Part shown: one piece after another, positions 1-51,658 of the stretch
How the letters are laid out: each line of letters begins with the position of its first letter
How positions within the stretch are numbered: the first letter of the stretch is position 1
Virus record (IMG/VR): IMGVR_UViG_3300017644_000127
Coordinates: 1-51,658 of that record
DNA from: a virus
Taxonomy: Duplodnaviria > Caudoviricetes
Direction: 5' to 3' (one strand)
Length of the DNA: 51,658 nt
Notes under the pieces: generated by a model
Databases searched by the model: none
Told to the model about the DNA's origin: nothing
Seen by the model: only the letters and a program-made list of their open reading frames with translations
Translations under genes and position numbers: made by a program

Positions 1-268
1 TTATCGCCCCTGCTTCTGCGCTAGATACGGGTTCAGGTTGTTCGTCTTCGCGGGCGGGCTGACGATAAGCCCTAGATCCTTGCCACCGCATTTCGAACAC
101 CGCAGTTTTGGCACCAGATCATCATGCATCGCGCCGTGATCCGGCCCGAGCTTGTCGCGGAGCATCTTCAGATTCCAAATCTGCCCTGTGGAAGCACATG
201 CGGCCATGACAGTAGACGGATATCTTGTATCGTTCGTCTATGAGGCTCTGGATCGTGTGCTTTGCCAT
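1..268 (-). pseudogene. Small Cys/His zinc-finger protein with a 1-nt frameshift (or sequencing error)
   Basis: MAKHTIQSLIDERYKISVYCHGRMCFHRADL (ATG 268) continues in another frame as NLKMLRDKLGPD...CSKCGGK; removing one base at 175-176 joins the two; total length 268 = 3n+1. Confidence 0.65.
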
Positions 269-283
269 GGAGTCGACGATAGC

Positions 284-613
284 ATGGTCAAGAATTTGCG
301 CGAAGGCGACGAAATCACCCTGCGCTTTACCGTGCGGGATGTGTGGGAGGATGGCCGCGTGAGCATCACCCACCCGCTCTACTCGATACCGATCACGATC
401 AGCTCGAACGAGATCCCCGAGGAGGACGTTACCCACAAGGGAGCGAAGAAGGCGCCGAAGCCGGAACAACGGATGCGGCACGATGTTATGGTCGACCAGC
501 ACGCCATCCTGTCCACAGAAGATCGGGACGAGGCGGATCGGATGGTCGAGAACATTGAGGGCGCCCCGGTCGTGGAGACGCCCATGAAGCCGAAGCCGAG
601 GAAAAAGCGATGA
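284..613 (+). CDS. Hypothetical protein
   Basis: ATG 284 within ORF 152..613; ATGA overlap with next gene. Confidence 0.6.
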   Translation: MVKNLREGDEITLRFTVRDVWEDGRVSITHPLYSIPITISSNEIPEEDVTHKGAKKAPKPEQRMRHDVMVDQHAILSTEDRDEADRMVENIEGAPVVETPMKPKPRKKR

Positions 614-816
614 GCAAGCTGCCCAACATGGGCATAGGCCAGCGGGTGGATAAGGTCATCACGAACGAAATGGATTATTTTGAGCACTGCCCGTCGTGTG
701 GGCAGGATTTCGACGCCCGAGACCTCGCGCAGGTGTTCTACCACAGTAAGCCGGGGCATGAGCCTCTGCCCGAGGAAGAGACCATGCGGGTGGTCAGGGG
801 CGAGCTCCGGAACTAG
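610..816 (+). CDS. Small CxxC/His metal-binding hypothetical protein
   Basis: HCPSCGQDFDARDLAQVFYH; translationally coupled upstream of the ligase. Confidence 0.7.
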   Translation: MSKLPNMGIGQRVDKVITNEMDYFEHCPSCGQDFDARDLAQVFYHSKPGHEPLPEEETMRVVRGELRN

Positions 817-825
817 CCGCCGCCA

Positions 826-1707
826 ATGCTGACCAAGAGCCCGCCTCTGGCGTACATCGAGCCGATGATGCCAACGCTCGTCGACAAGCCGCCCGAGGGC
901 GACCGCTGGTTCCACGAGATCAAATACGACGGCTACCGGACGCAGATCATCCTTTCCGGCGACCAGGCGCGCGCCTATACCCGGCGCGGGCACGACTGGA
1001 CGGACAAATACTGGCGCCTGGTTGACGCGGCGCGCGAGCTCTTCGGGCGCGACATCCACATCGACGGCGAAGTCATTGTTCAGGATTCGGCCGGCAAGCC
1101 GGACTTCGGGAATTTGCGCAGCAGCATCATGAGCGGCGGTGATCACCTGATCCTCTACGTCTTCGACCTGCTATCGCTCGAGGGTCAGGACCTGCGCCGG
1201 CGGCGATGCCTGGACCGCCGCTCCTTGCTGGCTGACCTGTTCGAGGGCGTCTCGCCGACCTGCCCTCTCCAGATGAGCGAAAGCTATGAGGGGTCAGGTT
1301 CGGAATTATTCGCCGCCGCTGACCAGATGGGACTCGAGGGTATCGTGTCCAAACTCCGCGACAGCACCTACCAGAGCGGCCGGACCTCGGATTGGCTCAA
1401 GACCAAGACATTCGCCGTAAGCGAGTTCACGATCGTCGGTTATGATCGCACGCCGGGATCGGCCGCAACGCTGCTCGTCGCTGCCGAGATCGCCGGTAAG
1501 CTCCGCTACGCCGGCCGGGTCATGGTCACATTGTCGGGCAAGAAGCGGGAGAAGCTTTGGGAATCACTGGCGGCCAGGGAGATCGAGCGGCCGGCCATTC
1601 CCGAGCTGAAGAAGAAAGGCGCGGTCTGGGTGCGGCCAGGGCTCAAGGCCAAGGTGCGCCACCTCCGTGGCGAGGATATGTTGCGGCACGCGACCATGGT
1701 CGGGTGA
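826..1707 (+). CDS. ATP-dependent DNA ligase (LigD ligase-domain-like, stand-alone)
   Basis: Motif I EIKYDGYR, IDGEV, YVFDLL, EGIVSK, WLKTK and an OB-fold C-terminus. Confidence 0.92.
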   Translation: MLTKSPPLAYIEPMMPTLVDKPPEGDRWFHEIKYDGYRTQIILSGDQARAYTRRGHDWTDKYWRLVDAARELFGRDIHIDGEVIVQDSAGKPDFGNLRSSIMSGGDHLILYVFDLLSLEGQDLRRRRCLDRRSLLADLFEGVSPTCPLQMSESYEGSGSELFAAADQMGLEGIVSKLRDSTYQSGRTSDWLKTKTFAVSEFTIVGYDRTPGSAATLLVAAEIAGKLRYAGRVMVTLSGKKREKLWESLAAREIERPAIPELKKKGAVWVRPGLKAKVRHLRGEDMLRHATMVG

Positions 1708-1834
1708 GCGGAGCGGGTCCGCCATGAGAGCGGGTGTACAGGGCCCGACAACCCGGGGGCGACAACCTTCAAACTACGTGTTAAGAGCCTACATATTAAT
1801 CGACATCAACAGGCGTAGCGAAACGGAGGGCAAG

Positions 1835-2299
1835 ATGTACGACGCACGTCAAATTGCCAATTGGTTCGTCCAGCGCGCCGCGCGCGATGGCCGACACCTG
1901 TCCATTATGGCATTGCTCAAGCTTGCGTATATTGCGCACGGCTGGCACTTGGAAATGCGCAATGCTCCACTCTTTCCGAACAAGATCGAAGCCTGGAAAT
2001 ACGGACCGGTTATCCCGGACGTGTATAACGCGTTTCGTGGGCAAGGCATTGATATCCGCCAGACTTCGTCGCGGTACACGTCTGACGTGACGCCCCTAGA
2101 TGCTGATCTGTTGGAGCAGATTTATGGCAGCTACGGCAAGCTCTCAGCTCAGCGGCTGTCCGATCTGACGCACGAACCAGGCGGGCCGTGGGATATTGCC
2201 ACCAAGCAGTGGGGTTGGTTCGCACCGATCCCGAACGAAATAATATTGCCTCACTACCAGATGAAGCGTCGCCTCTCGAATCAGGCACGGCATGGCTGA
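1835..2299 (+). CDS. Panacea (DUF4065/SocA-like) antitoxin-domain protein
   Basis: IANWF...LLKLAYIAHGW...IEAWKYGPV...LSDLTHEPGGPW signature; GGAGG RBS before ATG 1835. Confidence 0.88.
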   Translation: MYDARQIANWFVQRAARDGRHLSIMALLKLAYIAHGWHLEMRNAPLFPNKIEAWKYGPVIPDVYNAFRGQGIDIRQTSSRYTSDVTPLDADLLEQIYGSYGKLSAQRLSDLTHEPGGPWDIATKQWGWFAPIPNEIILPHYQMKRRLSNQARHG

Positions 2300-2744
2300 C
2301 GCTGAGCCGTCGCCGACCCCTCCAGTAGATCCCCTCGATGCGGCCTCAAGCGCAATGGCGGAGCTTGAGAACCGCATCGCAGTTCTCGAACTGCAACGCG
2401 AGTTGGGCTCACTTAGCGCGGAAGGCCTCGAGCGGCATCTGCTTATTGGTGAAATCAGGCAGCGTATCTGGATCCGCTGGATCACGATCTTTCTCGCCGT
2501 GATAGTCATGGGGTTCATGGCGGCGGTTCTCTGGCACACGGTGCATTCGTACTTCGTCGGACCCTTCGTAGTCATCCCACAGGCGCTTGCGATTGCGATG
2601 TTCCTCGGACCGGTAGTGTCGATAACGACCATCACCGTCATGCTCGCAATCGGAGCGTTTCGAAAACTTCACGACCAAGATATTGGACCGGCGGGAATAG
2701 CTACGCTTGCCGCCGAAGGAGCTAAATCGGTCCTCGGCCACTGA
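2292..2744 (+). CDS. Two-TM membrane protein coupled to Panacea (putative toxin/effector)
   Basis: 8-nt overlap with the Panacea gene; N-terminal coiled coil then two hydrophobic helices. Confidence 0.7.
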   Translation: MADAEPSPTPPVDPLDAASSAMAELENRIAVLELQRELGSLSAEGLERHLLIGEIRQRIWIRWITIFLAVIVMGFMAAVLWHTVHSYFVGPFVVIPQALAIAMFLGPVVSITTITVMLAIGAFRKLHDQDIGPAGIATLAAEGAKSVLGH

Positions 2745-2770
2745 TCGATTGAGGCAAGGCAGCCAAACGC

Positions 2771-2805
2771 AAAAAGCGCCCCGCCAGCCGAAGCCAGCGG
2801 GGCGC
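2771..2805 (-). terminator. Rho-independent terminator ending the late/lysis operon
   Basis: GCGCCCCGC-N12-GCGGGGCGC stem followed by a T5 run on the minus strand, just after the holin. Confidence 0.75.
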
Positions 2806-2835
2806 GCGCGTGAGATGGTTCCTGCGGGACGGGTG

Positions 2836-3099
2836 TTAGGGCGGCGCGAACCCGCCCCTGACCATGAAACTGACGACGGCGACTAGGATCGCGCCGATCA
2901 CGATCCGCATGATCCAGTTGAGCGTGCCGTGCACGCTGGCCACGGCAGATTCGAGTCGGTTGAAGCGCTCGTCCATGCTTTTCCAGCGCTCATCGTGGCG
3001 AGCGCTTTCAATATCCCGCTGCACTCGCCAGTTCTCGAGCGCCACCACGCGGGCCCGGAGATCGCCGTTGCCATCCATGTCGGTTGTCCTATCGGTCAT
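2836..3099 (-). CDS. Holin-like protein (XhlA-like coiled coil + C-terminal TM)
   Basis: Coiled coil then WIMRIVIGAILVAVVSFMV; last gene of the lysis cassette. Confidence 0.65.
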   Translation of the reverse strand: MTDRTTDMDGNGDLRARVVALENWRVQRDIESARHDERWKSMDERFNRLESAVASVHGTLNWIMRIVIGAILVAVVSFMVRGGFAPP

Positions 3100-3124
3100 A
3101 CCCCTTGCCCCTCATGCACTTTCG

Positions 3125-3325
3125 TCATTTCCAGCACCGCTGGGATTTGCCGTATCGATCCGTCGCGACCAGGTAGCGCGCGATCGGCTCTTCCTTCGCC
3201 GCCAGCGACACCGGATCATTCGGCTTCGGCGGACGCGTCCACCCCGCGCAGTTGGTCGCGGCAGTCGTCGAGCACCCCGCCAAGCTCAACGCAGATATCA
3301 ATGAGATCGGCACGATCCACTTCAT
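3125..3325 (-). CDS. o-spanin (Rz1-like lipoprotein)
   Basis: Lipobox LSLAG-C; overlaps the 3' end of the i-spanin in another frame. Confidence 0.75.
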   Translation of the reverse strand: MKWIVPISLISALSLAGCSTTAATNCAGWTRPPKPNDPVSLAAKEEPIARYLVATDRYGKSQRCWK

Positions 3326-3494
3326 GGTTAATGTCCTCGCGCTTCTGGATTGCGTCTAGGGAGGCTTGGAGAGCAGCCACCGCGGCTTCCTGGCGGCCTT
3401 GGTGATTGCCGAGCAGATAGACAGGTCCGGCGGCGACGAGGGCGCCGAGCAGCGCTCCTGCCCCGATCTTGAGCCAGTCGAAGAGGCCGAACAT
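3216..3494 (-). CDS. i-spanin (Rz-like)
   Basis: N-terminal TM (MFGLFDWLKIGAGALLGALVAAG), helical periplasmic part, C-terminal Cys pair; follows the endolysin. Confidence 0.75.
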   Translation of the reverse strand: MFGLFDWLKIGAGALLGALVAAGPVYLLGNHQGRQEAAVAALQASLDAIQKREDINHEVDRADLIDICVELGGVLDDCRDQLRGVDASAEAE

Positions 3495-4459
3495 CAGGCC
3501 AGCTCCTCGCGCATCGCCTTGTAGGACTTCGCGAGCCGCTGACCGATCAAGGAGATGATCACGAGCATCAGCACCACCGCGATCGCCACCGCGGCGACGG
3601 TTTTCCAATCGGCTGCGAGGAATGCCGTGCCAAGGCCACCGACGCCGAACACGCCGGTGACCTTCTGCCAGAGGCTGGTTTCAGTCTTGGCCTTCTGTTC
3701 GACGGCGACGGGCACAACCGGCTTGGGAACGGGCACCGGGATCGGCCTCACCTCCGTAAACGGGTTCTGCCCGGCCAGCGCCTTGTGCAGCGCCATGCGG
3801 GTATTCTGGCCAACGATGCCGTCGGTCGCGCCGGCCTCGGGATGTTCCCGCTGGAACCGCTTGATCTCCGCCTCGGTCGTGCCGTAGCCGAGCAGCACAA
3901 GCGCGGCCCGCCCATAATAGTCGAGCCGATCCTCGAAGCCGTTGAGCCCGCCATTCACGCGGCGGGTGATCATCTCGATGTTGTTGTCGTCGGCGTAGCG
4001 GTTGAGGCTCTTGCCGTCTGGGTTGCCGACCGCCCAATACCAAAGAAACCCGAGCCCCTCCCAAGGATCGGTGTTGATCAGCTCCGGATCCTGCTCGAAG
4101 TCCGGCGCTTCCGGATCGATGTTCTTCCGAGCCCAGGCAGTGAAGGCCCGATAGTTGGCCCTGCCGGTGACCTGCCCTGCCGTGCGCCCGCGATACTTCG
4201 AGCCGTCGCCCTTCCGCACGTTACCGAGATCCTTCCGGCCTTCATAGCGCTTCTGGGCAGGCGTCGGGCCCCACAGCTCGCGATCGTACCGAAACGACCC
4301 GCTCTCATGCAGCAGCTGGGCAAGGTAGTGCGCCAGGCGGTGCGGGTGATCGAGCCCAACACTGCGGCCGTGGGCGTTGAGCGCCACCAGCACGGAATTC
4401 AAATTGGCAGCATTCGGCTTGCCGCGAGCCATCGCCCGCAGCTGGTTGGCGGTGATCAT
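3494..4459 (-). CDS. Endolysin, GH19 chitinase-like, with PG-binding segment and C-terminal TM helices
   Basis: LAQLLHESG, DGSKYRGR..QVTGRANY, ITRRVNGGLNGFEDR; FQR...DGIVGQNT PG-binding motif. Confidence 0.9.
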   Translation of the reverse strand: MITANQLRAMARGKPNAANLNSVLVALNAHGRSVGLDHPHRLAHYLAQLLHESGSFRYDRELWGPTPAQKRYEGRKDLGNVRKGDGSKYRGRTAGQVTGRANYRAFTAWARKNIDPEAPDFEQDPELINTDPWEGLGFLWYWAVGNPDGKSLNRYADDNNIEMITRRVNGGLNGFEDRLDYYGRAALVLLGYGTTEAEIKRFQREHPEAGATDGIVGQNTRMALHKALAGQNPFTEVRPIPVPVPKPVVPVAVEQKAKTETSLWQKVTGVFGVGGLGTAFLAADWKTVAAVAIAVVLMLVIISLIGQRLAKSYKAMREELA

Positions 4460-4545
4460 CACGCATCCTTTCAGGTTGTGGCAATTGCCCCTAGACAACC
4501 GCGCAACTGACGTGCGAGCGTGCCTCGGTCATTCGGGGGGATCAG

Positions 4546-4764
4546 ATGAAATCGCTTTTTATATTGGCTGCTGTCGCTCTCGCGCCTGCGCCATCAGTAC
4601 CGCCGGCGCCGATGTCCGAGCGACCAATTCCGGTTGTTCAGTGCTTCAAGACAGGCGAGCAGGTCAGCGGCATGAATAAGATTTGCTTCTACAGCTGCCT
4701 CGGCTCGCAGGCGGCTATCACTGTAGGGGCGACACAGCTATGCCCGCTGTCGATCGACGGCTAA
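4546..4764 (+). CDS. Small secreted four-Cys protein (moron)
   Basis: Signal peptide, Pro-rich linker, C-x13-C-x3-C-x14-C. Confidence 0.7.
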   Translation: MKSLFILAAVALAPAPSVPPAPMSERPIPVVQCFKTGEQVSGMNKICFYSCLGSQAAITVGATQLCPLSIDG

Positions 4765-4777
4765 GAAGCGACAATCC

Positions 4778-4960
4778 TTAAAAGGTGGGACATGCGAGGG
4801 ACGGAACCGCGAGCCCGCTCCGGACCGCGTCTTCGATACAGCCAGTCACAGTTTCCGCTTCCACTATCTTAGATTGTTGTGCATAGGAGGCAACAACTAC
4901 CAAGGCAACAACTACCAAGGCAACAGTCATCCACAGAAACGCAGTGTTGGTCCGAGACAT
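4778..4960 (-). CDS. Small single-TM protein
   Basis: ATG 4960 preceded by GGAGG; TM segment includes a 15-bp tandem duplication (VALVV VALVV). Confidence 0.5.
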   Translation of the reverse strand: MSRTNTAFLWMTVALVVVALVVVASYAQQSKIVEAETVTGCIEDAVRSGLAVPSLACPTF

Positions 4961-7031
4961 AGCCCACCCTCCAAGTCCCGTCCTGAAATATGACTCAACT
5001 GCAAGTTTGGCAAGTGATCGCCGGATTGCAACCCTCATCATATTCTTGACAGCCGCATTTTTTGCGCTCGCGAACATTCGCTACAGCGGCCCGGTGATCC
5101 GTCCCGACGAGGTCGGGTATCTTGGCTACGCGGCCTTCCTTGCGGGCTACAGCGTGGATGCGGCCAGCAGCTATCACCTCGGGTACTCGATCTTCCTCGC
5201 GCCTCTGTTCCGGATTCTCCCTTCTACTGAGGCAATTTGGACCGGCATCACGGTGGTGAATGGTGCTTTCTTCGGAGGCGCCTTGGCGGTCTGCTATTAC
5301 ATTTCCAAGGAGTTCTTCTCCGACAAAGCCCCCGCCGAGCGAATCCTGGTCATCGGACTGTGCGCTCTTTACCCAGGCTGGGTCTCCATCAGCGGCTACG
5401 CGTTTTATCAGCCGCCTTTTGCGTTCTTCTTCGCCCTCTCGGCATACCTTCTTCTGAAGGGGCGCTACTCGAATGCTTGCCTCATCGGAGCGGTCGCGAG
5501 TAGCTCCTTTCTTTTCTGGATCCACGCCCTTGGAATCGTCTGCTGCGTCGTAACGGTTGCAATCATCGTCCTTCTGCGGCGCGGATTTATTACGACAGTC
5601 TCTGCAGTCGCGCTTTCCGCATTCGTTATCTGGATCTATCAGTTTGGGCTGGCGCCGGCGGTGGACGCAGCTATGACACCTGCAGGCGTTAAGCCCCTTA
5701 AGCACTATCCTTCCGTCGCGAGCGCCCTCGCCATTCTCTCTCCGTCGGGCGTCCTGGAGTTTGCAACACGCATGTTGGGGCAAGCCTCATACCTTCTGAT
5801 CGCAACTCTGGGGTTTGCAGTTCGGCCGCTTGTGATCGCCCTCTCTGCTGTCCCCTCTCTCCTTAGTGGGCAGATCAAGGAAAGAGACCCGATCAAATTG
5901 GCGAGCATCTTTGCGATCGGCAGCATCGTCGGCATGACCGTCTTCAGTGCCGCAATGTTCACCGTGGTGCAGGATGCCTCTCGGCAAGATCACTGGATGT
6001 ACGGGCGGTACAACGAGGGAGCGATCTTGCCCGTCTTGCTCATTGGCCTTTCGATTCCTCCAAAGAGGTCCCTTGCTGTCATTCCGTTGCTGATACCGAT
6101 CATGTTTGCAGTGCTAGTCAGCGCGCTCGCGCCTGACGCTGCTCGGCTCGCACCGATCAATTCGGCGGCATTCTGGCCGGCCGTAGCATTCCCCAACCTG
6201 TCTTTTTCCAGTCAGGTGACAATCGGAGCGGTGGCCTCAGGAGCGGTTGTCGCTCTCGCCTCGTGGAGCATCGGCGCCGTCGTACTCGCCGTCGCATTTC
6301 TCATATGCCTCCCGCGCCAGGTTGAATGGCACGATATGGCATCTCGCATCCAGTCTAAACCTCAGCTTGTGCAGTTGGTGCGCGATGTCGTCAGTCCGGG
6401 GAGTTGCGTCGCCCTCGATCCGCGGTCCGGCTTTTCGCGTTTGCGATTTTTGGACTTCTATCTTTTTGAATATCGGTTGCAGCGAGTGCATCCGTCGGAG
6501 TGGCGGCAGAAATGTGACGGGCCTTACCTTTCGGTCTCGGGAGATCCACGCGATGCTGATTGGGTGGGCTTCACAGACTGGAACGCCAAGGTCTTTGGTC
6601 GAGGCCGCGCCCCGACCGATGAATATTCCGAAATTGCCTTTGCTGATGCACGCCTTTGCGCCAGCGGCTGGTGCTACGCGCGAGATGCGGAGCTGCTGTT
6701 CCGGAGAAGCCAGAATGGCCAGCTCAAAAATGGTGTCCTTGCCTCAACCCGGTCAGCAGGATACCTGTTTTTTGGGCCATATATAAAAGTCGAAAAAGGT
6801 CACTATCGCCTGGAATTGACCGGTTCGGGCGGGGCCCCCTCCTCTCGATTGGAGATAGCTGCCGATGGAGGGAAGGACCTCATAGCGCAGTTCCCACTAA
6901 GCACTCTGGCTGACGAGAGAGCAGAGTTCTCCTTTGAGCTCCCCCGTGACGCTCTGGACCTTGAAGTCAGGTTATACACGCCTGCTGGGGCGGACATCGC
7001 AGTTTCTGGGTATGTTCTGACCAAAGATTGA
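4944..7031 (+). CDS. Polytopic GT-C-type membrane glycosyltransferase with periplasmic C-terminal domain (surface/LPS modification); start uncertain
   Basis: PDE acidic motif after TM1, more than 10 TM helices, YGRY motif, C-terminal FGPY beta-sandwich. Confidence 0.7.
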   Translation: MLVRDIAHPPSPVLKYDSTASLASDRRIATLIIFLTAAFFALANIRYSGPVIRPDEVGYLGYAAFLAGYSVDAASSYHLGYSIFLAPLFRILPSTEAIWTGITVVNGAFFGGALAVCYYISKEFFSDKAPAERILVIGLCALYPGWVSISGYAFYQPPFAFFFALSAYLLLKGRYSNACLIGAVASSSFLFWIHALGIVCCVVTVAIIVLLRRGFITTVSAVALSAFVIWIYQFGLAPAVDAAMTPAGVKPLKHYPSVASALAILSPSGVLEFATRMLGQASYLLIATLGFAVRPLVIALSAVPSLLSGQIKERDPIKLASIFAIGSIVGMTVFSAAMFTVVQDASRQDHWMYGRYNEGAILPVLLIGLSIPPKRSLAVIPLLIPIMFAVLVSALAPDAARLAPINSAAFWPAVAFPNLSFSSQVTIGAVASGAVVALASWSIGAVVLAVAFLICLPRQVEWHDMASRIQSKPQLVQLVRDVVSPGSCVALDPRSGFSRLRFLDFYLFEYRLQRVHPSEWRQKCDGPYLSVSGDPRDADWVGFTDWNAKVFGRGRAPTDEYSEIAFADARLCASGWCYARDAELLFRRSQNGQLKNGVLASTRSAGYLFFGPYIKVEKGHYRLELTGSGGAPSSRLEIAADGGKDLIAQFPLSTLADERAEFSFELPRDALDLEVRLYTPAGADIAVSGYVLTKD

Positions 7032-7042
7032 CGATCGAAAGG

Positions 7043-9427
7043 CTACTCGTCTCCCACAAAAGCCTCCCAATCGAATGTCCAGCCGGATGCTGGCGCGGTG
7101 TTGCAATTGACAGTGAATGTCGCAGCCCCCTTCGAGGAGACGAAATACCTGACCTGCGGGTCCTGTGTCGGAGTGATGATTACCCGGGTTGGGGCGGCCG
7201 CGAGTCCATGCGTGACAGGAACGCTTCCGCCTGTCGGCATCGTGCCCGAGCCGCTGGCCTTCGTCCTGTGACCGCGAATGTTCCGGACACGATTGTTCGC
7301 GCCGGAGCTTGAGTTGGCGACCTGCGCGGTGACGTTGTTGAGCGCCTTGCCGCCATTTATCTGAATACCGGCCGACGAACCCGCGATGTTGAAGCCGATG
7401 CCTTGCCGGTGAGAGGCCAGCGTATCGGATGCGTCGCAATTGCTGAGGATGGTATCCGTCGCACCGGTGGCGAAGAAAAAGCCGGAAGCTCCGGCTGTGA
7501 GCCTGCCGTTGTCTCGTCCCGAGCAGTTCGCCAGCTGACCGCCGGTGAGCCCGGACATGCCCCACCCGTGGTTTCCATTGTTTCGCGATGAACAGTTAGA
7601 CCCCATGAAATCCTTGTTGCCGGACACAAAGCTCCACCCAGTGCCGTCATTTGTCCCCGACCAGCAATTGGAAGCCTGCAGGCCTCCTGTGTTGTTCAGA
7701 TTGAACCCATCGGCGCCATTTCCGTCGCACTCCACCTGATCGAAGAAATGCCAGTTGGACGCTGCGTTGTTCACGGTCCGAACCTGGAGGCCGTGCGCAT
7801 CATTGAGCAGCGACAAGACATTGCGAAGATGGACAGCAGAACCGTCCGTTATACGGACGCCAGTCCCACCACAGGAAAGCGCGGAACTCTCGTAGAGATA
7901 AAGTCCCGTGCAGTTATTGACCTCAAAACCGACTTCGGTGCAGTCGTAGGCAACGCAACGGCTGAGATATACGTCCGAAGTTGCAACGAAGGTCCTGGTG
8001 TCGACATAGAACCCGCGGAACATGCTGGACACTGTGATGTCGTGAAACAGCAGGTTCCCAGCGTATTCCGACCGGACGCCAACTCCCCCGGTGGTGAACG
8101 TCGCGCCGACGCCGGACACCATGAAGTGTTCGAGACGAACTTCGGCGGAGACGCCATTTTGAAGGACAATAGCGTCTGTATTGTTGGCCGTCTGCCGGAT
8201 GATGGACCTGAGACCCACACCGACGACCCGTTGGCCTCGCCGTGAGATATTGAGCGTGCCGTTGATGCTATATGTGCCCGGGGGGATCAGAACCGCGTCC
8301 GAAACAGCAAGGCAGGCGTTAATCGTGGCGGTATTTGCGGCTGCAGATGCAGAAGGACTGGCCCCAAACCAGTTGATGCTCGCTGGCCCGGAAAACTGCC
8401 GCACCCATGCACCAGCGGTGGCGGCAATGGAATCTGCCTTGACGTATACGCCCTCTTGGGGGTCCGCCGAGATTCGCGCCAAATAGTCGCCCGTGCGCCA
8501 GATGAACTGCCCCTCCCTACCCGGTTCCTTCAGGTAGGCAGCGGTGAAGAAGCTTATGTCGAGAGCCTTGAGTTCTGTGCGATCTTCGACTGGAAATCCG
8601 TTGAATGCGTTACCCTCGACTGATCCAGGATCATACACGCTCTTAAGCATGTCACCGGTGCCGGGGCCGTTGGGGCCGGCAGGCCCGCGAATATCTGTGG
8701 CCTGTGCAATACCGCTCACGATGCCCGTTGCGCCGAGATAGCCAGTTAGATCGGGCTTGGCGCCGTGACCACCGGTCCAGTCGTAGAGCTCCACGACACG
8801 GCGCGCCCCGTCAGTGACTATGCGAAGCAGCGGCGACCACCCGCGCGGTCCCAGATCGACACGGAATGTCGAGCCGACCTTGTAGCCATTGATGAGCATC
8901 CCGTCGGCAAGTCCCTCGGCGGTAACAGGGGACCCGGCAGCGTCGGTAATCGTCAGGGGCGTCCCGCCATTGAAGGAGACGGTGGGCGCGTCTGCCGTAT
9001 TTGTCGCGACGATGTTCAGCGAGATCAACGCACCGCCATCGGCAATCGGAATCGGGACTGACGTCGTTGCCTGGATCGCGTTCGCGGTCCCTGTTCCTGT
9101 GTTGGTGGCCCGAATGAAGCTGTACGGGAGATCACCGACACGCACCCACGAACCACTGCCCGACGCGCCGACCTTGCGGTAGATTCCATTGTTCGCCTCG
9201 ACGGGATCACCGATGACCCATGCCATGCTATTGGCTGGATAATTCAGGCTGGCATCAGCTCCGGCCTTGGTGGTGAATACGATTCCCCCGCCGGCCTGAA
9301 ACGCGGCAAACAAGCGCTCGACTTCAGTCGCCCAGACCTGCGCATCATGGTTTTCCACCTTGCGCGGATTTCCGGCGCTGTCGACAGGTGAAAAGATGTC
9401 GTTGCCGAGCTTCGTGAACACGGTCAT
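7043..9427 (-). CDS. Tailspike / receptor-binding protein with right-handed beta-helix (pectate-lyase-3-like)
   Basis: SINWFGA...NTATINACL...VLIPPGTY entry motif followed by Asn/Gly-rich parallel beta-helix repeats. Confidence 0.85.
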   Translation of the reverse strand: MTVFTKLGNDIFSPVDSAGNPRKVENHDAQVWATEVERLFAAFQAGGGIVFTTKAGADASLNYPANSMAWVIGDPVEANNGIYRKVGASGSGSWVRVGDLPYSFIRATNTGTGTANAIQATTSVPIPIADGGALISLNIVATNTADAPTVSFNGGTPLTITDAAGSPVTAEGLADGMLINGYKVGSTFRVDLGPRGWSPLLRIVTDGARRVVELYDWTGGHGAKPDLTGYLGATGIVSGIAQATDIRGPAGPNGPGTGDMLKSVYDPGSVEGNAFNGFPVEDRTELKALDISFFTAAYLKEPGREGQFIWRTGDYLARISADPQEGVYVKADSIAATAGAWVRQFSGPASINWFGASPSASAAANTATINACLAVSDAVLIPPGTYSINGTLNISRRGQRVVGVGLRSIIRQTANNTDAIVLQNGVSAEVRLEHFMVSGVGATFTTGGVGVRSEYAGNLLFHDITVSSMFRGFYVDTRTFVATSDVYLSRCVAYDCTEVGFEVNNCTGLYLYESSALSCGGTGVRITDGSAVHLRNVLSLLNDAHGLQVRTVNNAASNWHFFDQVECDGNGADGFNLNNTGGLQASNCWSGTNDGTGWSFVSGNKDFMGSNCSSRNNGNHGWGMSGLTGGQLANCSGRDNGRLTAGASGFFFATGATDTILSNCDASDTLASHRQGIGFNIAGSSAGIQINGGKALNNVTAQVANSSSGANNRVRNIRGHRTKASGSGTMPTGGSVPVTHGLAAAPTRVIITPTQDPQVRYFVSSKGAATFTVNCNTAPASGWTFDWEAFVGDE

Positions 9428-9478
9428 TCGGTAATCTCCGACGAAGAAAGAGCTGATGCTGAAAGGATGAAGTTCAGA

Positions 9479-11659
9479 TCACGGCGGGTTGCCGGGCACG
9501 ACGTAGGAGCCGTGGGCGGGAGTGCCCGGCGTTCCGTTACTCGTGTAGACGGTGGCGGTCACATTGACCGTAAGGTCCGTTGACCCACTGTTGTTGGGGC
9601 CGGTGAAAATCAGCGTTGTCGGCACGCCAGGCCGCAGCGTCAGCGTCTGGCTGCCTGTCCCGCCCGGGCCCGGGGTCACCACGACATGTGTCCCGCGCAG
9701 CTCACCGAACGACAGGGTGAACCGGGCTCTCTCGTCACCTTGAGGAGGCTGTGGCGTCAGGGTCGGTGCAGCGCACGGTGTGTTGTCAATCTGCATCGGG
9801 TTGATCGTCAGCAGGTTCGAGAAATAGCTGCCTTCCTCGTCGGTATTGAAAAAACGTGAGCGGAAGTCGACACGGCCTCCGGCGGTGTTTGCTGCCGCCC
9901 AGCCATACCAGATCGACGACCCGCCATACTCCGTCATGGACTGGAAGGGGTTTGGCTCACCTCCCGAGTAGATCCGGAAGTTTGCTTCCGCGATCGTGCC
10001 GCCGGGAACGCCGGGGAACTTCACCCGCGTCTCATAGGTGCCGTTCTGGTATTGGATCACTGCCGCTTCGGTCGGAGCGCCTGGCGTCGCGAGCTCGGAC
10101 TCGTATTGGATATCCGGTGCCGGCGGCGGCGGAGGTGCTTCCATCGTGGCCGGGTTCCAGGGCTGTTCGATGAGTGCCGGCGGCCAAACGATATAGGGGA
10201 TTTCCACCTGCCCCTGCTCATCATCGATGCGCGGTGCCGCAAGGCGGCACAGCATGTTCTCTTCGGCGTCGGCGTCTTCGATTTGGGAATAGGTGACGCC
10301 CCAAGCAGCGAGACCAGCCATGTTGGTGCGGATGGAACCAGCATCGGCCCTCGCCTGCAGGAACAGCCTCCTGGCAATGCGCTGGGCCTGTGACGGAGAC
10401 GGACAGAACGGCAGCTCGACGTCGAAATACTTCTCGCCATATCGTGCGATCTCGTCTTCGATCCGCGCCCAGCCGATGCCGGACATGTTGATCTCGCCCA
10501 TGTCGTAGCCACGCTCGGGCGAGTAGTATTTCACGCGGCAGATGTTCGGCCGCTCGACGGCCTCCGGACCGGATTTCCAGTTCAGCTCCGCGATGTGCTT
10601 GGCCGTGAACGCGATCTCCGACGACGGCGCGTCATCGATTAGGCGGATCCTGATCAACCCGAGTTCACTCATGACGACTTCGGCGCCGATACTATCGAGC
10701 ACCTGCTGCATGACGTCGCCGCGGCGGCTCTCGGACGGCCACAGGCCCCAGCAGCGGGCGCGCGGTTCTGTGCCGGAGATGGTGGCAACTATCGCATCGG
10801 CACGGTTTGCTTCGGTCGCCAGGAATGGCCAATCGAAATCCGCCGACTTCAGATCCGGGTAACTGCGCATGACGTGCACGGCCGCCAGTATCCCGTTGTC
10901 AGACCATGCCCATGTCGCCGGGTTGTCCGGATCCTGTCCCGACTGACGCGGGTCGTAGATCGGCGAGATGCGCCCGATCACCTCACAGTCAGGGGCGCCG
11001 CCCTGGTAGAGCTTCTGAAACTTCTTGTTCCCCCATTCCGTCGAAAAGTCGGGAATCGTGAAGCGGATCAGGGATTGGAAGATGCCCCGGCATCGATGCG
11101 CGGCCGTCCACAAACTCGGGAAGTCCGTCATCAGCTGCGGCCACGCCGTTTCTGCCCCATTGCCGGGCTTACTCTGGATGGTTGCCCAGGACCCGTTCGG
11201 ATCGGCCCACGGCGGCGACGATACCTGGCCGTTAGATTCCACCGTCACCTCGCGGCCGCCAAGGAAGTACTGCTCGGCAGCCACCATCGGGCCTTTGACG
11301 TGCCAGATGAGGCGGGAAATGACATTTGCCTTGGTGTTCCCGAACGCCTTCAGGCCGCCGAGCTTCACACGACCGATCGCGTTGTACTCAGAGGTTTCAG
11401 CCTCTTGGAACGTGTTCTTCCACTCGCCGGGATCGAGCTTCTGCTGCCCTCGATTCGACAATGCCAGCTGTGCGCCGAGCACGGCGGCATAGGCCGCGAT
11501 CTGGATACCGGTATAGATGCCCGCGAAGGAGGCTATTGCGCCGAGCGGGCCCGCAAAGAGCGCGAAGGCAATCGGCGTAATGACGAAATCTGCCTGCGCA
11601 TGCGCCGTCATGGCCAGAAGCGAGACGCAGCCGGCTAGCGCCACCTTGATCCATTTCAT
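9479..11659 (-). CDS. Tail tip / host-specificity hub protein
   Basis: YDPRQ..QD.D.P.TWAWSDN and QAQRIAR motifs of tail tip proteins; position. Confidence 0.75.
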   Translation of the reverse strand: MKWIKVALAGCVSLLAMTAHAQADFVITPIAFALFAGPLGAIASFAGIYTGIQIAAYAAVLGAQLALSNRGQQKLDPGEWKNTFQEAETSEYNAIGRVKLGGLKAFGNTKANVISRLIWHVKGPMVAAEQYFLGGREVTVESNGQVSSPPWADPNGSWATIQSKPGNGAETAWPQLMTDFPSLWTAAHRCRGIFQSLIRFTIPDFSTEWGNKKFQKLYQGGAPDCEVIGRISPIYDPRQSGQDPDNPATWAWSDNGILAAVHVMRSYPDLKSADFDWPFLATEANRADAIVATISGTEPRARCWGLWPSESRRGDVMQQVLDSIGAEVVMSELGLIRIRLIDDAPSSEIAFTAKHIAELNWKSGPEAVERPNICRVKYYSPERGYDMGEINMSGIGWARIEDEIARYGEKYFDVELPFCPSPSQAQRIARRLFLQARADAGSIRTNMAGLAAWGVTYSQIEDADAEENMLCRLAAPRIDDEQGQVEIPYIVWPPALIEQPWNPATMEAPPPPPAPDIQYESELATPGAPTEAAVIQYQNGTYETRVKFPGVPGGTIAEANFRIYSGGEPNPFQSMTEYGGSSIWYGWAAANTAGGRVDFRSRFFNTDEEGSYFSNLLTINPMQIDNTPCAAPTLTPQPPQGDERARFTLSFGELRGTHVVVTPGPGGTGSQTLTLRPGVPTTLIFTGPNNSGSTDLTVNVTATVYTSNGTPGTPAHGSYVVPGNPP

Positions 11660-11660
11660 G

Positions 11661-12053
11661 TCAGGATACTGCCCAGACCTTCAGATAGCCCCGTGGGGCG
11701 AGCCAGAAGAAGCCGCCGTCTTTCCGCCAGCAGCACAGGCCGCCGGCACCGCAGATCACACCGACCGGCCCCAACCGTCGGGTGTCGATCACGGCGATGT
11801 CGCCGAGCTCCGGCGCGCCTCCCAGGCGTTCCGCAATGCCCGTGCCGAGAAGGCAATCGTCCCACAGCTCCACGAGCCCACCGGCCGCCGCGATGAGCGT
11901 GCGCGCCTCTTCCCGGCTCGAATAGGTTGGGATGCGTGCACCAATGCCGTTCTCGCGAAGCCAGGCGTGCGGACATGCCGAGCAATCGTCGACACCCCAC
12001 TCGACCAGCTTGCCATCGTGCCGGCGCAGGAATTGCTCGAGCTTTTCCCTCAT
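11661..12053 (-). CDS. Tail-associated NlpC/P60-like (DUF6950-like) protein
   Basis: WGVDDC, PELGDIAV; ATG 12053. Confidence 0.7.
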   Translation of the reverse strand: MREKLEQFLRRHDGKLVEWGVDDCSACPHAWLRENGIGARIPTYSSREEARTLIAAAGGLVELWDDCLLGTGIAERLGGAPELGDIAVIDTRRLGPVGVICGAGGLCCWRKDGGFFWLAPRGYLKVWAVS

Positions 12054-12628
12054 GACGGGTTGAATATCTCCTGCACCTTCACGCCGATGAACTGCCCGCC
12101 CAAATCGCCAGGATAGCGGCGCTCCTGATCGGCCGCGTTCCATCGGCCGCCGAAGGGGTAGTTCTGCGACTGCCACAAGCTTTCGATTACGAAGCCGGCG
12201 TTGCGAATGCCGATCCCTGCCCGCTGGAGCGAAGGCGCGCTGATCTTGCCCGGGAAGAGCTTCTTCAGCGCAATGCTGATCTCGCCGGTCTCTGGATCAA
12301 ATTCCGCCCAATACAGGTCACAGCGGCGCCCCTCCATCTGCCGAGCGGTCGACTTGACCTCCCGCCAGAACGCGACGCTGATGCCACCCAACGTGATGAG
12401 GACAGACGGCGCCTGCCCGAACCGCGGTTCCTCGACAGTATCGACGCGAACGAGCTGCCCGCCGGTCGGATCGGTGACGCCGAGCCACTCATGCCCGCCA
12501 ATCGTGACGCGCCCTACCCCGTTGTGCAGCCGTTTGATGCCGGACGGGAGGTCGATCTCGGCAAACCACGCCCGGCTGACATGCGGCCCGGAAAGGCGGT
12601 CGAAATCGGCTTCGGAAAAGGTCGGCAT
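12050..12628 (-). CDS. Minor tail / baseplate hub protein
   Basis: DQERRYPGD C-terminal motif; position after the distal tail gene. Confidence 0.65.
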   Translation of the reverse strand: MPTFSEADFDRLSGPHVSRAWFAEIDLPSGIKRLHNGVGRVTIGGHEWLGVTDPTGGQLVRVDTVEEPRFGQAPSVLITLGGISVAFWREVKSTARQMEGRRCDLYWAEFDPETGEISIALKKLFPGKISAPSLQRAGIGIRNAGFVIESLWQSQNYPFGGRWNAADQERRYPGDLGGQFIGVKVQEIFNPS

Positions 12629-12634
12629 GATCGG

Positions 12635-12826
12635 CTACGCGCCCGACGATTTGCTTGGGTGGTATTCCCCCCAAATGAGGACGCGCTCCTCCGCTTCCTC
12701 CCAATCGTGCCGCTGGTGGCCAACGCCCTCGATATTGAGATGCCATTCGGTGTCCGCATCAAGAATCACAACGTCACGATCTTGCGGGAATGCCTTTAGC
12801 CGCTCGATAAGCTCAGCAACTTTCAC
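12635..12826 (-). CDS. Small hypothetical protein
   Basis: MKVAELIERLKAFPQDRDVVI; GGAGG RBS. Confidence 0.6.
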   Translation of the reverse strand: MKVAELIERLKAFPQDRDVVILDADTEWHLNIEGVGHQRHDWEEAEERVLIWGEYHPSKSSGA

Positions 12827-12835
12827 AGCAACCTC

Positions 12836-13558
12836 CTACTCGGTGAAATAGTCGCGCACGTCGTAGTCAAAGGTCTCGACCAGCACGACGCTCGCACCTT
12901 CGCTACGCGCGAAACCCCGAGCCGCTTTGGCCGCATCCTCGTTTTCGAGCCGCATGGCCAAGGTCGGCTTGAGAGTGGCGAAATCGGTGTCTGCGACCGC
13001 GTTCCTCAGCGGAGGCCATATGCGGTATTGGCCGGGGTCGAACACCTCGGTCACCATGTAGAGACCAAGGTGGAAGGGATAGAAGCCGATGAGGTCGCCG
13101 TATCCCAGATTGTGGCCCCAGAACACGTTCCCCAACTCGACTATGGTGTCACCGAGCGCTGCAGGCGCAACAACCGGTACGATCGGCGGAGTCGAGCCCC
13201 AATTTTGGCCGTTCGACCAAGGCTGACCATTCGACCAGGGTTGGCCGCGCCGCCATTCGTGACTGGTCGCGGTGACCCCCATTTGCGGGATCGACAGGCC
13301 GTCCCAATCGCAAAAGGGAACGCGCGTGGCATTCGCGCCGCCATGGAGGGCAGCAACCCAGCCACGATAGCGCCGGAACAACTGGCCATGCATCGGCGGG
13401 AACTGAAACCGCCAGCGCCAGGCGCCGAACGGCGAGCTGAAGGTCTGGGTAAAGTCGCCAATGCTGGTCGTTGCACCGGACCCTACGGTCCTGGGGCCGG
13501 AAAGCGGCTCGCGAGCATCGGCCCGAAGGCCCGATGGCCAATGAAGCAACCTTGCCAT
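12836..13558 (-). CDS. Distal tail protein-like
   Basis: Directly downstream of the tape measure gene; IWPPLR motif. Confidence 0.65.
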   Translation of the reverse strand: MARLLHWPSGLRADAREPLSGPRTVGSGATTSIGDFTQTFSSPFGAWRWRFQFPPMHGQLFRRYRGWVAALHGGANATRVPFCDWDGLSIPQMGVTATSHEWRRGQPWSNGQPWSNGQNWGSTPPIVPVVAPAALGDTIVELGNVFWGHNLGYGDLIGFYPFHLGLYMVTEVFDPGQYRIWPPLRNAVADTDFATLKPTLAMRLENEDAAKAARGFARSEGASVVLVETFDYDVRDYFTE

Positions 13559-15666
13559 TACGCCCTCGTCCTGCGCGTCTGTCGCGTGTCGTTTCGTTGA
13601 TCGACCATCTTCGGGACGCTGCGGGCCAATCCTGCGGTGGACTTGTTCGCCTCCGACTGAGCGACGGACTGGACGAACGGCAACAGGTTGCCATTGCCGT
13701 CTGTCGACACCCCGACCGTGACGTGCACGTTCTGAGAACCCGATGAACGTTCGGGCACGCGCAGGTCCACCGGGATCCTTCTCCCGTCCGGCAGCGGGAC
13801 GGCGGCCTCGGGTCCAGCCTCGCCAAAGATCGAGGCTGAGCGTGCAATGCCGCCACGCGCGAACGTCTTCATCGGCTGAGGGCGCCCAAATGCCGCCACG
13901 CCGCCGCCGGCAAAGCCAATGAGGGACAGAAGTCCTCCGCCTCCGCCGAATAGGCCGGCCAGCGGCCCTTTCCCTAAGAGCGCGGCCTGCGCGACTGCCT
14001 CAATAAGCGTATTGAGCAGATTATCTAGGGCCTTGTTCCCGGTCTCAATGGCGGGGACCATCTCCATGAAGGCGTCGGCCAGCGACTCTTTGACGAAATC
14101 GGAGGCCTGGACGATCTGGTCTTGGCGCTCGGATAGCTTGTTCGCCTCTGCTTCCGCCCTTGCATAGCCGTCGGCGAGTGCGTCGATATTCGCCCTGAGT
14201 TCCGGCGTGATCGACAAACCAGCACGTTCGGCGGCGGAGAGCAGTTCCTGAGCCGCCCTCGCTCGCTCAACGGCATAGCCGTAATCCTTCACGAGCGGGT
14301 TGATACGCGAAAGCGCTTCCGATTCCGCCTGAAGCGCGGCGGTGCGCTCCTTAACCTGGCGGCTTTCACGCTCGAAGGCGTCTTCGCGCTCTCGCCGGCC
14401 CTTTCGTCCTCCGGAGCCGGAGCCTACAGGAGCGTCAAAGTCGGAAAGGCTGACCGGCCCGCGGCGCGGAGCCGTCTCTGGTAGCCGATCGGTCTTTATG
14501 GGAGCATTTGAGCCGAGGCCGTTCCGAGCAGCCCACTGCTTAAGAGCGTCTTCTGTGACCGCGCCGGCTGTCTCGACTGTCTGCGAAAAGGCCTCATCGA
14601 TGCGGGACTGAAGCGCTCTTGTCGATGAGATCGTGAGCGGCCCAAACTGGCGCTGGACCGCACCGCCTGTGAGGAATTCTCCTACCCTATCGAGTCCGGT
14701 TTCTGCGCTGAAGTTCGCTGCGAAGTTCTGGGCGAAACGGACCGCTTCGCGCAGATCGCTCAGCCATCCGACGACCTTACGTACTTCTTCGCCGAAAGCT
14801 TCGAAGTTTGTCCCATTGATTACGTTGGCGAGCATCTGGAATGCCTCGCCGATGCCCTCGGCCGCTAGCGCGCCCCGAGCAAAGTCACGCATAGCATCGA
14901 TCGCGGCTGTGCGAACGTTCTCCAACGCCTGGCTCGTGGTGAGAGTCGCGCCACCGAGCTTTTCTTCGAGCACATAGCTTCCGGCTTCGATCGCCCTGAA
15001 GAAGGCCTCCGATGATACCTCGCCCGCCTTCACGAGCTGGGTCAGCTTGCCGACGTCCCCGCCTGCCTCGCGAAGGCCAGCAGCGGCTGCCTGTAGAAGC
15101 GGGTACAGGCCGTCGATCATGGAGTTGTATTCTTCGGCCTGGACTTTCCCACCAGACAGCGCCTGCCCCAACTGAAGCAGCGCACCTGAAGCTTGACTGG
15201 CATCCTGGCCCGACACCCGAAGAGCCATTGCGACCGTGTTGCTCAGCCGCACCAACTCATCTGAGGACGCGTTCAGCTGCATCTGAGCCTGGGAGGCCCG
15301 GCTGTAGAGCTGAACCAGCGCCTCTAGGGGTGCTGCGTTTCTCTGAGCGCTGTCCCGAAGCTGGCTGTAGACCTTTTCCAGTTCAGCGCCAGACAGTCCT
15401 GCCACCTTCAACGCATTGTCGATCTTCGTCGCACTGTCGAGAAGAGACTGCATGCCGCGGATACCGCCGACGACCGCAAAGGCCGTCACCAGGCTCGTCG
15501 ACATGGCTGTGGCCGACCGCTGCACGAGGCTTTCCGTCCGCTTCACTGAACGGACAATGCCGTTCATTGACCTGTCGAACGTCCGCTCCGCATTGACCAC
15601 GTTGGCGTTGTACTGGTCGAGCTTGGCCAGCAGCTCGACTATGACTTTGTCGGCGACAACGTTCAT
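13558..15666 (-). CDS. Tape measure protein
   Basis: Ala/Gly-rich helical; LLQLGQALSGGKVQAEEYNS tape-measure motif; GEAGPEAAVPL C-terminus. Confidence 0.9.
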   Translation of the reverse strand: MNVVADKVIVELLAKLDQYNANVVNAERTFDRSMNGIVRSVKRTESLVQRSATAMSTSLVTAFAVVGGIRGMQSLLDSATKIDNALKVAGLSGAELEKVYSQLRDSAQRNAAPLEALVQLYSRASQAQMQLNASSDELVRLSNTVAMALRVSGQDASQASGALLQLGQALSGGKVQAEEYNSMIDGLYPLLQAAAAGLREAGGDVGKLTQLVKAGEVSSEAFFRAIEAGSYVLEEKLGGATLTTSQALENVRTAAIDAMRDFARGALAAEGIGEAFQMLANVINGTNFEAFGEEVRKVVGWLSDLREAVRFAQNFAANFSAETGLDRVGEFLTGGAVQRQFGPLTISSTRALQSRIDEAFSQTVETAGAVTEDALKQWAARNGLGSNAPIKTDRLPETAPRRGPVSLSDFDAPVGSGSGGRKGRREREDAFERESRQVKERTAALQAESEALSRINPLVKDYGYAVERARAAQELLSAAERAGLSITPELRANIDALADGYARAEAEANKLSERQDQIVQASDFVKESLADAFMEMVPAIETGNKALDNLLNTLIEAVAQAALLGKGPLAGLFGGGGGLLSLIGFAGGGVAAFGRPQPMKTFARGGIARSASIFGEAGPEAAVPLPDGRRIPVDLRVPERSSGSQNVHVTVGVSTDGNGNLLPFVQSVAQSEANKSTAGLARSVPKMVDQRNDTRQTRRTRA

Positions 15667-15684
15667 GGTTTCCCTCGATCGAGC

Positions 15685-15936
15685 TCAATGCAGACGCACG
15701 TTCGGATCGTTTAGTGTCACCGAGGCAAGAAGCTCTTCCGCTTGAGCCCATTCCTCATCTGACACTTGCGGCTTGTGCTTCTCGTCCATTTTCTCGAGCT
15801 CGACGTTCATCGAGACGACCTCGTAGAGGCTCATCTCCCCGAGTTCGCGCGGCGGGATTCCGGACCGGAAGAACGAGGCCCTGTATTTCCCGAAGTTTAT
15901 CCGGCTGCCGGGCTCTCCCCGGCTGGAGCTTCCCCC
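15685..15936 (-). CDS. Tail assembly chaperone C-terminal extension (gpT) reached by -1 frameshift
   Basis: The -1 frame is open from slippery GGGGGAA (15930-15936) to TGA at 15685: ...INFGKYRASFFRSGIPPRELGEMSLYEV... Confidence 0.75.
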   Translation of the reverse strand, partial: GGSSSRGEPGSRINFGKYRASFFRSGIPPRELGEMSLYEVVSMNVELEKMDEKHKPQVSDEEWAQAEELLASVTLNDPNVRLH

Positions 15937-16283
15937 GGCTTGATGTCCTCCATCCCAAACCAGGCGGCCTCCATTATCTTGGCCGCGGTGACGAGAGGTG
16001 AATGGGGATCATTCGGCGCGGCCAACGGGCGACCGTCGAAATAGCGGTCCATCATGGCCTTGGCTTGCGTCGGGGGCATCCCGCCACCTTCAAGCCCGAG
16101 CAGGATGACCTGATACAGGTCAACCAGCTTCGGACGAAGCGAGAGAACACGCGTTGCGATCTCGGCAATGCCGGCATCACACGCCTTCTCCAGGTGCTCC
16201 AACTGCTTGAACTTGAGCGCAAACAGTTGCTCACCGTCACCAAAGGGGAGCACCACCTCTGCAGAAAGGTTCGGCTGGCCCAC
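15897..16283 (-). CDS. Tail assembly chaperone (gpG, GTA-gp10-like)
   Basis: FGDGE..FAL..LEKACDAG...LGLEGGGM; lies between tail tube and tape measure genes. Confidence 0.8.
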   Translation of the reverse strand: MGQPNLSAEVVLPFGDGEQLFALKFKQLEHLEKACDAGIAEIATRVLSLRPKLVDLYQVILLGLEGGGMPPTQAKAMMDRYFDGRPLAAPNDPHSPLVTAAKIMEAAWFGMEDIKPGEAPAGESPAAG

Positions 16284-16291
16284 GCCTCACC

Positions 16292-17011
16292 TCAAGCCGC
16301 CACGACGGCCAGGGACTTGGCCGACTGGCTATTGATGCTGCCCGACACGTTGGTAGCGGTCTCGACGACGTGGAGCTGCTTGCCCTCATCGCCTGCGACC
16401 GGGGTATAGCTGACCGTGGTCGCTCCCGAGATAGCGACCCCGTTGGCGAACCACTGGTATGTGAGCTGCGGCGTGCCGGTATAGGTGCCGGGAGTGGCGG
16501 CGAAGGGAGTGCCGACCACCGGGGCCGTCGCCGGGATGGAGACCGGAGTGGTGACGCCAGGAGCCGGCGGGATCGACACCCAATCGGGCTCGCCGTCGAA
16601 GATGATCGTGCCGGAATTGGTGTAGCGGCCGCGATCAGTCGATTCCTCGGTGTATTCCGTCAGCATGGCCGGGGCTTCCCAATAGCCTTGGTTCGGCGCG
16701 CCGATGTTGCGGTACCAGCGGACGAGGCGGAGATCCTTGCCCATCGACCATGCGTCCCAGATTGGGAGGGCATTGTCTGCCAGCGTGCCGGTGAAGGTTA
16801 GCGTCATGCGCTTGGACACGGCGTCGATGCCGAGCCAGATGACAGCTTCGGGATCGTCACACGGGGGCAGCGCCACGTCGTTCGTGTTCGTCGTGACGTT
16901 TCGCGTCAGGCCGGTGATGCCGCATGGCGCCGAGAAGATGCCCGAGCCGACGGGCTCCTCGACAAGAAGCTGCTGCTGCCCGAACCGGACAGAATAGGTT
17001 TCGCGTGCCAT
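16292..17011 (-). CDS. Major tail tube protein with C-terminal Ig-like domain
   Basis: APCGI...PPCDDP tube motif; YQWFANG..ISGAT..SYTPV..DEGK Ig-like domain. Confidence 0.85.
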   Translation of the reverse strand: MARETYSVRFGQQQLLVEEPVGSGIFSAPCGITGLTRNVTTNTNDVALPPCDDPEAVIWLGIDAVSKRMTLTFTGTLADNALPIWDAWSMGKDLRLVRWYRNIGAPNQGYWEAPAMLTEYTEESTDRGRYTNSGTIIFDGEPDWVSIPPAPGVTTPVSIPATAPVVGTPFAATPGTYTGTPQLTYQWFANGVAISGATTVSYTPVAGDEGKQLHVVETATNVSGSINSQSAKSLAVVAA

Positions 17012-17064
17012 TTCTGGCTCCTTCGATGATCAGGTTGATGACAGGAGGCTTGCCGAAGGCCGGT

Positions 17065-17487
17065 TCAGGCGGGAATGGCCGTGATGTTGAACTCGGCGAC
17101 CGCGTGCCATCGATCGGCCTCGGGCTCGTCGCGCATGATGTTGGTGTTGATCCAGTCGTTCTCGATGATGCCGAGGTTGTCAGGATCGAAGGTCTTCATC
17201 CGCTCGACGATCAGCGCGGCGATCCGCAGCGCCTGGTCTTCGCCGGCAATGCCGACCTTCGTTTCCGCGAAGGCGTGCAGCGTCACCCGAACCGTCGCAC
17301 CATCCCAGCATGTCGCCTCATACGGGCTGGCGATCGGGCTGCCGTAGCGAATATATGGCCATGTCGGGTTGGCCGGCACCGCCAGGCCATACATCCGGGC
17401 CACGGGCACGATGGCCGTTAGATCGGTGTCGCCCTCCAGATGGCTGATGACGGCGATCTTGAGCGGGCCGGTGATGTCAGTTGGCAT
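17065..17487 (-). CDS. Tail terminator (DUF3168-like)
   Basis: PTWPYIRYG, VTLHAF, WHAVAEF; ATG 17487. Confidence 0.75.
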   Translation of the reverse strand: MPTDITGPLKIAVISHLEGDTDLTAIVPVARMYGLAVPANPTWPYIRYGSPIASPYEATCWDGATVRVTLHAFAETKVGIAGEDQALRIAALIVERMKTFDPDNLGIIENDWINTNIMRDEPEADRWHAVAEFNITAIPA

Positions 17488-17767
17488 CGAAGACCACCCG
17501 ACCATCCTTGCCGACGCGGGCATTGGCCGGCTTCTCGATGATCTCGATCGCGCCCGCGGCAAGGCCAGCCTGGACGCAAGCCAGCGGCTCATAGGCGATC
17601 TGGCCTCGTCGGAATGCCTTCATCTTGTTCGGCGCGAAGAGCCAGTCGAACCGGTCGGCCGTGACACGGAACCACCGCGAGCTCGCGCTCGACACCGCCT
17701 GCTTGTAGGCCTGCTCACCTGTCACCTCAGGTTCGGCCGCCTGGGCGGCTTTCTTCGCTCGTGCCAT
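17477..17767 (-). CDS. Hypothetical virion-module protein
   Basis: GGAG RBS; coupled within the neck cluster. Confidence 0.6.
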   Translation of the reverse strand: MARAKKAAQAAEPEVTGEQAYKQAVSSASSRWFRVTADRFDWLFAPNKMKAFRRGQIAYEPLACVQAGLAAGAIEIIEKPANARVGKDGRVVFDAN

Positions 17768-17770
17768 GGC

Positions 17771-18163
17771 CTACTCCTCCGTTGCATCTCGAATGCCACG
17801 CATTTCCCAATAGGCGCGGGCCGGGTCTTGGGTGATGCCGAACAGCTTCCACCGGCGCATCTCGCCTGAACGAAAGTCCCTGGCCATAACGATGTCGTCG
17901 GTCGTCAACTCGGGTCCATCGACAGCAGCCTGGAGAACGAGAAGCCTGACATCCTTGTCGGTGTATCCCGCTTGCTGGCGCATGGCCTCGGTGCAGGCAT
18001 CGACCTGAACCTTTATCGGGACCGGCGGCTGCTCGACGGGGATGCCGCTGCCGCCTGGCTGGCGATCCATGGTCACCCGGATCAGTTGACCATCGCCATA
18101 GATCGACGACAGGACAGAACCGAAGATGCCCTGTAGGGCGTCGGTGTCGAGCAGGCCGGCCAT
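17771..18163 (-). CDS. Head-closure / head-tail adaptor protein
   Basis: ATG 18163; DVRLLVLQ...DPARAYW. Confidence 0.65.
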   Translation of the reverse strand: MAGLLDTDALQGIFGSVLSSIYGDGQLIRVTMDRQPGGSGIPVEQPPVPIKVQVDACTEAMRQQAGYTDKDVRLLVLQAAVDGPELTTDDIVMARDFRSGEMRRWKLFGITQDPARAYWEMRGIRDATEE

Positions 18164-18633
18164 CAGAAGAACACTCCGGGCCAGCCATACGCAGGCCCGC
18201 ACCAGTCCTTGGCGTATGGGCTTGGCCGCACGCCAGAGGACACCATTGCGACACGCGGGCCGCCCTTGTTGAGCCCCAGAAGGAACACGTAGTAGCGGCC
18301 GCACGGGGTGGAATTGAGCCAGTCCAGATACGTGGATTGCTCACCAGCATCGCGGCGAAACCGGTTCAGGGTGAGCGTCCCGGACTTGATGCTTTCGAAC
18401 TCCGCTGCGCCGGTCTTGTGGGACTGGCTGGCCGCATCGGTCCCGAGCCCTTCCAGCGTCATCAGATGGCAGGCGAAGGCGATGATGGCGTTCTGGTAGT
18501 CGCCCGCCGTCCATGACTGGTCGACGACGCGGCCTGCCATGTCGAGGTACATCTGCACCGTCTCATCGGACACTGCCGAAAACTGCGGCTTGGCCGTCTT
18601 GAACTGTGCCGGCGTGACGGGTTCGTAGGCCAC
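18163..18633 (-). CDS. Head-tail connector (DUF4054-like)
   Basis: FKTAKPQFSAVSD...ACHLMTL...STPCGRYY. Confidence 0.75.
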   Translation of the reverse strand: MAYEPVTPAQFKTAKPQFSAVSDETVQMYLDMAGRVVDQSWTAGDYQNAIIAFACHLMTLEGLGTDAASQSHKTGAAEFESIKSGTLTLNRFRRDAGEQSTYLDWLNSTPCGRYYVFLLGLNKGGPRVAMVSSGVRPSPYAKDWCGPAYGWPGVFF

Positions 18634-18635
18634 GA

Positions 18636-18926
18636 TCAGCCCTCCAGGGCGGCGTCGATGCGCTTCTGCAGTTCTTCGGCGTCCCAGCCCATGAAGGGCT
18701 TCTTGCCGGTCACTTCGGTGTAGTCGGCGCGAAGGCGGGCGAGATCGTCGGCGGGCTGCTGTTCGGCGCTCTCGCGGATCTCGAAATAGCCCAGCGTCCG
18801 ATAAAACGGCAGGTGCAACGGATCGACCTCGACCGTGATTTCGCCGCGCGCTGGCAGCCGTGCCGTCGTCCCGTCCTTGAGGCGGATGTCATACGGGCTG
18901 TTCACGAGGTTCTTGATGGTGTGCAT
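18636..18926 (-). CDS. Hypothetical head-module protein
   Basis: GGAGA RBS; C-terminal LRADYTEVTGKKP..GWDAEELQKRI helical motif. Confidence 0.65.
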   Translation of the reverse strand: MHTIKNLVNSPYDIRLKDGTTARLPARGEITVEVDPLHLPFYRTLGYFEIRESAEQQPADDLARLRADYTEVTGKKPFMGWDAEELQKRIDAALEG

Positions 18927-18995
18927 CGCCGTGTCTCCGGTGAGGTGAAGCGGCCCCAGCAAATGCCGGGACCGCGAACGCTATAGCGGCGCCGA

Positions 18996-20012
18996 TCAGG
19001 AAGCCGGCGGCACTGGCGTGATGCCGTCGAGGTAGCGCATCGACAGGGGCCGCTTGACGTCCACCGGGCCGGTGCGCGAGATGCCGGGCACAACGTAGTT
19101 CAGAGGGCCGTCCTGGTACGTCGGCAGGAACCGGAACGGCATCGGAAGCGGAAGCTCGAGCACGTCCTGGCTGTTGCGGTAACCGATGCCACGGCCGCCA
19201 CCGGCTACCCCGACCGTTGCCGCCTTCGACAGTTCCGCAAGGTCGCGGATCATGAGGGGCCGACCGGTGCGGAGCGTGTAGACGTTCGTCTCCATCACAT
19301 ACTGCAGGATCGACTTGCCGGGGCTCGTGACGCCATAGGGCGTGCCGGCGATGTACCGGTAGGCAAGCGACGGCAGCAGCACCGTATCCGCGAGCGTGCT
19401 CGTCAGCACCTGATCCGGGTTCGCGATGGGTCCCATGATCAGGATGTTGATGTCGCGGACGATCTGCTCCGGGGTTTTGTTGCCGACGCCCGTGTTCAGC
19501 ACCCATGCCGTCTGCGGCGCAGCGGTTCCGTCGTTGGGGGCGGCGGTCGGGGTGATGTACTGGCTGTTGAGGAGGCCGGTCCACTTCTTCACGGCCGATC
19601 CGAACAGCACGTTGTTCCAGAGGAATTCCTCGGAAGCCCGGCGGGCGGCTTCGGCGCGGCGGTTGGTCAGGGGGAAACCCTGGAAGGCCGCCTTGCCCAA
19701 CTCCTCGATGTTCCACTGATAGCCGACGGCATACATGTCGAAGCTGGTCGACACCATGGCGAGGGTCGTGTCGGCGAGCGGGATGTCCTTGGCATAGCCG
19801 GACTGCCATTCCGCCTTACCGACGATGTCGCCGATCAGGGTGTCGACGCCGGACGCCCATTCGGGATAGTCGCGGTTGATCGGCACGAGAGCGGCATAAT
19901 CCATCTCGGGATATTCGATCTCGTAGATTCGGGCATTGAGCACGTGGCTCTGCTGACGCGCGAAGCTGAAGACCAGCGCCGGATCAGCGTCGAAGATATT
20001 GAAGGGCTGCAT
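18996..20012 (-). CDS. Major capsid protein (DUF2184-like, HK97 fold)
   Basis: 338 aa after the decoration gene; YEIEYPE, GYQWNIEEL, TGLLN, YLDGI motifs. Confidence 0.85.
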   Translation of the reverse strand: MQPFNIFDADPALVFSFARQQSHVLNARIYEIEYPEMDYAALVPINRDYPEWASGVDTLIGDIVGKAEWQSGYAKDIPLADTTLAMVSTSFDMYAVGYQWNIEELGKAAFQGFPLTNRRAEAARRASEEFLWNNVLFGSAVKKWTGLLNSQYITPTAAPNDGTAAPQTAWVLNTGVGNKTPEQIVRDINILIMGPIANPDQVLTSTLADTVLLPSLAYRYIAGTPYGVTSPGKSILQYVMETNVYTLRTGRPLMIRDLAELSKAATVGVAGGGRGIGYRNSQDVLELPLPMPFRFLPTYQDGPLNYVVPGISRTGPVDVKRPLSMRYLDGITPVPPAS

Positions 20013-20070
20013 GGGAGCAAAGTTCCTTGTGAAAGACTTCAGCCTGGCGGCGTTCTGTCAGAGTTGTGGA

Positions 20071-20544
20071 TCAGGGTGCGGGCGGAGCAGCCGGGATGCG
20101 GCGGAGCCGGATCAGCACCAGGTCGCCGTCGGCAGCGGCCGCGCTGTCGAACTCGGCGTTCGGGATCAGCGTATTGCTGGTGGCCGTGCTGGTGTATTTG
20201 CCGGACGCCGGGATCCAGTAGACCGGCGAGCCAGCCGTGCAGGCACCTCCGGCAAGAGCCCAAATCACGCCGCTCTCCATCACCGGGACGTTGTAGCCCT
20301 CGGGATAGGTATCGGCGCCGATCGTTACGTCGGCTTCGGTGAGGCCACGGAAAACACCGGTGCCGTCGTATTTCTTCACCTGCTCGCCTGCGGTACCCCG
20401 CATGACGGGCTGGGCGAAGCCGATGGGATTGGCGGCCGTGTCTTCGGCGAGACCGGTGAGGCCGTTCCACTCCTCCATGTTCTGACGGCGGCCGACGGCC
20501 CCCGGTGCCATGGAGGTCGGAATGGAAGTCTGAAGCGGAGGCAT
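20071..20544 (-). CDS. Head decoration / cement protein
   Basis: IGFAQPV...VPVMESGVIW; located between scaffold and capsid genes. Confidence 0.75.
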   Translation of the reverse strand: MPPLQTSIPTSMAPGAVGRRQNMEEWNGLTGLAEDTAANPIGFAQPVMRGTAGEQVKKYDGTGVFRGLTEADVTIGADTYPEGYNVPVMESGVIWALAGGACTAGSPVYWIPASGKYTSTATSNTLIPNAEFDSAAAADGDLVLIRLRRIPAAPPAP

Positions 20545-20561
20545 ATCCGTCTTCTCCTATG

Positions 20562-20584
20562 AAAAAGCCGCCTCAGAGGGCGGC
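20562..20584 (-). terminator. Intrinsic terminator-like hairpin inside the head operon
   Basis: GCCGCC-N6-GGCGGC followed by T5 on the minus strand. Confidence 0.55.
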
Positions 20585-20614
20585 ATGTTGCGGGAGGATG
20601 GGGAGAGCCGGCGC

Positions 20615-21730
20615 TTACGCCGACTTCTTGCGATCGAACCGGGCCAGATACGCGGCGTGGGCGTCCTTCTCGGCCTTTGCAGCATCGGACAGGTTCGCCG
20701 ACGGCCGGAGATGTGTGATCGCATCGCGCAGCTGGTCGCCGCCCTTGATTTCCTCGGCGAGGATGTCGAAACGGGCGTCGACATAGGCCTGGGGCTTGTC
20801 CTTGATCGCTGCATCGCCGAGCTTGGCGACCACAGCGGCCTTGCGGATTTCATCGTCGGACTTGCCATCCGTGGCGATGCTCGGCGCGATGGCCTTGGCC
20901 TTGGCGATCAGATCGGCACGAGCCGCCACCTTGGCGTCGAGCGCGGCACCGTCGAGGATCTTGCCCTTGAGGCTGTCGATCTCGGCGTCCTTCTTGGCGA
21001 GTTCGCTATCCTTGGCCGCGATGGCCGCCTGATGAGCCTTTTCGGCATCGGCAAGCTTGGTCAGGAGCGAATCCTTGTCCTTTGTCAGCTTCTCGATCGC
21101 CTGGGCGCCCTGGTCGGTCGTTTCGACCGACAGGCCGTCCACCAATACAGTGCGAAGTTTGTCGGTCATGGACCGGTTTCCTTTCTTGTCGTCACCGATC
21201 TTGAGGTTGGAACCGCCCCTCGCCGCGGTGACGACCGCGAGGTGGTTCATTCGGAGAGTGCGCTGCACAGCGTCATAGGGCTGGCCGTCCGGCGTGACGC
21301 CATCGGTGAACTGCAGATCGGTCGAATAGCCCATGGAGAGTTCGCGCTTGCCGTTCTCGACGGCGGCGATGGCGTCGGCGTCCATGAGGACCAGGGGGAC
21401 CCGGACAAATTCCCCGTCCCGCGCCACCTCCCCGCCGGTCTGTCCGACCGCGTACCGCTTCCAGTTGTCGGCCGTCACGGCCTCGCTGGGATGGTCGATG
21501 GTGACGGGGCGGAAAGCGTAGGAATGGAGCGCGTCCTTGCTGAACACCTCCTCCTCGGGCCTGTAGACACGCACCACGGCCTTGTCGCGCAGGCCGTGCT
21601 TGTTCTCGGGGTCGACCTCATAGCCGGCGTAGGCCTGGATGCCCGTGCGGGCGACCCTGGCATCAGCCACGAGGTATCCGTCGCTGGTCCGGCGAACGCC
21701 GTCCAACGTGATCTTGTCGGTGAGGAGCAT
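20615..21730 (-). CDS. Prohead protease/scaffold (DUF2213)
   Basis: ARTGIQ.Y, VYRPEEEVF, PVTIDHP, ELSMGY, NHLAVV..ARGG; coiled-coil C-terminus. Confidence 0.9.
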   Translation of the reverse strand: MLLTDKITLDGVRRTSDGYLVADARVARTGIQAYAGYEVDPENKHGLRDKAVVRVYRPEEEVFSKDALHSYAFRPVTIDHPSEAVTADNWKRYAVGQTGGEVARDGEFVRVPLVLMDADAIAAVENGKRELSMGYSTDLQFTDGVTPDGQPYDAVQRTLRMNHLAVVTAARGGSNLKIGDDKKGNRSMTDKLRTVLVDGLSVETTDQGAQAIEKLTKDKDSLLTKLADAEKAHQAAIAAKDSELAKKDAEIDSLKGKILDGAALDAKVAARADLIAKAKAIAPSIATDGKSDDEIRKAAVVAKLGDAAIKDKPQAYVDARFDILAEEIKGGDQLRDAITHLRPSANLSDAAKAEKDAHAAYLARFDRKKSA

Positions 21731-21738
21731 GGAGACCT

Positions 21739-22506
21739 CTAGCTGAGGACGAAGCCTGTGATGGTGCCGGTCGCGTCTACCTGGGGAGTGATCGTGTCGA
21801 CGTAGGTGCCGGTGACCGGAACCTGTATATCCACGTTGTTCGCGACCAATGCGGCATTGGGCGGAAGCACGGCGCGAGGTGCGCTGCCGTTAAGCTGGAA
21901 CGTGCCGCCGATGCCCGATGTGCCGCTCTGGATCGAGATTTCTATCCCCGCACCCACGCTGAGGACGGTATCGGTCGCATTGATGAGCGGGAAGTTCTGC
22001 CAGTTGCCCTGATCGACGGCGATTGTCGCCCCTGCCGTGCGCCCGTGCTGGTCCGCTATCGTGATCGGAGCGGCGTTGATCGCGATCTTTGTCGTCGCGT
22101 TCGCGAGCTGGACATCTCCGGAATTATTGGCGACGCGGGCGATTCCCGCGACCATTCCGCCACCGGCCCCGAAATCCAGAACATCGATGTTGTCGGCCCC
22201 ATCCTGAATGACGGCATAGTTGGCCGGTAGGGTTATGCCCTCCAGCGTGTTCGGATCGGTCGATGTGTCGATGTCGGCCGTGCCCTGCGCGAGCTGAGCG
22301 CTCCCGTCGGAGTTGAGGATCGAAACCGCCTCGCCGTCCGTCACCGCCACCCCGTCAGCGGGGATGCCGCCGGAGAGGACATTGACGGCGACTGCCGACT
22401 GCATCGAGCCATCCGTGGCGACGTAGGGCTGTGCCGGCTTCTCCACCACATTGACCGTCGGGACCTGCTGCAGGCCACCGGCGGTGTCGAGGAAACTGTC
22501 TGCCAT
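21739..22506 (-). CDS. Beta-rich repeat virion protein (possible head fibre)
   Basis: About five degenerate ~40-aa Gly/Val/Ile/Thr-rich repeats. Confidence 0.55.
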   Translation of the reverse strand: MADSFLDTAGGLQQVPTVNVVEKPAQPYVATDGSMQSAVAVNVLSGGIPADGVAVTDGEAVSILNSDGSAQLAQGTADIDTSTDPNTLEGITLPANYAVIQDGADNIDVLDFGAGGGMVAGIARVANNSGDVQLANATTKIAINAAPITIADQHGRTAGATIAVDQGNWQNFPLINATDTVLSVGAGIEISIQSGTSGIGGTFQLNGSAPRAVLPPNAALVANNVDIQVPVTGTYVDTITPQVDATGTITGFVLS

Positions 22507-22916
22507 CACCCTCTCCTGATCGTCACGCGCACCGCCTGGGCGACCTTCTGCCCGACCTTCTTCCGGTTCTTCTCGGTCGCGGGCCGCATGAATGGGCGCT
22601 CCGCCATCTTGGACGTTCCGTATTCCAGCGCGGCCGAGTATGGCGCGTTGCTGGTCACATGCACCGTGGGCGGGTTTTGCGCCTCGACGGTGGTCTCGAT
22701 ATTCGTGTCCAGGGTACCCGTGTCCCGGTTCGGCGGCTGGCCAGGGGCGGAGGGCACATGCCCCTTCCCCGACACACTGCCTTGTGTGATCGAATGCTCG
22801 GCTTCTAGCTCGATGTCCTGTCCGGCCGAGTAGAGCGCCGCCGTGATCTGCTTGGCGCCCTGCCGCATGTTCTGGAGGCGCTTCTTGTGGCGGTCCATCC
22901 CCTTAATGCTCGCCAT
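22506..22916 (-). CDS. HK97 gp10-family neck protein
   Basis: SAPGQPPNRDTG.L, YSAALEYGTSKMAERPFMRPA. Confidence 0.85.
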   Translation of the reverse strand: MASIKGMDRHKKRLQNMRQGAKQITAALYSAGQDIELEAEHSITQGSVSGKGHVPSAPGQPPNRDTGTLDTNIETTVEAQNPPTVHVTSNAPYSAALEYGTSKMAERPFMRPATEKNRKKVGQKVAQAVRVTIRRG

Positions 22917-23737
22917 CACTCCAACTCCAGAACACCCTTGGCCTTGCATCCACAGAACGGTGCCATGCCGGGCGGATCGTTCCGACCGACGTCGCTTGAC
23001 CAGGCGAACACCTTTCCGTTCCGGGCCAGATGCTCGGGCCGGTAGTGAAGCTTGCCCGAGTGCCGCCATTCGAAACTGGTCATGCCGACCTGCAATTGGC
23101 GCTGCCGATCGAGAGCCGACGAGAGTTTTTGCGTCTGGTCCATGGCGATGTTCAGAGCGCGGCGACGCGCCATGCCGGTAGCTTCGGCGATCTCCTTTGC
23201 CACCTCTCGGGCCGGGGTACGGTTCTGCAGCCCGCGGAACACAATGTCGGAAATCCGACCGCGGGCCTGATCCGACACGTCGCGGACCAACGCCACGTTG
23301 CGGGCGATCACATCCTCGATGGTCTCCTCGACGTCACCGGCATGCATCTGAGTGGTGAGGTCGACCTTGGTCGCGTAGAGCAGCGCCGAAACGAACCTGC
23401 GCATGTGCCATGTCTGCAGGGCATCGGCCCAGGCCTGGAATAGCCCGCGGAACGTGAAGACGGTCCTCACCGCCTCATTGTTGACGGCCTCGATCTCGAC
23501 CTCGACGTCGCCCGCGCGATCCCGTGTCAGGGCATCCGCTGCCCTCTGTTCGGCCAAGGCGCGCTCATAGGCGGGCACGATACGCTCACGGGCTCCCGTC
23601 ACCCACACCCGCACCGTTCGCATGTAGAGCCGGGCCAGATCGTCCCGCTGCGCCTTGGTCGGCTCGATCTGGGGGGCTTCGATGCGCGGGCGACGAATGC
23701 CTTGAGCTTTGGCGAGCCGGGCGAGGTCGATTTTCAT
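22916..23737 (-). CDS. Minor head protein (Mu gpF / SPP1 gp7-like)
   Basis: RALNIAMDQ, WRHSG..RPEHLARNG, PG..CGC C-terminus. Confidence 0.85.
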   Translation of the reverse strand: MKIDLARLAKAQGIRRPRIEAPQIEPTKAQRDDLARLYMRTVRVWVTGARERIVPAYERALAEQRAADALTRDRAGDVEVEIEAVNNEAVRTVFTFRGLFQAWADALQTWHMRRFVSALLYATKVDLTTQMHAGDVEETIEDVIARNVALVRDVSDQARGRISDIVFRGLQNRTPAREVAKEIAEATGMARRRALNIAMDQTQKLSSALDRQRQLQVGMTSFEWRHSGKLHYRPEHLARNGKVFAWSSDVGRNDPPGMAPFCGCKAKGVLELE

Positions 23738-23784
23738 GCGGCCTATAGTGGGCTAGAGCTTCTGGAGAGAGCGAGGGGGACGAC

Positions 23785-24267
23785 GTGATAGTCTGGGAAC
23801 TGATCCAAGGTGTTGGCGCGCTTGTCGGCCTAGCCACAGGCCTATTCGTACTTTGGGAGCGGATGACCAAGCATTCGCCGAACATTTTCGTGCGCTCCGA
23901 GCCCTTCCTTGGCGGTCAGAGATACCTATCCGTAAGAATTGAGAACCGATCTGACAGACCAATTTTCGTCGAGGCCCAGAATGGGGTCGAAAACGGAGAG
24001 TTGCGGGTTGCGATCGACAACAGCATCGAGGCAATTGTCACCTCCCTCCTCCCCGGCACTTCAACCTTTCTCGTGGACGGCAAGGAAACGAAGGACTTCC
24101 CGTTACTGAAGGGTCCAGATTTCTCCGAAATGGACCCCGTAAATGAGTGCACCCTGAGTATTCGGTGGCGGTTCGCGCAACCAATCCTTCTGCGTGCTTG
24201 GCGCCGGCGAACGATAAGCATCAGCAAGCAATCCCTGCAGATCCTTGAGGGCGAATTCGAAGACTAA
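23785..24267 (+). CDS. Moron: N-terminally membrane-anchored hypothetical protein
   Basis: Opposite strand between portal and gpF genes; GAGGGGG RBS; N-terminal TM. Confidence 0.65.
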   Translation: MIVWELIQGVGALVGLATGLFVLWERMTKHSPNIFVRSEPFLGGQRYLSVRIENRSDRPIFVEAQNGVENGELRVAIDNSIEAIVTSLLPGTSTFLVDGKETKDFPLLKGPDFSEMDPVNECTLSIRWRFAQPILLRAWRRRTISISKQSLQILEGEFED

Positions 24268-25637
24268 GCCTCGACGCCCTCCCCGGCTGTCTCCAAATCG
24301 GTCGGATCGGGCTCTACCTCGCCAAGCTCTTCGTCGGCTTCGGCTATGCCCTGCTCAAGCCCAGGCCAGCGCCCGCTCTCGATCATCCGGTTCTGGACGG
24401 CCTTGGCGAGTGCTGATGTCGGGACAAGCCCCGTCATGGCGTAGATGTTGGTGGTCTCGGCCTCCAACTTGTCGACCTCGGCCTGTTCCTTCTCCGTCGG
24501 CTGCCAGAGCGAGTTCCAGTCGTACCAGACCGATTCCGGCCGGGCACCGATACCAGAGCGGATCAACATTTCATCAAGTGGAGCGAGCGCGGGAGAAAGC
24601 GTCAGCTCCTGCTTCGACTTGACGTTGTCGTAATAGTTGCGGAGGTCGCCCTCTCCCGTCGCATTCAGGCCTTTGGCGCTGGTGCCGATCAACCTGGTGA
24701 CAGGGATGTCCGCCGCGCCCGATAGGATCGTCAGCAGCGTGGTCATGACATCGGGCAAGCCGGCCCATGTGACCTGTTTCTGGTCCCACTCGTCTTCCTT
24801 GTCGAGGAGGAGGACATTCGCCACGCTCTTCAGCATGGCCGCCATGCGATAGCGCTGGATAAGCACCGATTCATATTCGACCGATGCCATGCCCGTCATC
24901 AGGTTGGGTTGCCTGACGACGTCGATCTTGGCTTCCTGCATCAGCGCGCCGATCACCGCGGCGCCGGAATCCGCATTCCTGACCGCATCGGCAAGGTGCA
25001 GCCATACACTGTCGCCCCAGACATCGTTGCCGCCGAGGCGAGACGGCACCTTGCGGCCATTGACCAAGATGACCCGTGAGGGGTGAAGCGTGATCTGTTG
25101 CGCCCCGGTCCCGTTCAGGATCCAACGCTCAGGCTGCCCATAGAACTCGCTGAGCGGATCCCGGATGATTCCCTCCGGCTGCACGTCGTCAAAGCGGTGC
25201 AGGACGGTCAAGAACTTGACGGCACCTTTGTTCACGCGGGCGATCGGCAGAGGCAGCTCCGGGTCACCAGGGAGGCCGCCCGGGATGATGACAGCGCCGC
25301 CATAGAGCCGGGCCCAGATCAGTGCCTGCCGCACCTTCTGCTTGACCTGCAGGCGCTTCTCTTCCGCCTCGATTGCCTCGATCTGGGCTTGCTCAGCCTT
25401 CCATGACCGCCAGCCACGTGTGGCATCATCGGCCGGGATGTCGACGATCTTCCCGAACCATGTCGAGACACGATAGGCGTTCTCGAGCTCGACTTGGCTG
25501 CACTCCATCACATAGGAGTTGGCCGCCATCTTGGGATTGCCGGCACCCAGACCCGCCAGGAAGTTGGCAAAGCCGTCCGCGAATGTGACCACGCCATCCG
25601 TTGTGACCCGGACGCGCGGCTTTGCGATCTCATTCAT
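24264..25637 (-). CDS. Portal protein (DUF1073 family)
   Basis: IVDIPADDATR.W, ARLYGG, HPSRV, GAADIPVTRLIG.S..GLNATGEGD..NYYD. Confidence 0.9.
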   Translation of the reverse strand: MNEIAKPRVRVTTDGVVTFADGFANFLAGLGAGNPKMAANSYVMECSQVELENAYRVSTWFGKIVDIPADDATRGWRSWKAEQAQIEAIEAEEKRLQVKQKVRQALIWARLYGGAVIIPGGLPGDPELPLPIARVNKGAVKFLTVLHRFDDVQPEGIIRDPLSEFYGQPERWILNGTGAQQITLHPSRVILVNGRKVPSRLGGNDVWGDSVWLHLADAVRNADSGAAVIGALMQEAKIDVVRQPNLMTGMASVEYESVLIQRYRMAAMLKSVANVLLLDKEDEWDQKQVTWAGLPDVMTTLLTILSGAADIPVTRLIGTSAKGLNATGEGDLRNYYDNVKSKQELTLSPALAPLDEMLIRSGIGARPESVWYDWNSLWQPTEKEQAEVDKLEAETTNIYAMTGLVPTSALAKAVQNRMIESGRWPGLEQGIAEADEELGEVEPDPTDLETAGEGVEA

Positions 25638-27178
25638 GCGAACGCCTTCTGCATGTCGGATAAGGTGTAACCGGTGCCCAGCGCCAGCTCATTCAGAGCA
25701 TCGGCGAAGGCGTCGACCTGGTCGTCGAATTGTCCGTTCGGGAAGGAGCAAAGTTCATCGAGGAACGGCTCATTCCATGGCGCGCGGATCAGTTTTACAT
25801 TCCCAGCCTCCGCCTGCGCGGATGCCGGCCGGGCGCGGGTCGCCTTGTCGCCCGTGATGGGCATCACCTTCACCGAATATCCGGCGAGCAGCTTCACCTT
25901 CGTCTCGGCGTCGGACTTACCGGCCGCGCCAGGATCCTGCGGCATGCGGATTATGACCGCGAGGCCATCCTGAGACGCTGTATTCTTCAGGTTCTTCTCG
26001 ACGTCGGAAGCGGACCACCGATCCCGGCGCACGTCCTCGACGTAGAAGGTGCCGTTGACGTAGGCCATCTTGAGACCGACGGTCCAATCCGGCTGTTTCC
26101 CCGGTTTCGGCTTTGACGCTGCGAAATCCCATGCCCTGACACGCTTCGCCCCAGCCGGTACCGCGTCAACGATCTGAAAATCGCCGCGCTGGAACATACC
26201 GCCCGATCTGGGCGCCGGCCGCTGCTGAAACTGACCTGCGACGGCATAGGAGCCCAGCGGGATCTTGTCGCGCTCGACCACATGGCGGGGGAAGCGCTCG
26301 GGAAAGAGGAGCTCCCCGTCTTCCTTCCTCGGATCGACGAAGCCGATCTTGGTCCGGCACTGGCGTTCCGGCTCATACTCCATCGGGAGCATCAGGTGCT
26401 CGTATCCCAGCCCGAGCGACAGAATGGACCCCGAAACGTCCGCTTCATGCAGGCGCTGCATGATGACGATGATGGCCGAGCGTTCCGGATCGTTCAGACG
26501 GGTTGGGACCGATTCCCGGAACGTCCGAACCGTTGATAGGCGATCGGCTTCACTCTCAGCGCCATCGACCGAATGCGGGTCGTCGATGATCACCCGATCA
26601 CCACGACCGCCGGTGAGACGCGAGAACGGAACGCCCTGGCGAAACCCAGTCCTCGTGTTTGCGAAGGCCATCTCGCCGCGGCGCGTCAACTGGACCGTGT
26701 CGCCCCATAGCGCCTGATACCAGTCCGAATCGACGAGATCGCGCATACGGCGGTTGTCGCGCTTGGCGTAATCCTCGGAATACGACGAGCCGAGGATGCG
26801 CAGTGCCGGCCGGCCCTTCGGGCCCCACTCCCATGCCGGCCAGAAGACGCCCGTGATCAGCGACTTCATCGTGCCAGGCGGCACGTTGATCAGGAGGCGG
26901 ATGATCTCCCCGTTGGTGACCGCCTCGAGGTGCTCGCAGATCGCGTCGATATGCCAGCCATGGACATAGGTGATCGACGGCTCGACGACGTGCCAGGCCT
27001 CACGGATGAACCCCGATAGGGTCTGGCACTTGGCCCGGATACGCTCGGCATCCTTGGCGACACGCTCCCGTTCAGCCTCAGCCGCCCGTCTAGCCTTCTC
27101 CTCCCTGATCAGGCGCATCATCGTCGCCGGATCCGGCAAGCGGACCGAAGATGCTTTCAAGTTGATCGAGCTGGTCAC
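25634..27178 (-). CDS. terL: Terminase large subunit (true start may be the ATGs near 27120)
   Basis: Walker A NVPPGTMKS, Walker B IIDDPH, MQRLH, nuclease DDQVDA. Confidence 0.93.
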   Translation of the reverse strand: MTSSINLKASSVRLPDPATMMRLIREEKARRAAEAERERVAKDAERIRAKCQTLSGFIREAWHVVEPSITYVHGWHIDAICEHLEAVTNGEIIRLLINVPPGTMKSLITGVFWPAWEWGPKGRPALRILGSSYSEDYAKRDNRRMRDLVDSDWYQALWGDTVQLTRRGEMAFANTRTGFRQGVPFSRLTGGRGDRVIIDDPHSVDGAESEADRLSTVRTFRESVPTRLNDPERSAIIVIMQRLHEADVSGSILSLGLGYEHLMLPMEYEPERQCRTKIGFVDPRKEDGELLFPERFPRHVVERDKIPLGSYAVAGQFQQRPAPRSGGMFQRGDFQIVDAVPAGAKRVRAWDFAASKPKPGKQPDWTVGLKMAYVNGTFYVEDVRRDRWSASDVEKNLKNTASQDGLAVIIRMPQDPGAAGKSDAETKVKLLAGYSVKVMPITGDKATRARPASAQAEAGNVKLIRAPWNEPFLDELCSFPNGQFDDQVDAFADALNELALGTGYTLSDMQKAFA

Positions 27179-27557
27179 CGGAGAGCCTGGTTAGATCGAC
27201 TGTGGGTATGGGGCCGCCATTTGGCCCGGCGTGGCGATGCTGCGACGGGGCATGACTGCCCTGCATCTTGTTGGCCTCGGCGATGGCGGAGACGGACACG
27301 CGCGGGTCATCCTTCTCGGCCGCATCCGAAATACGCTTGAGGGCCGCGAGCCTGTCAGCGGCCGTCCATTCGGCCTTCTCGGCAGCCCTGCCTTGCAGTT
27401 CCGCGACACGCCGCTCGATGTTCACATTTGTTGACAACCGGGATGCTGCGGATCGGCTCGGCTTATAGCCAGCATTCACATACGCCTCGGCCGCACTCTT
27501 GCCCTTTGCCAGGGTTTGGGCGAATGCTTCGTGCCTAGGGTTTGGAAGGGCGGGCAT
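27090..27557 (-). CDS. terS: Terminase small subunit
   Basis: MPALPNPRHEAFAQ.LAKG.SA.EAY..AGY HTH; GPNGGPI motif. Confidence 0.88.
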   Translation of the reverse strand: MPALPNPRHEAFAQTLAKGKSAAEAYVNAGYKPSRSAASRLSTNVNIERRVAELQGRAAEKAEWTAADRLAALKRISDAAEKDDPRVSVSAIAEANKMQGSHAPSQHRHAGPNGGPIPTVDLTRLSGDQLDQLESIFGPLAGSGDDDAPDQGGEG

Positions 27558-28029
27558 GGCTTACCGGTATTCGAATGCGCAGATCTGCAACAACGGTCAT
27601 CTCATTACCAGTGATATTGAAGACGGCAGCGGTGCAAACTTCTGCAGCAATTGTGGAGCGGCTACAGTTGTTCGGTGCGCACACTGCTCGGCGGGCATCC
27701 GCGGAGATGCAGACGACGACGGCTTTACGCTTTCCATGGGACCCGTCCCCGCATTCTGTCACTATTGCGGCAAACCCTACGAATGGACTTTGAGGCAGGT
27801 CCAAGCAGCAAAGGATCTTGCCGACGAGATTGAAGACATGGACGAGGCAGAGCGCGAGAAGGCTAAGGCGAGCTTTATCGACTTGGCGTCAGATACGCCC
27901 CAAACCGCCGTCGCAGCTACAAGGGTGAAGAAGCTGATAGCAAAAGCCGGCCCCATCATCGGCAATGCTATTCGCGAAATTGTTGTGTCTATAGCGACCG
28001 ATGCCGCGAAGAAGACGATCGGCCTTTAG
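27556..28029 (+). CDS. DUF2321-like zinc-ribbon protein (moron)
   Basis: AQICNNGH, FCSNCG, C..C..IRG, FCHYCGKPYEWT, DTPQT.VA. Confidence 0.8.
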   Translation: MAYRYSNAQICNNGHLITSDIEDGSGANFCSNCGAATVVRCAHCSAGIRGDADDDGFTLSMGPVPAFCHYCGKPYEWTLRQVQAAKDLADEIEDMDEAEREKAKASFIDLASDTPQTAVAATRVKKLIAKAGPIIGNAIREIVVSIATDAAKKTIGL

Positions 28030-28151
28030 CCGTCGCGTATCGCAGCCTGGGTTGCGTTCAGATCGACGAGGTACTCTGCAACGAAGCGCTGCTGCTTGTC
28101 GGTCAGCGCATCTGTGGTTCCATATTCTTGGGTTAGGGTGGAACGACGACA

Positions 28152-28706
28152 ATGCCATTTTACTCGGTGGATCGACGCGGGTTCTATCGCGCAGGTGAGG
28201 CGCTTGGGCTCTTCAGTGAAGACCCTCAGCCAGAGGTAAGGAGGCGCCCCAGCGGCGAGCTATTCTCTGTGGCCGAGGCAAGCCAACACCTATTGTCCCT
28301 GTTCCCGGACGGCTTGTCTCTTCACGGATGGGACATGATGACGGTCCCAATCGCATACACACCGCCGCCCCATTTCCAATACGTAACTTACTCGCCGTTG
28401 ATTGAGATCGCGTTTGCATTTGTTCGAAGGAGCGATTTCCCAGAGAGGCCATCGAGGCTTCAGTCGTATTTGGGCTGGCTGGACAGCGATGCCGCTTCGG
28501 CCTTTAGCCGCAACAATGGAGGCCAGCCGGTGTATCAACTAGACAGTCAAGCCGCCTTCGTCGCCGACGGATACTGGTTGAAAATCGGATGGCGGGCCGC
28601 CGATACCAGCTTGTGCGCACATCGGTATTGGGCAGGAGACATGTCCGCGAACAGCGAACCAGAGGTACTGCTCCAAACGCCCGTTCAGGTAGTCACTCGT
28701 CTCTGA
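28152..28706 (+). CDS. DUF2441-like protein (possible ADP-ribosyltransferase fold)
   Basis: VRRSDFPERPSRLQS, YWAG, EPEVLL motifs. Confidence 0.55.
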   Translation: MPFYSVDRRGFYRAGEALGLFSEDPQPEVRRRPSGELFSVAEASQHLLSLFPDGLSLHGWDMMTVPIAYTPPPHFQYVTYSPLIEIAFAFVRRSDFPERPSRLQSYLGWLDSDAASAFSRNNGGQPVYQLDSQAAFVADGYWLKIGWRAADTSLCAHRYWAGDMSANSEPEVLLQTPVQVVTRL

Positions 28707-28781
28707 CGATGGCGAGACAAGGCCTCTTCTCCACACCGGCAAAACTGTGGTTGTATGCACGCTCCCGGAGGGAGGGCGGCA

Positions 28782-29111
28782 ATGAAGCGCGCAGTGACAA
28801 CGATTGCGATAGCGTTGCTGTGGTCATCGTCGGCGTTTACCGATGTGAAGTATGACGACTTCGACGCGAACCGCGACCAATTCACTACATATTTAAGTGG
28901 CGTATCCCGGGGCATCTCTTGGACGAACTCATGGGCTTCGATACGCGGGCACCCGGCCTACTGCCCCCCGCCTGATCTCGCCATCACGAACGAACAAGCG
29001 ATTGATATCCTGGACCGATACGTTCAGAAACGTGGGGAATCCGCCCGCAACGACCCCATCGAACTGCTATTACTACAGGCGCTACGAGACGTTTTCCCCT
29101 GTAAGGATTAA
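28782..29111 (+). CDS. Rap1a/Tai-like periplasmic immunity-family protein
   Basis: Signal peptide, YLSGV, YCPP, ILDRYV, ALRDVFPC. Confidence 0.7.
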   Translation: MKRAVTTIAIALLWSSSAFTDVKYDDFDANRDQFTTYLSGVSRGISWTNSWASIRGHPAYCPPPDLAITNEQAIDILDRYVQKRGESARNDPIELLLLQALRDVFPCKD

Positions 29112-29797
29112 GCCGCCTCTTTCTTCCGCCTGGCGGCTTCGCGTTGGCGCCGGCGCTCGTTGCGCTTGGCTGCCCATGAAAACGCCGACTCCGGCTCATC
29201 TGCCATAAACGGCGAGAACGCGCTGTCGGCCATCCATGAATTTAGGTGATCTCTCTTGCCCGCATCTTCGGCGATCGTAGCGGAAACATGACTGATTTCA
29301 TGGCCGTATGACAACACCCGGATTTCGGCCGTTTGTGCATGCAAATCGCGTTTCCCGGCAAGATGGTCTGCTATGCGCTCCAAGGCGCGATCTTTTCGCC
29401 TCCGCCCGGTCTCAGGATGGATACCTTCGACCTGGAAACACCAGCGGCGGAACGACTTCCCGCCGGCCTTGGCCCGGGCCCATGCCCATAGTGCTCGGCG
29501 CTCGGCATCATCGTTCGTTGCTGTCAGCCAGTCGAAGAGCTTCTCGACGGCACTGATCTCTGCCGCGGTCGGCATCGAGGCCAGCCGCTCCCAGAAGGCC
29601 TTACGCTCCTCGGCAAGCGGATCCTCTCCCTTGGCGAGCTTGTCGCCCGCCTCTTTTCGCCAGCCGGCCTTGTCGTTCCAGTCGTGGACATAAGGAAGCT
29701 GCTGGGCGCGCAGGGCCATCGGGCCAACGTGCTCGTGGGTGTTGCGGTCGATCTCCGCCGCTCTGATGAAGATGCTCGCGATGTCGCCGATGTTCAT
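29108..29797 (-). CDS. Hypothetical protein, possible late-gene regulator
   Basis: Last gene of the leftward early operon before the terminase genes; sigma-region-4-like segment. Confidence 0.5.
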   Translation of the reverse strand: MNIGDIASIFIRAAEIDRNTHEHVGPMALRAQQLPYVHDWNDKAGWRKEAGDKLAKGEDPLAEERKAFWERLASMPTAAEISAVEKLFDWLTATNDDAERRALWAWARAKAGGKSFRRWCFQVEGIHPETGRRRKDRALERIADHLAGKRDLHAQTAEIRVLSYGHEISHVSATIAEDAGKRDHLNSWMADSAFSPFMADEPESAFSWAAKRNERRRQREAARRKKEAA

Positions 29798-30234
29798 GTC
29801 CGCCGCCTGTCGTCATAGAGATCGGGTTGTATGGATCGAGGCCCGAAGGCTCGCCACATGCGTTCGTAGATCATGCCGGCCAGGACCGCGTTCAACGGAA
29901 AGATGCCCCTGAGGTCCTGGGTTATCCACTGCAGCTCGCCTACCGGCGTCGCGTCCCAAGCGGCGAGCCACTTTGATGCCTGATCCACGTCGTCGGGCCG
30001 GGCCCGGATGAGCCCTGAAGCCGCGCCGAACGCTTCACGGTCGAGGCACGCCTTGTTGTTCTCGGTTTCGGCGAGCGTCGTCATAACCAGGCGCGCGTGC
30101 TCAATGCCATGTCGGCGGATGATCTTCTCCAGGGTGCCGACGGCGCGCGTCTCTCCCGGTCCCGGATATACCGATTTCGGCACTACCCGGACTTCGAACT
30201 CGTCGCAGAGGGCCTGGACACGCGGATCGATCAT
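29794..30234 (-). CDS. Phage hypothetical protein
   Basis: ATG 30234, ATGA-coupled on both sides. Confidence 0.7.
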   Translation of the reverse strand: MIDPRVQALCDEFEVRVVPKSVYPGPGETRAVGTLEKIIRRHGIEHARLVMTTLAETENNKACLDREAFGAASGLIRARPDDVDQASKWLAAWDATPVGELQWITQDLRGIFPLNAVLAGMIYERMWRAFGPRSIQPDLYDDRRRT

Positions 30235-30608
30235 GCAGCCACCCGCTTTCGGCGCTTCCGGGGCTTGCCGGCGATCTTCTCGATGGTCTCGACAGGCACG
30301 AGCCGGTATCCGATCGCGCCCCTCCCCGGCCGGTTCTTCGGAATAGTCCATCCATATGGCTCGATCTTCGGGCGAATCTCGGCGATGCACGACGTGATGA
30401 CGTTGGCCGCGTAGAGCGGCCCGCCGTCCCGGTCGTGGCGATAGACCATGTCGACGAGGTCGGGCCCTGACACATGGCGGGGATAGGCCTTCGACAGACA
30501 TTCGATGATGGTCCGGCCGCGATATCCGAGCGCCACCGACGCGAGCGCCTCTTTCGGAGCATGCTGTGCCAGCGGCTGACCACAGGCTGGGCAGTGAGTG
30601 GTTGTCAT
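30231..30608 (-). CDS. Winged-helix (OmpR/Trans_reg_C-like) protein with N-terminal CxxC
   Basis: CPACGQ; LVDMVY...VITSCIAEIRPKI...GYRL. Confidence 0.75.
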   Translation of the reverse strand: MTTTHCPACGQPLAQHAPKEALASVALGYRGRTIIECLSKAYPRHVSGPDLVDMVYRHDRDGGPLYAANVITSCIAEIRPKIEPYGWTIPKNRPGRGAIGYRLVPVETIEKIAGKPRKRRKRVAA

Positions 30609-30937
30609 GCCGCGAGTCTCCCTGTGCTGCCCTTCTTGTACCGGCTGAGGACCGGAGCGCCGTGTCGGGCCTGATAGCGGGCAAGAGCGGTGAGCACAGA
30701 CGTATGATCAAGACCGAACCACTTGCCTATCGTGGGAGCCGAGGTCATCGGCCTTGCGGCCTTGGTTCGATAGATCGCTTCAGTGCGAGCAGCAGTGACC
30801 TGGACGGTGCGCGACCGCGACAGGATCTCACGGGGCGGAACTCCGTGCTTCTCGGCAACCTCGCGCACAATCATGCGCACCCACTCGGGCAGCGGAGCCA
30901 GCAATATGAAGTCGAGCGGCGTTTCATAAATGCTCAT
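30605..30937 (-). CDS. DnaA C-terminal-like HTH protein
   Basis: VAEKHGV...ILSRSR...AR.EAIY...IGKWFGLDHTSVL. Confidence 0.8.
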   Translation of the reverse strand: MSIYETPLDFILLAPLPEWVRMIVREVAEKHGVPPREILSRSRTVQVTAARTEAIYRTKAARPMTSAPTIGKWFGLDHTSVLTALARYQARHGAPVLSRYKKGSTGRLAA

Positions 30938-31320
30938 GCCCGCCTCCTCTGCCTGTGCTCAACCGCTACCGGAGGCCTGCCGCGACCGGGATAGATCATC
31001 GACGGGCCGACGTCACCGAACACCCTCACCTTCTCCTGCTCGGCCTCCTGTTCGCGTCTGGCGAGAAAGGCGGTCACCTCATCCGCCAGCGCATCCATTG
31101 CCGGCGCCTGCTCGATCTGCTCGGAGCGGATGGACGGGTTCAGAACGCGCGTCAGGCATTCTTTCGCCGCGGCAATTGCCTGGATTGCAGTGTCGCATTC
31201 GACCGGCTGGCCATCCTTCCTAACAAAGCGCCAGTTCTCGCCGGCGAATAGCCGGAACAGTGGCCGGTACCGCGAGCCGTAGGGCATCTGCGAATATTCG
31301 GGCAGGAATTCCTTGGTCAT
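30934..31320 (-). CDS. Hypothetical protein
   Basis: ATG 31320 coupled to the dnaB stop codon. Confidence 0.65.
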   Translation of the reverse strand: MTKEFLPEYSQMPYGSRYRPLFRLFAGENWRFVRKDGQPVECDTAIQAIAAAKECLTRVLNPSIRSEQIEQAPAMDALADEVTAFLARREQEAEQEKVRVFGDVGPSMIYPGRGRPPVAVEHRQRRRA

Positions 31321-32768
31321 CAAAGCCCCTCGTCGAACAGTTCGGCCGGCGCTTCCTCGCGCATCGACACGTATCGGGTGAATGTCGCTTCGAACCGGAT
31401 GCGCCGGCGGATGGATGGATCTCCGAAGCGCACCTTCAGTGCGCCAAGTTCGGCGTGATCCTCTTCCCACCTCTCACGGGCGAACCGGCCCTCGATCTCC
31501 CGCTCTTCCTTTTCATCGGCAGCGGTCGCCAGTTGGGTCGCACGGTATTTCCAGGCCCGGTAGAGGTAGAACATGCCGTCATAGTCCTCGCGGGCCATCT
31601 CGCCCCCGTAAATGTCGGCATCGATCGGCCGCGGGTTCTTGCGCTTCGCGCCCGCACTGGATCGCTGATTGAGGTTCAACCAGACGGCGCCGAATTCCGC
31701 GGCGATGTCCTTGCACACACCATTAACCTCGGCAGCAATGCGGCCTTCATGGTCACGCTCGTTCCTCGGTTTCACCTTGCGGACGTGGTCGAGGATGATC
31801 AGTGGTACCTTTTCGAACCGAGGGGCGAAGGTGGTCAGGAACCGGCGGGCATAGCCCGCGATCTGGGCCGAACCGTCCCGCCGGCCGGAACACTTCTTGT
31901 ACGCCATCGGCAGGGAGCGCAGATCGGCAATCGCCTCCCATTTCCGCTCACGCTCTTTGGTTTGGAGCCGGTCCTCGTCTTTGAGCCTAGCGTGCTCAAT
32001 GCCGAGCTGCTGAGACACCATCTGCAGAAGGCACTGGTCCCAGAGCTGATCATACGAGAGAAGAAGGGTAGGATGACCGTGACGGGCCGCATGGCTCATG
32101 ATCTGCAGAACCTTGCTCGTCTTGCCCTCTCCCGAGCCCGACAGCATGCCGTAGAGGTTCCCCGCCTCAAGGTCCTCGCCCATCACCTCGCGAAGCTGAG
32201 GGAGCGGCAGCGGGACGGTGGGGCGGCTTCTCTTGCGCTCCCCGCCCATCATGCGATCGACTTCGGTTTGAGCCGTCACCATGCCGTCGGCATCGTCGCC
32301 CGCATCGAGCGAGAACAGCAGGTCCTGCGCCTTGCCTATCAGCTCTTGGCCGGTTTCCTCGGGCTGTGCGTTGTAGCCGATCCATGAGATGTCTTGGCCG
32401 ATCGAGATTAACCGGCGCCGCAACGCCACGTCGCGGATGGCTTGGGCTAGTCCGTCGGCTCCCGTCACCGTCACGGCTTCGGCAACAAGCTGCGCCAGGT
32501 ATTGCGAGATCGTGAGATCACCGACCTTGGCATCAGCCGGCAAGAAACCGATGACGGTCGGCGGTGTCGCCTTCTTGCCCTGGCGGATTAGGTCCGAAAT
32601 GATCCCGAATATCTTGCCATGCAACGGCTCACCGAAGTCTTCGGCACTGATCTTCCCATCGACAGCGACGAAGGCGTTCACATTGAGCATGACCGCCCCT
32701 AAAAGGGCGGCCTCTGCCTCGACGGCATCAGGGAGCGCCGGCCGGAAGTCGTGGGAGAAAGCGTTCAT
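31320..32768 (-). CDS. DnaB-like replicative helicase
   Basis: N-terminal EAEAALLGAVM DnaB domain; Walker A GSGEGKT; IILDHV, LNQ, KVRFG. Confidence 0.88.
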   Translation of the reverse strand: MNAFSHDFRPALPDAVEAEAALLGAVMLNVNAFVAVDGKISAEDFGEPLHGKIFGIISDLIRQGKKATPPTVIGFLPADAKVGDLTISQYLAQLVAEAVTVTGADGLAQAIRDVALRRRLISIGQDISWIGYNAQPEETGQELIGKAQDLLFSLDAGDDADGMVTAQTEVDRMMGGERKRSRPTVPLPLPQLREVMGEDLEAGNLYGMLSGSGEGKTSKVLQIMSHAARHGHPTLLLSYDQLWDQCLLQMVSQQLGIEHARLKDEDRLQTKERERKWEAIADLRSLPMAYKKCSGRRDGSAQIAGYARRFLTTFAPRFEKVPLIILDHVRKVKPRNERDHEGRIAAEVNGVCKDIAAEFGAVWLNLNQRSSAGAKRKNPRPIDADIYGGEMAREDYDGMFYLYRAWKYRATQLATAADEKEEREIEGRFARERWEEDHAELGALKVRFGDPSIRRRIRFEATFTRYVSMREEAPAELFDEGL

Positions 32769-33355
32769 GCCGCCCTCGTCTGCAATGACTTGAACCGCTG
32801 GCAGGCCTTGCCGGCCATGGCAATGCCCACGGCCTCGGCGGCATCAGCGTTCTTCACCGTGATCCGGAGCACATGGCAGCGGTCAATCGCGGCACGTTTC
32901 CACAGCTTCTCTTCGACCGGGTCTTCGCCCTCCTTCTCCTTGATCTTGATCGGGGGCTTGAAACCCGGGCCGAAGAAGAATCTCCGCCATGTGGACGAGG
33001 GGATCGTCTGCCATGGGATGCGATAAGCGCTGATGATGCCTACCGCGCCACCGATGAGGCCGGGCAAAAGCATCTGGTTGGGATTGATTGTCTGGATCTT
33101 TCTTGGCCCATGCAGCGTCTGAATGGTCTTCGTGAACGTCTTGACGTTGCGTAGCGGCTCCTCGATCGACACGAAGTCCGGGCGCTGGTCCTTAAGCATG
33201 ATGCGCAACTGATCAGCTAGCGAGGCTGCCTTTTCTTCCGGGCTCTCGCCCTCAGCTTTCATGAGACCCGTCTTAATCGACGAGAGGCTTTGAACGTTCG
33301 CGTCGTACCAGGCGAAGCCGGTCGTGGTCGCGATGTCGAGGCCGAGGATGATCAT
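32765..33355 (-). CDS. RuvC-like Holliday junction resolvase
   Basis: IILGLDIATTTGFA, VSIEEP, STWRR, DAAEAVGI. Confidence 0.8.
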   Translation of the reverse strand: MIILGLDIATTTGFAWYDANVQSLSSIKTGLMKAEGESPEEKAASLADQLRIMLKDQRPDFVSIEEPLRNVKTFTKTIQTLHGPRKIQTINPNQMLLPGLIGGAVGIISAYRIPWQTIPSSTWRRFFFGPGFKPPIKIKEKEGEDPVEEKLWKRAAIDRCHVLRITVKNADAAEAVGIAMAGKACQRFKSLQTRAA

Positions 33356-35853
33356 GCGGCCTCGCGATCGGTTTCGAGCGCATCGAACAGGCTCGGGATG
33401 GCAATCTCTCGCTCCATCGCCTCCAGGTATTTGATGCCGTCGAGGAAATAGCCGCCGTTGAGTTCGACGGCGCGACCGCGACGCCCCAGCTTGAGCGCCC
33501 GGTACGGTACCGTGAACAGACCGCCGAAGGGATCGAACACGAGTTCGCCCTTGGCCGAGAAGCGGTTGATAAGCCGATCGACGATGTCGAACTGCAGAGG
33601 GCAGATGTGGAACTCGAGCCCCTTCCGCGACTGCTCGCCGTTAAGGGTCCGCATCCGGTTGACGTCGTGCCAAGTCCAAGGCGCCGTCGCGCCGGGTGCA
33701 AGCGCCATGAAGGTCGAGGGCAGCGCGCCGCGCTTTTCTAGGGCTTCGCCAACCTTGATATGCGTCTCGTAGTCATAGACGTTCTTCAGGGTCCATTCCG
33801 TGAACGTCTTCGCCAGCTTATCCGGCCCCATCGACGCCAGTTCTTCCGGCGTCAGAAGCCGTTCGCCAGAAGACCGCCAGAACGCATGTGCGTCGACCTG
33901 CCAGCGGGCAAGGCTGTAATCCTCCTTGGCCTTCCTTACCGGGTCGTCGGCGTAGCCCTTCCCCCGGTCCGACTGCGGCGCGCGGAGGATCAGTACGTAC
34001 TCCGGCGATCCGACCCCCATCTTGGTCCCGTCCTTCCGCATCTCGGTGTAGCCGAGGCGATAGGTCTGGTTGTTCTCGCGAACGACATCGGTGTTGATTT
34101 GGACCATGCCGAGATAGTCGAAGCCATGCCCGAGGCAGTGGAACAGCGTCTTGGCGTGGAACGGGTTGACGGTCGGGACGCCCTTGCCGGTCACGTTTCC
34201 AAACAGGATCCGGTCCTTCACATGGCAGGCGTAGATGCGGCCTGGCTTCAGGATGCGCAGCAACTCCGGCGTCAGATAATCCATCTGCGCGAAGAAATGC
34301 TCGTCGCTGTCGGTATGGCCGAAGTCGTTGTAGCTCGGCGTGTACTCATAGTGATTGCTGAACGGGATCGAGGTTACAATCAGATCGACCGAAGCGTCCG
34401 GCATCGATCGGACTTCCTCGACGCAATCATTGTTGGCGACCAGCCAACCCTCGCCCTTGGCCTCGATCCGCTCAACTCCGATGGATCTGGTGAGTGCGTC
34501 CGCGGCGGACAGCTGATCAAGGCCATGCTCGCGGATGATTTCGGTCATTTTTTCGACCATCTGGTCATGCCTCTCCCATTTGGCTTGGAGCGTGCGCAGG
34601 ACCTCGCGCTCGCTCTCGGCGTAGATGATGTGGATTTCGACCGGCCAGCTCTGCAGGAAGCGGTGAACGCGATGCACCGCCTGAATGAAGTCGTTGAACT
34701 TGAAGCCGATGCCGAGGAACACTGCCTTGTGGCAGTGGCGTTGGAAGTTGCAGCCCGAACCGGCAATCACCGGCTTTGCGGCGAGGTATTGGAACTTCCC
34801 CTCACTGAAATCGATGATCGACTGCTCTCGCGAGTCCAGGTCCTGCGATCCGTAGACCGAGACAGCGCCGGGCACGGCCGCTTCAATCGCGCGGCGCTCA
34901 TCCTCGAGGTCATGCCAGAGGATGAAATGATCATCGGGAGCCCCGTCGAGGATATCGCGCATCTTGGCGATGCGGGCGCCGAGCGTGTCGCGCTTCTCCT
35001 TCGAGGCGCCGACAACACCAATGGCACTGTCACGGAACAGAAGAGCTTGGCCGTCACGATCCTCGCCGCCGTCGGCAAGGTTCGTCTGGACCTCGTGATA
35101 GATGACCTTGAACGGCGGCAGGTCGTAGCCCTCGTTCGAGTATCCGAGATCCGACGGCCGCTGCAGGAAGATCGCCCAGGAGTTCAGCCAAAGCCAGAAC
35201 TCCCGCTCCTTGTGCGGATAGAGCGTCAGGTTGTTCGCCTGAGTGCTGTCGCGCTGGAAGAAGCGCGTCAGCGCCTGCCCCGTGTCCATGATGCCGAGGA
35301 AGCCGGCATAGTGGATCAGCTCCTTGTATCGGTTCGGCGACGGCGTGGCGGTTGCGACGAAACGGAAGCGCGACGCCGAGAACAGCGAGAGGAACGTCTG
35401 GTAGGTCTTCGAGCCATAAGACCGAAGAACCGACGCCTCGTCGAGGCTGACCGCCTGGAACTCGTTCGGATCGAGCTTCCCGTCGCGGATCGTCTCGTAG
35501 TTCGTTATGTAGAGGCCGGTTTCCCCTGCCTCATCGATCCGGCGAATGAACTTGATGTCGAGGCCGAGCATCTTGCCATCGCGGCGGAACTCCTGCCGCA
35601 CGCCAAGGGGCAGAATTATCAGCCCTCGCCCCTGAACCTTCTCCGTCACGATGCGGAGGATCTCGATCTGCATCACGGATTTGCCGAGCCCAAACGCCGC
35701 GAAGATCGCGCGCCGGCCGCCGCGGACTGCCCACTTCACGATGTCGCGCTGGTGCGGCTTCAGCATCGGGTTCACGTTGGCGTCTTCGATCTCGAACCCG
35801 GAGACCGGCGCCAGGCGCACCTTGGCCTTGAGGAAATCGGCATAGGCGTTCAT
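33352..35853 (-). CDS. SNF2-like helicase fused to an N4/N6 DNA methyltransferase
   Basis: FGLGKS, LDEAS, ATATPSPN, HRVHRF helicase motifs; TSIPF and VFDPFGG methyltransferase motifs; ATG 35853. Confidence 0.88.
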   Translation of the reverse strand: MNAYADFLKAKVRLAPVSGFEIEDANVNPMLKPHQRDIVKWAVRGGRRAIFAAFGLGKSVMQIEILRIVTEKVQGRGLIILPLGVRQEFRRDGKMLGLDIKFIRRIDEAGETGLYITNYETIRDGKLDPNEFQAVSLDEASVLRSYGSKTYQTFLSLFSASRFRFVATATPSPNRYKELIHYAGFLGIMDTGQALTRFFQRDSTQANNLTLYPHKEREFWLWLNSWAIFLQRPSDLGYSNEGYDLPPFKVIYHEVQTNLADGGEDRDGQALLFRDSAIGVVGASKEKRDTLGARIAKMRDILDGAPDDHFILWHDLEDERRAIEAAVPGAVSVYGSQDLDSREQSIIDFSEGKFQYLAAKPVIAGSGCNFQRHCHKAVFLGIGFKFNDFIQAVHRVHRFLQSWPVEIHIIYAESEREVLRTLQAKWERHDQMVEKMTEIIREHGLDQLSAADALTRSIGVERIEAKGEGWLVANNDCVEEVRSMPDASVDLIVTSIPFSNHYEYTPSYNDFGHTDSDEHFFAQMDYLTPELLRILKPGRIYACHVKDRILFGNVTGKGVPTVNPFHAKTLFHCLGHGFDYLGMVQINTDVVRENNQTYRLGYTEMRKDGTKMGVGSPEYVLILRAPQSDRGKGYADDPVRKAKEDYSLARWQVDAHAFWRSSGERLLTPEELASMGPDKLAKTFTEWTLKNVYDYETHIKVGEALEKRGALPSTFMALAPGATAPWTWHDVNRMRTLNGEQSRKGLEFHICPLQFDIVDRLINRFSAKGELVFDPFGGLFTVPYRALKLGRRGRAVELNGGYFLDGIKYLEAMEREIAIPSLFDALETDREAA

Positions 35854-35954
35854 TTCGCGCCTCCGATCACGGCGACCAAGATCACGCTGCCAGTGACAGA
35901 CGCTGCCAGGAGGCAGGCAAACCAGCGCTTCTGAGAGGTGGTGAGGGATTGCAT
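35850..35954 (-). CDS. 34-aa single-TM peptide
   Basis: MQSLTTSQKRWFACLLAASVTGSVILVAVIGGAK; ATGA overlap with the methylase start. Confidence 0.5.
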   Translation of the reverse strand: MQSLTTSQKRWFACLLAASVTGSVILVAVIGGAK

Positions 35955-36021
35955 TTCGTGTCTCGGTGGGGAGATGCGCCACTGAGGCAGGCGCCCGCCA
36001 CTCGACTGGAAAGGGGAAGGC

Positions 36022-36573
36022 CTATGCGGCCTGGTCGACTTCGAACGGATCGTCCTTCTTGATCAGCTCGTCCTTGGCGCGGTTCCGCTTCTCCATGGCT
36101 GACTGAAGAGCGATGCGGGCAGCCTTCTGCTCCTCTTCCCACCCTTTCGCCCAAGCCTTTCCGTTGGCTGTGTGCTCGTCATACGGGTTAGATCCCTCAC
36201 CCGTCGCACCCGCCTTTCGTCCAAGCTTGCGCGCTAGGTCTTCACCGTGTTCCCGCGAAAAGTCGCCGAACATGTCAGGCTGGAAATCGACCGGCAGAGC
36301 GAACCAGGCTGCGATTTCGGCCGAGCGCTTCATGCGATCGACCATGATGCTGCCGTCTTCGATCTCGGCACACCGAAGGGCGTGATCGATCTCCCATCCC
36401 GCGATCTTGTCGGCCTTGGCCAGTTTGCGAAGACGCTTGTATTCGGCCTGGGCCGCTTTCACGACCTCGTGCTGTGCGGCGATCGGTTTGAAGTGATCCA
36501 TGAAGAGCGCCTTGCGCTCCTCGGGGGTCAAATCACTGTTGTGGCCAACTTCGGCCTTAGCTGCCTTTGCCAT
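36022..36573 (-). CDS. Hypothetical protein, GapR/DUF2312-like N-terminus
   Basis: GHNS then helical KRLRKLAKAD; C-terminal NPY...W.KGW motif. Confidence 0.55.
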   Translation of the reverse strand: MAKAAKAEVGHNSDLTPEERKALFMDHFKPIAAQHEVVKAAQAEYKRLRKLAKADKIAGWEIDHALRCAEIEDGSIMVDRMKRSAEIAAWFALPVDFQPDMFGDFSREHGEDLARKLGRKAGATGEGSNPYDEHTANGKAWAKGWEEEQKAARIALQSAMEKRNRAKDELIKKDDPFEVDQAA

Positions 36574-36590
36574 GCTCAGTTTTCCCTTTC

Positions 36591-36797
36591 TCACCACGTC
36601 ACCGTGGCGCGCTGGATGGTTGGTTTGTCGGTGATCGCCATGCTGCTGGCGTCGTAGGCGAAGATCGCAGCGAGGATCGCGGCGGCGGCCCCTGCGAACA
36701 CGAGCACCATCCGACGCCTACCGGTTCGCTGGCTGAGCATTTCGCCCAGCGACAAGATCTGCGAGGCCAGCCAATACCGGATGGGCCGTAGTACCAT
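36591..36797 (-). CDS. Small membrane hypothetical protein
   Basis: GAGG RBS; one TM segment. Confidence 0.45.
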   Translation of the reverse strand: MVLRPIRYWLASQILSLGEMLSQRTGRRRMVLVFAGAAAAILAAIFAYDASSMAITDKPTIQRATVTW

Positions 36798-37107
36798 TGC
36801 GTTGTTCCTCGTAAGTCGCCTCGGCCCGATCGCCGAACTCCTGCCAATGGGCCTGGAACACAGCCATCCAGCGCGAGACCTTCATCTCGCGAGGGGGACG
36901 GTTCCAGCACTGGAGGATGATGTTGGAAGGAACCCGGAGCCGGGTCTGCAGGCGGTCCGCTGCCGCCTCGATGGTGTCGCCCGGACCACGGTGCTCCTTC
37001 TTCAAGAGCTCCGTCGACATGCGTTTGGCCTCCTGGCCAAGCCACACCGGGTCGTCGATACGCGTTACAGACATTTTGTCGCCCCTGTCAGAGCATTTGT
37101 CACGCAT
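36718..37107 (-). CDS. Phage hypothetical protein, possible CII-like regulator
   Basis: HRGPGDTIEAAADRL HTH-like motif; position in the early operon. Confidence 0.55.
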   Translation of the reverse strand: MRDKCSDRGDKMSVTRIDDPVWLGQEAKRMSTELLKKEHRGPGDTIEAAADRLQTRLRVPSNIILQCWNRPPREMKVSRWMAVFQAHWQEFGDRAEATYEEQRNGTTAHPVLAGLADLVAGRNAQPANR

Positions 37108-37449
37108 GACATTTCCTCTTCGCTATCTCTGTGCGTGTCAGAGACAGCGACTAAGCCGGTCGAACCGGCAGAAAAGACGAGGTCGAGAAATGGATCGAAC
37201 CACGAAGCGCCAACCTCATCGTTCGATCCAACTTTCGCTGCCGTTGCACCTGCCAGTGCGACGGAGAATGGTTGCCGATAATCAAGATGATCCATTCGCA
37301 TCAGCACCCTACCCGACGCGCCGCGTCTTCACGGGTGAGAGGCCGAATGTTGTCAGGCTGGGCCTGACGCTCGCGGACGCAATTGCCCGCGACGGCCCAG
37401 GCTACGATTAGGCCAGCCACGAACGCCGCGATATGGGTGAGTGCCGCGA

Positions 37450-37761
37450 TCATTCTGGCACCCTAAGAACTACGATTGAACGGGCGCGGCCCGGCATGTG
37501 GGTGATGTATCCCCGCTCGGCCAGCGCGTTGATGATGCGATTGACACCCGACTTTGATCCGAGACCAATGCCGTCTGCGATCTCGCTAAAGGTGGGCGCA
37601 ACTACTCGTTTCTTCTGGTAGTCGATTATGAAGTCGAGGACTTGCCGCTGCCGAACAGTGAGACCGCCGACGGGCTTCTGATCCAGCTGGCGCCTTACCT
37701 CGTGGGCCAGCTTAGGATTGGTTCGGATCAACTCGGAGGCGGCATGGGCGAGTGGGGTCAT
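37450..37761 (-). CDS. LexA DNA-binding-domain-only protein
   Basis: LTVRQRQVLDFI...PTFSEIADGIGLGSKSGVNRIINALAERGYI...RARSI; no peptidase domain. Confidence 0.85.
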   Translation of the reverse strand: MTPLAHAASELIRTNPKLAHEVRRQLDQKPVGGLTVRQRQVLDFIIDYQKKRVVAPTFSEIADGIGLGSKSGVNRIINALAERGYITHMPGRARSIVVLRVPE

Positions 37762-39257
37762 GCCGCCTCCACCTTTTCCGCCATCAGCTTTTTGCAAGGT
37801 CCGCAATGCTCACGACCGGTACCGCCGCATTTCTCGAGATCGTCGAGATGCTGACAGAACGGCCGGATGCGACGGATCATGTCCGCCTTGGAAAGGGTTG
37901 CCCCGGAGGCGGGAGGAGGAGCGACCTCCGGGGCTGCAGTCGCCTGCCGTGCTGGGGACGCAGCGGGGTTGGCAGGCATCTGGGAATTTCGGGGAGCGGG
38001 AGAGACCACCGCCTCTCCATCCGTCGATCGCTCCCCCTCAGGTTGGCGCGTAACCTGCGCCTGGTATTTTTCTGCCGCTGTTCCCGATGGTCCCTTGCGG
38101 GCTCCGTCCATCGATGGGGCTTCGGGCTTGCTGATCGGATTGGCCCCGGATGGTGGCGTTCCGACCGTCTGCCGCTCGCGGCTCTCCCCACTCAAATTCG
38201 TTGCGCCGACTTTCACGGCGCTGCTGGCGCGCTCCGCGCGGCGATCTACATCATCGCCTCCCGTGCCAGTGGCTGGATTGCTCTCTGTGAAGATGACACC
38301 GCTCACCCGCAGGTAGGCGATGAATGCTTCGCGGTCTTCGTCGGTCGCTTCGGTCCAGAGCGCGACCAGTTCGTCGAAGATGTTGCGGAGATTGGTGGGG
38401 AGGTCGGCCGAAGCCGCCTCCCCTTCGTGGCGGCCCTCACGATCCGCAGGCGTCCCGGTTCCTGTCCCGGCAAGGGAGGCTTCGGCCTGCGGACCTGCCT
38501 CCGGGGATGGCTCATCGCTTATCGAGGGCCTCGGTGCATTCTTGCGGCTGGCATTGATGCCGGCCGTCTTCATGGTGGCGACGGTGCCGTGTTTGGATCG
38601 GAACTTGCGGCCACGGCTATCACTGGCTACATCGCCAGTGATCCGCTCCACGCGGGGGTCATCGAACACCGCTTCCCTGCCCGGACGGAACTTGCCTCCG
38701 GCGTCGCGGGCTTCTCCTCGGTAGAACGCTCGGATGTCAGCCTTTACACGCGCGACGGTCGTATGGTGCACTTTGCACCGACGAGCGATCTCCCGATCCG
38801 ACCACGCGCCCCACTCTTCGTCTTCAAGGAGGCGCATGATCGCCCGGCGACGATCGGCATCGGTTCGCTGCAAGCCATGCGCATGGTTGACGCCGACGCT
38901 GTAGAGGACGGCGTCGCGCAGACCGCCTTGATGGATTTCGCAGCGGATCTCTGTGCGGCCAATGCCTCGCGCGGCGTAAACGCGGTGGAACCCATCAGCG
39001 AGCCAATACTTCGATCCATCGTGGAAGACGGTCACTGGCGGGAAGATGTCTCCCCGCTCCATGGCTTCCTGGTAGTCCTTCCAGACGTCGGTCTTGATGT
39101 ACTTGCGCGGCTGGGCCTGAGTGTCCGCAGCTATCAGGGCAAGAGGTACATCCTCGATTACGTGTTCGTTGAGCGTGGCCCGCGACTGCGTACCACCGTC
39201 GATATGGATGGTGTCGAGGGCGAGGCCGTGTTCGTCGGTTGGCTGAGTGCGGATCAT
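37758..39257 (-). CDS. ParB/Srx-like N-terminal domain + HTH protein with long disordered C-terminus
   Basis: FPPVTV, LADGFHRV, N.AHGL.R...DRRRA, WSDREIARRCKV. Confidence 0.8.
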   Translation of the reverse strand: MIRTQPTDEHGLALDTIHIDGGTQSRATLNEHVIEDVPLALIAADTQAQPRKYIKTDVWKDYQEAMERGDIFPPVTVFHDGSKYWLADGFHRVYAARGIGRTEIRCEIHQGGLRDAVLYSVGVNHAHGLQRTDADRRRAIMRLLEDEEWGAWSDREIARRCKVHHTTVARVKADIRAFYRGEARDAGGKFRPGREAVFDDPRVERITGDVASDSRGRKFRSKHGTVATMKTAGINASRKNAPRPSISDEPSPEAGPQAEASLAGTGTGTPADREGRHEGEAASADLPTNLRNIFDELVALWTEATDEDREAFIAYLRVSGVIFTESNPATGTGGDDVDRRAERASSAVKVGATNLSGESRERQTVGTPPSGANPISKPEAPSMDGARKGPSGTAAEKYQAQVTRQPEGERSTDGEAVVSPAPRNSQMPANPAASPARQATAAPEVAPPPASGATLSKADMIRRIRPFCQHLDDLEKCGGTGREHCGPCKKLMAEKVEAA

Positions 39258-39496
39258 GCCGCGTTCTCCACCACCGGCCGCGCAACGTTAGCGGGCCAGT
39301 CCGCATCTTCGGGCCAGTTTGCTGAAAACCAGGCAATGGCCGCATTGAAGCGACCGACCGTGATGTCTGCCCCATTTCGGATGGCGGTGAGCTTCTTGCT
39401 GTCGCCAAACACCCGATGGCTGAGCGTCACTTCCTTGACCGAAGTGGCTGCGATGAATGCGTCGGCGAGGCCGAGAAGGTGCGCGATTTCTGTCAT
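39254..39496 (-). CDS. Cro-like repressor
   Basis: Small HTH-type protein divergent from the CI-like gene, first gene of the leftward early operon. Confidence 0.75.
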   Translation of the reverse strand: MTEIAHLLGLADAFIAATSVKEVTLSHRVFGDSKKLTAIRNGADITVGRFNAAIAWFSANWPEDADWPANVARPVVENAA

Positions 39497-39509
39497 GGCG
39501 CTACCTTGT

Positions 39510-39582
39510 CGGTTATTTTACCGCTGCTGTCAACGGTTTTCTTACCGCTCGCTGCAGCTCGCCGTTGGCGGTAATTTCACCG
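39510..39582. promoter_or_regulatory. Three operators CGGT-N6-ACCG in the cro/cI intergenic region
   Basis: CGGTTATTTTACCG 39510-39523, CGGTTTTCTTACCG 39534-39547, CGGTAATTTCACCG 39569-39582; minus-strand TTGACA at 39528-39533. Confidence 0.85.
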
Positions 39583-39583
39583 C

Positions 39584-40003
39584 ATGATCGACCTGGCCCA
39601 AATCATTGAGAAAATAGAGGCTCGCATAGCTGAGCTTGGGATGACCGCGGCCGAAGTTTCCGCCAAGGCGACGGACTCCAAAGACACAATCCGGAATTGG
39701 AAAAGGGCGGTCGAGGCCGATCGGCGGAACGGGACGAATAAGGCGAGCGCAACCACGATCAAACTAAACCAGGTTGAGGCCGTGCTTGGGATCGAACTCG
39801 CCCGGAATGGAAGTGGCGCCACGCCGGAGGCTCAGTTGCGGTCTGCTCTACTCGCCTTCGGTGTCGATGCAGAAGACCTGGGCCGGGCAGTTTCTTCTGT
39901 CAAAGTGTTCGTCGACGACCACGACGAGCAATCATCACAAGGCCTTCATCGTGATCAATCCTCACCATCCAATGGCCGCCGTGAAGTAGAGCCATCAAGG
40001 TAG
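39584..40003 (+). CDS. CI-like XRE repressor lacking an S24 peptidase domain
   Basis: IEARIAELGMTAAEVS.KA...DTIRNWKR HTH; 139 aa; ATG directly after the third operator, no SD. Confidence 0.75.
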   Translation: MIDLAQIIEKIEARIAELGMTAAEVSAKATDSKDTIRNWKRAVEADRRNGTNKASATTIKLNQVEAVLGIELARNGSGATPEAQLRSALLAFGVDAEDLGRAVSSVKVFVDDHDEQSSQGLHRDQSSPSNGRREVEPSR

Positions 40004-40130
40004 AGATCTCGGCAGCTTTCCTCTTTACGACAATCCTTGGATCTAGCGGGGCGGCGGCACCAGCCGCTTCTCGCAGCTCAGCGACTATCTCCTCGTTCCG
40101 CGTTTCGTAACGCGGCCTATATTCGATCAT
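39900..40130 (-). CDS. Small protein under a LexA box, candidate antirepressor
   Basis: GGGGAAG RBS, ATG 40130; SOS box about 80 nt upstream; converges on and overlaps the cI 3' end. Confidence 0.55.
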   Translation of the reverse strand: MIEYRPRYETRNEEIVAELREAAGAAAPLDPRIVVKRKAAEISTLMALLHGGHWMVRIDHDEGLVMIARRGRRRTL

Positions 40131-40211
40131 GACTTCCCCGCCCACTAACCAGCCGCCCGCGGCGAAACGAACTCAGTAAACTGCCTGCTCAAAGTACCAC
40201 CCCTGCGATGA

Positions 40212-40226
40212 GAACATAATAGGAAC
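40212..40226 (-). promoter_or_regulatory. Alphaproteobacterial LexA (SOS) box
   Basis: GAAC-ATAATAG-GAAC (GTTC-N7-GTTC on minus), downstream of minus-strand TTGACA at 40243-40248. Confidence 0.75.
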
Positions 40227-40325
40227 ATCTACCTAGCCGACGTGTCAACCGCCGGCTGTCACAGCGCGTTTCGAGTTGTGATTTTTCCTCCTCCTCGAGG
40301 GCCGTCCGCAGGCCCTAACGAATTG

Positions 40326-40805
40326 CTACATACCGTTAGGATCGGTGTCTACAATTGAAGTGTCCAAAATGGACAGTTCGCGCATTGCTTGCCGAACCAC
40401 ACGCTCAATTGCCTCAAAGAAAGCGTCCGTTTCAGGCGTCGATGACCGGAAAGAATAGACTATCCGGCGCCCTACACGTCTCTGGTTGATGTTTCCGCGT
40501 CGCTGCATCGCGGACAGGTGCCTGTGGACAGAAGTCCTCGGCAGCGTCGTTACTGCCGAGATCTGGGTCGCATCCATCGGACGTCCCTCGTACTGCCCCA
40601 CGCGGATCGCAAAAGAGACCAAGGTTTCCTCTGTGGGCACGCTACGAGATGTCGCGACCGAATGAAGGTCCAGCATCAATCGCAGAAGGATGCATCGGAC
40701 TTGCTTTTGATGATGGGACGCGTCTGGCAATTTGGGGCAGCACCTCTGAACGCCCCCTCGCCGATGGTTCCACTTTTGTCGATATTGTGGAACCATTTCT
40801 AGCAC
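40326..40805 (-). CDS. Winged-helix HTH protein (start uncertain)
   Basis: PMDATQISAVTTLPRTSVHRHLSAM..RG.I.QRRVGRRIVY. Confidence 0.7.
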   Translation of the reverse strand: MLEMVPQYRQKWNHRRGGVQRCCPKLPDASHHQKQVRCILLRLMLDLHSVATSRSVPTEETLVSFAIRVGQYEGRPMDATQISAVTTLPRTSVHRHLSAMQRRGNINQRRVGRRIVYSFRSSTPETDAFFEAIERVVRQAMRELSILDTSIVDTDPNGM

Positions 40806-40831
40806 TTAATGTTTCAGCGATAAGTCGGGGC

Positions 40832-41104
40832 ATGTCCAAGCAACCGCCCCACAGTTTCCACCTCCGATTGCCGGAAGACGTCCTGTCGTTCCTGATGGAT
40901 GAGAAAGGCAGCAATAGCCTGAACGGGGAGATCATCGATCGGCTACGCGGGACGATGGCGCAGCGTGACGCGGACAGGCTCGGGGCCGCGCTTCGGCCGA
41001 TCCTCGATCCTTTGGACGACGCCGATCGCGAGGAATTGGTGGCGCTCACGATCAGGGCCTTGCAGATCCTGGCGAAGGGGAGAACGCGCCCACGTCGCAA
41101 GTAG
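40832..41104 (+). CDS. Arc-like ribbon-helix-helix protein
   Basis: FHLRLPEDV...SLNGEIIDRL. Confidence 0.8.
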   Translation: MSKQPPHSFHLRLPEDVLSFLMDEKGSNSLNGEIIDRLRGTMAQRDADRLGAALRPILDPLDDADREELVALTIRALQILAKGRTRPRRK

Positions 41105-41107
41105 GCC

Positions 41108-41440
41108 TTAGCCTTTCGCCTTCTGATACTCGGCGGGGTCTATTCGCCGAACCTCTGACGCAGCTCCAAATGTGCCCGGAATGAACGGTTCTCTCCGCGT
41201 CGGATATCTTCCGCCGTGCTCGTTCGGGCAAAGGGTACGCTGAAGTTTCAGCATATGCGGGAAGAGGGATTTTGTCCGATCCTTGGTAAATTTCGTTCTC
41301 TGCCGGCCAAGCGTGCGTGCCATCCAGTACGCCTGGCGCTCGCTTTTCAGCGCATCGACATCAACGCCTTTGCGGCGGAGCCAGTCGCGCAGGGGATAGA
41401 GCGACTCCGGCCACTCATACGGTTGGAATGCGTGTTTCAT
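41108..41440 (-). CDS. Basic hypothetical protein downstream of the structured non-coding region
   Basis: ATG 41440 (alternative 41467); Arg/Lys-rich. Confidence 0.55.
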   Translation of the reverse strand: MKHAFQPYEWPESLYPLRDWLRRKGVDVDALKSERQAYWMARTLGRQRTKFTKDRTKSLFPHMLKLQRTLCPNEHGGRYPTRREPFIPGTFGAASEVRRIDPAEYQKAKG

Positions 41441-42015
41441 ACCTGATTTCCAGTCTCTTGTGTTCATCTTCCATAGGCTTCGAAAAGGAGCGTCCTTCAC
41501 ACACTGAAGGCCGTCCTTTCCTGCTGCGCCTTGTCCGCAGCCAAGCATCCGTGAACCTGATTTCCACCCAGCCTGGTGTTTGATTTGGCAGTACCCGTCT
41601 GCCCTTCACCGGCATCCTCCCGCCTGTCCAGCGGTGCGAACGGAACGCGCCGATACGAACTCAAGTGTGAAAAGTTGGCTGGGGTTATTCCTCGCGCGGC
41701 AAGCGTTGATCGAGGACGGGCGCTCCAAGCCCCGTCAGATTCGTCCGGTTCGTGAGGGAGCCGGCAACCTGGGGGAGATTCATGCACCGGATGATCGGCG
41801 CGGCGGGACAATCGCCCGTGAAGACCACCGCCTCGAGCGCTCCAACCGCAATCACTTGGCGGGAACCGCCGAGCAGACCCAAGATGTTGCGATTTTCTGC
41901 GCCGCGACGCGCCTTAATGCTTGTTTCCGAAGGCTCTACTTGATACATAAGCCCTGACTTATCTCAACGTCTCTTTGTGGGCGTCGCGCCCCGGTCGGAT
42001 CATCCCGCCGGGGCT
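41441..42015 (-). ncRNA. Candidate large structured non-coding RNA / leader (family unknown)
   Basis: Eight or more stems, a long-range pairing, two short direct repeats, no convincing ORF. Confidence 0.45.
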
Positions 42016-42023
42016 TTCTTTTT
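41987..42023 (+). terminator. Intrinsic terminator (may end a small antisense RNA)
   Basis: GCCCCGG...CCGGGGC followed by TTTCTTTTT. Confidence 0.8.
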
Positions 42024-42057
42024 ATGCGCGCCGCTCAGCCGGCGCAATACATCTTGT

Positions 42058-42107
42058 CGGTTTTTTTACCGCCATATGTTGACGGCGGTAATTTTACCGT
42101 TTAAATT
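42058..42107 (+). promoter_or_regulatory. Rightward early promoter with two CGGT-N6-ACCG operators
   Basis: TTGACG (42079)-N17-TAAATT (42102); operators at 42058-42071 and 42086-42099. Confidence 0.85.
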
Positions 42108-42162
42108 ACTCCCATCAGCCACGAAGAAGCCCTTGGCCGATCTGGCGGAGATGGAGACGACA

Positions 42163-42411
42163 ATGCTGTTCCTGAAAGACATCTATGGGGCCAAGCAGGC
42201 GCGCGGTGACGCCGACGCCGAGCAATTCCGCGCCCTGGCCATCTACGAGTTTGGCGCCGGCCTGAACGCCACGGCGATCGGTGCCGCGCACATCCTGCGG
42301 TCCGTCACCAAGAACCGGCGCGCATGGGTGTCGGACGTCCAGCACGCCCGCCGTGTTGCTGCCCTGGCTGACATCGACGCCGCGCTCTCCCCTGTAGCAG
42401 AGGCTGCGTGA
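42163..42411 (+). CDS. Hypothetical early protein
   Basis: GGAGA RBS; first ORF after the promoter. Confidence 0.65.
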   Translation: MLFLKDIYGAKQARGDADAEQFRALAIYEFGAGLNATAIGAAHILRSVTKNRRAWVSDVQHARRVAALADIDAALSPVAEAA

Positions 42412-42412
42412 C

Positions 42413-42763
42413 ATGACCGAACAGAAGCACACGCCGACGCCTTGGGAAGTGCAGGGAAAGTACATCTATGCAACGGGAACTGTCGATACGTTTTGCGGCC
42501 CTGTCATAGGCGTTATCGCGGTCTGTGAAGAAACACAGGAGACTGACAGCGAGGGGAGAACATGGTCTGCCGGTGGCGATGCGCTCGCCAACGCCGCTTT
42601 CATCGTCCGCGCAGTCAACTCTCATGAAGCCTTGGTGAAGGCGCTGAAAGCGCTGTCGGCAGCAGTATTTGCGCCGAACGATGATCGGTCACCTGAACTC
42701 AAGGCAGCCTTGGAACTGACCGTCGCCGCCATCCTGCAGGCAGGAGGCGAGCATGGCGCGTGA
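42413..42763 (+). CDS. Phage hypothetical protein
   Basis: KHTPTPW...ANAAFIVRAVNSHEALVKAL, a common phage motif. Confidence 0.75.
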   Translation: MTEQKHTPTPWEVQGKYIYATGTVDTFCGPVIGVIAVCEETQETDSEGRTWSAGGDALANAAFIVRAVNSHEALVKALKALSAAVFAPNDDRSPELKAALELTVAAILQAGGEHGA

Positions 42764-42995
42764 ACTCACCTTCCGCACGACCGTCTCGCTGTCGATCTGG
42801 GACGGCGACGAGACCGAGCTCGACCTTGTCATCAAGTACGAGCTCGAGGCCGGCGAACTCTACATCCGGTCGATCCTGCTCATCAGCAATAGCCAGGCTG
42901 TCGCGGTTCCGTCGTGGCTGGATCGGCTCATCCGGCAGGACGATGCGCTTGCCGCCAGCATGGTCGCCGAGGCGGCGGAAAGGGAGGCAGCATGA
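42753..42995 (+). CDS. Hypothetical protein
   Basis: GGAGG RBS; coupled to the upstream gene. Confidence 0.65.
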   Translation: MARELTFRTTVSLSIWDGDETELDLVIKYELEAGELYIRSILLISNSQAVAVPSWLDRLIRQDDALAASMVAEAAEREAA

Positions 42996-43117
42996 ACCGC
43001 CTCACCCGCACCCCTCGCACGTCCGAACCGATCACATTCGCCGGCACCATCCAGGACGCGTGCGCCCTCGTCGTGGTCGCCCTGCTCGTCGCTGCCGCCG
43101 CGCTGGTGCTGCCATGA
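42992..43117 (+). CDS. Small TM peptide
   Basis: GGAGG RBS; ATGA coupling at both ends. Confidence 0.55.
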   Translation: MNRLTRTPRTSEPITFAGTIQDACALVVVALLVAAAALVLP

Positions 43118-43368
43118 CGGAAGAACAAATTGAAGCGGGCGCCTTCGCGCTCTATCGCGAGTTCATCTCGGTCAATGGCCAGCTATCGACACGGCAACGC
43201 GTCCTGAACGGCAAGCCGCTGTACCTGGGCGACCGCCCGGTTTTCGAAAGCATCGACGAAGCGGCCGCGCGCCGCTGGATGACCTCAGTCCCTGAAACCC
43301 AAAAAGCTCGCTGGCGGCGGGAAGCGATCGCCTGCTTCGGCGCAATGGAGATGCACCATGCAGCATAG
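43114..43368 (+). CDS. Hypothetical protein
   Basis: ATG 43114 coupled to the upstream stop. Confidence 0.6.
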   Translation: MTEEQIEAGAFALYREFISVNGQLSTRQRVLNGKPLYLGDRPVFESIDEAAARRWMTSVPETQKARWRREAIACFGAMEMHHAA

Positions 43369-44374
43369 AATCGACATCGATCACAACCGCGCGGAACAGG
43401 TTGGCGTGCCTCTCGGCCGCGTGTTCGCTCGGATGGAGCGTGAATGGGATGGCTCGCAGATCACGACGCGCGGCACTTACAAGGGCATCAGCTTGGCCGA
43501 CTATCACGGCAAGGTCGACCTGTTCGACGGCCCGTCAGTCTCCAAAAGCGCGCTGAAATGGATGCTGCCGGCGCATGGCGGCTCCCCGAAGGCGTTCTGG
43601 GGGCGTTGGCTGTGGAACCCGAACCGCATCACTCCGCCAACCAGTGACGCGCTCGACTTCGGCAAGGCGGCTCACTGCCTGCTGCTCGGCGACGAGGTGT
43701 TCGAGGTAAGCTTTGCAGTCCGGCCCGCGACTTACCCCGACAGCAAGACCGGCGAGCCCAAGCCTTGGACCATGAACGCCAATTACTGCAAGGATTGGGT
43801 GGCAGCTCAGGACGGTAAGACCATCATCTCGCCGGAGCAGCTTGAGCGGATCAAGCGGATACACGCCGACGCCAGCACCAATGAGATGGTCAAGCTCGGC
43901 GTACTGAATGGCCGCGTCGAGCGCACGCTCTGCGTCAAGGACAAGGAAACCGGCATCTGGCTCAAGGTCCGGCCGGACGTCATGCCAAGCGCCGACGGTG
44001 TCTTCGCCGACCTGAAGACGGCCAGCAAGTTCGACGAGGACTTCCTCGAGCGACAGGTCTTTGACGCCGGCTACTACCTGCAGGCCGCAATGATCCGCAT
44101 GGTCTGCCGTGAGCTCGCCATCCCGTTCGAAACGTTCGTGCTGGTCTACGTCCTCAACGACGATGTTCCCGATACCGCGCACGTCGAACTCTCCATGCAT
44201 GAGATCGACCGCGGCGAGCGCGCCATCCGTTGGTGTCTGCGCACCATTCGCGCCTGTCTCGATACCGGACACTGGCCCGGCGCCCGGCCGTTCGACGGTG
44301 GCGAGCGCGCAATCCAGATGAAGCCGTTCGTCAAAGACCGGCTCGACCATTTCCTTGACCAAGAGGCTGCCTGA
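43358..44374 (+). CDS. RecE/exonuclease VIII-like PD-(D/E)XK nuclease (DUF3799)
   Basis: SKSALK, FGKAAH, KVRPD, DLKT, YYLQAA. Confidence 0.88.
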   Translation: MQHRIDIDHNRAEQVGVPLGRVFARMEREWDGSQITTRGTYKGISLADYHGKVDLFDGPSVSKSALKWMLPAHGGSPKAFWGRWLWNPNRITPPTSDALDFGKAAHCLLLGDEVFEVSFAVRPATYPDSKTGEPKPWTMNANYCKDWVAAQDGKTIISPEQLERIKRIHADASTNEMVKLGVLNGRVERTLCVKDKETGIWLKVRPDVMPSADGVFADLKTASKFDEDFLERQVFDAGYYLQAAMIRMVCRELAIPFETFVLVYVLNDDVPDTAHVELSMHEIDRGERAIRWCLRTIRACLDTGHWPGARPFDGGERAIQMKPFVKDRLDHFLDQEAA

Positions 44375-44376
44375 AC

Positions 44377-45606
44377 ATGAACGCACTCGTCGCGACCGAA
44401 GACCGCCCTAAGCGGGCCCTACTTGAAGTGGTCGACCCGGTTCCTGTTCTCGATACGAGCCGCTTCGAGCACATGCAGCGCATCGCCAACGTGATGGCGC
44501 AAAGCACGCTGATTCCGGAATCTCTCTACAAGGAGAAAGATAAAGAGCTCCCGCTGTCGCAAATCATTTCGAACTGCTTCCTGGTTGTGAACCAGGCGGT
44601 CAGATGGGGGCTTGACCCGTTCGCTGTAGCGCAAAGCGTGGCAGTGGTTCGGGGCAAGCTCTGCTATGAAGGCAAGCTCGTCGCCGCGGTGCTCGACGCC
44701 AAGTTAGGCGTAAGGCTCCATCATCACTTCACGGGCGACCCGGCGAAGCCAGAGTACCGGATATACATCTCCGATCAGCCTTGGACAGAGGAAGCCATTG
44801 CTGCCGTCCGTCCTGGCATGTCGTTGCCTAGTGCGCGGGTTGTGGACGGCTCGGTCGCCGAATGGTCGACCGGCGACAAAAGCCCGTGGAGCGCGGCGAA
44901 GAACTATCGCCGCATGCTGATGTATCGCGGCACCCGAGATTGGGCTCGGTTCTATGAGCCAGCGATCATGCTGGGCGTCTACACCCCGGATGAGATGCTT
45001 GACCTTGCCGAAAACGCCAAGGCACTCCGGGCTCGTGACTTCAACGAGCGGCCATCGCTTGCCGAGCGGCTGACTGCTGCCCGCGCTGAACCTCACGGCG
45101 AGCGCCAGCCGGCGGAAGGCTTCGCGCTGGAAAATGTGGCTGCCGAGAATGCGGCGGTCGCTGGCGAGGCTGCAATCGAACAAGAACCATCATCGGCCGT
45201 CTCCACCGATGGTGCAGGCGGCGAGGACACCGCCGACGGGGGCGCTGGCGATGCTGGCGCCCCAACAGATACCGCCGAGGCGGATGGGGCCGGTGATGAA
45301 GCGGCTGATGGTCAGTCCGCGGCGCCGGCCCCGGGTGAACTGTCGGATGAGCAGAATAAGAAGCTGTTCGTCCTCGAAGAATGCGCTGATGCCATGTTCG
45401 CGGCTGCAACGCACATGAATGCATCCGAGCGCGCCGACAGACTTGATAAGGTCCGCATGGCCTGGCTTGCGGAACTGCCCAAAGACAAAGAGTTCGTCCA
45501 GAAGGCCTACGAGACCTGCGCCCGCCTGGTCGAAAACCCCGCCGGCCGCGATCAGGTCATGCCCTATCTGAAGGTGCAGGCTCGGAAGTGGTTGGGGGTG
45601 GCGTGA
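44377..45606 (+). CDS. RecT-like single-strand annealing protein with acidic C-terminal extension
   Basis: NCFLVVNQAVRWGLDPFAVAQ...GKLCYEGKLV; MLMYRG.R.WAR...LGVYTPDE; follows recE. Confidence 0.75.
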   Translation: MNALVATEDRPKRALLEVVDPVPVLDTSRFEHMQRIANVMAQSTLIPESLYKEKDKELPLSQIISNCFLVVNQAVRWGLDPFAVAQSVAVVRGKLCYEGKLVAAVLDAKLGVRLHHHFTGDPAKPEYRIYISDQPWTEEAIAAVRPGMSLPSARVVDGSVAEWSTGDKSPWSAAKNYRRMLMYRGTRDWARFYEPAIMLGVYTPDEMLDLAENAKALRARDFNERPSLAERLTAARAEPHGERQPAEGFALENVAAENAAVAGEAAIEQEPSSAVSTDGAGGEDTADGGAGDAGAPTDTAEADGAGDEAADGQSAAPAPGELSDEQNKKLFVLEECADAMFAAATHMNASERADRLDKVRMAWLAELPKDKEFVQKAYETCARLVENPAGRDQVMPYLKVQARKWLGVA

Positions 45607-46502
45607 TGGGCGAGATCACCGCAATCAGCTGGTGCGATGCGACCTTTAACCCCTGGATTGGCTGCACCAAGGTCTCCCCGGCGTGCGACGGCTGCTATGC
45701 CGAGGCGCTGATGGATAAGCGCTATGGCCGCGTCGAATGGGGCGCGCCGGGCAAAGGCAACGGCACTCGGGTTCGGACATCGGCGAGCAACTGGCGCCAG
45801 CCGATCCGCTGGAACAAGAAGGCACGGGAGGCGGGCACACGCCCCTTCGTCTTCTGCTCGTCGCTCGCCGACGTCTTCGATAATCAGGTGCCGACCGAAT
45901 GGCGGCGAGACCTGTTCGAGTTGATCATCAAGACCCCGCATCTCGTCTGGCTACTGTTGACGAAGCGGCCGCAGAACATCGTGAAGCTGTTCGACGAGAT
46001 CAGCCACACACGAGATGAGTGGCCTCGCAATGCCGCGATTGGCACCACGATCGAGGACCAGAAGCGCGCCGATGTGAACGAGCCCGCTCTGGTGAACGCC
46101 GCGGCCGAACTCAATCCCGCCTTCACCTTCGTCTCATGCGAGCCGCTGCTCGAAGGGTTCAGGCTTCGCCATCTGTATCCGACGGAAGAGCAGCCGCGGA
46201 TCGATTGGGTCATCACCGGCGGCGAGACGGACCAGGGCGGCCACAAGGCGCGGCCGACGCATCCCGACTGGTACCGTAGCCTGCGCGACCAGTGCGCGGC
46301 AGCGGGCGTCGCCTATCACCACAAGCAGAATGGCGTGTGGGTATCGGATGACGGTTCTGGCGGAATCGACCGCATGAACCAATTCCTCGGCAGGCCCGAG
46401 GCATTCACCGAGACTGACGAGCCTGTGTTCCGGATCGGGAAGGCTCTGTCCGGCCGCCTCCTCGATGGCATCGAGCACAACGCTCGGCCGGAGGTGGCGT
46501 GA
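45606..46502 (+). CDS. DUF5131 (gp37/gp68-like three-Cys) protein
   Basis: WCDATFNPWIGCTKVSPACDGCYA, LLTKRP, SCEPLL, WVITGGE. Confidence 0.9.
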   Translation: MGEITAISWCDATFNPWIGCTKVSPACDGCYAEALMDKRYGRVEWGAPGKGNGTRVRTSASNWRQPIRWNKKAREAGTRPFVFCSSLADVFDNQVPTEWRRDLFELIIKTPHLVWLLLTKRPQNIVKLFDEISHTRDEWPRNAAIGTTIEDQKRADVNEPALVNAAAELNPAFTFVSCEPLLEGFRLRHLYPTEEQPRIDWVITGGETDQGGHKARPTHPDWYRSLRDQCAAAGVAYHHKQNGVWVSDDGSGGIDRMNQFLGRPEAFTETDEPVFRIGKALSGRLLDGIEHNARPEVA

Positions 46503-46870
46503 TGGGCATCATCTCGACCAAGCTCCGGAAGAGCGCCAAGGGCCAGACCTGCACATTCCAGATCCCGGGCGTGTGCTGCCACGATCCTGAGCAGACGGTG
46601 CTCTGCCACATCCGCGATGAGAGCAAGGGGCTGGGCAACAAGGCCAACGACTACTCGGCCGCGTTCGGCTGCTACGCCTGCCATGAGGCGATCGACCAGC
46701 ACCGCCTCCCACGCGAGCAGGAGCTCGCTTATTGCCTCCGCGCCATGCAACGCACCTGGGCCATCTGGGTCGAGAAGGGCCTCGTCGTCATCCCGGCGGA
46801 CGTCGCGCGCGCCAAACCCTCGTCGAAGATCATGCCGCGCCGGCACATCGCCACAGGAGAGATCCTATGA
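46499..46870 (+). CDS. DUF1364-like His-Me nuclease-fold protein
   Basis: LRKSAKGQTC...C..DP..TVLCH...K..D..AAFGC..CH. Confidence 0.8.
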   Translation: MMGIISTKLRKSAKGQTCTFQIPGVCCHDPEQTVLCHIRDESKGLGNKANDYSAAFGCYACHEAIDQHRLPREQELAYCLRAMQRTWAIWVEKGLVVIPADVARAKPSSKIMPRRHIATGEIL

Positions 46871-47886
46871 AGGTCACAGATGAAATGGTAGCGGCGTACA
46901 AGGCCGGATACGAAGCCTACATGGCCCGGTTTCTGGCGGGCGGCGTCTTCGACAAGGACGAGGCAACCAGATGGGGCCTTACCGCCGCCCTAGCCACGCT
47001 TCCATCGCCGGCCGGTGCGGAGGCGCTGAAAGACTTAGCGGCATGGTGCGATGAGCAGCGCTCGAAGCTCGGAGCCGTCGATGGGTATAACTACGCCAGC
47101 GGCGAGGAATACGGCCTACGCCGCGCACAGATCGAAGCGGAGAGACGAGCCGCCCTATCCACCCCCGCCCCTGCCAGCACAGGGGAGGCGGTGTCGTGGC
47201 GCTGGCGCATCAAGGGCATGACCACTTGGGTTTACGACCCAGAACCGAGGTGGGTGGAAGAGCACCGACACGACACTGACATCGACATCGACCCCCTCTA
47301 CACCAGCCCCGCACAGCCAGCGGTGGCGATACAGCCGCTGGACGAAATCACCGAAGATGAAGTGAGGTCTCGTGCCAAGGCCATGTACGTCAACAAAGGT
47401 TGGCGCACGACTGACCGGCTACCCGCGCATTCTGTTACTGGCTTAATGACTGAGCTGGCGTTGAGCGTGCTTCGCGAGCGGCCAGCGTCATGCGGCTATC
47501 CCGGCTGCGGCTGTGACAACGACGCCGTTTGCAACGCAGCGCTTGTAGCCCCCGCCTCTCCCGCCCCTGTGGTGGAGGGATGGCAAGGCGGTGTCGCTGC
47601 GATTGCTGCCGAACGTCAACGACAGATAGATGACGAAGGCTTGACGCCGGAACACGATGACGAGCACAGCGACGGCGAACTCGCAGACGCGGCCGGATGC
47701 TATGCACATCATGCCGGGTTGGACGATGCCTCCCGATCTCGGGCCGATGGGCCTCCTGTGCTTTGGCCATGGGCTGATGAATGGTGGAAGCCGACAACCC
47801 GCCGCCGCGACTTGATTAAAGCCGGTGCCCTAATCGCGGCTGAGATAGACCGGCTTGTCCGTCTCGAAGCGGAGGAAGGCCGGTGA
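46867..47886 (+). CDS. Mosaic phage hypothetical protein
   Basis: Domains joined by Pro/Ala linkers; C-terminal AERQRQI..EG..PEHDD...RRDLIKAGALIAAEIDRL. Confidence 0.75.
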   Translation: MKVTDEMVAAYKAGYEAYMARFLAGGVFDKDEATRWGLTAALATLPSPAGAEALKDLAAWCDEQRSKLGAVDGYNYASGEEYGLRRAQIEAERRAALSTPAPASTGEAVSWRWRIKGMTTWVYDPEPRWVEEHRHDTDIDIDPLYTSPAQPAVAIQPLDEITEDEVRSRAKAMYVNKGWRTTDRLPAHSVTGLMTELALSVLRERPASCGYPGCGCDNDAVCNAALVAPASPAPVVEGWQGGVAAIAAERQRQIDDEGLTPEHDDEHSDGELADAAGCYAHHAGLDDASRSRADGPPVLWPWADEWWKPTTRRRDLIKAGALIAAEIDRLVRLEAEEGR

Positions 47887-48119
47887 TTGAGTGGATTGTT
47901 TTCACCCTTTTCATGGGTGGCGCTCTGACTATGGGCGTCGCGGCCATCCTCTATGACGAGGCGGTAGAGAAGCAGCGCAGTGCAGCCCGTACCGCCGCCC
48001 CATCCCAGCCAAAGGGAGACAGCCGCGCCGCCCCCGCCACATCAGAGGGAGGCGACCGGCCGGCGGCAACTTGGGGGCAGTGGGAGCGCGCTCAGCAGGA
48101 ATCGGAGCGCAAAAAGTGA
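47883..48119 (+). CDS. Small TM hypothetical protein
   Basis: GGAGG RBS, GTG start; contains one APSQPK repeat copy. Confidence 0.55.
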   Translation: MIEWIVFTLFMGGALTMGVAAILYDEAVEKQRSAARTAAPSQPKGDSRAAPATSEGGDRPAATWGQWERAQQESERKK

Positions 48120-48712
48120 TCGTGCTCCTCGACAACGGTCAGGACCTGGACGAGTGCGCGGCAGAAATCGGATGTGAGGTCGGGCAGTTGCTCACTCCCT
48201 TGACGCGCTACCGACTGCGCACAGGCCGGTTTGCCATCGACAACGGCGGGTATAGCAGGTTCGATATCCCCGCCTTCCTCGCCCTTCTGGCGCGCGAGGA
48301 ACACCACAAAGATAAGTGCCTCTTCGTCGCGGTCCCCGATGTTGTCGGCTCGGCTCGTCGCACCCTCGAAGTATTCGAAAGGTGGAGGCTCCGGCTGAAC
48401 GGCTGGAAACTCGCTCTCGTCTGCCAAGACGGCCAGGAGCATCTACCCATACCCTGGGATGATATCGACGCGGTTTTCATTGGTGGGTCGACCGCTTGGA
48501 AATGCTCGCCTCACGCCGAGCAGATCGTTAGAGCCGCAAAGGCCCTTGAGAAATGGGTTCATATCGGCCGCGTGAACGATCCGCAGCGGTTCAAGCACTT
48601 CGAAGAACTCGGCGCGAACTCCTGCGATGGCACCGGCATCGCACGATACACCCACATGCGCAAAGCCATAGCGCAGCGCCACAATCAAGGAGACATTTTC
48701 AATGCAGCCTAA
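48116..48712 (+). CDS. DpdA/TGT-like transglycosylase-fold protein
   Basis: FAIDNGGYS, VPDVVG, VCQDG, FIGGS, WVHIGRVN, SCDGT in TGT-barrel order; GTG 48116; coupled to the VUT gene. Confidence 0.65.
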   Translation: MIVLLDNGQDLDECAAEIGCEVGQLLTPLTRYRLRTGRFAIDNGGYSRFDIPAFLALLAREEHHKDKCLFVAVPDVVGSARRTLEVFERWRLRLNGWKLALVCQDGQEHLPIPWDDIDAVFIGGSTAWKCSPHAEQIVRAAKALEKWVHIGRVNDPQRFKHFEELGANSCDGTGIARYTHMRKAIAQRHNQGDIFNAA

Positions 48713-49253
48713 GACCGCTGCCCTCATGGCTGCGTTCGCAGCCACCATCCCGGCCGCAAACTGGCTTATCGGGCATGTCGGCACCGATTGCATACCGGCA
48801 GGCCCTTGCCTCCTCCCGGTCGGGTTTGGCCTCTACGCCCCTAGCGGAGTGCTGGTCGTCGGCGCTGCCTTTGTCTTGCGTGACATGGTGCACGAGGCGG
48901 GCGGTATTCGCGCGGCATTGCTCGCCATCGCTTTTGGCGGCGCGGTGTCATGGTTGCTCGCCCCGCATGCTTTGGTGCTAGCGTCAGTGCTCGCCTTTGT
49001 ACTTGCGGAGCTAGCAGACCTTGCCGTCTACGCCCCATTGCGCACGCGTCGGCTCTGGATTGCTGTTGCCGCGAGCGGCATCGTCGGCTCGGTCATAGAT
49101 AGCGCCGTGTTTCTCTGGTTGGCCTTCGGATCGCTAGACTTCATCGGCGGGCAGGTGCTTGGCAAGCTTTGGATGAGCCTCATTGCAGGGGCGGCCCTGG
49201 TCGCTGTGCGCCCTCTCCCCGCCGCCCCATCCCAGCCAAAGGGAGGGGAGTAA
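48702..49253 (+). CDS. VUT-family (YhhQ-like) queuosine-precursor transporter
   Basis: AANW, G.AFVLRD.VHE, AS..AF..AE..D..VY, S..VG..IDS..F..LAFG, GQ..GK. Confidence 0.82.
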   Translation: MQPKTAALMAAFAATIPAANWLIGHVGTDCIPAGPCLLPVGFGLYAPSGVLVVGAAFVLRDMVHEAGGIRAALLAIAFGGAVSWLLAPHALVLASVLAFVLAELADLAVYAPLRTRRLWIAVAASGIVGSVIDSAVFLWLAFGSLDFIGGQVLGKLWMSLIAGAALVAVRPLPAAPSQPKGGE

Positions 49254-49254
49254 G

Positions 49255-49524
49255 ATGGGGCGCCCCGCAACGACCAAAATACGCTGCCCAAAGTGCCGCT
49301 CTCGGACGTTCACCTTCGTTGAAAGCGGCGAGTGGACATCTTCGTTCGAGGTGACTGACGGACGGCTTGACCGGGCGGAGGGGTATCACGAGCCGGGATG
49401 CATGCTCCGTCTTGAGGCGCAATGTCCGTGCGGCCATCATTGGAAGGTCCGTGGCGCAATCCAAATCACCGATGCGGTCACCGAAATCGCCCCATCCCAG
49501 CCAAAGGACTCAAGCCATGGTTAA
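49255..49524 (+). CDS. Small zinc-ribbon protein
   Basis: CPKC...CPCGHHW. Confidence 0.7.
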   Translation: MGRPATTKIRCPKCRSRTFTFVESGEWTSSFEVTDGRLDRAEGYHEPGCMLRLEAQCPCGHHWKVRGAIQITDAVTEIAPSQPKDSSHG

Positions 49525-49711
49525 GCTGACGAATGCTCGGCTCAGGGTTCTATCGCGGCTTTCGGACAAGCCAACACTATTGATCGGAGCGGACCTGACC
49601 ACATCCGCGTGGCTTGTCATGAAGGGCTATGCAGTGCGGCACCGCCTCAACCACTTCAGCATAACCGAAGCAGGCCGCGCCGCCCTGTCGGAGGACTCAA
49701 GCCATGGGTAA
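49517..49711 (+). CDS. Small wHTH-like protein (paralog 1)
   Basis: MVKLT...ITEAGRAAL. Confidence 0.65.
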   Translation: MVKLTNARLRVLSRLSDKPTLLIGADLTTSAWLVMKGYAVRHRLNHFSITEAGRAALSEDSSHG

Positions 49712-49958
49712 GCTGACAGAGGCGCAGAAGCGCGCGTTGGCGGATGTGCACAACCATCGCCCCGGATATTTCACCGCGTGGGACCTCGGCACATCGACAT
49801 GCGAAGCGTTACGTAAAAAGGGCCTAGTAGAGCATCGCGGCGGGGACCGACCATTCACCGTTGGCTGGCGAAACAACGAATGCGTCTATATCACCGAAGC
49901 AGGCCGCGCCGCCGCCCGCCGCGCCCTCTCCGATGCCAAGGAGCAGGCAGATGGCTAA
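49704..49958 (+). CDS. Small wHTH-like protein (paralog 2)
   Basis: MGKLTEAQKRAL...LRKKGLVE...ITEAGRAA. Confidence 0.7.
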   Translation: MGKLTEAQKRALADVHNHRPGYFTAWDLGTSTCEALRKKGLVEHRGGDRPFTVGWRNNECVYITEAGRAAARRALSDAKEQADG

Positions 49959-50352
49959 GCGCGTCCAGCTTTCCCGAAAGAAGGGCTGGCGCATGCCAGA
50001 GAACACCGTGAAGGTGTCGAGGCCAGGGAAGTGGGGAAATCCATTTCCTGTCGATCACGAAGGCACAGCGATGCATTGCCTGTCGCTTGGGTTGGATGGA
50101 AACGACCGACTCGATAGGGCGACCGCAGCAATGGACCTGTTTCGAGCATGGGTCTGCGGCGGGAAGGTCAATGAATTGGTGGCTGGCTTCTTGCCTCGTT
50201 TCGGCAAAGCGCCCCTTCTCCGGCATATCCAACGGGATCTTCGCGGCAAGAATCTCGCCTGCTGGTGCGCCCTGGATCAGCCTTGTCATGCAGACGTGCT
50301 GCTCGAACTTGCGAACCGCCCCGCCGACGATGCCAAGGAGCAAGCGGGATGA
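49951..50352 (+). CDS. DUF4326 protein
   Basis: RKKGWRMPENTVKVSRPGKWGNPF...LRGKNLACWC...CHADVL. Confidence 0.88.
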   Translation: MAKRVQLSRKKGWRMPENTVKVSRPGKWGNPFPVDHEGTAMHCLSLGLDGNDRLDRATAAMDLFRAWVCGGKVNELVAGFLPRFGKAPLLRHIQRDLRGKNLACWCALDQPCHADVLLELANRPADDAKEQAG

Positions 50353-50759
50353 ACCGGGCCGCGGTAGTGGAAATCGGGGACGACGAACCTGTCACGCTTG
50401 CCGAAGCCTGCCGACTGTTCTTCGGTGGCCGTTTGTCGCCGTCGGCGTTGCGCACCGAAGCGGCCAAGGGCAATCTCGTCATCACGCAGATCGCCCGCAA
50501 GGACTTTGTCACGCGCCGGGCGATTGAGGAGATGAAGGAACGATGCCGCAGGCCCGTAAGCCGCCCCGACTCTGGCTCCGAACCGAAAACGACGGAGACG
50601 GGAAGCAACGCCAGACCTGGATCATCAAAGACGCCGGCCGGAATATCCGCACAGGATGCCTTGCGCATGAGACTGAACAAGCGGAAAGAAAGCTTGCCGA
50701 ATACCTCGCCGAAAAATACGAGCCTCCCCGCGGCGGTCGTGCCTCTGAAATCACGATAG
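50349..50759 (+). CDS. xis: Excisionase-like protein overlapping the integrase
   Basis: VTLAEAC...LSPSALRTEAAKGNL wHTH; 217-nt overlap with int. Confidence 0.7.
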   Translation: MNRAAVVEIGDDEPVTLAEACRLFFGGRLSPSALRTEAAKGNLVITQIARKDFVTRRAIEEMKERCRRPVSRPDSGSEPKTTETGSNARPGSSKTPAGISAQDALRMRLNKRKESLPNTSPKNTSLPAAVVPLKSR

Positions 50760-51658
50760 GCGACATCCTCACCGTCTATCTGGACGACAAGGCCCCTGAA
50801 CAGGACGTCGCCCGAATTGCGCGGCTGAATGAATTTTTCGGCGCCAAGACAGTATCCGAGATTAAGGGCAAGCTCTGCCGCGAATTCGCAGAGCATCGCG
50901 GCACCCAATCCGGTGCGCGCCGGGATCTCGAGGTGATGCGCGCTGCCGTGCGTTACTACCACAAGGAACACGGGCTCGACGTCGTTCCGGCATTCACACT
51001 TCCGCAAAAGAGTCAGCCGCGCGAACGGTATCTGACGCGCTCCGAGGCGGCAGCCCTTCTCTTGGCCGCCCTGGGGTGGGAGAAGAAGAAGGTCGGGACC
51101 GGGCCGAACTCCTATGAAAAATGGGTGCGCCGCCGCTATCACCGAGGCAGCCACCTCGCCCGCCTGATCATCATCGGTCTCTATACCGGCACCCGCCCCG
51201 GCGCGATCAAGGGGTTGCAATGGATGCGCAACACGACCGGCGGATGGGCCGACCTCGATCGCGGGGTGATCTTCCGTCGCGCAGAGGGCGAGCGAGTTGC
51301 CCATAACAAGAGGAAGCCACCCGTGAAGATGGCGCGCCGCCTCCTTGCTCATATGAAGCGGTGGAAGCGCATGGATGGCTGGTCAGACGACACGGTCGGC
51401 GTGCGCCATGTGGTCCACTACTATGGCGCGCCCGTCACGAAGGAGAACAAGGCCTTCAGAAGCGCGATCGCGGCGGCCGGACTTACCAGCGAGGTGACGC
51501 CGCATGTCCTGCGCCATACCCGCGGGACTTGGCTGGCACAGGCCCAGGTGCCCCCGAACGAAGCCGCCGCTTCTCTCGGACTGACGGTCGACGAATACGA
51601 GCGCACCTATCTCCACAACGATCCGAATTTCCAACAGGCGGCAGCGGACGCTTATTGA
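50543..51658 (+). CDS. int: Tyrosine recombinase / phage integrase
   Basis: YTGTR, K, TPHVLRHT and catalytic Y in RTYLH. Confidence 0.93.
   Translation: MPQARKPPRLWLRTENDGDGKQRQTWIIKDAGRNIRTGCLAHETEQAERKLAEYLAEKYEPPRGGRASEITIGDILTVYLDDKAPEQDVARIARLNEFFGAKTVSEIKGKLCREFAEHRGTQSGARRDLEVMRAAVRYYHKEHGLDVVPAFTLPQKSQPRERYLTRSEAAALLLAALGWEKKKVGTGPNSYEKWVRRRYHRGSHLARLIIIGLYTGTRPGAIKGLQWMRNTTGGWADLDRGVIFRRAEGERVAHNKRKPPVKMARRLLAHMKRWKRMDGWSDDTVGVRHVVHYYGAPVTKENKAFRSAIAAAGLTSEVTPHVLRHTRGTWLAQAQVPPNEAAASLGLTVDEYERTYLHNDPNFQQAAADAY

Follow-up and report, generated by a model that had tools for sequence, protein, structure and literature searches.

What does a temperate phage keep at the edge of its immunity region in a stretch of about 570 nt that is dense in inverted repeats and has no evident gene? 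The stretch lies in a viral contig of 51,658 nt (IMG/VR record IMGVR_UViG_3300017644_000127, Caudoviricetes), the whole of which is referred to here as the window. An earlier note, made from the sequence alone, had read it as a repressor-gated structured RNA, with a small antisense RNA at its 5' end, that would serve as a replication primer or origin or as the partner of an adjacent basic protein. We confirm that positions 41470-42023 of the window are a conserved, highly folded non-coding RNA element with a body of ~540 nt. The element is kept in 69 distinct prophage or phage loci, including that of Brucella phage BiPBO1. It is located between two operator clusters at the right end of the prophage immunity region, adjoining the early-gene switch, in temperate phages of Rhizobiales, and is more conserved than every neighbouring protein.

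Distribution and genomic setting

Relatives were collected by a pattern search with a motif from hairpin 41853-41885, the most conserved hairpin of the element, and with a covariance model of the core. The model scores above 100 bits in 56 of the 74 viral contigs found by the motif, and the core of BiPBO1 scores 130 bits; distinct cores number 69. Matches to the core and to the terminator co-occur in 11 of 400 other genomes of the same taxonomic family. The covariance model matches 3 of 150 genomes of this family and none of the 147 from the order's other families, and weaker full-length matches are present in records from other Rhizobiales families. Named records that carry the element include Phyllobacterium trifolii CECT 7015, Chelativorans multitrophicus DSM 9103, Pseudohoeflea coraliihabitans and Rhizobium albus NBRC 110149. 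Among the matches listed in the pattern scan of genome contigs, most are due to chance in high-G+C genomes, and the true ones were picked by profile and model. Five distant members (L093, L099, L101, L152 and L159) have a different 3' side and are uninformative on promoters. A blastn search of the phage collection gave no match at an E-value of 1e-5 and, with E-values up to 1, only BiPBO1, over 30 bases. The Infernal search proposed in the earlier note linked the element to no Rfam 15 family: the window has no match at the gathering score, region 41000-42400 yields three chance-level hits at E-values up to 10, and twelve homologous loci yield one unrelated hit at E-values up to 1. A tRNA/tmRNA scan was also negative. 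Literature searches retrieved no description of the RNA. The sections of the BiPBO1 report that were covered do not mention it (PMC4729917), and the portion consulted of the main text of a large-scale catalogue of structured RNA candidates in viral contigs (PMC10690425) contains nothing relevant, the supplements of which may list the motif undescribed.

The operator, CGGTwwTTTTACCGC, is present in five copies, at 39510, 39534, 39569, 42058 and 42086, and TTACCGCC occurs 5 times versus 1.06 expected. Repeat and promoter scans place the two right-hand copies (42058-42073 and 42086-42101) together with a rightward early promoter, TTGACG-N17-TAAATT (42079-42107), on the plus strand at 42058-42107. 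The early operon carries exonuclease VIII and RecT, and the families encoded by neighbouring genes comprise an Arc-like protein, HTH proteins, exonuclease VIII, RecT and a ParB-like nuclease. Downstream of the long RNA, if that RNA is leftward as inferred below, lies a minus-strand gene with a codon-like GC pattern for a basic protein of 110 aa (41108-41440), which has no family hit. Its proposed partnership with the RNA finds no support in its distribution, since, of 68 other loci, one has a full-length homolog and another a fragment of 18 residues. Inverted repeats between the RNA and the gene at 39584-40003 are not colinear and were judged to be due to chance.

Covarying helices and a loop-loop contact

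The structure was derived from an alignment of 22 homologs as an RNAalifold consensus and compared with shuffled (n = 500) and slid controls. On the plus strand, the consensus has 86 pairs, of which 50 are compensatory, with 94.5% of cells paired and an energy of -99.6 kcal; on the minus strand, 55 of 86 pairs are compensatory and the energy is -108.8 kcal, values that do not discriminate between the strands. None of the 500 shuffles reached 50 of 86 compensatory pairs, and the slid controls gave 15-23. Thus, the covariation test proposed in the earlier note returned a strong signal, and most of the stems listed there are real and covary in the 22 homologs; in all, 17 helices and a loop-loop contact were shown to covary. 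The same note had named folding no better than that of shuffled controls as an argument against the RNA, and single-sequence folding is indeed no better (z = -1.47 for the plus and -1.25 for the minus strand), so the support for the structure comes from covariation and not from stability.

The long structured body spans 41470-42015 and has its 5' end near the right base of the last hairpin; its features are assigned here to the minus strand, the inferred strand of the RNA. At the left end (41484-41541), hairpin 41484-41519 folds in 22 of 22 homologs with differing inner stems, and hairpin 41523-41541 has four of five pairs compensatory. The left domain is closed by a long-range helix of 41551-41558 with 41737-41744 (five of eight pairs compensatory), which on the minus strand is a clean 6-bp helix with G-U intermediates. 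The second long-range helix, CCCAGCC/GGCTGGG (41568-41574 with 41678-41684), had been predicted correctly: five of seven pairs are compensatory, and one of them is found as UA in 8, AU in 6, GC in 5 and CG in 3 sequences. Next come hairpins 41587-41602 and 41620-41634 (four of five and three of four pairs compensatory). The latter occupies the place of a proposed CACCG/CGGTG stem; a hairpin is there, but covariation favours CCGC/GCGG at 41620-41634. Hairpins 41689-41716 (two tiers), 41717-41733 and 41745-41764 have 4/4, 4/4, 1/4 and 5/6 compensatory pairs, in this order, and are followed by covarying hairpins 41803-41828 and 41853-41885. The stem CTTGGCGG/CCGCCGAG suggested for the last of these was only partly right, as covariation favours CUUGG/CCAAG (41853-41885) enclosing CGGG/UCCG. 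Finally, all six pairs are compensatory in the helix of 41904-41909 with 41982-41987, which encloses a variable stretch containing the putative internal promoter. Of the direct repeats proposed for this region, the 12-nt repeat at 41441 and 41555 is exact in the window but was not seen in the homologs printed, and GCGCTCCAA belongs to a 21-nt match at 76% identity that looks like chance.

The loop-loop contact connects an internal hairpin (41787-41798, minus strand) with the hairpin of the terminator described below. Loop 41789-41796 (plus-strand GGAUGAUC) pairs with loop 41998-42005 (plus-strand GAUCAUCC); 98.3% of cells are paired, four of eight pairs are compensatory, and the result was equalled in 0 of 500 shuffles. 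For pair 41791-42003, 37 of 56 sequences have A-T and 13 have G-C, and variant pairs at other loci include GGUGAU/AUCACC, GGUGAA/UUCACC and GGACGA/UCGUCC. Such pairing could take place within one molecule or between molecules. A scan of column pairs for further tertiary contacts was too permissive to find them.

Strand of the long RNA and a putative antisense partner

Both candidate promoters and the terminator proposed in the earlier note were found at the right end of the element, with the coordinates given there and with conserved positions. Hairpin 41988-42014, which has a bulge and the loop AUCAUC, and T-tract 42015-42023 form a conserved intrinsic terminator on the plus strand (41988-42023; 41987-42023 in the note): a G+C-rich hairpin is followed by a T-run, TTTCTTTTT, and the stem covaries (CGG/CCG, AGG/CCT, AGC/GCT). 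The hairpin and T-run pattern derived from the alignment is present in 52 of 69 loci, looser versions match 59-62, and a simple terminator scan missed the site. The hairpin is the intrinsic terminator of the predicted short RNA and, on the opposite strand, the first hairpin of the long RNA. Ahead of it lies an internal rightward promoter-like site, TTGTTT-N17-TACATA (41921-41949, plus strand), the TT and TA of which are invariant in 22 of 22 aligned sequences; TT[GC]N3-N17-TAN4 ends 24-26 nt ahead of the hairpin in 44 of 62 loci. Promoter motif and terminator together predict a short plus-strand RNA of ~68 nt in the window (41956-42023) and of 55-60 nt in most homologs.

The leftward promoter-like site (42019-42047, minus strand) consists of a -35 hexamer TTGCGC (42047-42042), N17 and a -10 hexamer TAAAAA (42024-42019), and lies 10 bp from operator copy 42058-42073. 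Its consensus in 61 loci reads A/T-rich, TTGAC, N17, yAAAAG, AAAA, hairpin, with a TTG whose position is the same in 47 of these loci and differs by no more than one base in 55. In comparison with sigma-70 promoters, the -35 and the 17-bp spacing are conserved, whereas the -10, yAAAAG, matches three to four of six positions and lacks the final T; because of this weak -10, the site was missed by the promoter scan. Since the -10 is also the complement of the terminator T-tract, its conservation could stem from the terminator alone. The promoter motifs of BiPBO1 were read directly from its sequence.

These signals allow two orientations of the long RNA, and the strand probably is the leftward (minus) one, judging from base composition, pairing and positional conservation. 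GNRA tetraloops were counted in 36 of 153 cases on the minus and 6 of 186 on the plus strand, counts that rest on related sequences and minimum free energy (MFE) folds; 24 of the 36 belong not to the kissing loop but to several variable hairpins, with different GNRA sequences. In the plus-strand structure, internal cells include 38 A-C and 35 G-U, 21 of the latter from one invariant pair. Helix 41904/41987 read on the plus strand has 27 A-C versus 13 G-U in 56 sequences, while the terminator stem on that strand has six G-U and no A-C, and in helix 41523-41541 the A-C of 19 cells becomes G-U on the minus strand. Unpaired bases on the minus strand follow the order A > G > U > C. Moreover, the consensus fold of 25 sequences that form an independent subgroup has -33.0 kcal on the minus and -21.1 kcal on the plus strand, and the helices that it has on the minus strand only contain 45 G-U cells.

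The alternative, which we consider unlikely, is that the long RNA is rightward, starting near 41480 and ending at terminator 41988-42023, with a 3' end common to the short RNA. On this view, the leftward TTGAC motif would give rise to no more than an antisense transcript or have some other purpose, and the RNA would belong to the lysogeny side and take the place that rexAB has in lambda. This orientation would make direct use of the canonical conserved terminator, which the short RNA alone can however account for, and is the same as that of the CI-like repressor, located upstream in 43 of 69 loci. Helix 41745-41764 favours the plus strand (six U-G versus two C-A). Plus-strand G-U exceeds A-C in total (120 versus 57 cells) when four invariant G-U pairs are counted; we rejected this excess as evidence for the plus strand because it is due to those pairs, and the variable G-U and A-C cells, like the unpaired bases, the GNRA loops and the independent subgroup, point to the minus strand. 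Furthermore, no conserved -35 or other promoter was found at the left end, where plus-strand terminators abut the element in at least five loci and therefore leave no room for one. As for the opposite orientation, the search for a clear terminator of the leftward RNA was negative; a left hairpin followed by at least four U is present in ~5 of 22 homologs.

Parts of the stretch occur in two metatranscriptome runs, the contigs of which cover 41683-41925 and only 41300-41450; the lack of cover elsewhere is uninformative. The former, from soil, has 100% identity and is a single, unstranded contig from an RNA library, a source that can contain DNA. The letters following 41925 in it presumably stem from the adaptor that comes after the insert in the first-mate read; if the library were dUTP-stranded, they would put the RNA on the minus strand, which is a hint only.

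Overall, a long leftward RNA whose 5' end is covered by a short antisense RNA, as the earlier note had it, is the best reading of this locus and probably the right one: a conserved RNA pair at the right-hand edge of the immunity region. The long RNA, ~540 nt, would start from the promoter at 42047-42019, back to back with the rightward early promoter at 42079-42107 and beside the operators, with hairpin 42014-41988 as its first element; the leftward promoter may be under the control of the repressor. The short RNA, 55-70 nt, would run rightward from 41921-41949 and, because it would stop at the same hairpin and T-tract, would match the initial 50-57 nt of the long RNA with full complementarity. 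The long RNA would fold such that its first hairpin loop pairs with the loop of the internal hairpin ~200 nt further on. As the short RNA carries the same loop as the internal hairpin, it would be expected to compete with this contact, and duplex formation would also open helix 41904-41909/41982-41987. Together, loop competition and duplex formation may switch or inactivate the fold of the long RNA. We also considered targets beyond the element, but the 29 nt before the hairpin pair with the 1.2 kb downstream in 53 loci at a mean of -21.9 kcal (shuffles, -21.8 kcal) and at no preferred place.

Possible roles and known systems

Because the element is more conserved than the neighbouring proteins, the long RNA is expected to target a component of the host or one that the phage encodes at another place, and a role in early lytic development or immunity seems more likely than the priming of DNA synthesis. 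A more far-reaching proposal, tentative and on balance doubtful, is that the element represents a new class of large ornate phage RNA, an early lytic effector whose tertiary fold is switched by a counter-transcript mimicking its own internal loop. The loop variants (AUCAUC, CAUCAC, AUCGUC, UUCACC and others) would then define specificity classes. If so, the short RNA of a resident prophage would inactivate the long RNA of any related phage that enters the cell, an RNA-based prophage immunity atop that of the repressor, and the long RNA would be an RNA-only or RNA-protein effector.

It is improbable that the long RNA serves as a pre-primer of phage DNA replication, or activates an origin, in the manner of ColE1, with the short antisense RNA as its inhibitor. 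The predicted geometry would be that of RNAII/RNAI, in which an antisense RNA covers the 5' end of a folded RNA of ~550 nt and refolding is long-range, and codon-position G+C to the left of the element is mostly 0.49-0.58, compared with a window mean of 0.617. However, the window phage does not lack an obvious initiator, as had been supposed: its other early operon encodes a DnaB-like helicase (31320-32768) and an SNF2-type helicase. BiPBO1, which bears the same element, likewise has DnaA-like and DnaB-like genes according to the part of its genome report considered here (PMC4729917). Neither RNAI nor any other Rfam family was matched, and no conserved origin-like sequence was seen beyond the left end, so the primer idea of the earlier note is not supported.

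A protein-coding origin of the conservation is highly improbable, whether the product were an 87-aa minus-strand ORF (41685-41948), a 125-aa plus-strand ORF (41580-41957) or a type I toxin, a short peptide under antisense RNA control as in hok/sok. The 87-aa ORF does have a codon-like GC pattern in the window (0.73-0.78 / 0.5 / 0.68), ORFs of at least 50 aa overlap the core in 43 of 69 loci, and the BiPBO1 annotation has two tiny ORFs at the element. Yet ORFs cluster in several frames on both strands (of 67 loci, 24 have stop-free stretches of at least 80 aa on the minus strand and 29 have them on the plus strand), and GC3 is close to GC2. Variability in the 87-aa ORF lacks three-base periodicity (column entropy by codon position 0.99/0.99/1.08), and 607 indel runs are not divisible by 3 versus 19 that are. 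No start column yields a peptide conserved in length or sequence across loci, no hydrophobic peptide resembling a membrane helix was seen among those printed, and Pfam gave no match. Thus, the ~550 nt at 41470-42023 hold no conserved coding frame, in agreement with the ~570 nt without a credible ORF described before; the conserved coding signal in overlapping ORFs that was to count against the RNA was not found, and the two 'hypothetical proteins' of BiPBO1 are probably not genes. Equally implausible is that DNA-level signals alone (two promoters, a terminator, operators, maybe a recombination boundary of mosaic modules) explain the element without a functional folded RNA, for although it lies at a module boundary with varying neighbour genes and its MFE z-scores are not significant, its 50 of 86 compensatory pairs far exceed both sets of controls and loops 200 nt apart covary.

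In its layout, the region resembles the immunity region of lambda: two operator clusters flank the repressor and accessory genes, and an operon with exonuclease and RecT lies beyond the second cluster. In lambda, the place of the element is taken by rexAB and a terminator, and no RNA gene or promoter divergent from PL is known there. Short immunity-region phage RNAs that pair with a phage transcript are known as P22 sar, P1/P7 c4 and P4 CI RNA, and their targets are the mRNA leaders of anti-repressor or replication genes. In contrast, the predicted target of the short RNA described here is a long non-coding folded RNA, and no complementary site was found downstream in the element's loci. The Rfam scans of the window and the 12 loci gave no match, and hence none to C4, provided that Rfam 15 includes such a family. 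In hok/sok type I toxin-antitoxin systems, which are carried on mobile elements, a short antisense RNA likewise lies over the 5' part of a long, covarying, folded RNA, as is predicted here, but the element revealed neither a conserved small ORF nor, among the peptides printed, a hydrophobic one.

With ColE1 RNAII/RNAI the element would share a folded RNA of ~550 nt whose 5' end lies under a short antisense RNA from a convergent promoter, a terminator of the short RNA near the start of the long one, and a loop-loop contact with long-range refolding as the control logic. It differs in that one target hairpin is present instead of the three of ColE1, in that the loop of the predicted antisense RNA resembles one located inside its target, and in its place by an operator in a prophage immunity region that has protein replication genes and no evident origin. 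The Rfam scans give no sequence or structure match that would make it a member of the RNAI/RNAII family; the same holds for the repABC ctRNA, and no RepA, RepB or RepC family was identified in the neighbour genes scanned.

Rfam 15 presumably also includes GOLLD, ROOL and OLE-like RNAs, and homology to these was not detected in any Rfam scan. Distinct from GOLLD and ROOL, the element has Rhizobiales hosts, a fixed place in the immunity region and a putative antisense partner. As far as the part of the source considered here describes them, GOLLD and ROOL are large ornate phage-associated RNAs (PMC12286853) that share with the element a length of more than 500 nt, many covarying helices, conserved unpaired bases, an association with prophages and loop-loop contacts that could in principle be intermolecular. 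Few well-supported RNAs of bacteria or phages exceed 500 nt and have many covarying helices, and every one of these has led to new biology. The element described here occupies a fixed place in the genetic switch of widespread temperate Rhizobiales phages, apparently with its own antisense regulator. The competition between the antisense loop and the internal loop is a testable prediction, and the element can be studied directly in an isolated, inducible phage and in non-pathogenic hosts that can be cultured.

Conservation, folding and coding potential of the element

A two-part blastn match to the element (window ~41470-42023), comprising the core and the hairpin, is found in 11 of 400 other genomes of the family. 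A 20-letter motif search retrieved 74 viral contigs, 56 of which score above 100 bits with a covariance model built on the 172-position core (148 bits for the window); with named genome records added, 69 distinct cores are available. Counts across loci are drawn from related sequences, and the gene calls in these loci are rough. The model matches 3 of 150 other family genomes and none of 147 genomes from other families of the order; full-length but weaker matches are present in records of other Rhizobiales families. Neither the window nor 12 homologous loci match Rfam 15, and no description of this RNA was found in the literature searched, which for PMC10690425 means its main text.

For 22 window-like homologs, RNAalifold yields 86 pairs, 50 with compensatory changes, compared with 15–23 compensatory pairs in slid controls. 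Paired cells amount to 94.5% versus 80.6% in shuffles, and none of 500 shuffles reaches any of four measures. Most stems listed in the earlier note recur here, the long-range CCCAGCC/GGCTGGG among them. The single sequence does not fold significantly better than shuffled controls (z = -1.47 and -1.25). Pairing of the internal hairpin loop 41789-41796 with the terminator-hairpin loop 41998-42005 is 98.3% complete and compensatory in four of eight pairs, a level reached by 0 of 500 shuffles. This loop–loop contact shows several independent variant pairs across 57 loci; at 41791-42003, A-T occurs 37 times and G-C 13 times in 56 sequences. In helix 41904-41909/41982-41987, all six pairs display compensatory changes.

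The element is non-coding. Variability shows no three-base periodicity (0.99/0.99/1.08 for the codon positions), and 607 indel runs are not in threes versus 19 that are (67 sequences). ORFs overlapping the core group into three clusters, found in differing frames and on both strands, with GC3 close to GC2. In the window, the GC pattern of the 87-aa minus-strand ORF 41685-41948 is codon-like, yet this ORF is not kept by homologs, and under a rough gene filter an estimated majority of the 69 loci contain no coding-like ORF within the element. No peptide of conserved length or sequence arises from any start column tested, none of the peptides inspected is hydrophobic, and the element has no Pfam or PHROGs matches. 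In Brucella phage BiPBO1 (locus L234; 130 bits), the element is flanked by a terminator that follows gp64 and by its own hairpin and T-tract, with cI-like gp68 and divergent gp69 upstream and exonuclease VIII downstream. Two tiny annotated hypothetical proteins overlie it, gp63 (52 aa, L234 3106-3264) and gp62 (44 aa, L234 3442-3576), which are probably not genes. The portion of the BiPBO1 paper covered (PMC4729917) does not mention an RNA.

Strand and promoters

Two features favor a rightward long RNA: the hairpin and T-tract (41988-42023) form a canonical plus-strand terminator, and 43 of 69 loci have a CI-like repressor upstream in that orientation. Plus-strand G-U cells also outnumber A-C (120 versus 57), but four invariant pairs supply 79 of the 120, so this argument fails; among internal pairs A-C stands at 38 versus G-U at 35, 21 of the latter from one invariant pair. 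RNAalifold scores both strands alike. The terminator stem has six G-U and no A-C on the plus strand, whereas helix 41904/41987 has 27 A-C versus 13 G-U. MFE folds of 64 loci give 36 GNRA tetraloops out of 153 for the minus strand versus 6 out of 186 for the plus strand, where ~5 would be expected for each; the kissing loop accounts for 12 of the 36, and the others occur on several variable hairpins with differing GNRA sequences. Unpaired bases on the minus strand rank A > G > U > C. An independent subgroup of 25 sequences, whose left domain differs, folds at -33.0 kcal on the minus strand versus -21.1 on the plus strand, and its minus-only helices contain 45 G-U cells. No conserved -35 was found at the left end of the element, which a plus-strand terminator abuts in at least five loci; in L171, L199, L222, L230 and L234 such hairpins with T-tracts end 6–45 nt before the conserved block. 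These terminators would shield the element from repressor-side transcription. Collectively, the strand-separating signals lean towards a leftward long RNA.

Immediately right of the hairpin, the minus strand reads A/T-rich, TTGAC(a/g), N17, yAAAAG, AAAA, hairpin (61 loci), with TTG at one fixed position in 47 and within one base of it in 55. The window site, TTGCGC (42047-42042) and TAAAAA (42024-42019), has the coordinates of the leftward promoter already proposed from sequence, and lies 10 bp from the operator copy 42058-42073; BiPBO1 has a 10-bp palindrome overlapping its -35. The main doubt concerns the -10, a weak one that falls on the complement of the T-tract. Of 62 loci, 44 have a plus-strand TT[GC]N3-N17-TAN4 ending 24–26 nt ahead of the hairpin, with TT and TA invariant in the 22-sequence alignment; its window copy, TTGTTT-N17-TACATA (41921-41949), is the candidate rightward promoter of the earlier note. 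It sits within a variable stretch closed by helix 41904-41909/41982-41987. Parts of the stretch are present in two soil metatranscriptome runs, one 258-nt contig covering 41683-41925 at 100% identity; the contigs carry no strand information and may derive from DNA.

Immunity region and neighbouring genes

The prophage has a G+C of 61.7%. Left of ~39300, the minus strand carries genes for the tail, head and packaging, for a DnaB-like helicase and an SNF2/methylase helicase, and a ParB-like gene; exonuclease VIII and RecT are encoded right of 42150 on the plus strand. The operator-like 16-nt inverted repeat CGGTwwTTTTACCGC occurs at 39510, 39534, 39569, 42058 and 42086, its core word TTACCGCC being found five times versus 1.06 expected. 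The copies form two clusters 2.5 kb apart (39505-39584 and 42053-42101), and the interval they flank, 39505-42101, is therefore read as the immunity region. Its right end is filled by the stretch that contains the element (41441-42050), and a promoter scan finds a good rightward candidate, TTGACG-N17-TAAATT (42079-42107, plus strand). The left cluster extends to the start codon of gene 39584-40003, whose 139-aa HTH product is the likely repressor.

Within 40326-41104, ORFs overlap on both strands: a minus-strand ORF (40326-40805) encodes an IclR-type HTH, and a plus-strand ORF is coding-like only from ~40832. This part encodes an Arc-like ribbon-helix-helix protein of 90 aa (Pfam Arc, E 0.021), and 3 of 68 other loci have a homolog of it close to the RNA. 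The plus-strand 611-aa ORF 37752-39587, which overlaps nearly all of the minus-strand ParB-like gene (37758-39257), is probably spurious, a long ORF of the kind that arises in high-G+C DNA. The early operon includes DUF5131 and DUF4326 proteins (45588-46502, 49861-50352).

The interval separating the CI-like repressor from the RNA (e.g. L234 1455-3079) contains zero to five small variable genes on either strand and is an accessory-gene hot spot. Flanking genes vary while the RNA stays constant, which suggests that its partner belongs to the host or is encoded elsewhere in the phage. The basic protein (41108-41440), suggested earlier as that partner, is encoded downstream of the long RNA in the window phage, but just one of 68 other loci has a full-length homolog. 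The 12-nt sequence ACCTGATTTCCA is directly and exactly repeated, at the start of the basic-protein gene (41441-41452) and within the RNA (41555-41566); the repeat was not seen in the homologs inspected and may be a trace of the gene's insertion. Downstream of a distant family member, at ~6860-6900 of L159, lies an apparent 3' tRNA gene fragment spanning the T-arm and acceptor end.

Proposed mechanism and comparison with known systems

A replication-primer role, also raised earlier, is less likely, because the window has a DnaB-like helicase and BiPBO1, according to the covered portion of its description, carries DnaA-like and DnaB-like genes (PMC4729917). We favor a control model in which the long leftward RNA is predicted to begin at the hairpin and a short rightward RNA, predicted at ~68 nt in the window, would end at the same hairpin, complementary to the first 50–57 nt of the long RNA. 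In sequence, the short-RNA loop would be identical to the loop of the internal hairpin, which contacts the first hairpin of the long RNA; given this identity, binding of the short RNA should displace the loop–loop contact and open the adjacent helix.

The two-cluster boundaries of this immunity region resemble those of its lambda counterpart, likewise bounded by two operator clusters, and the accessory-gene interval is comparable to the position of lambda rex. The proposed control logic is like that of ColE1 RNAI/RNAII, a likeness of logic and not of class membership.
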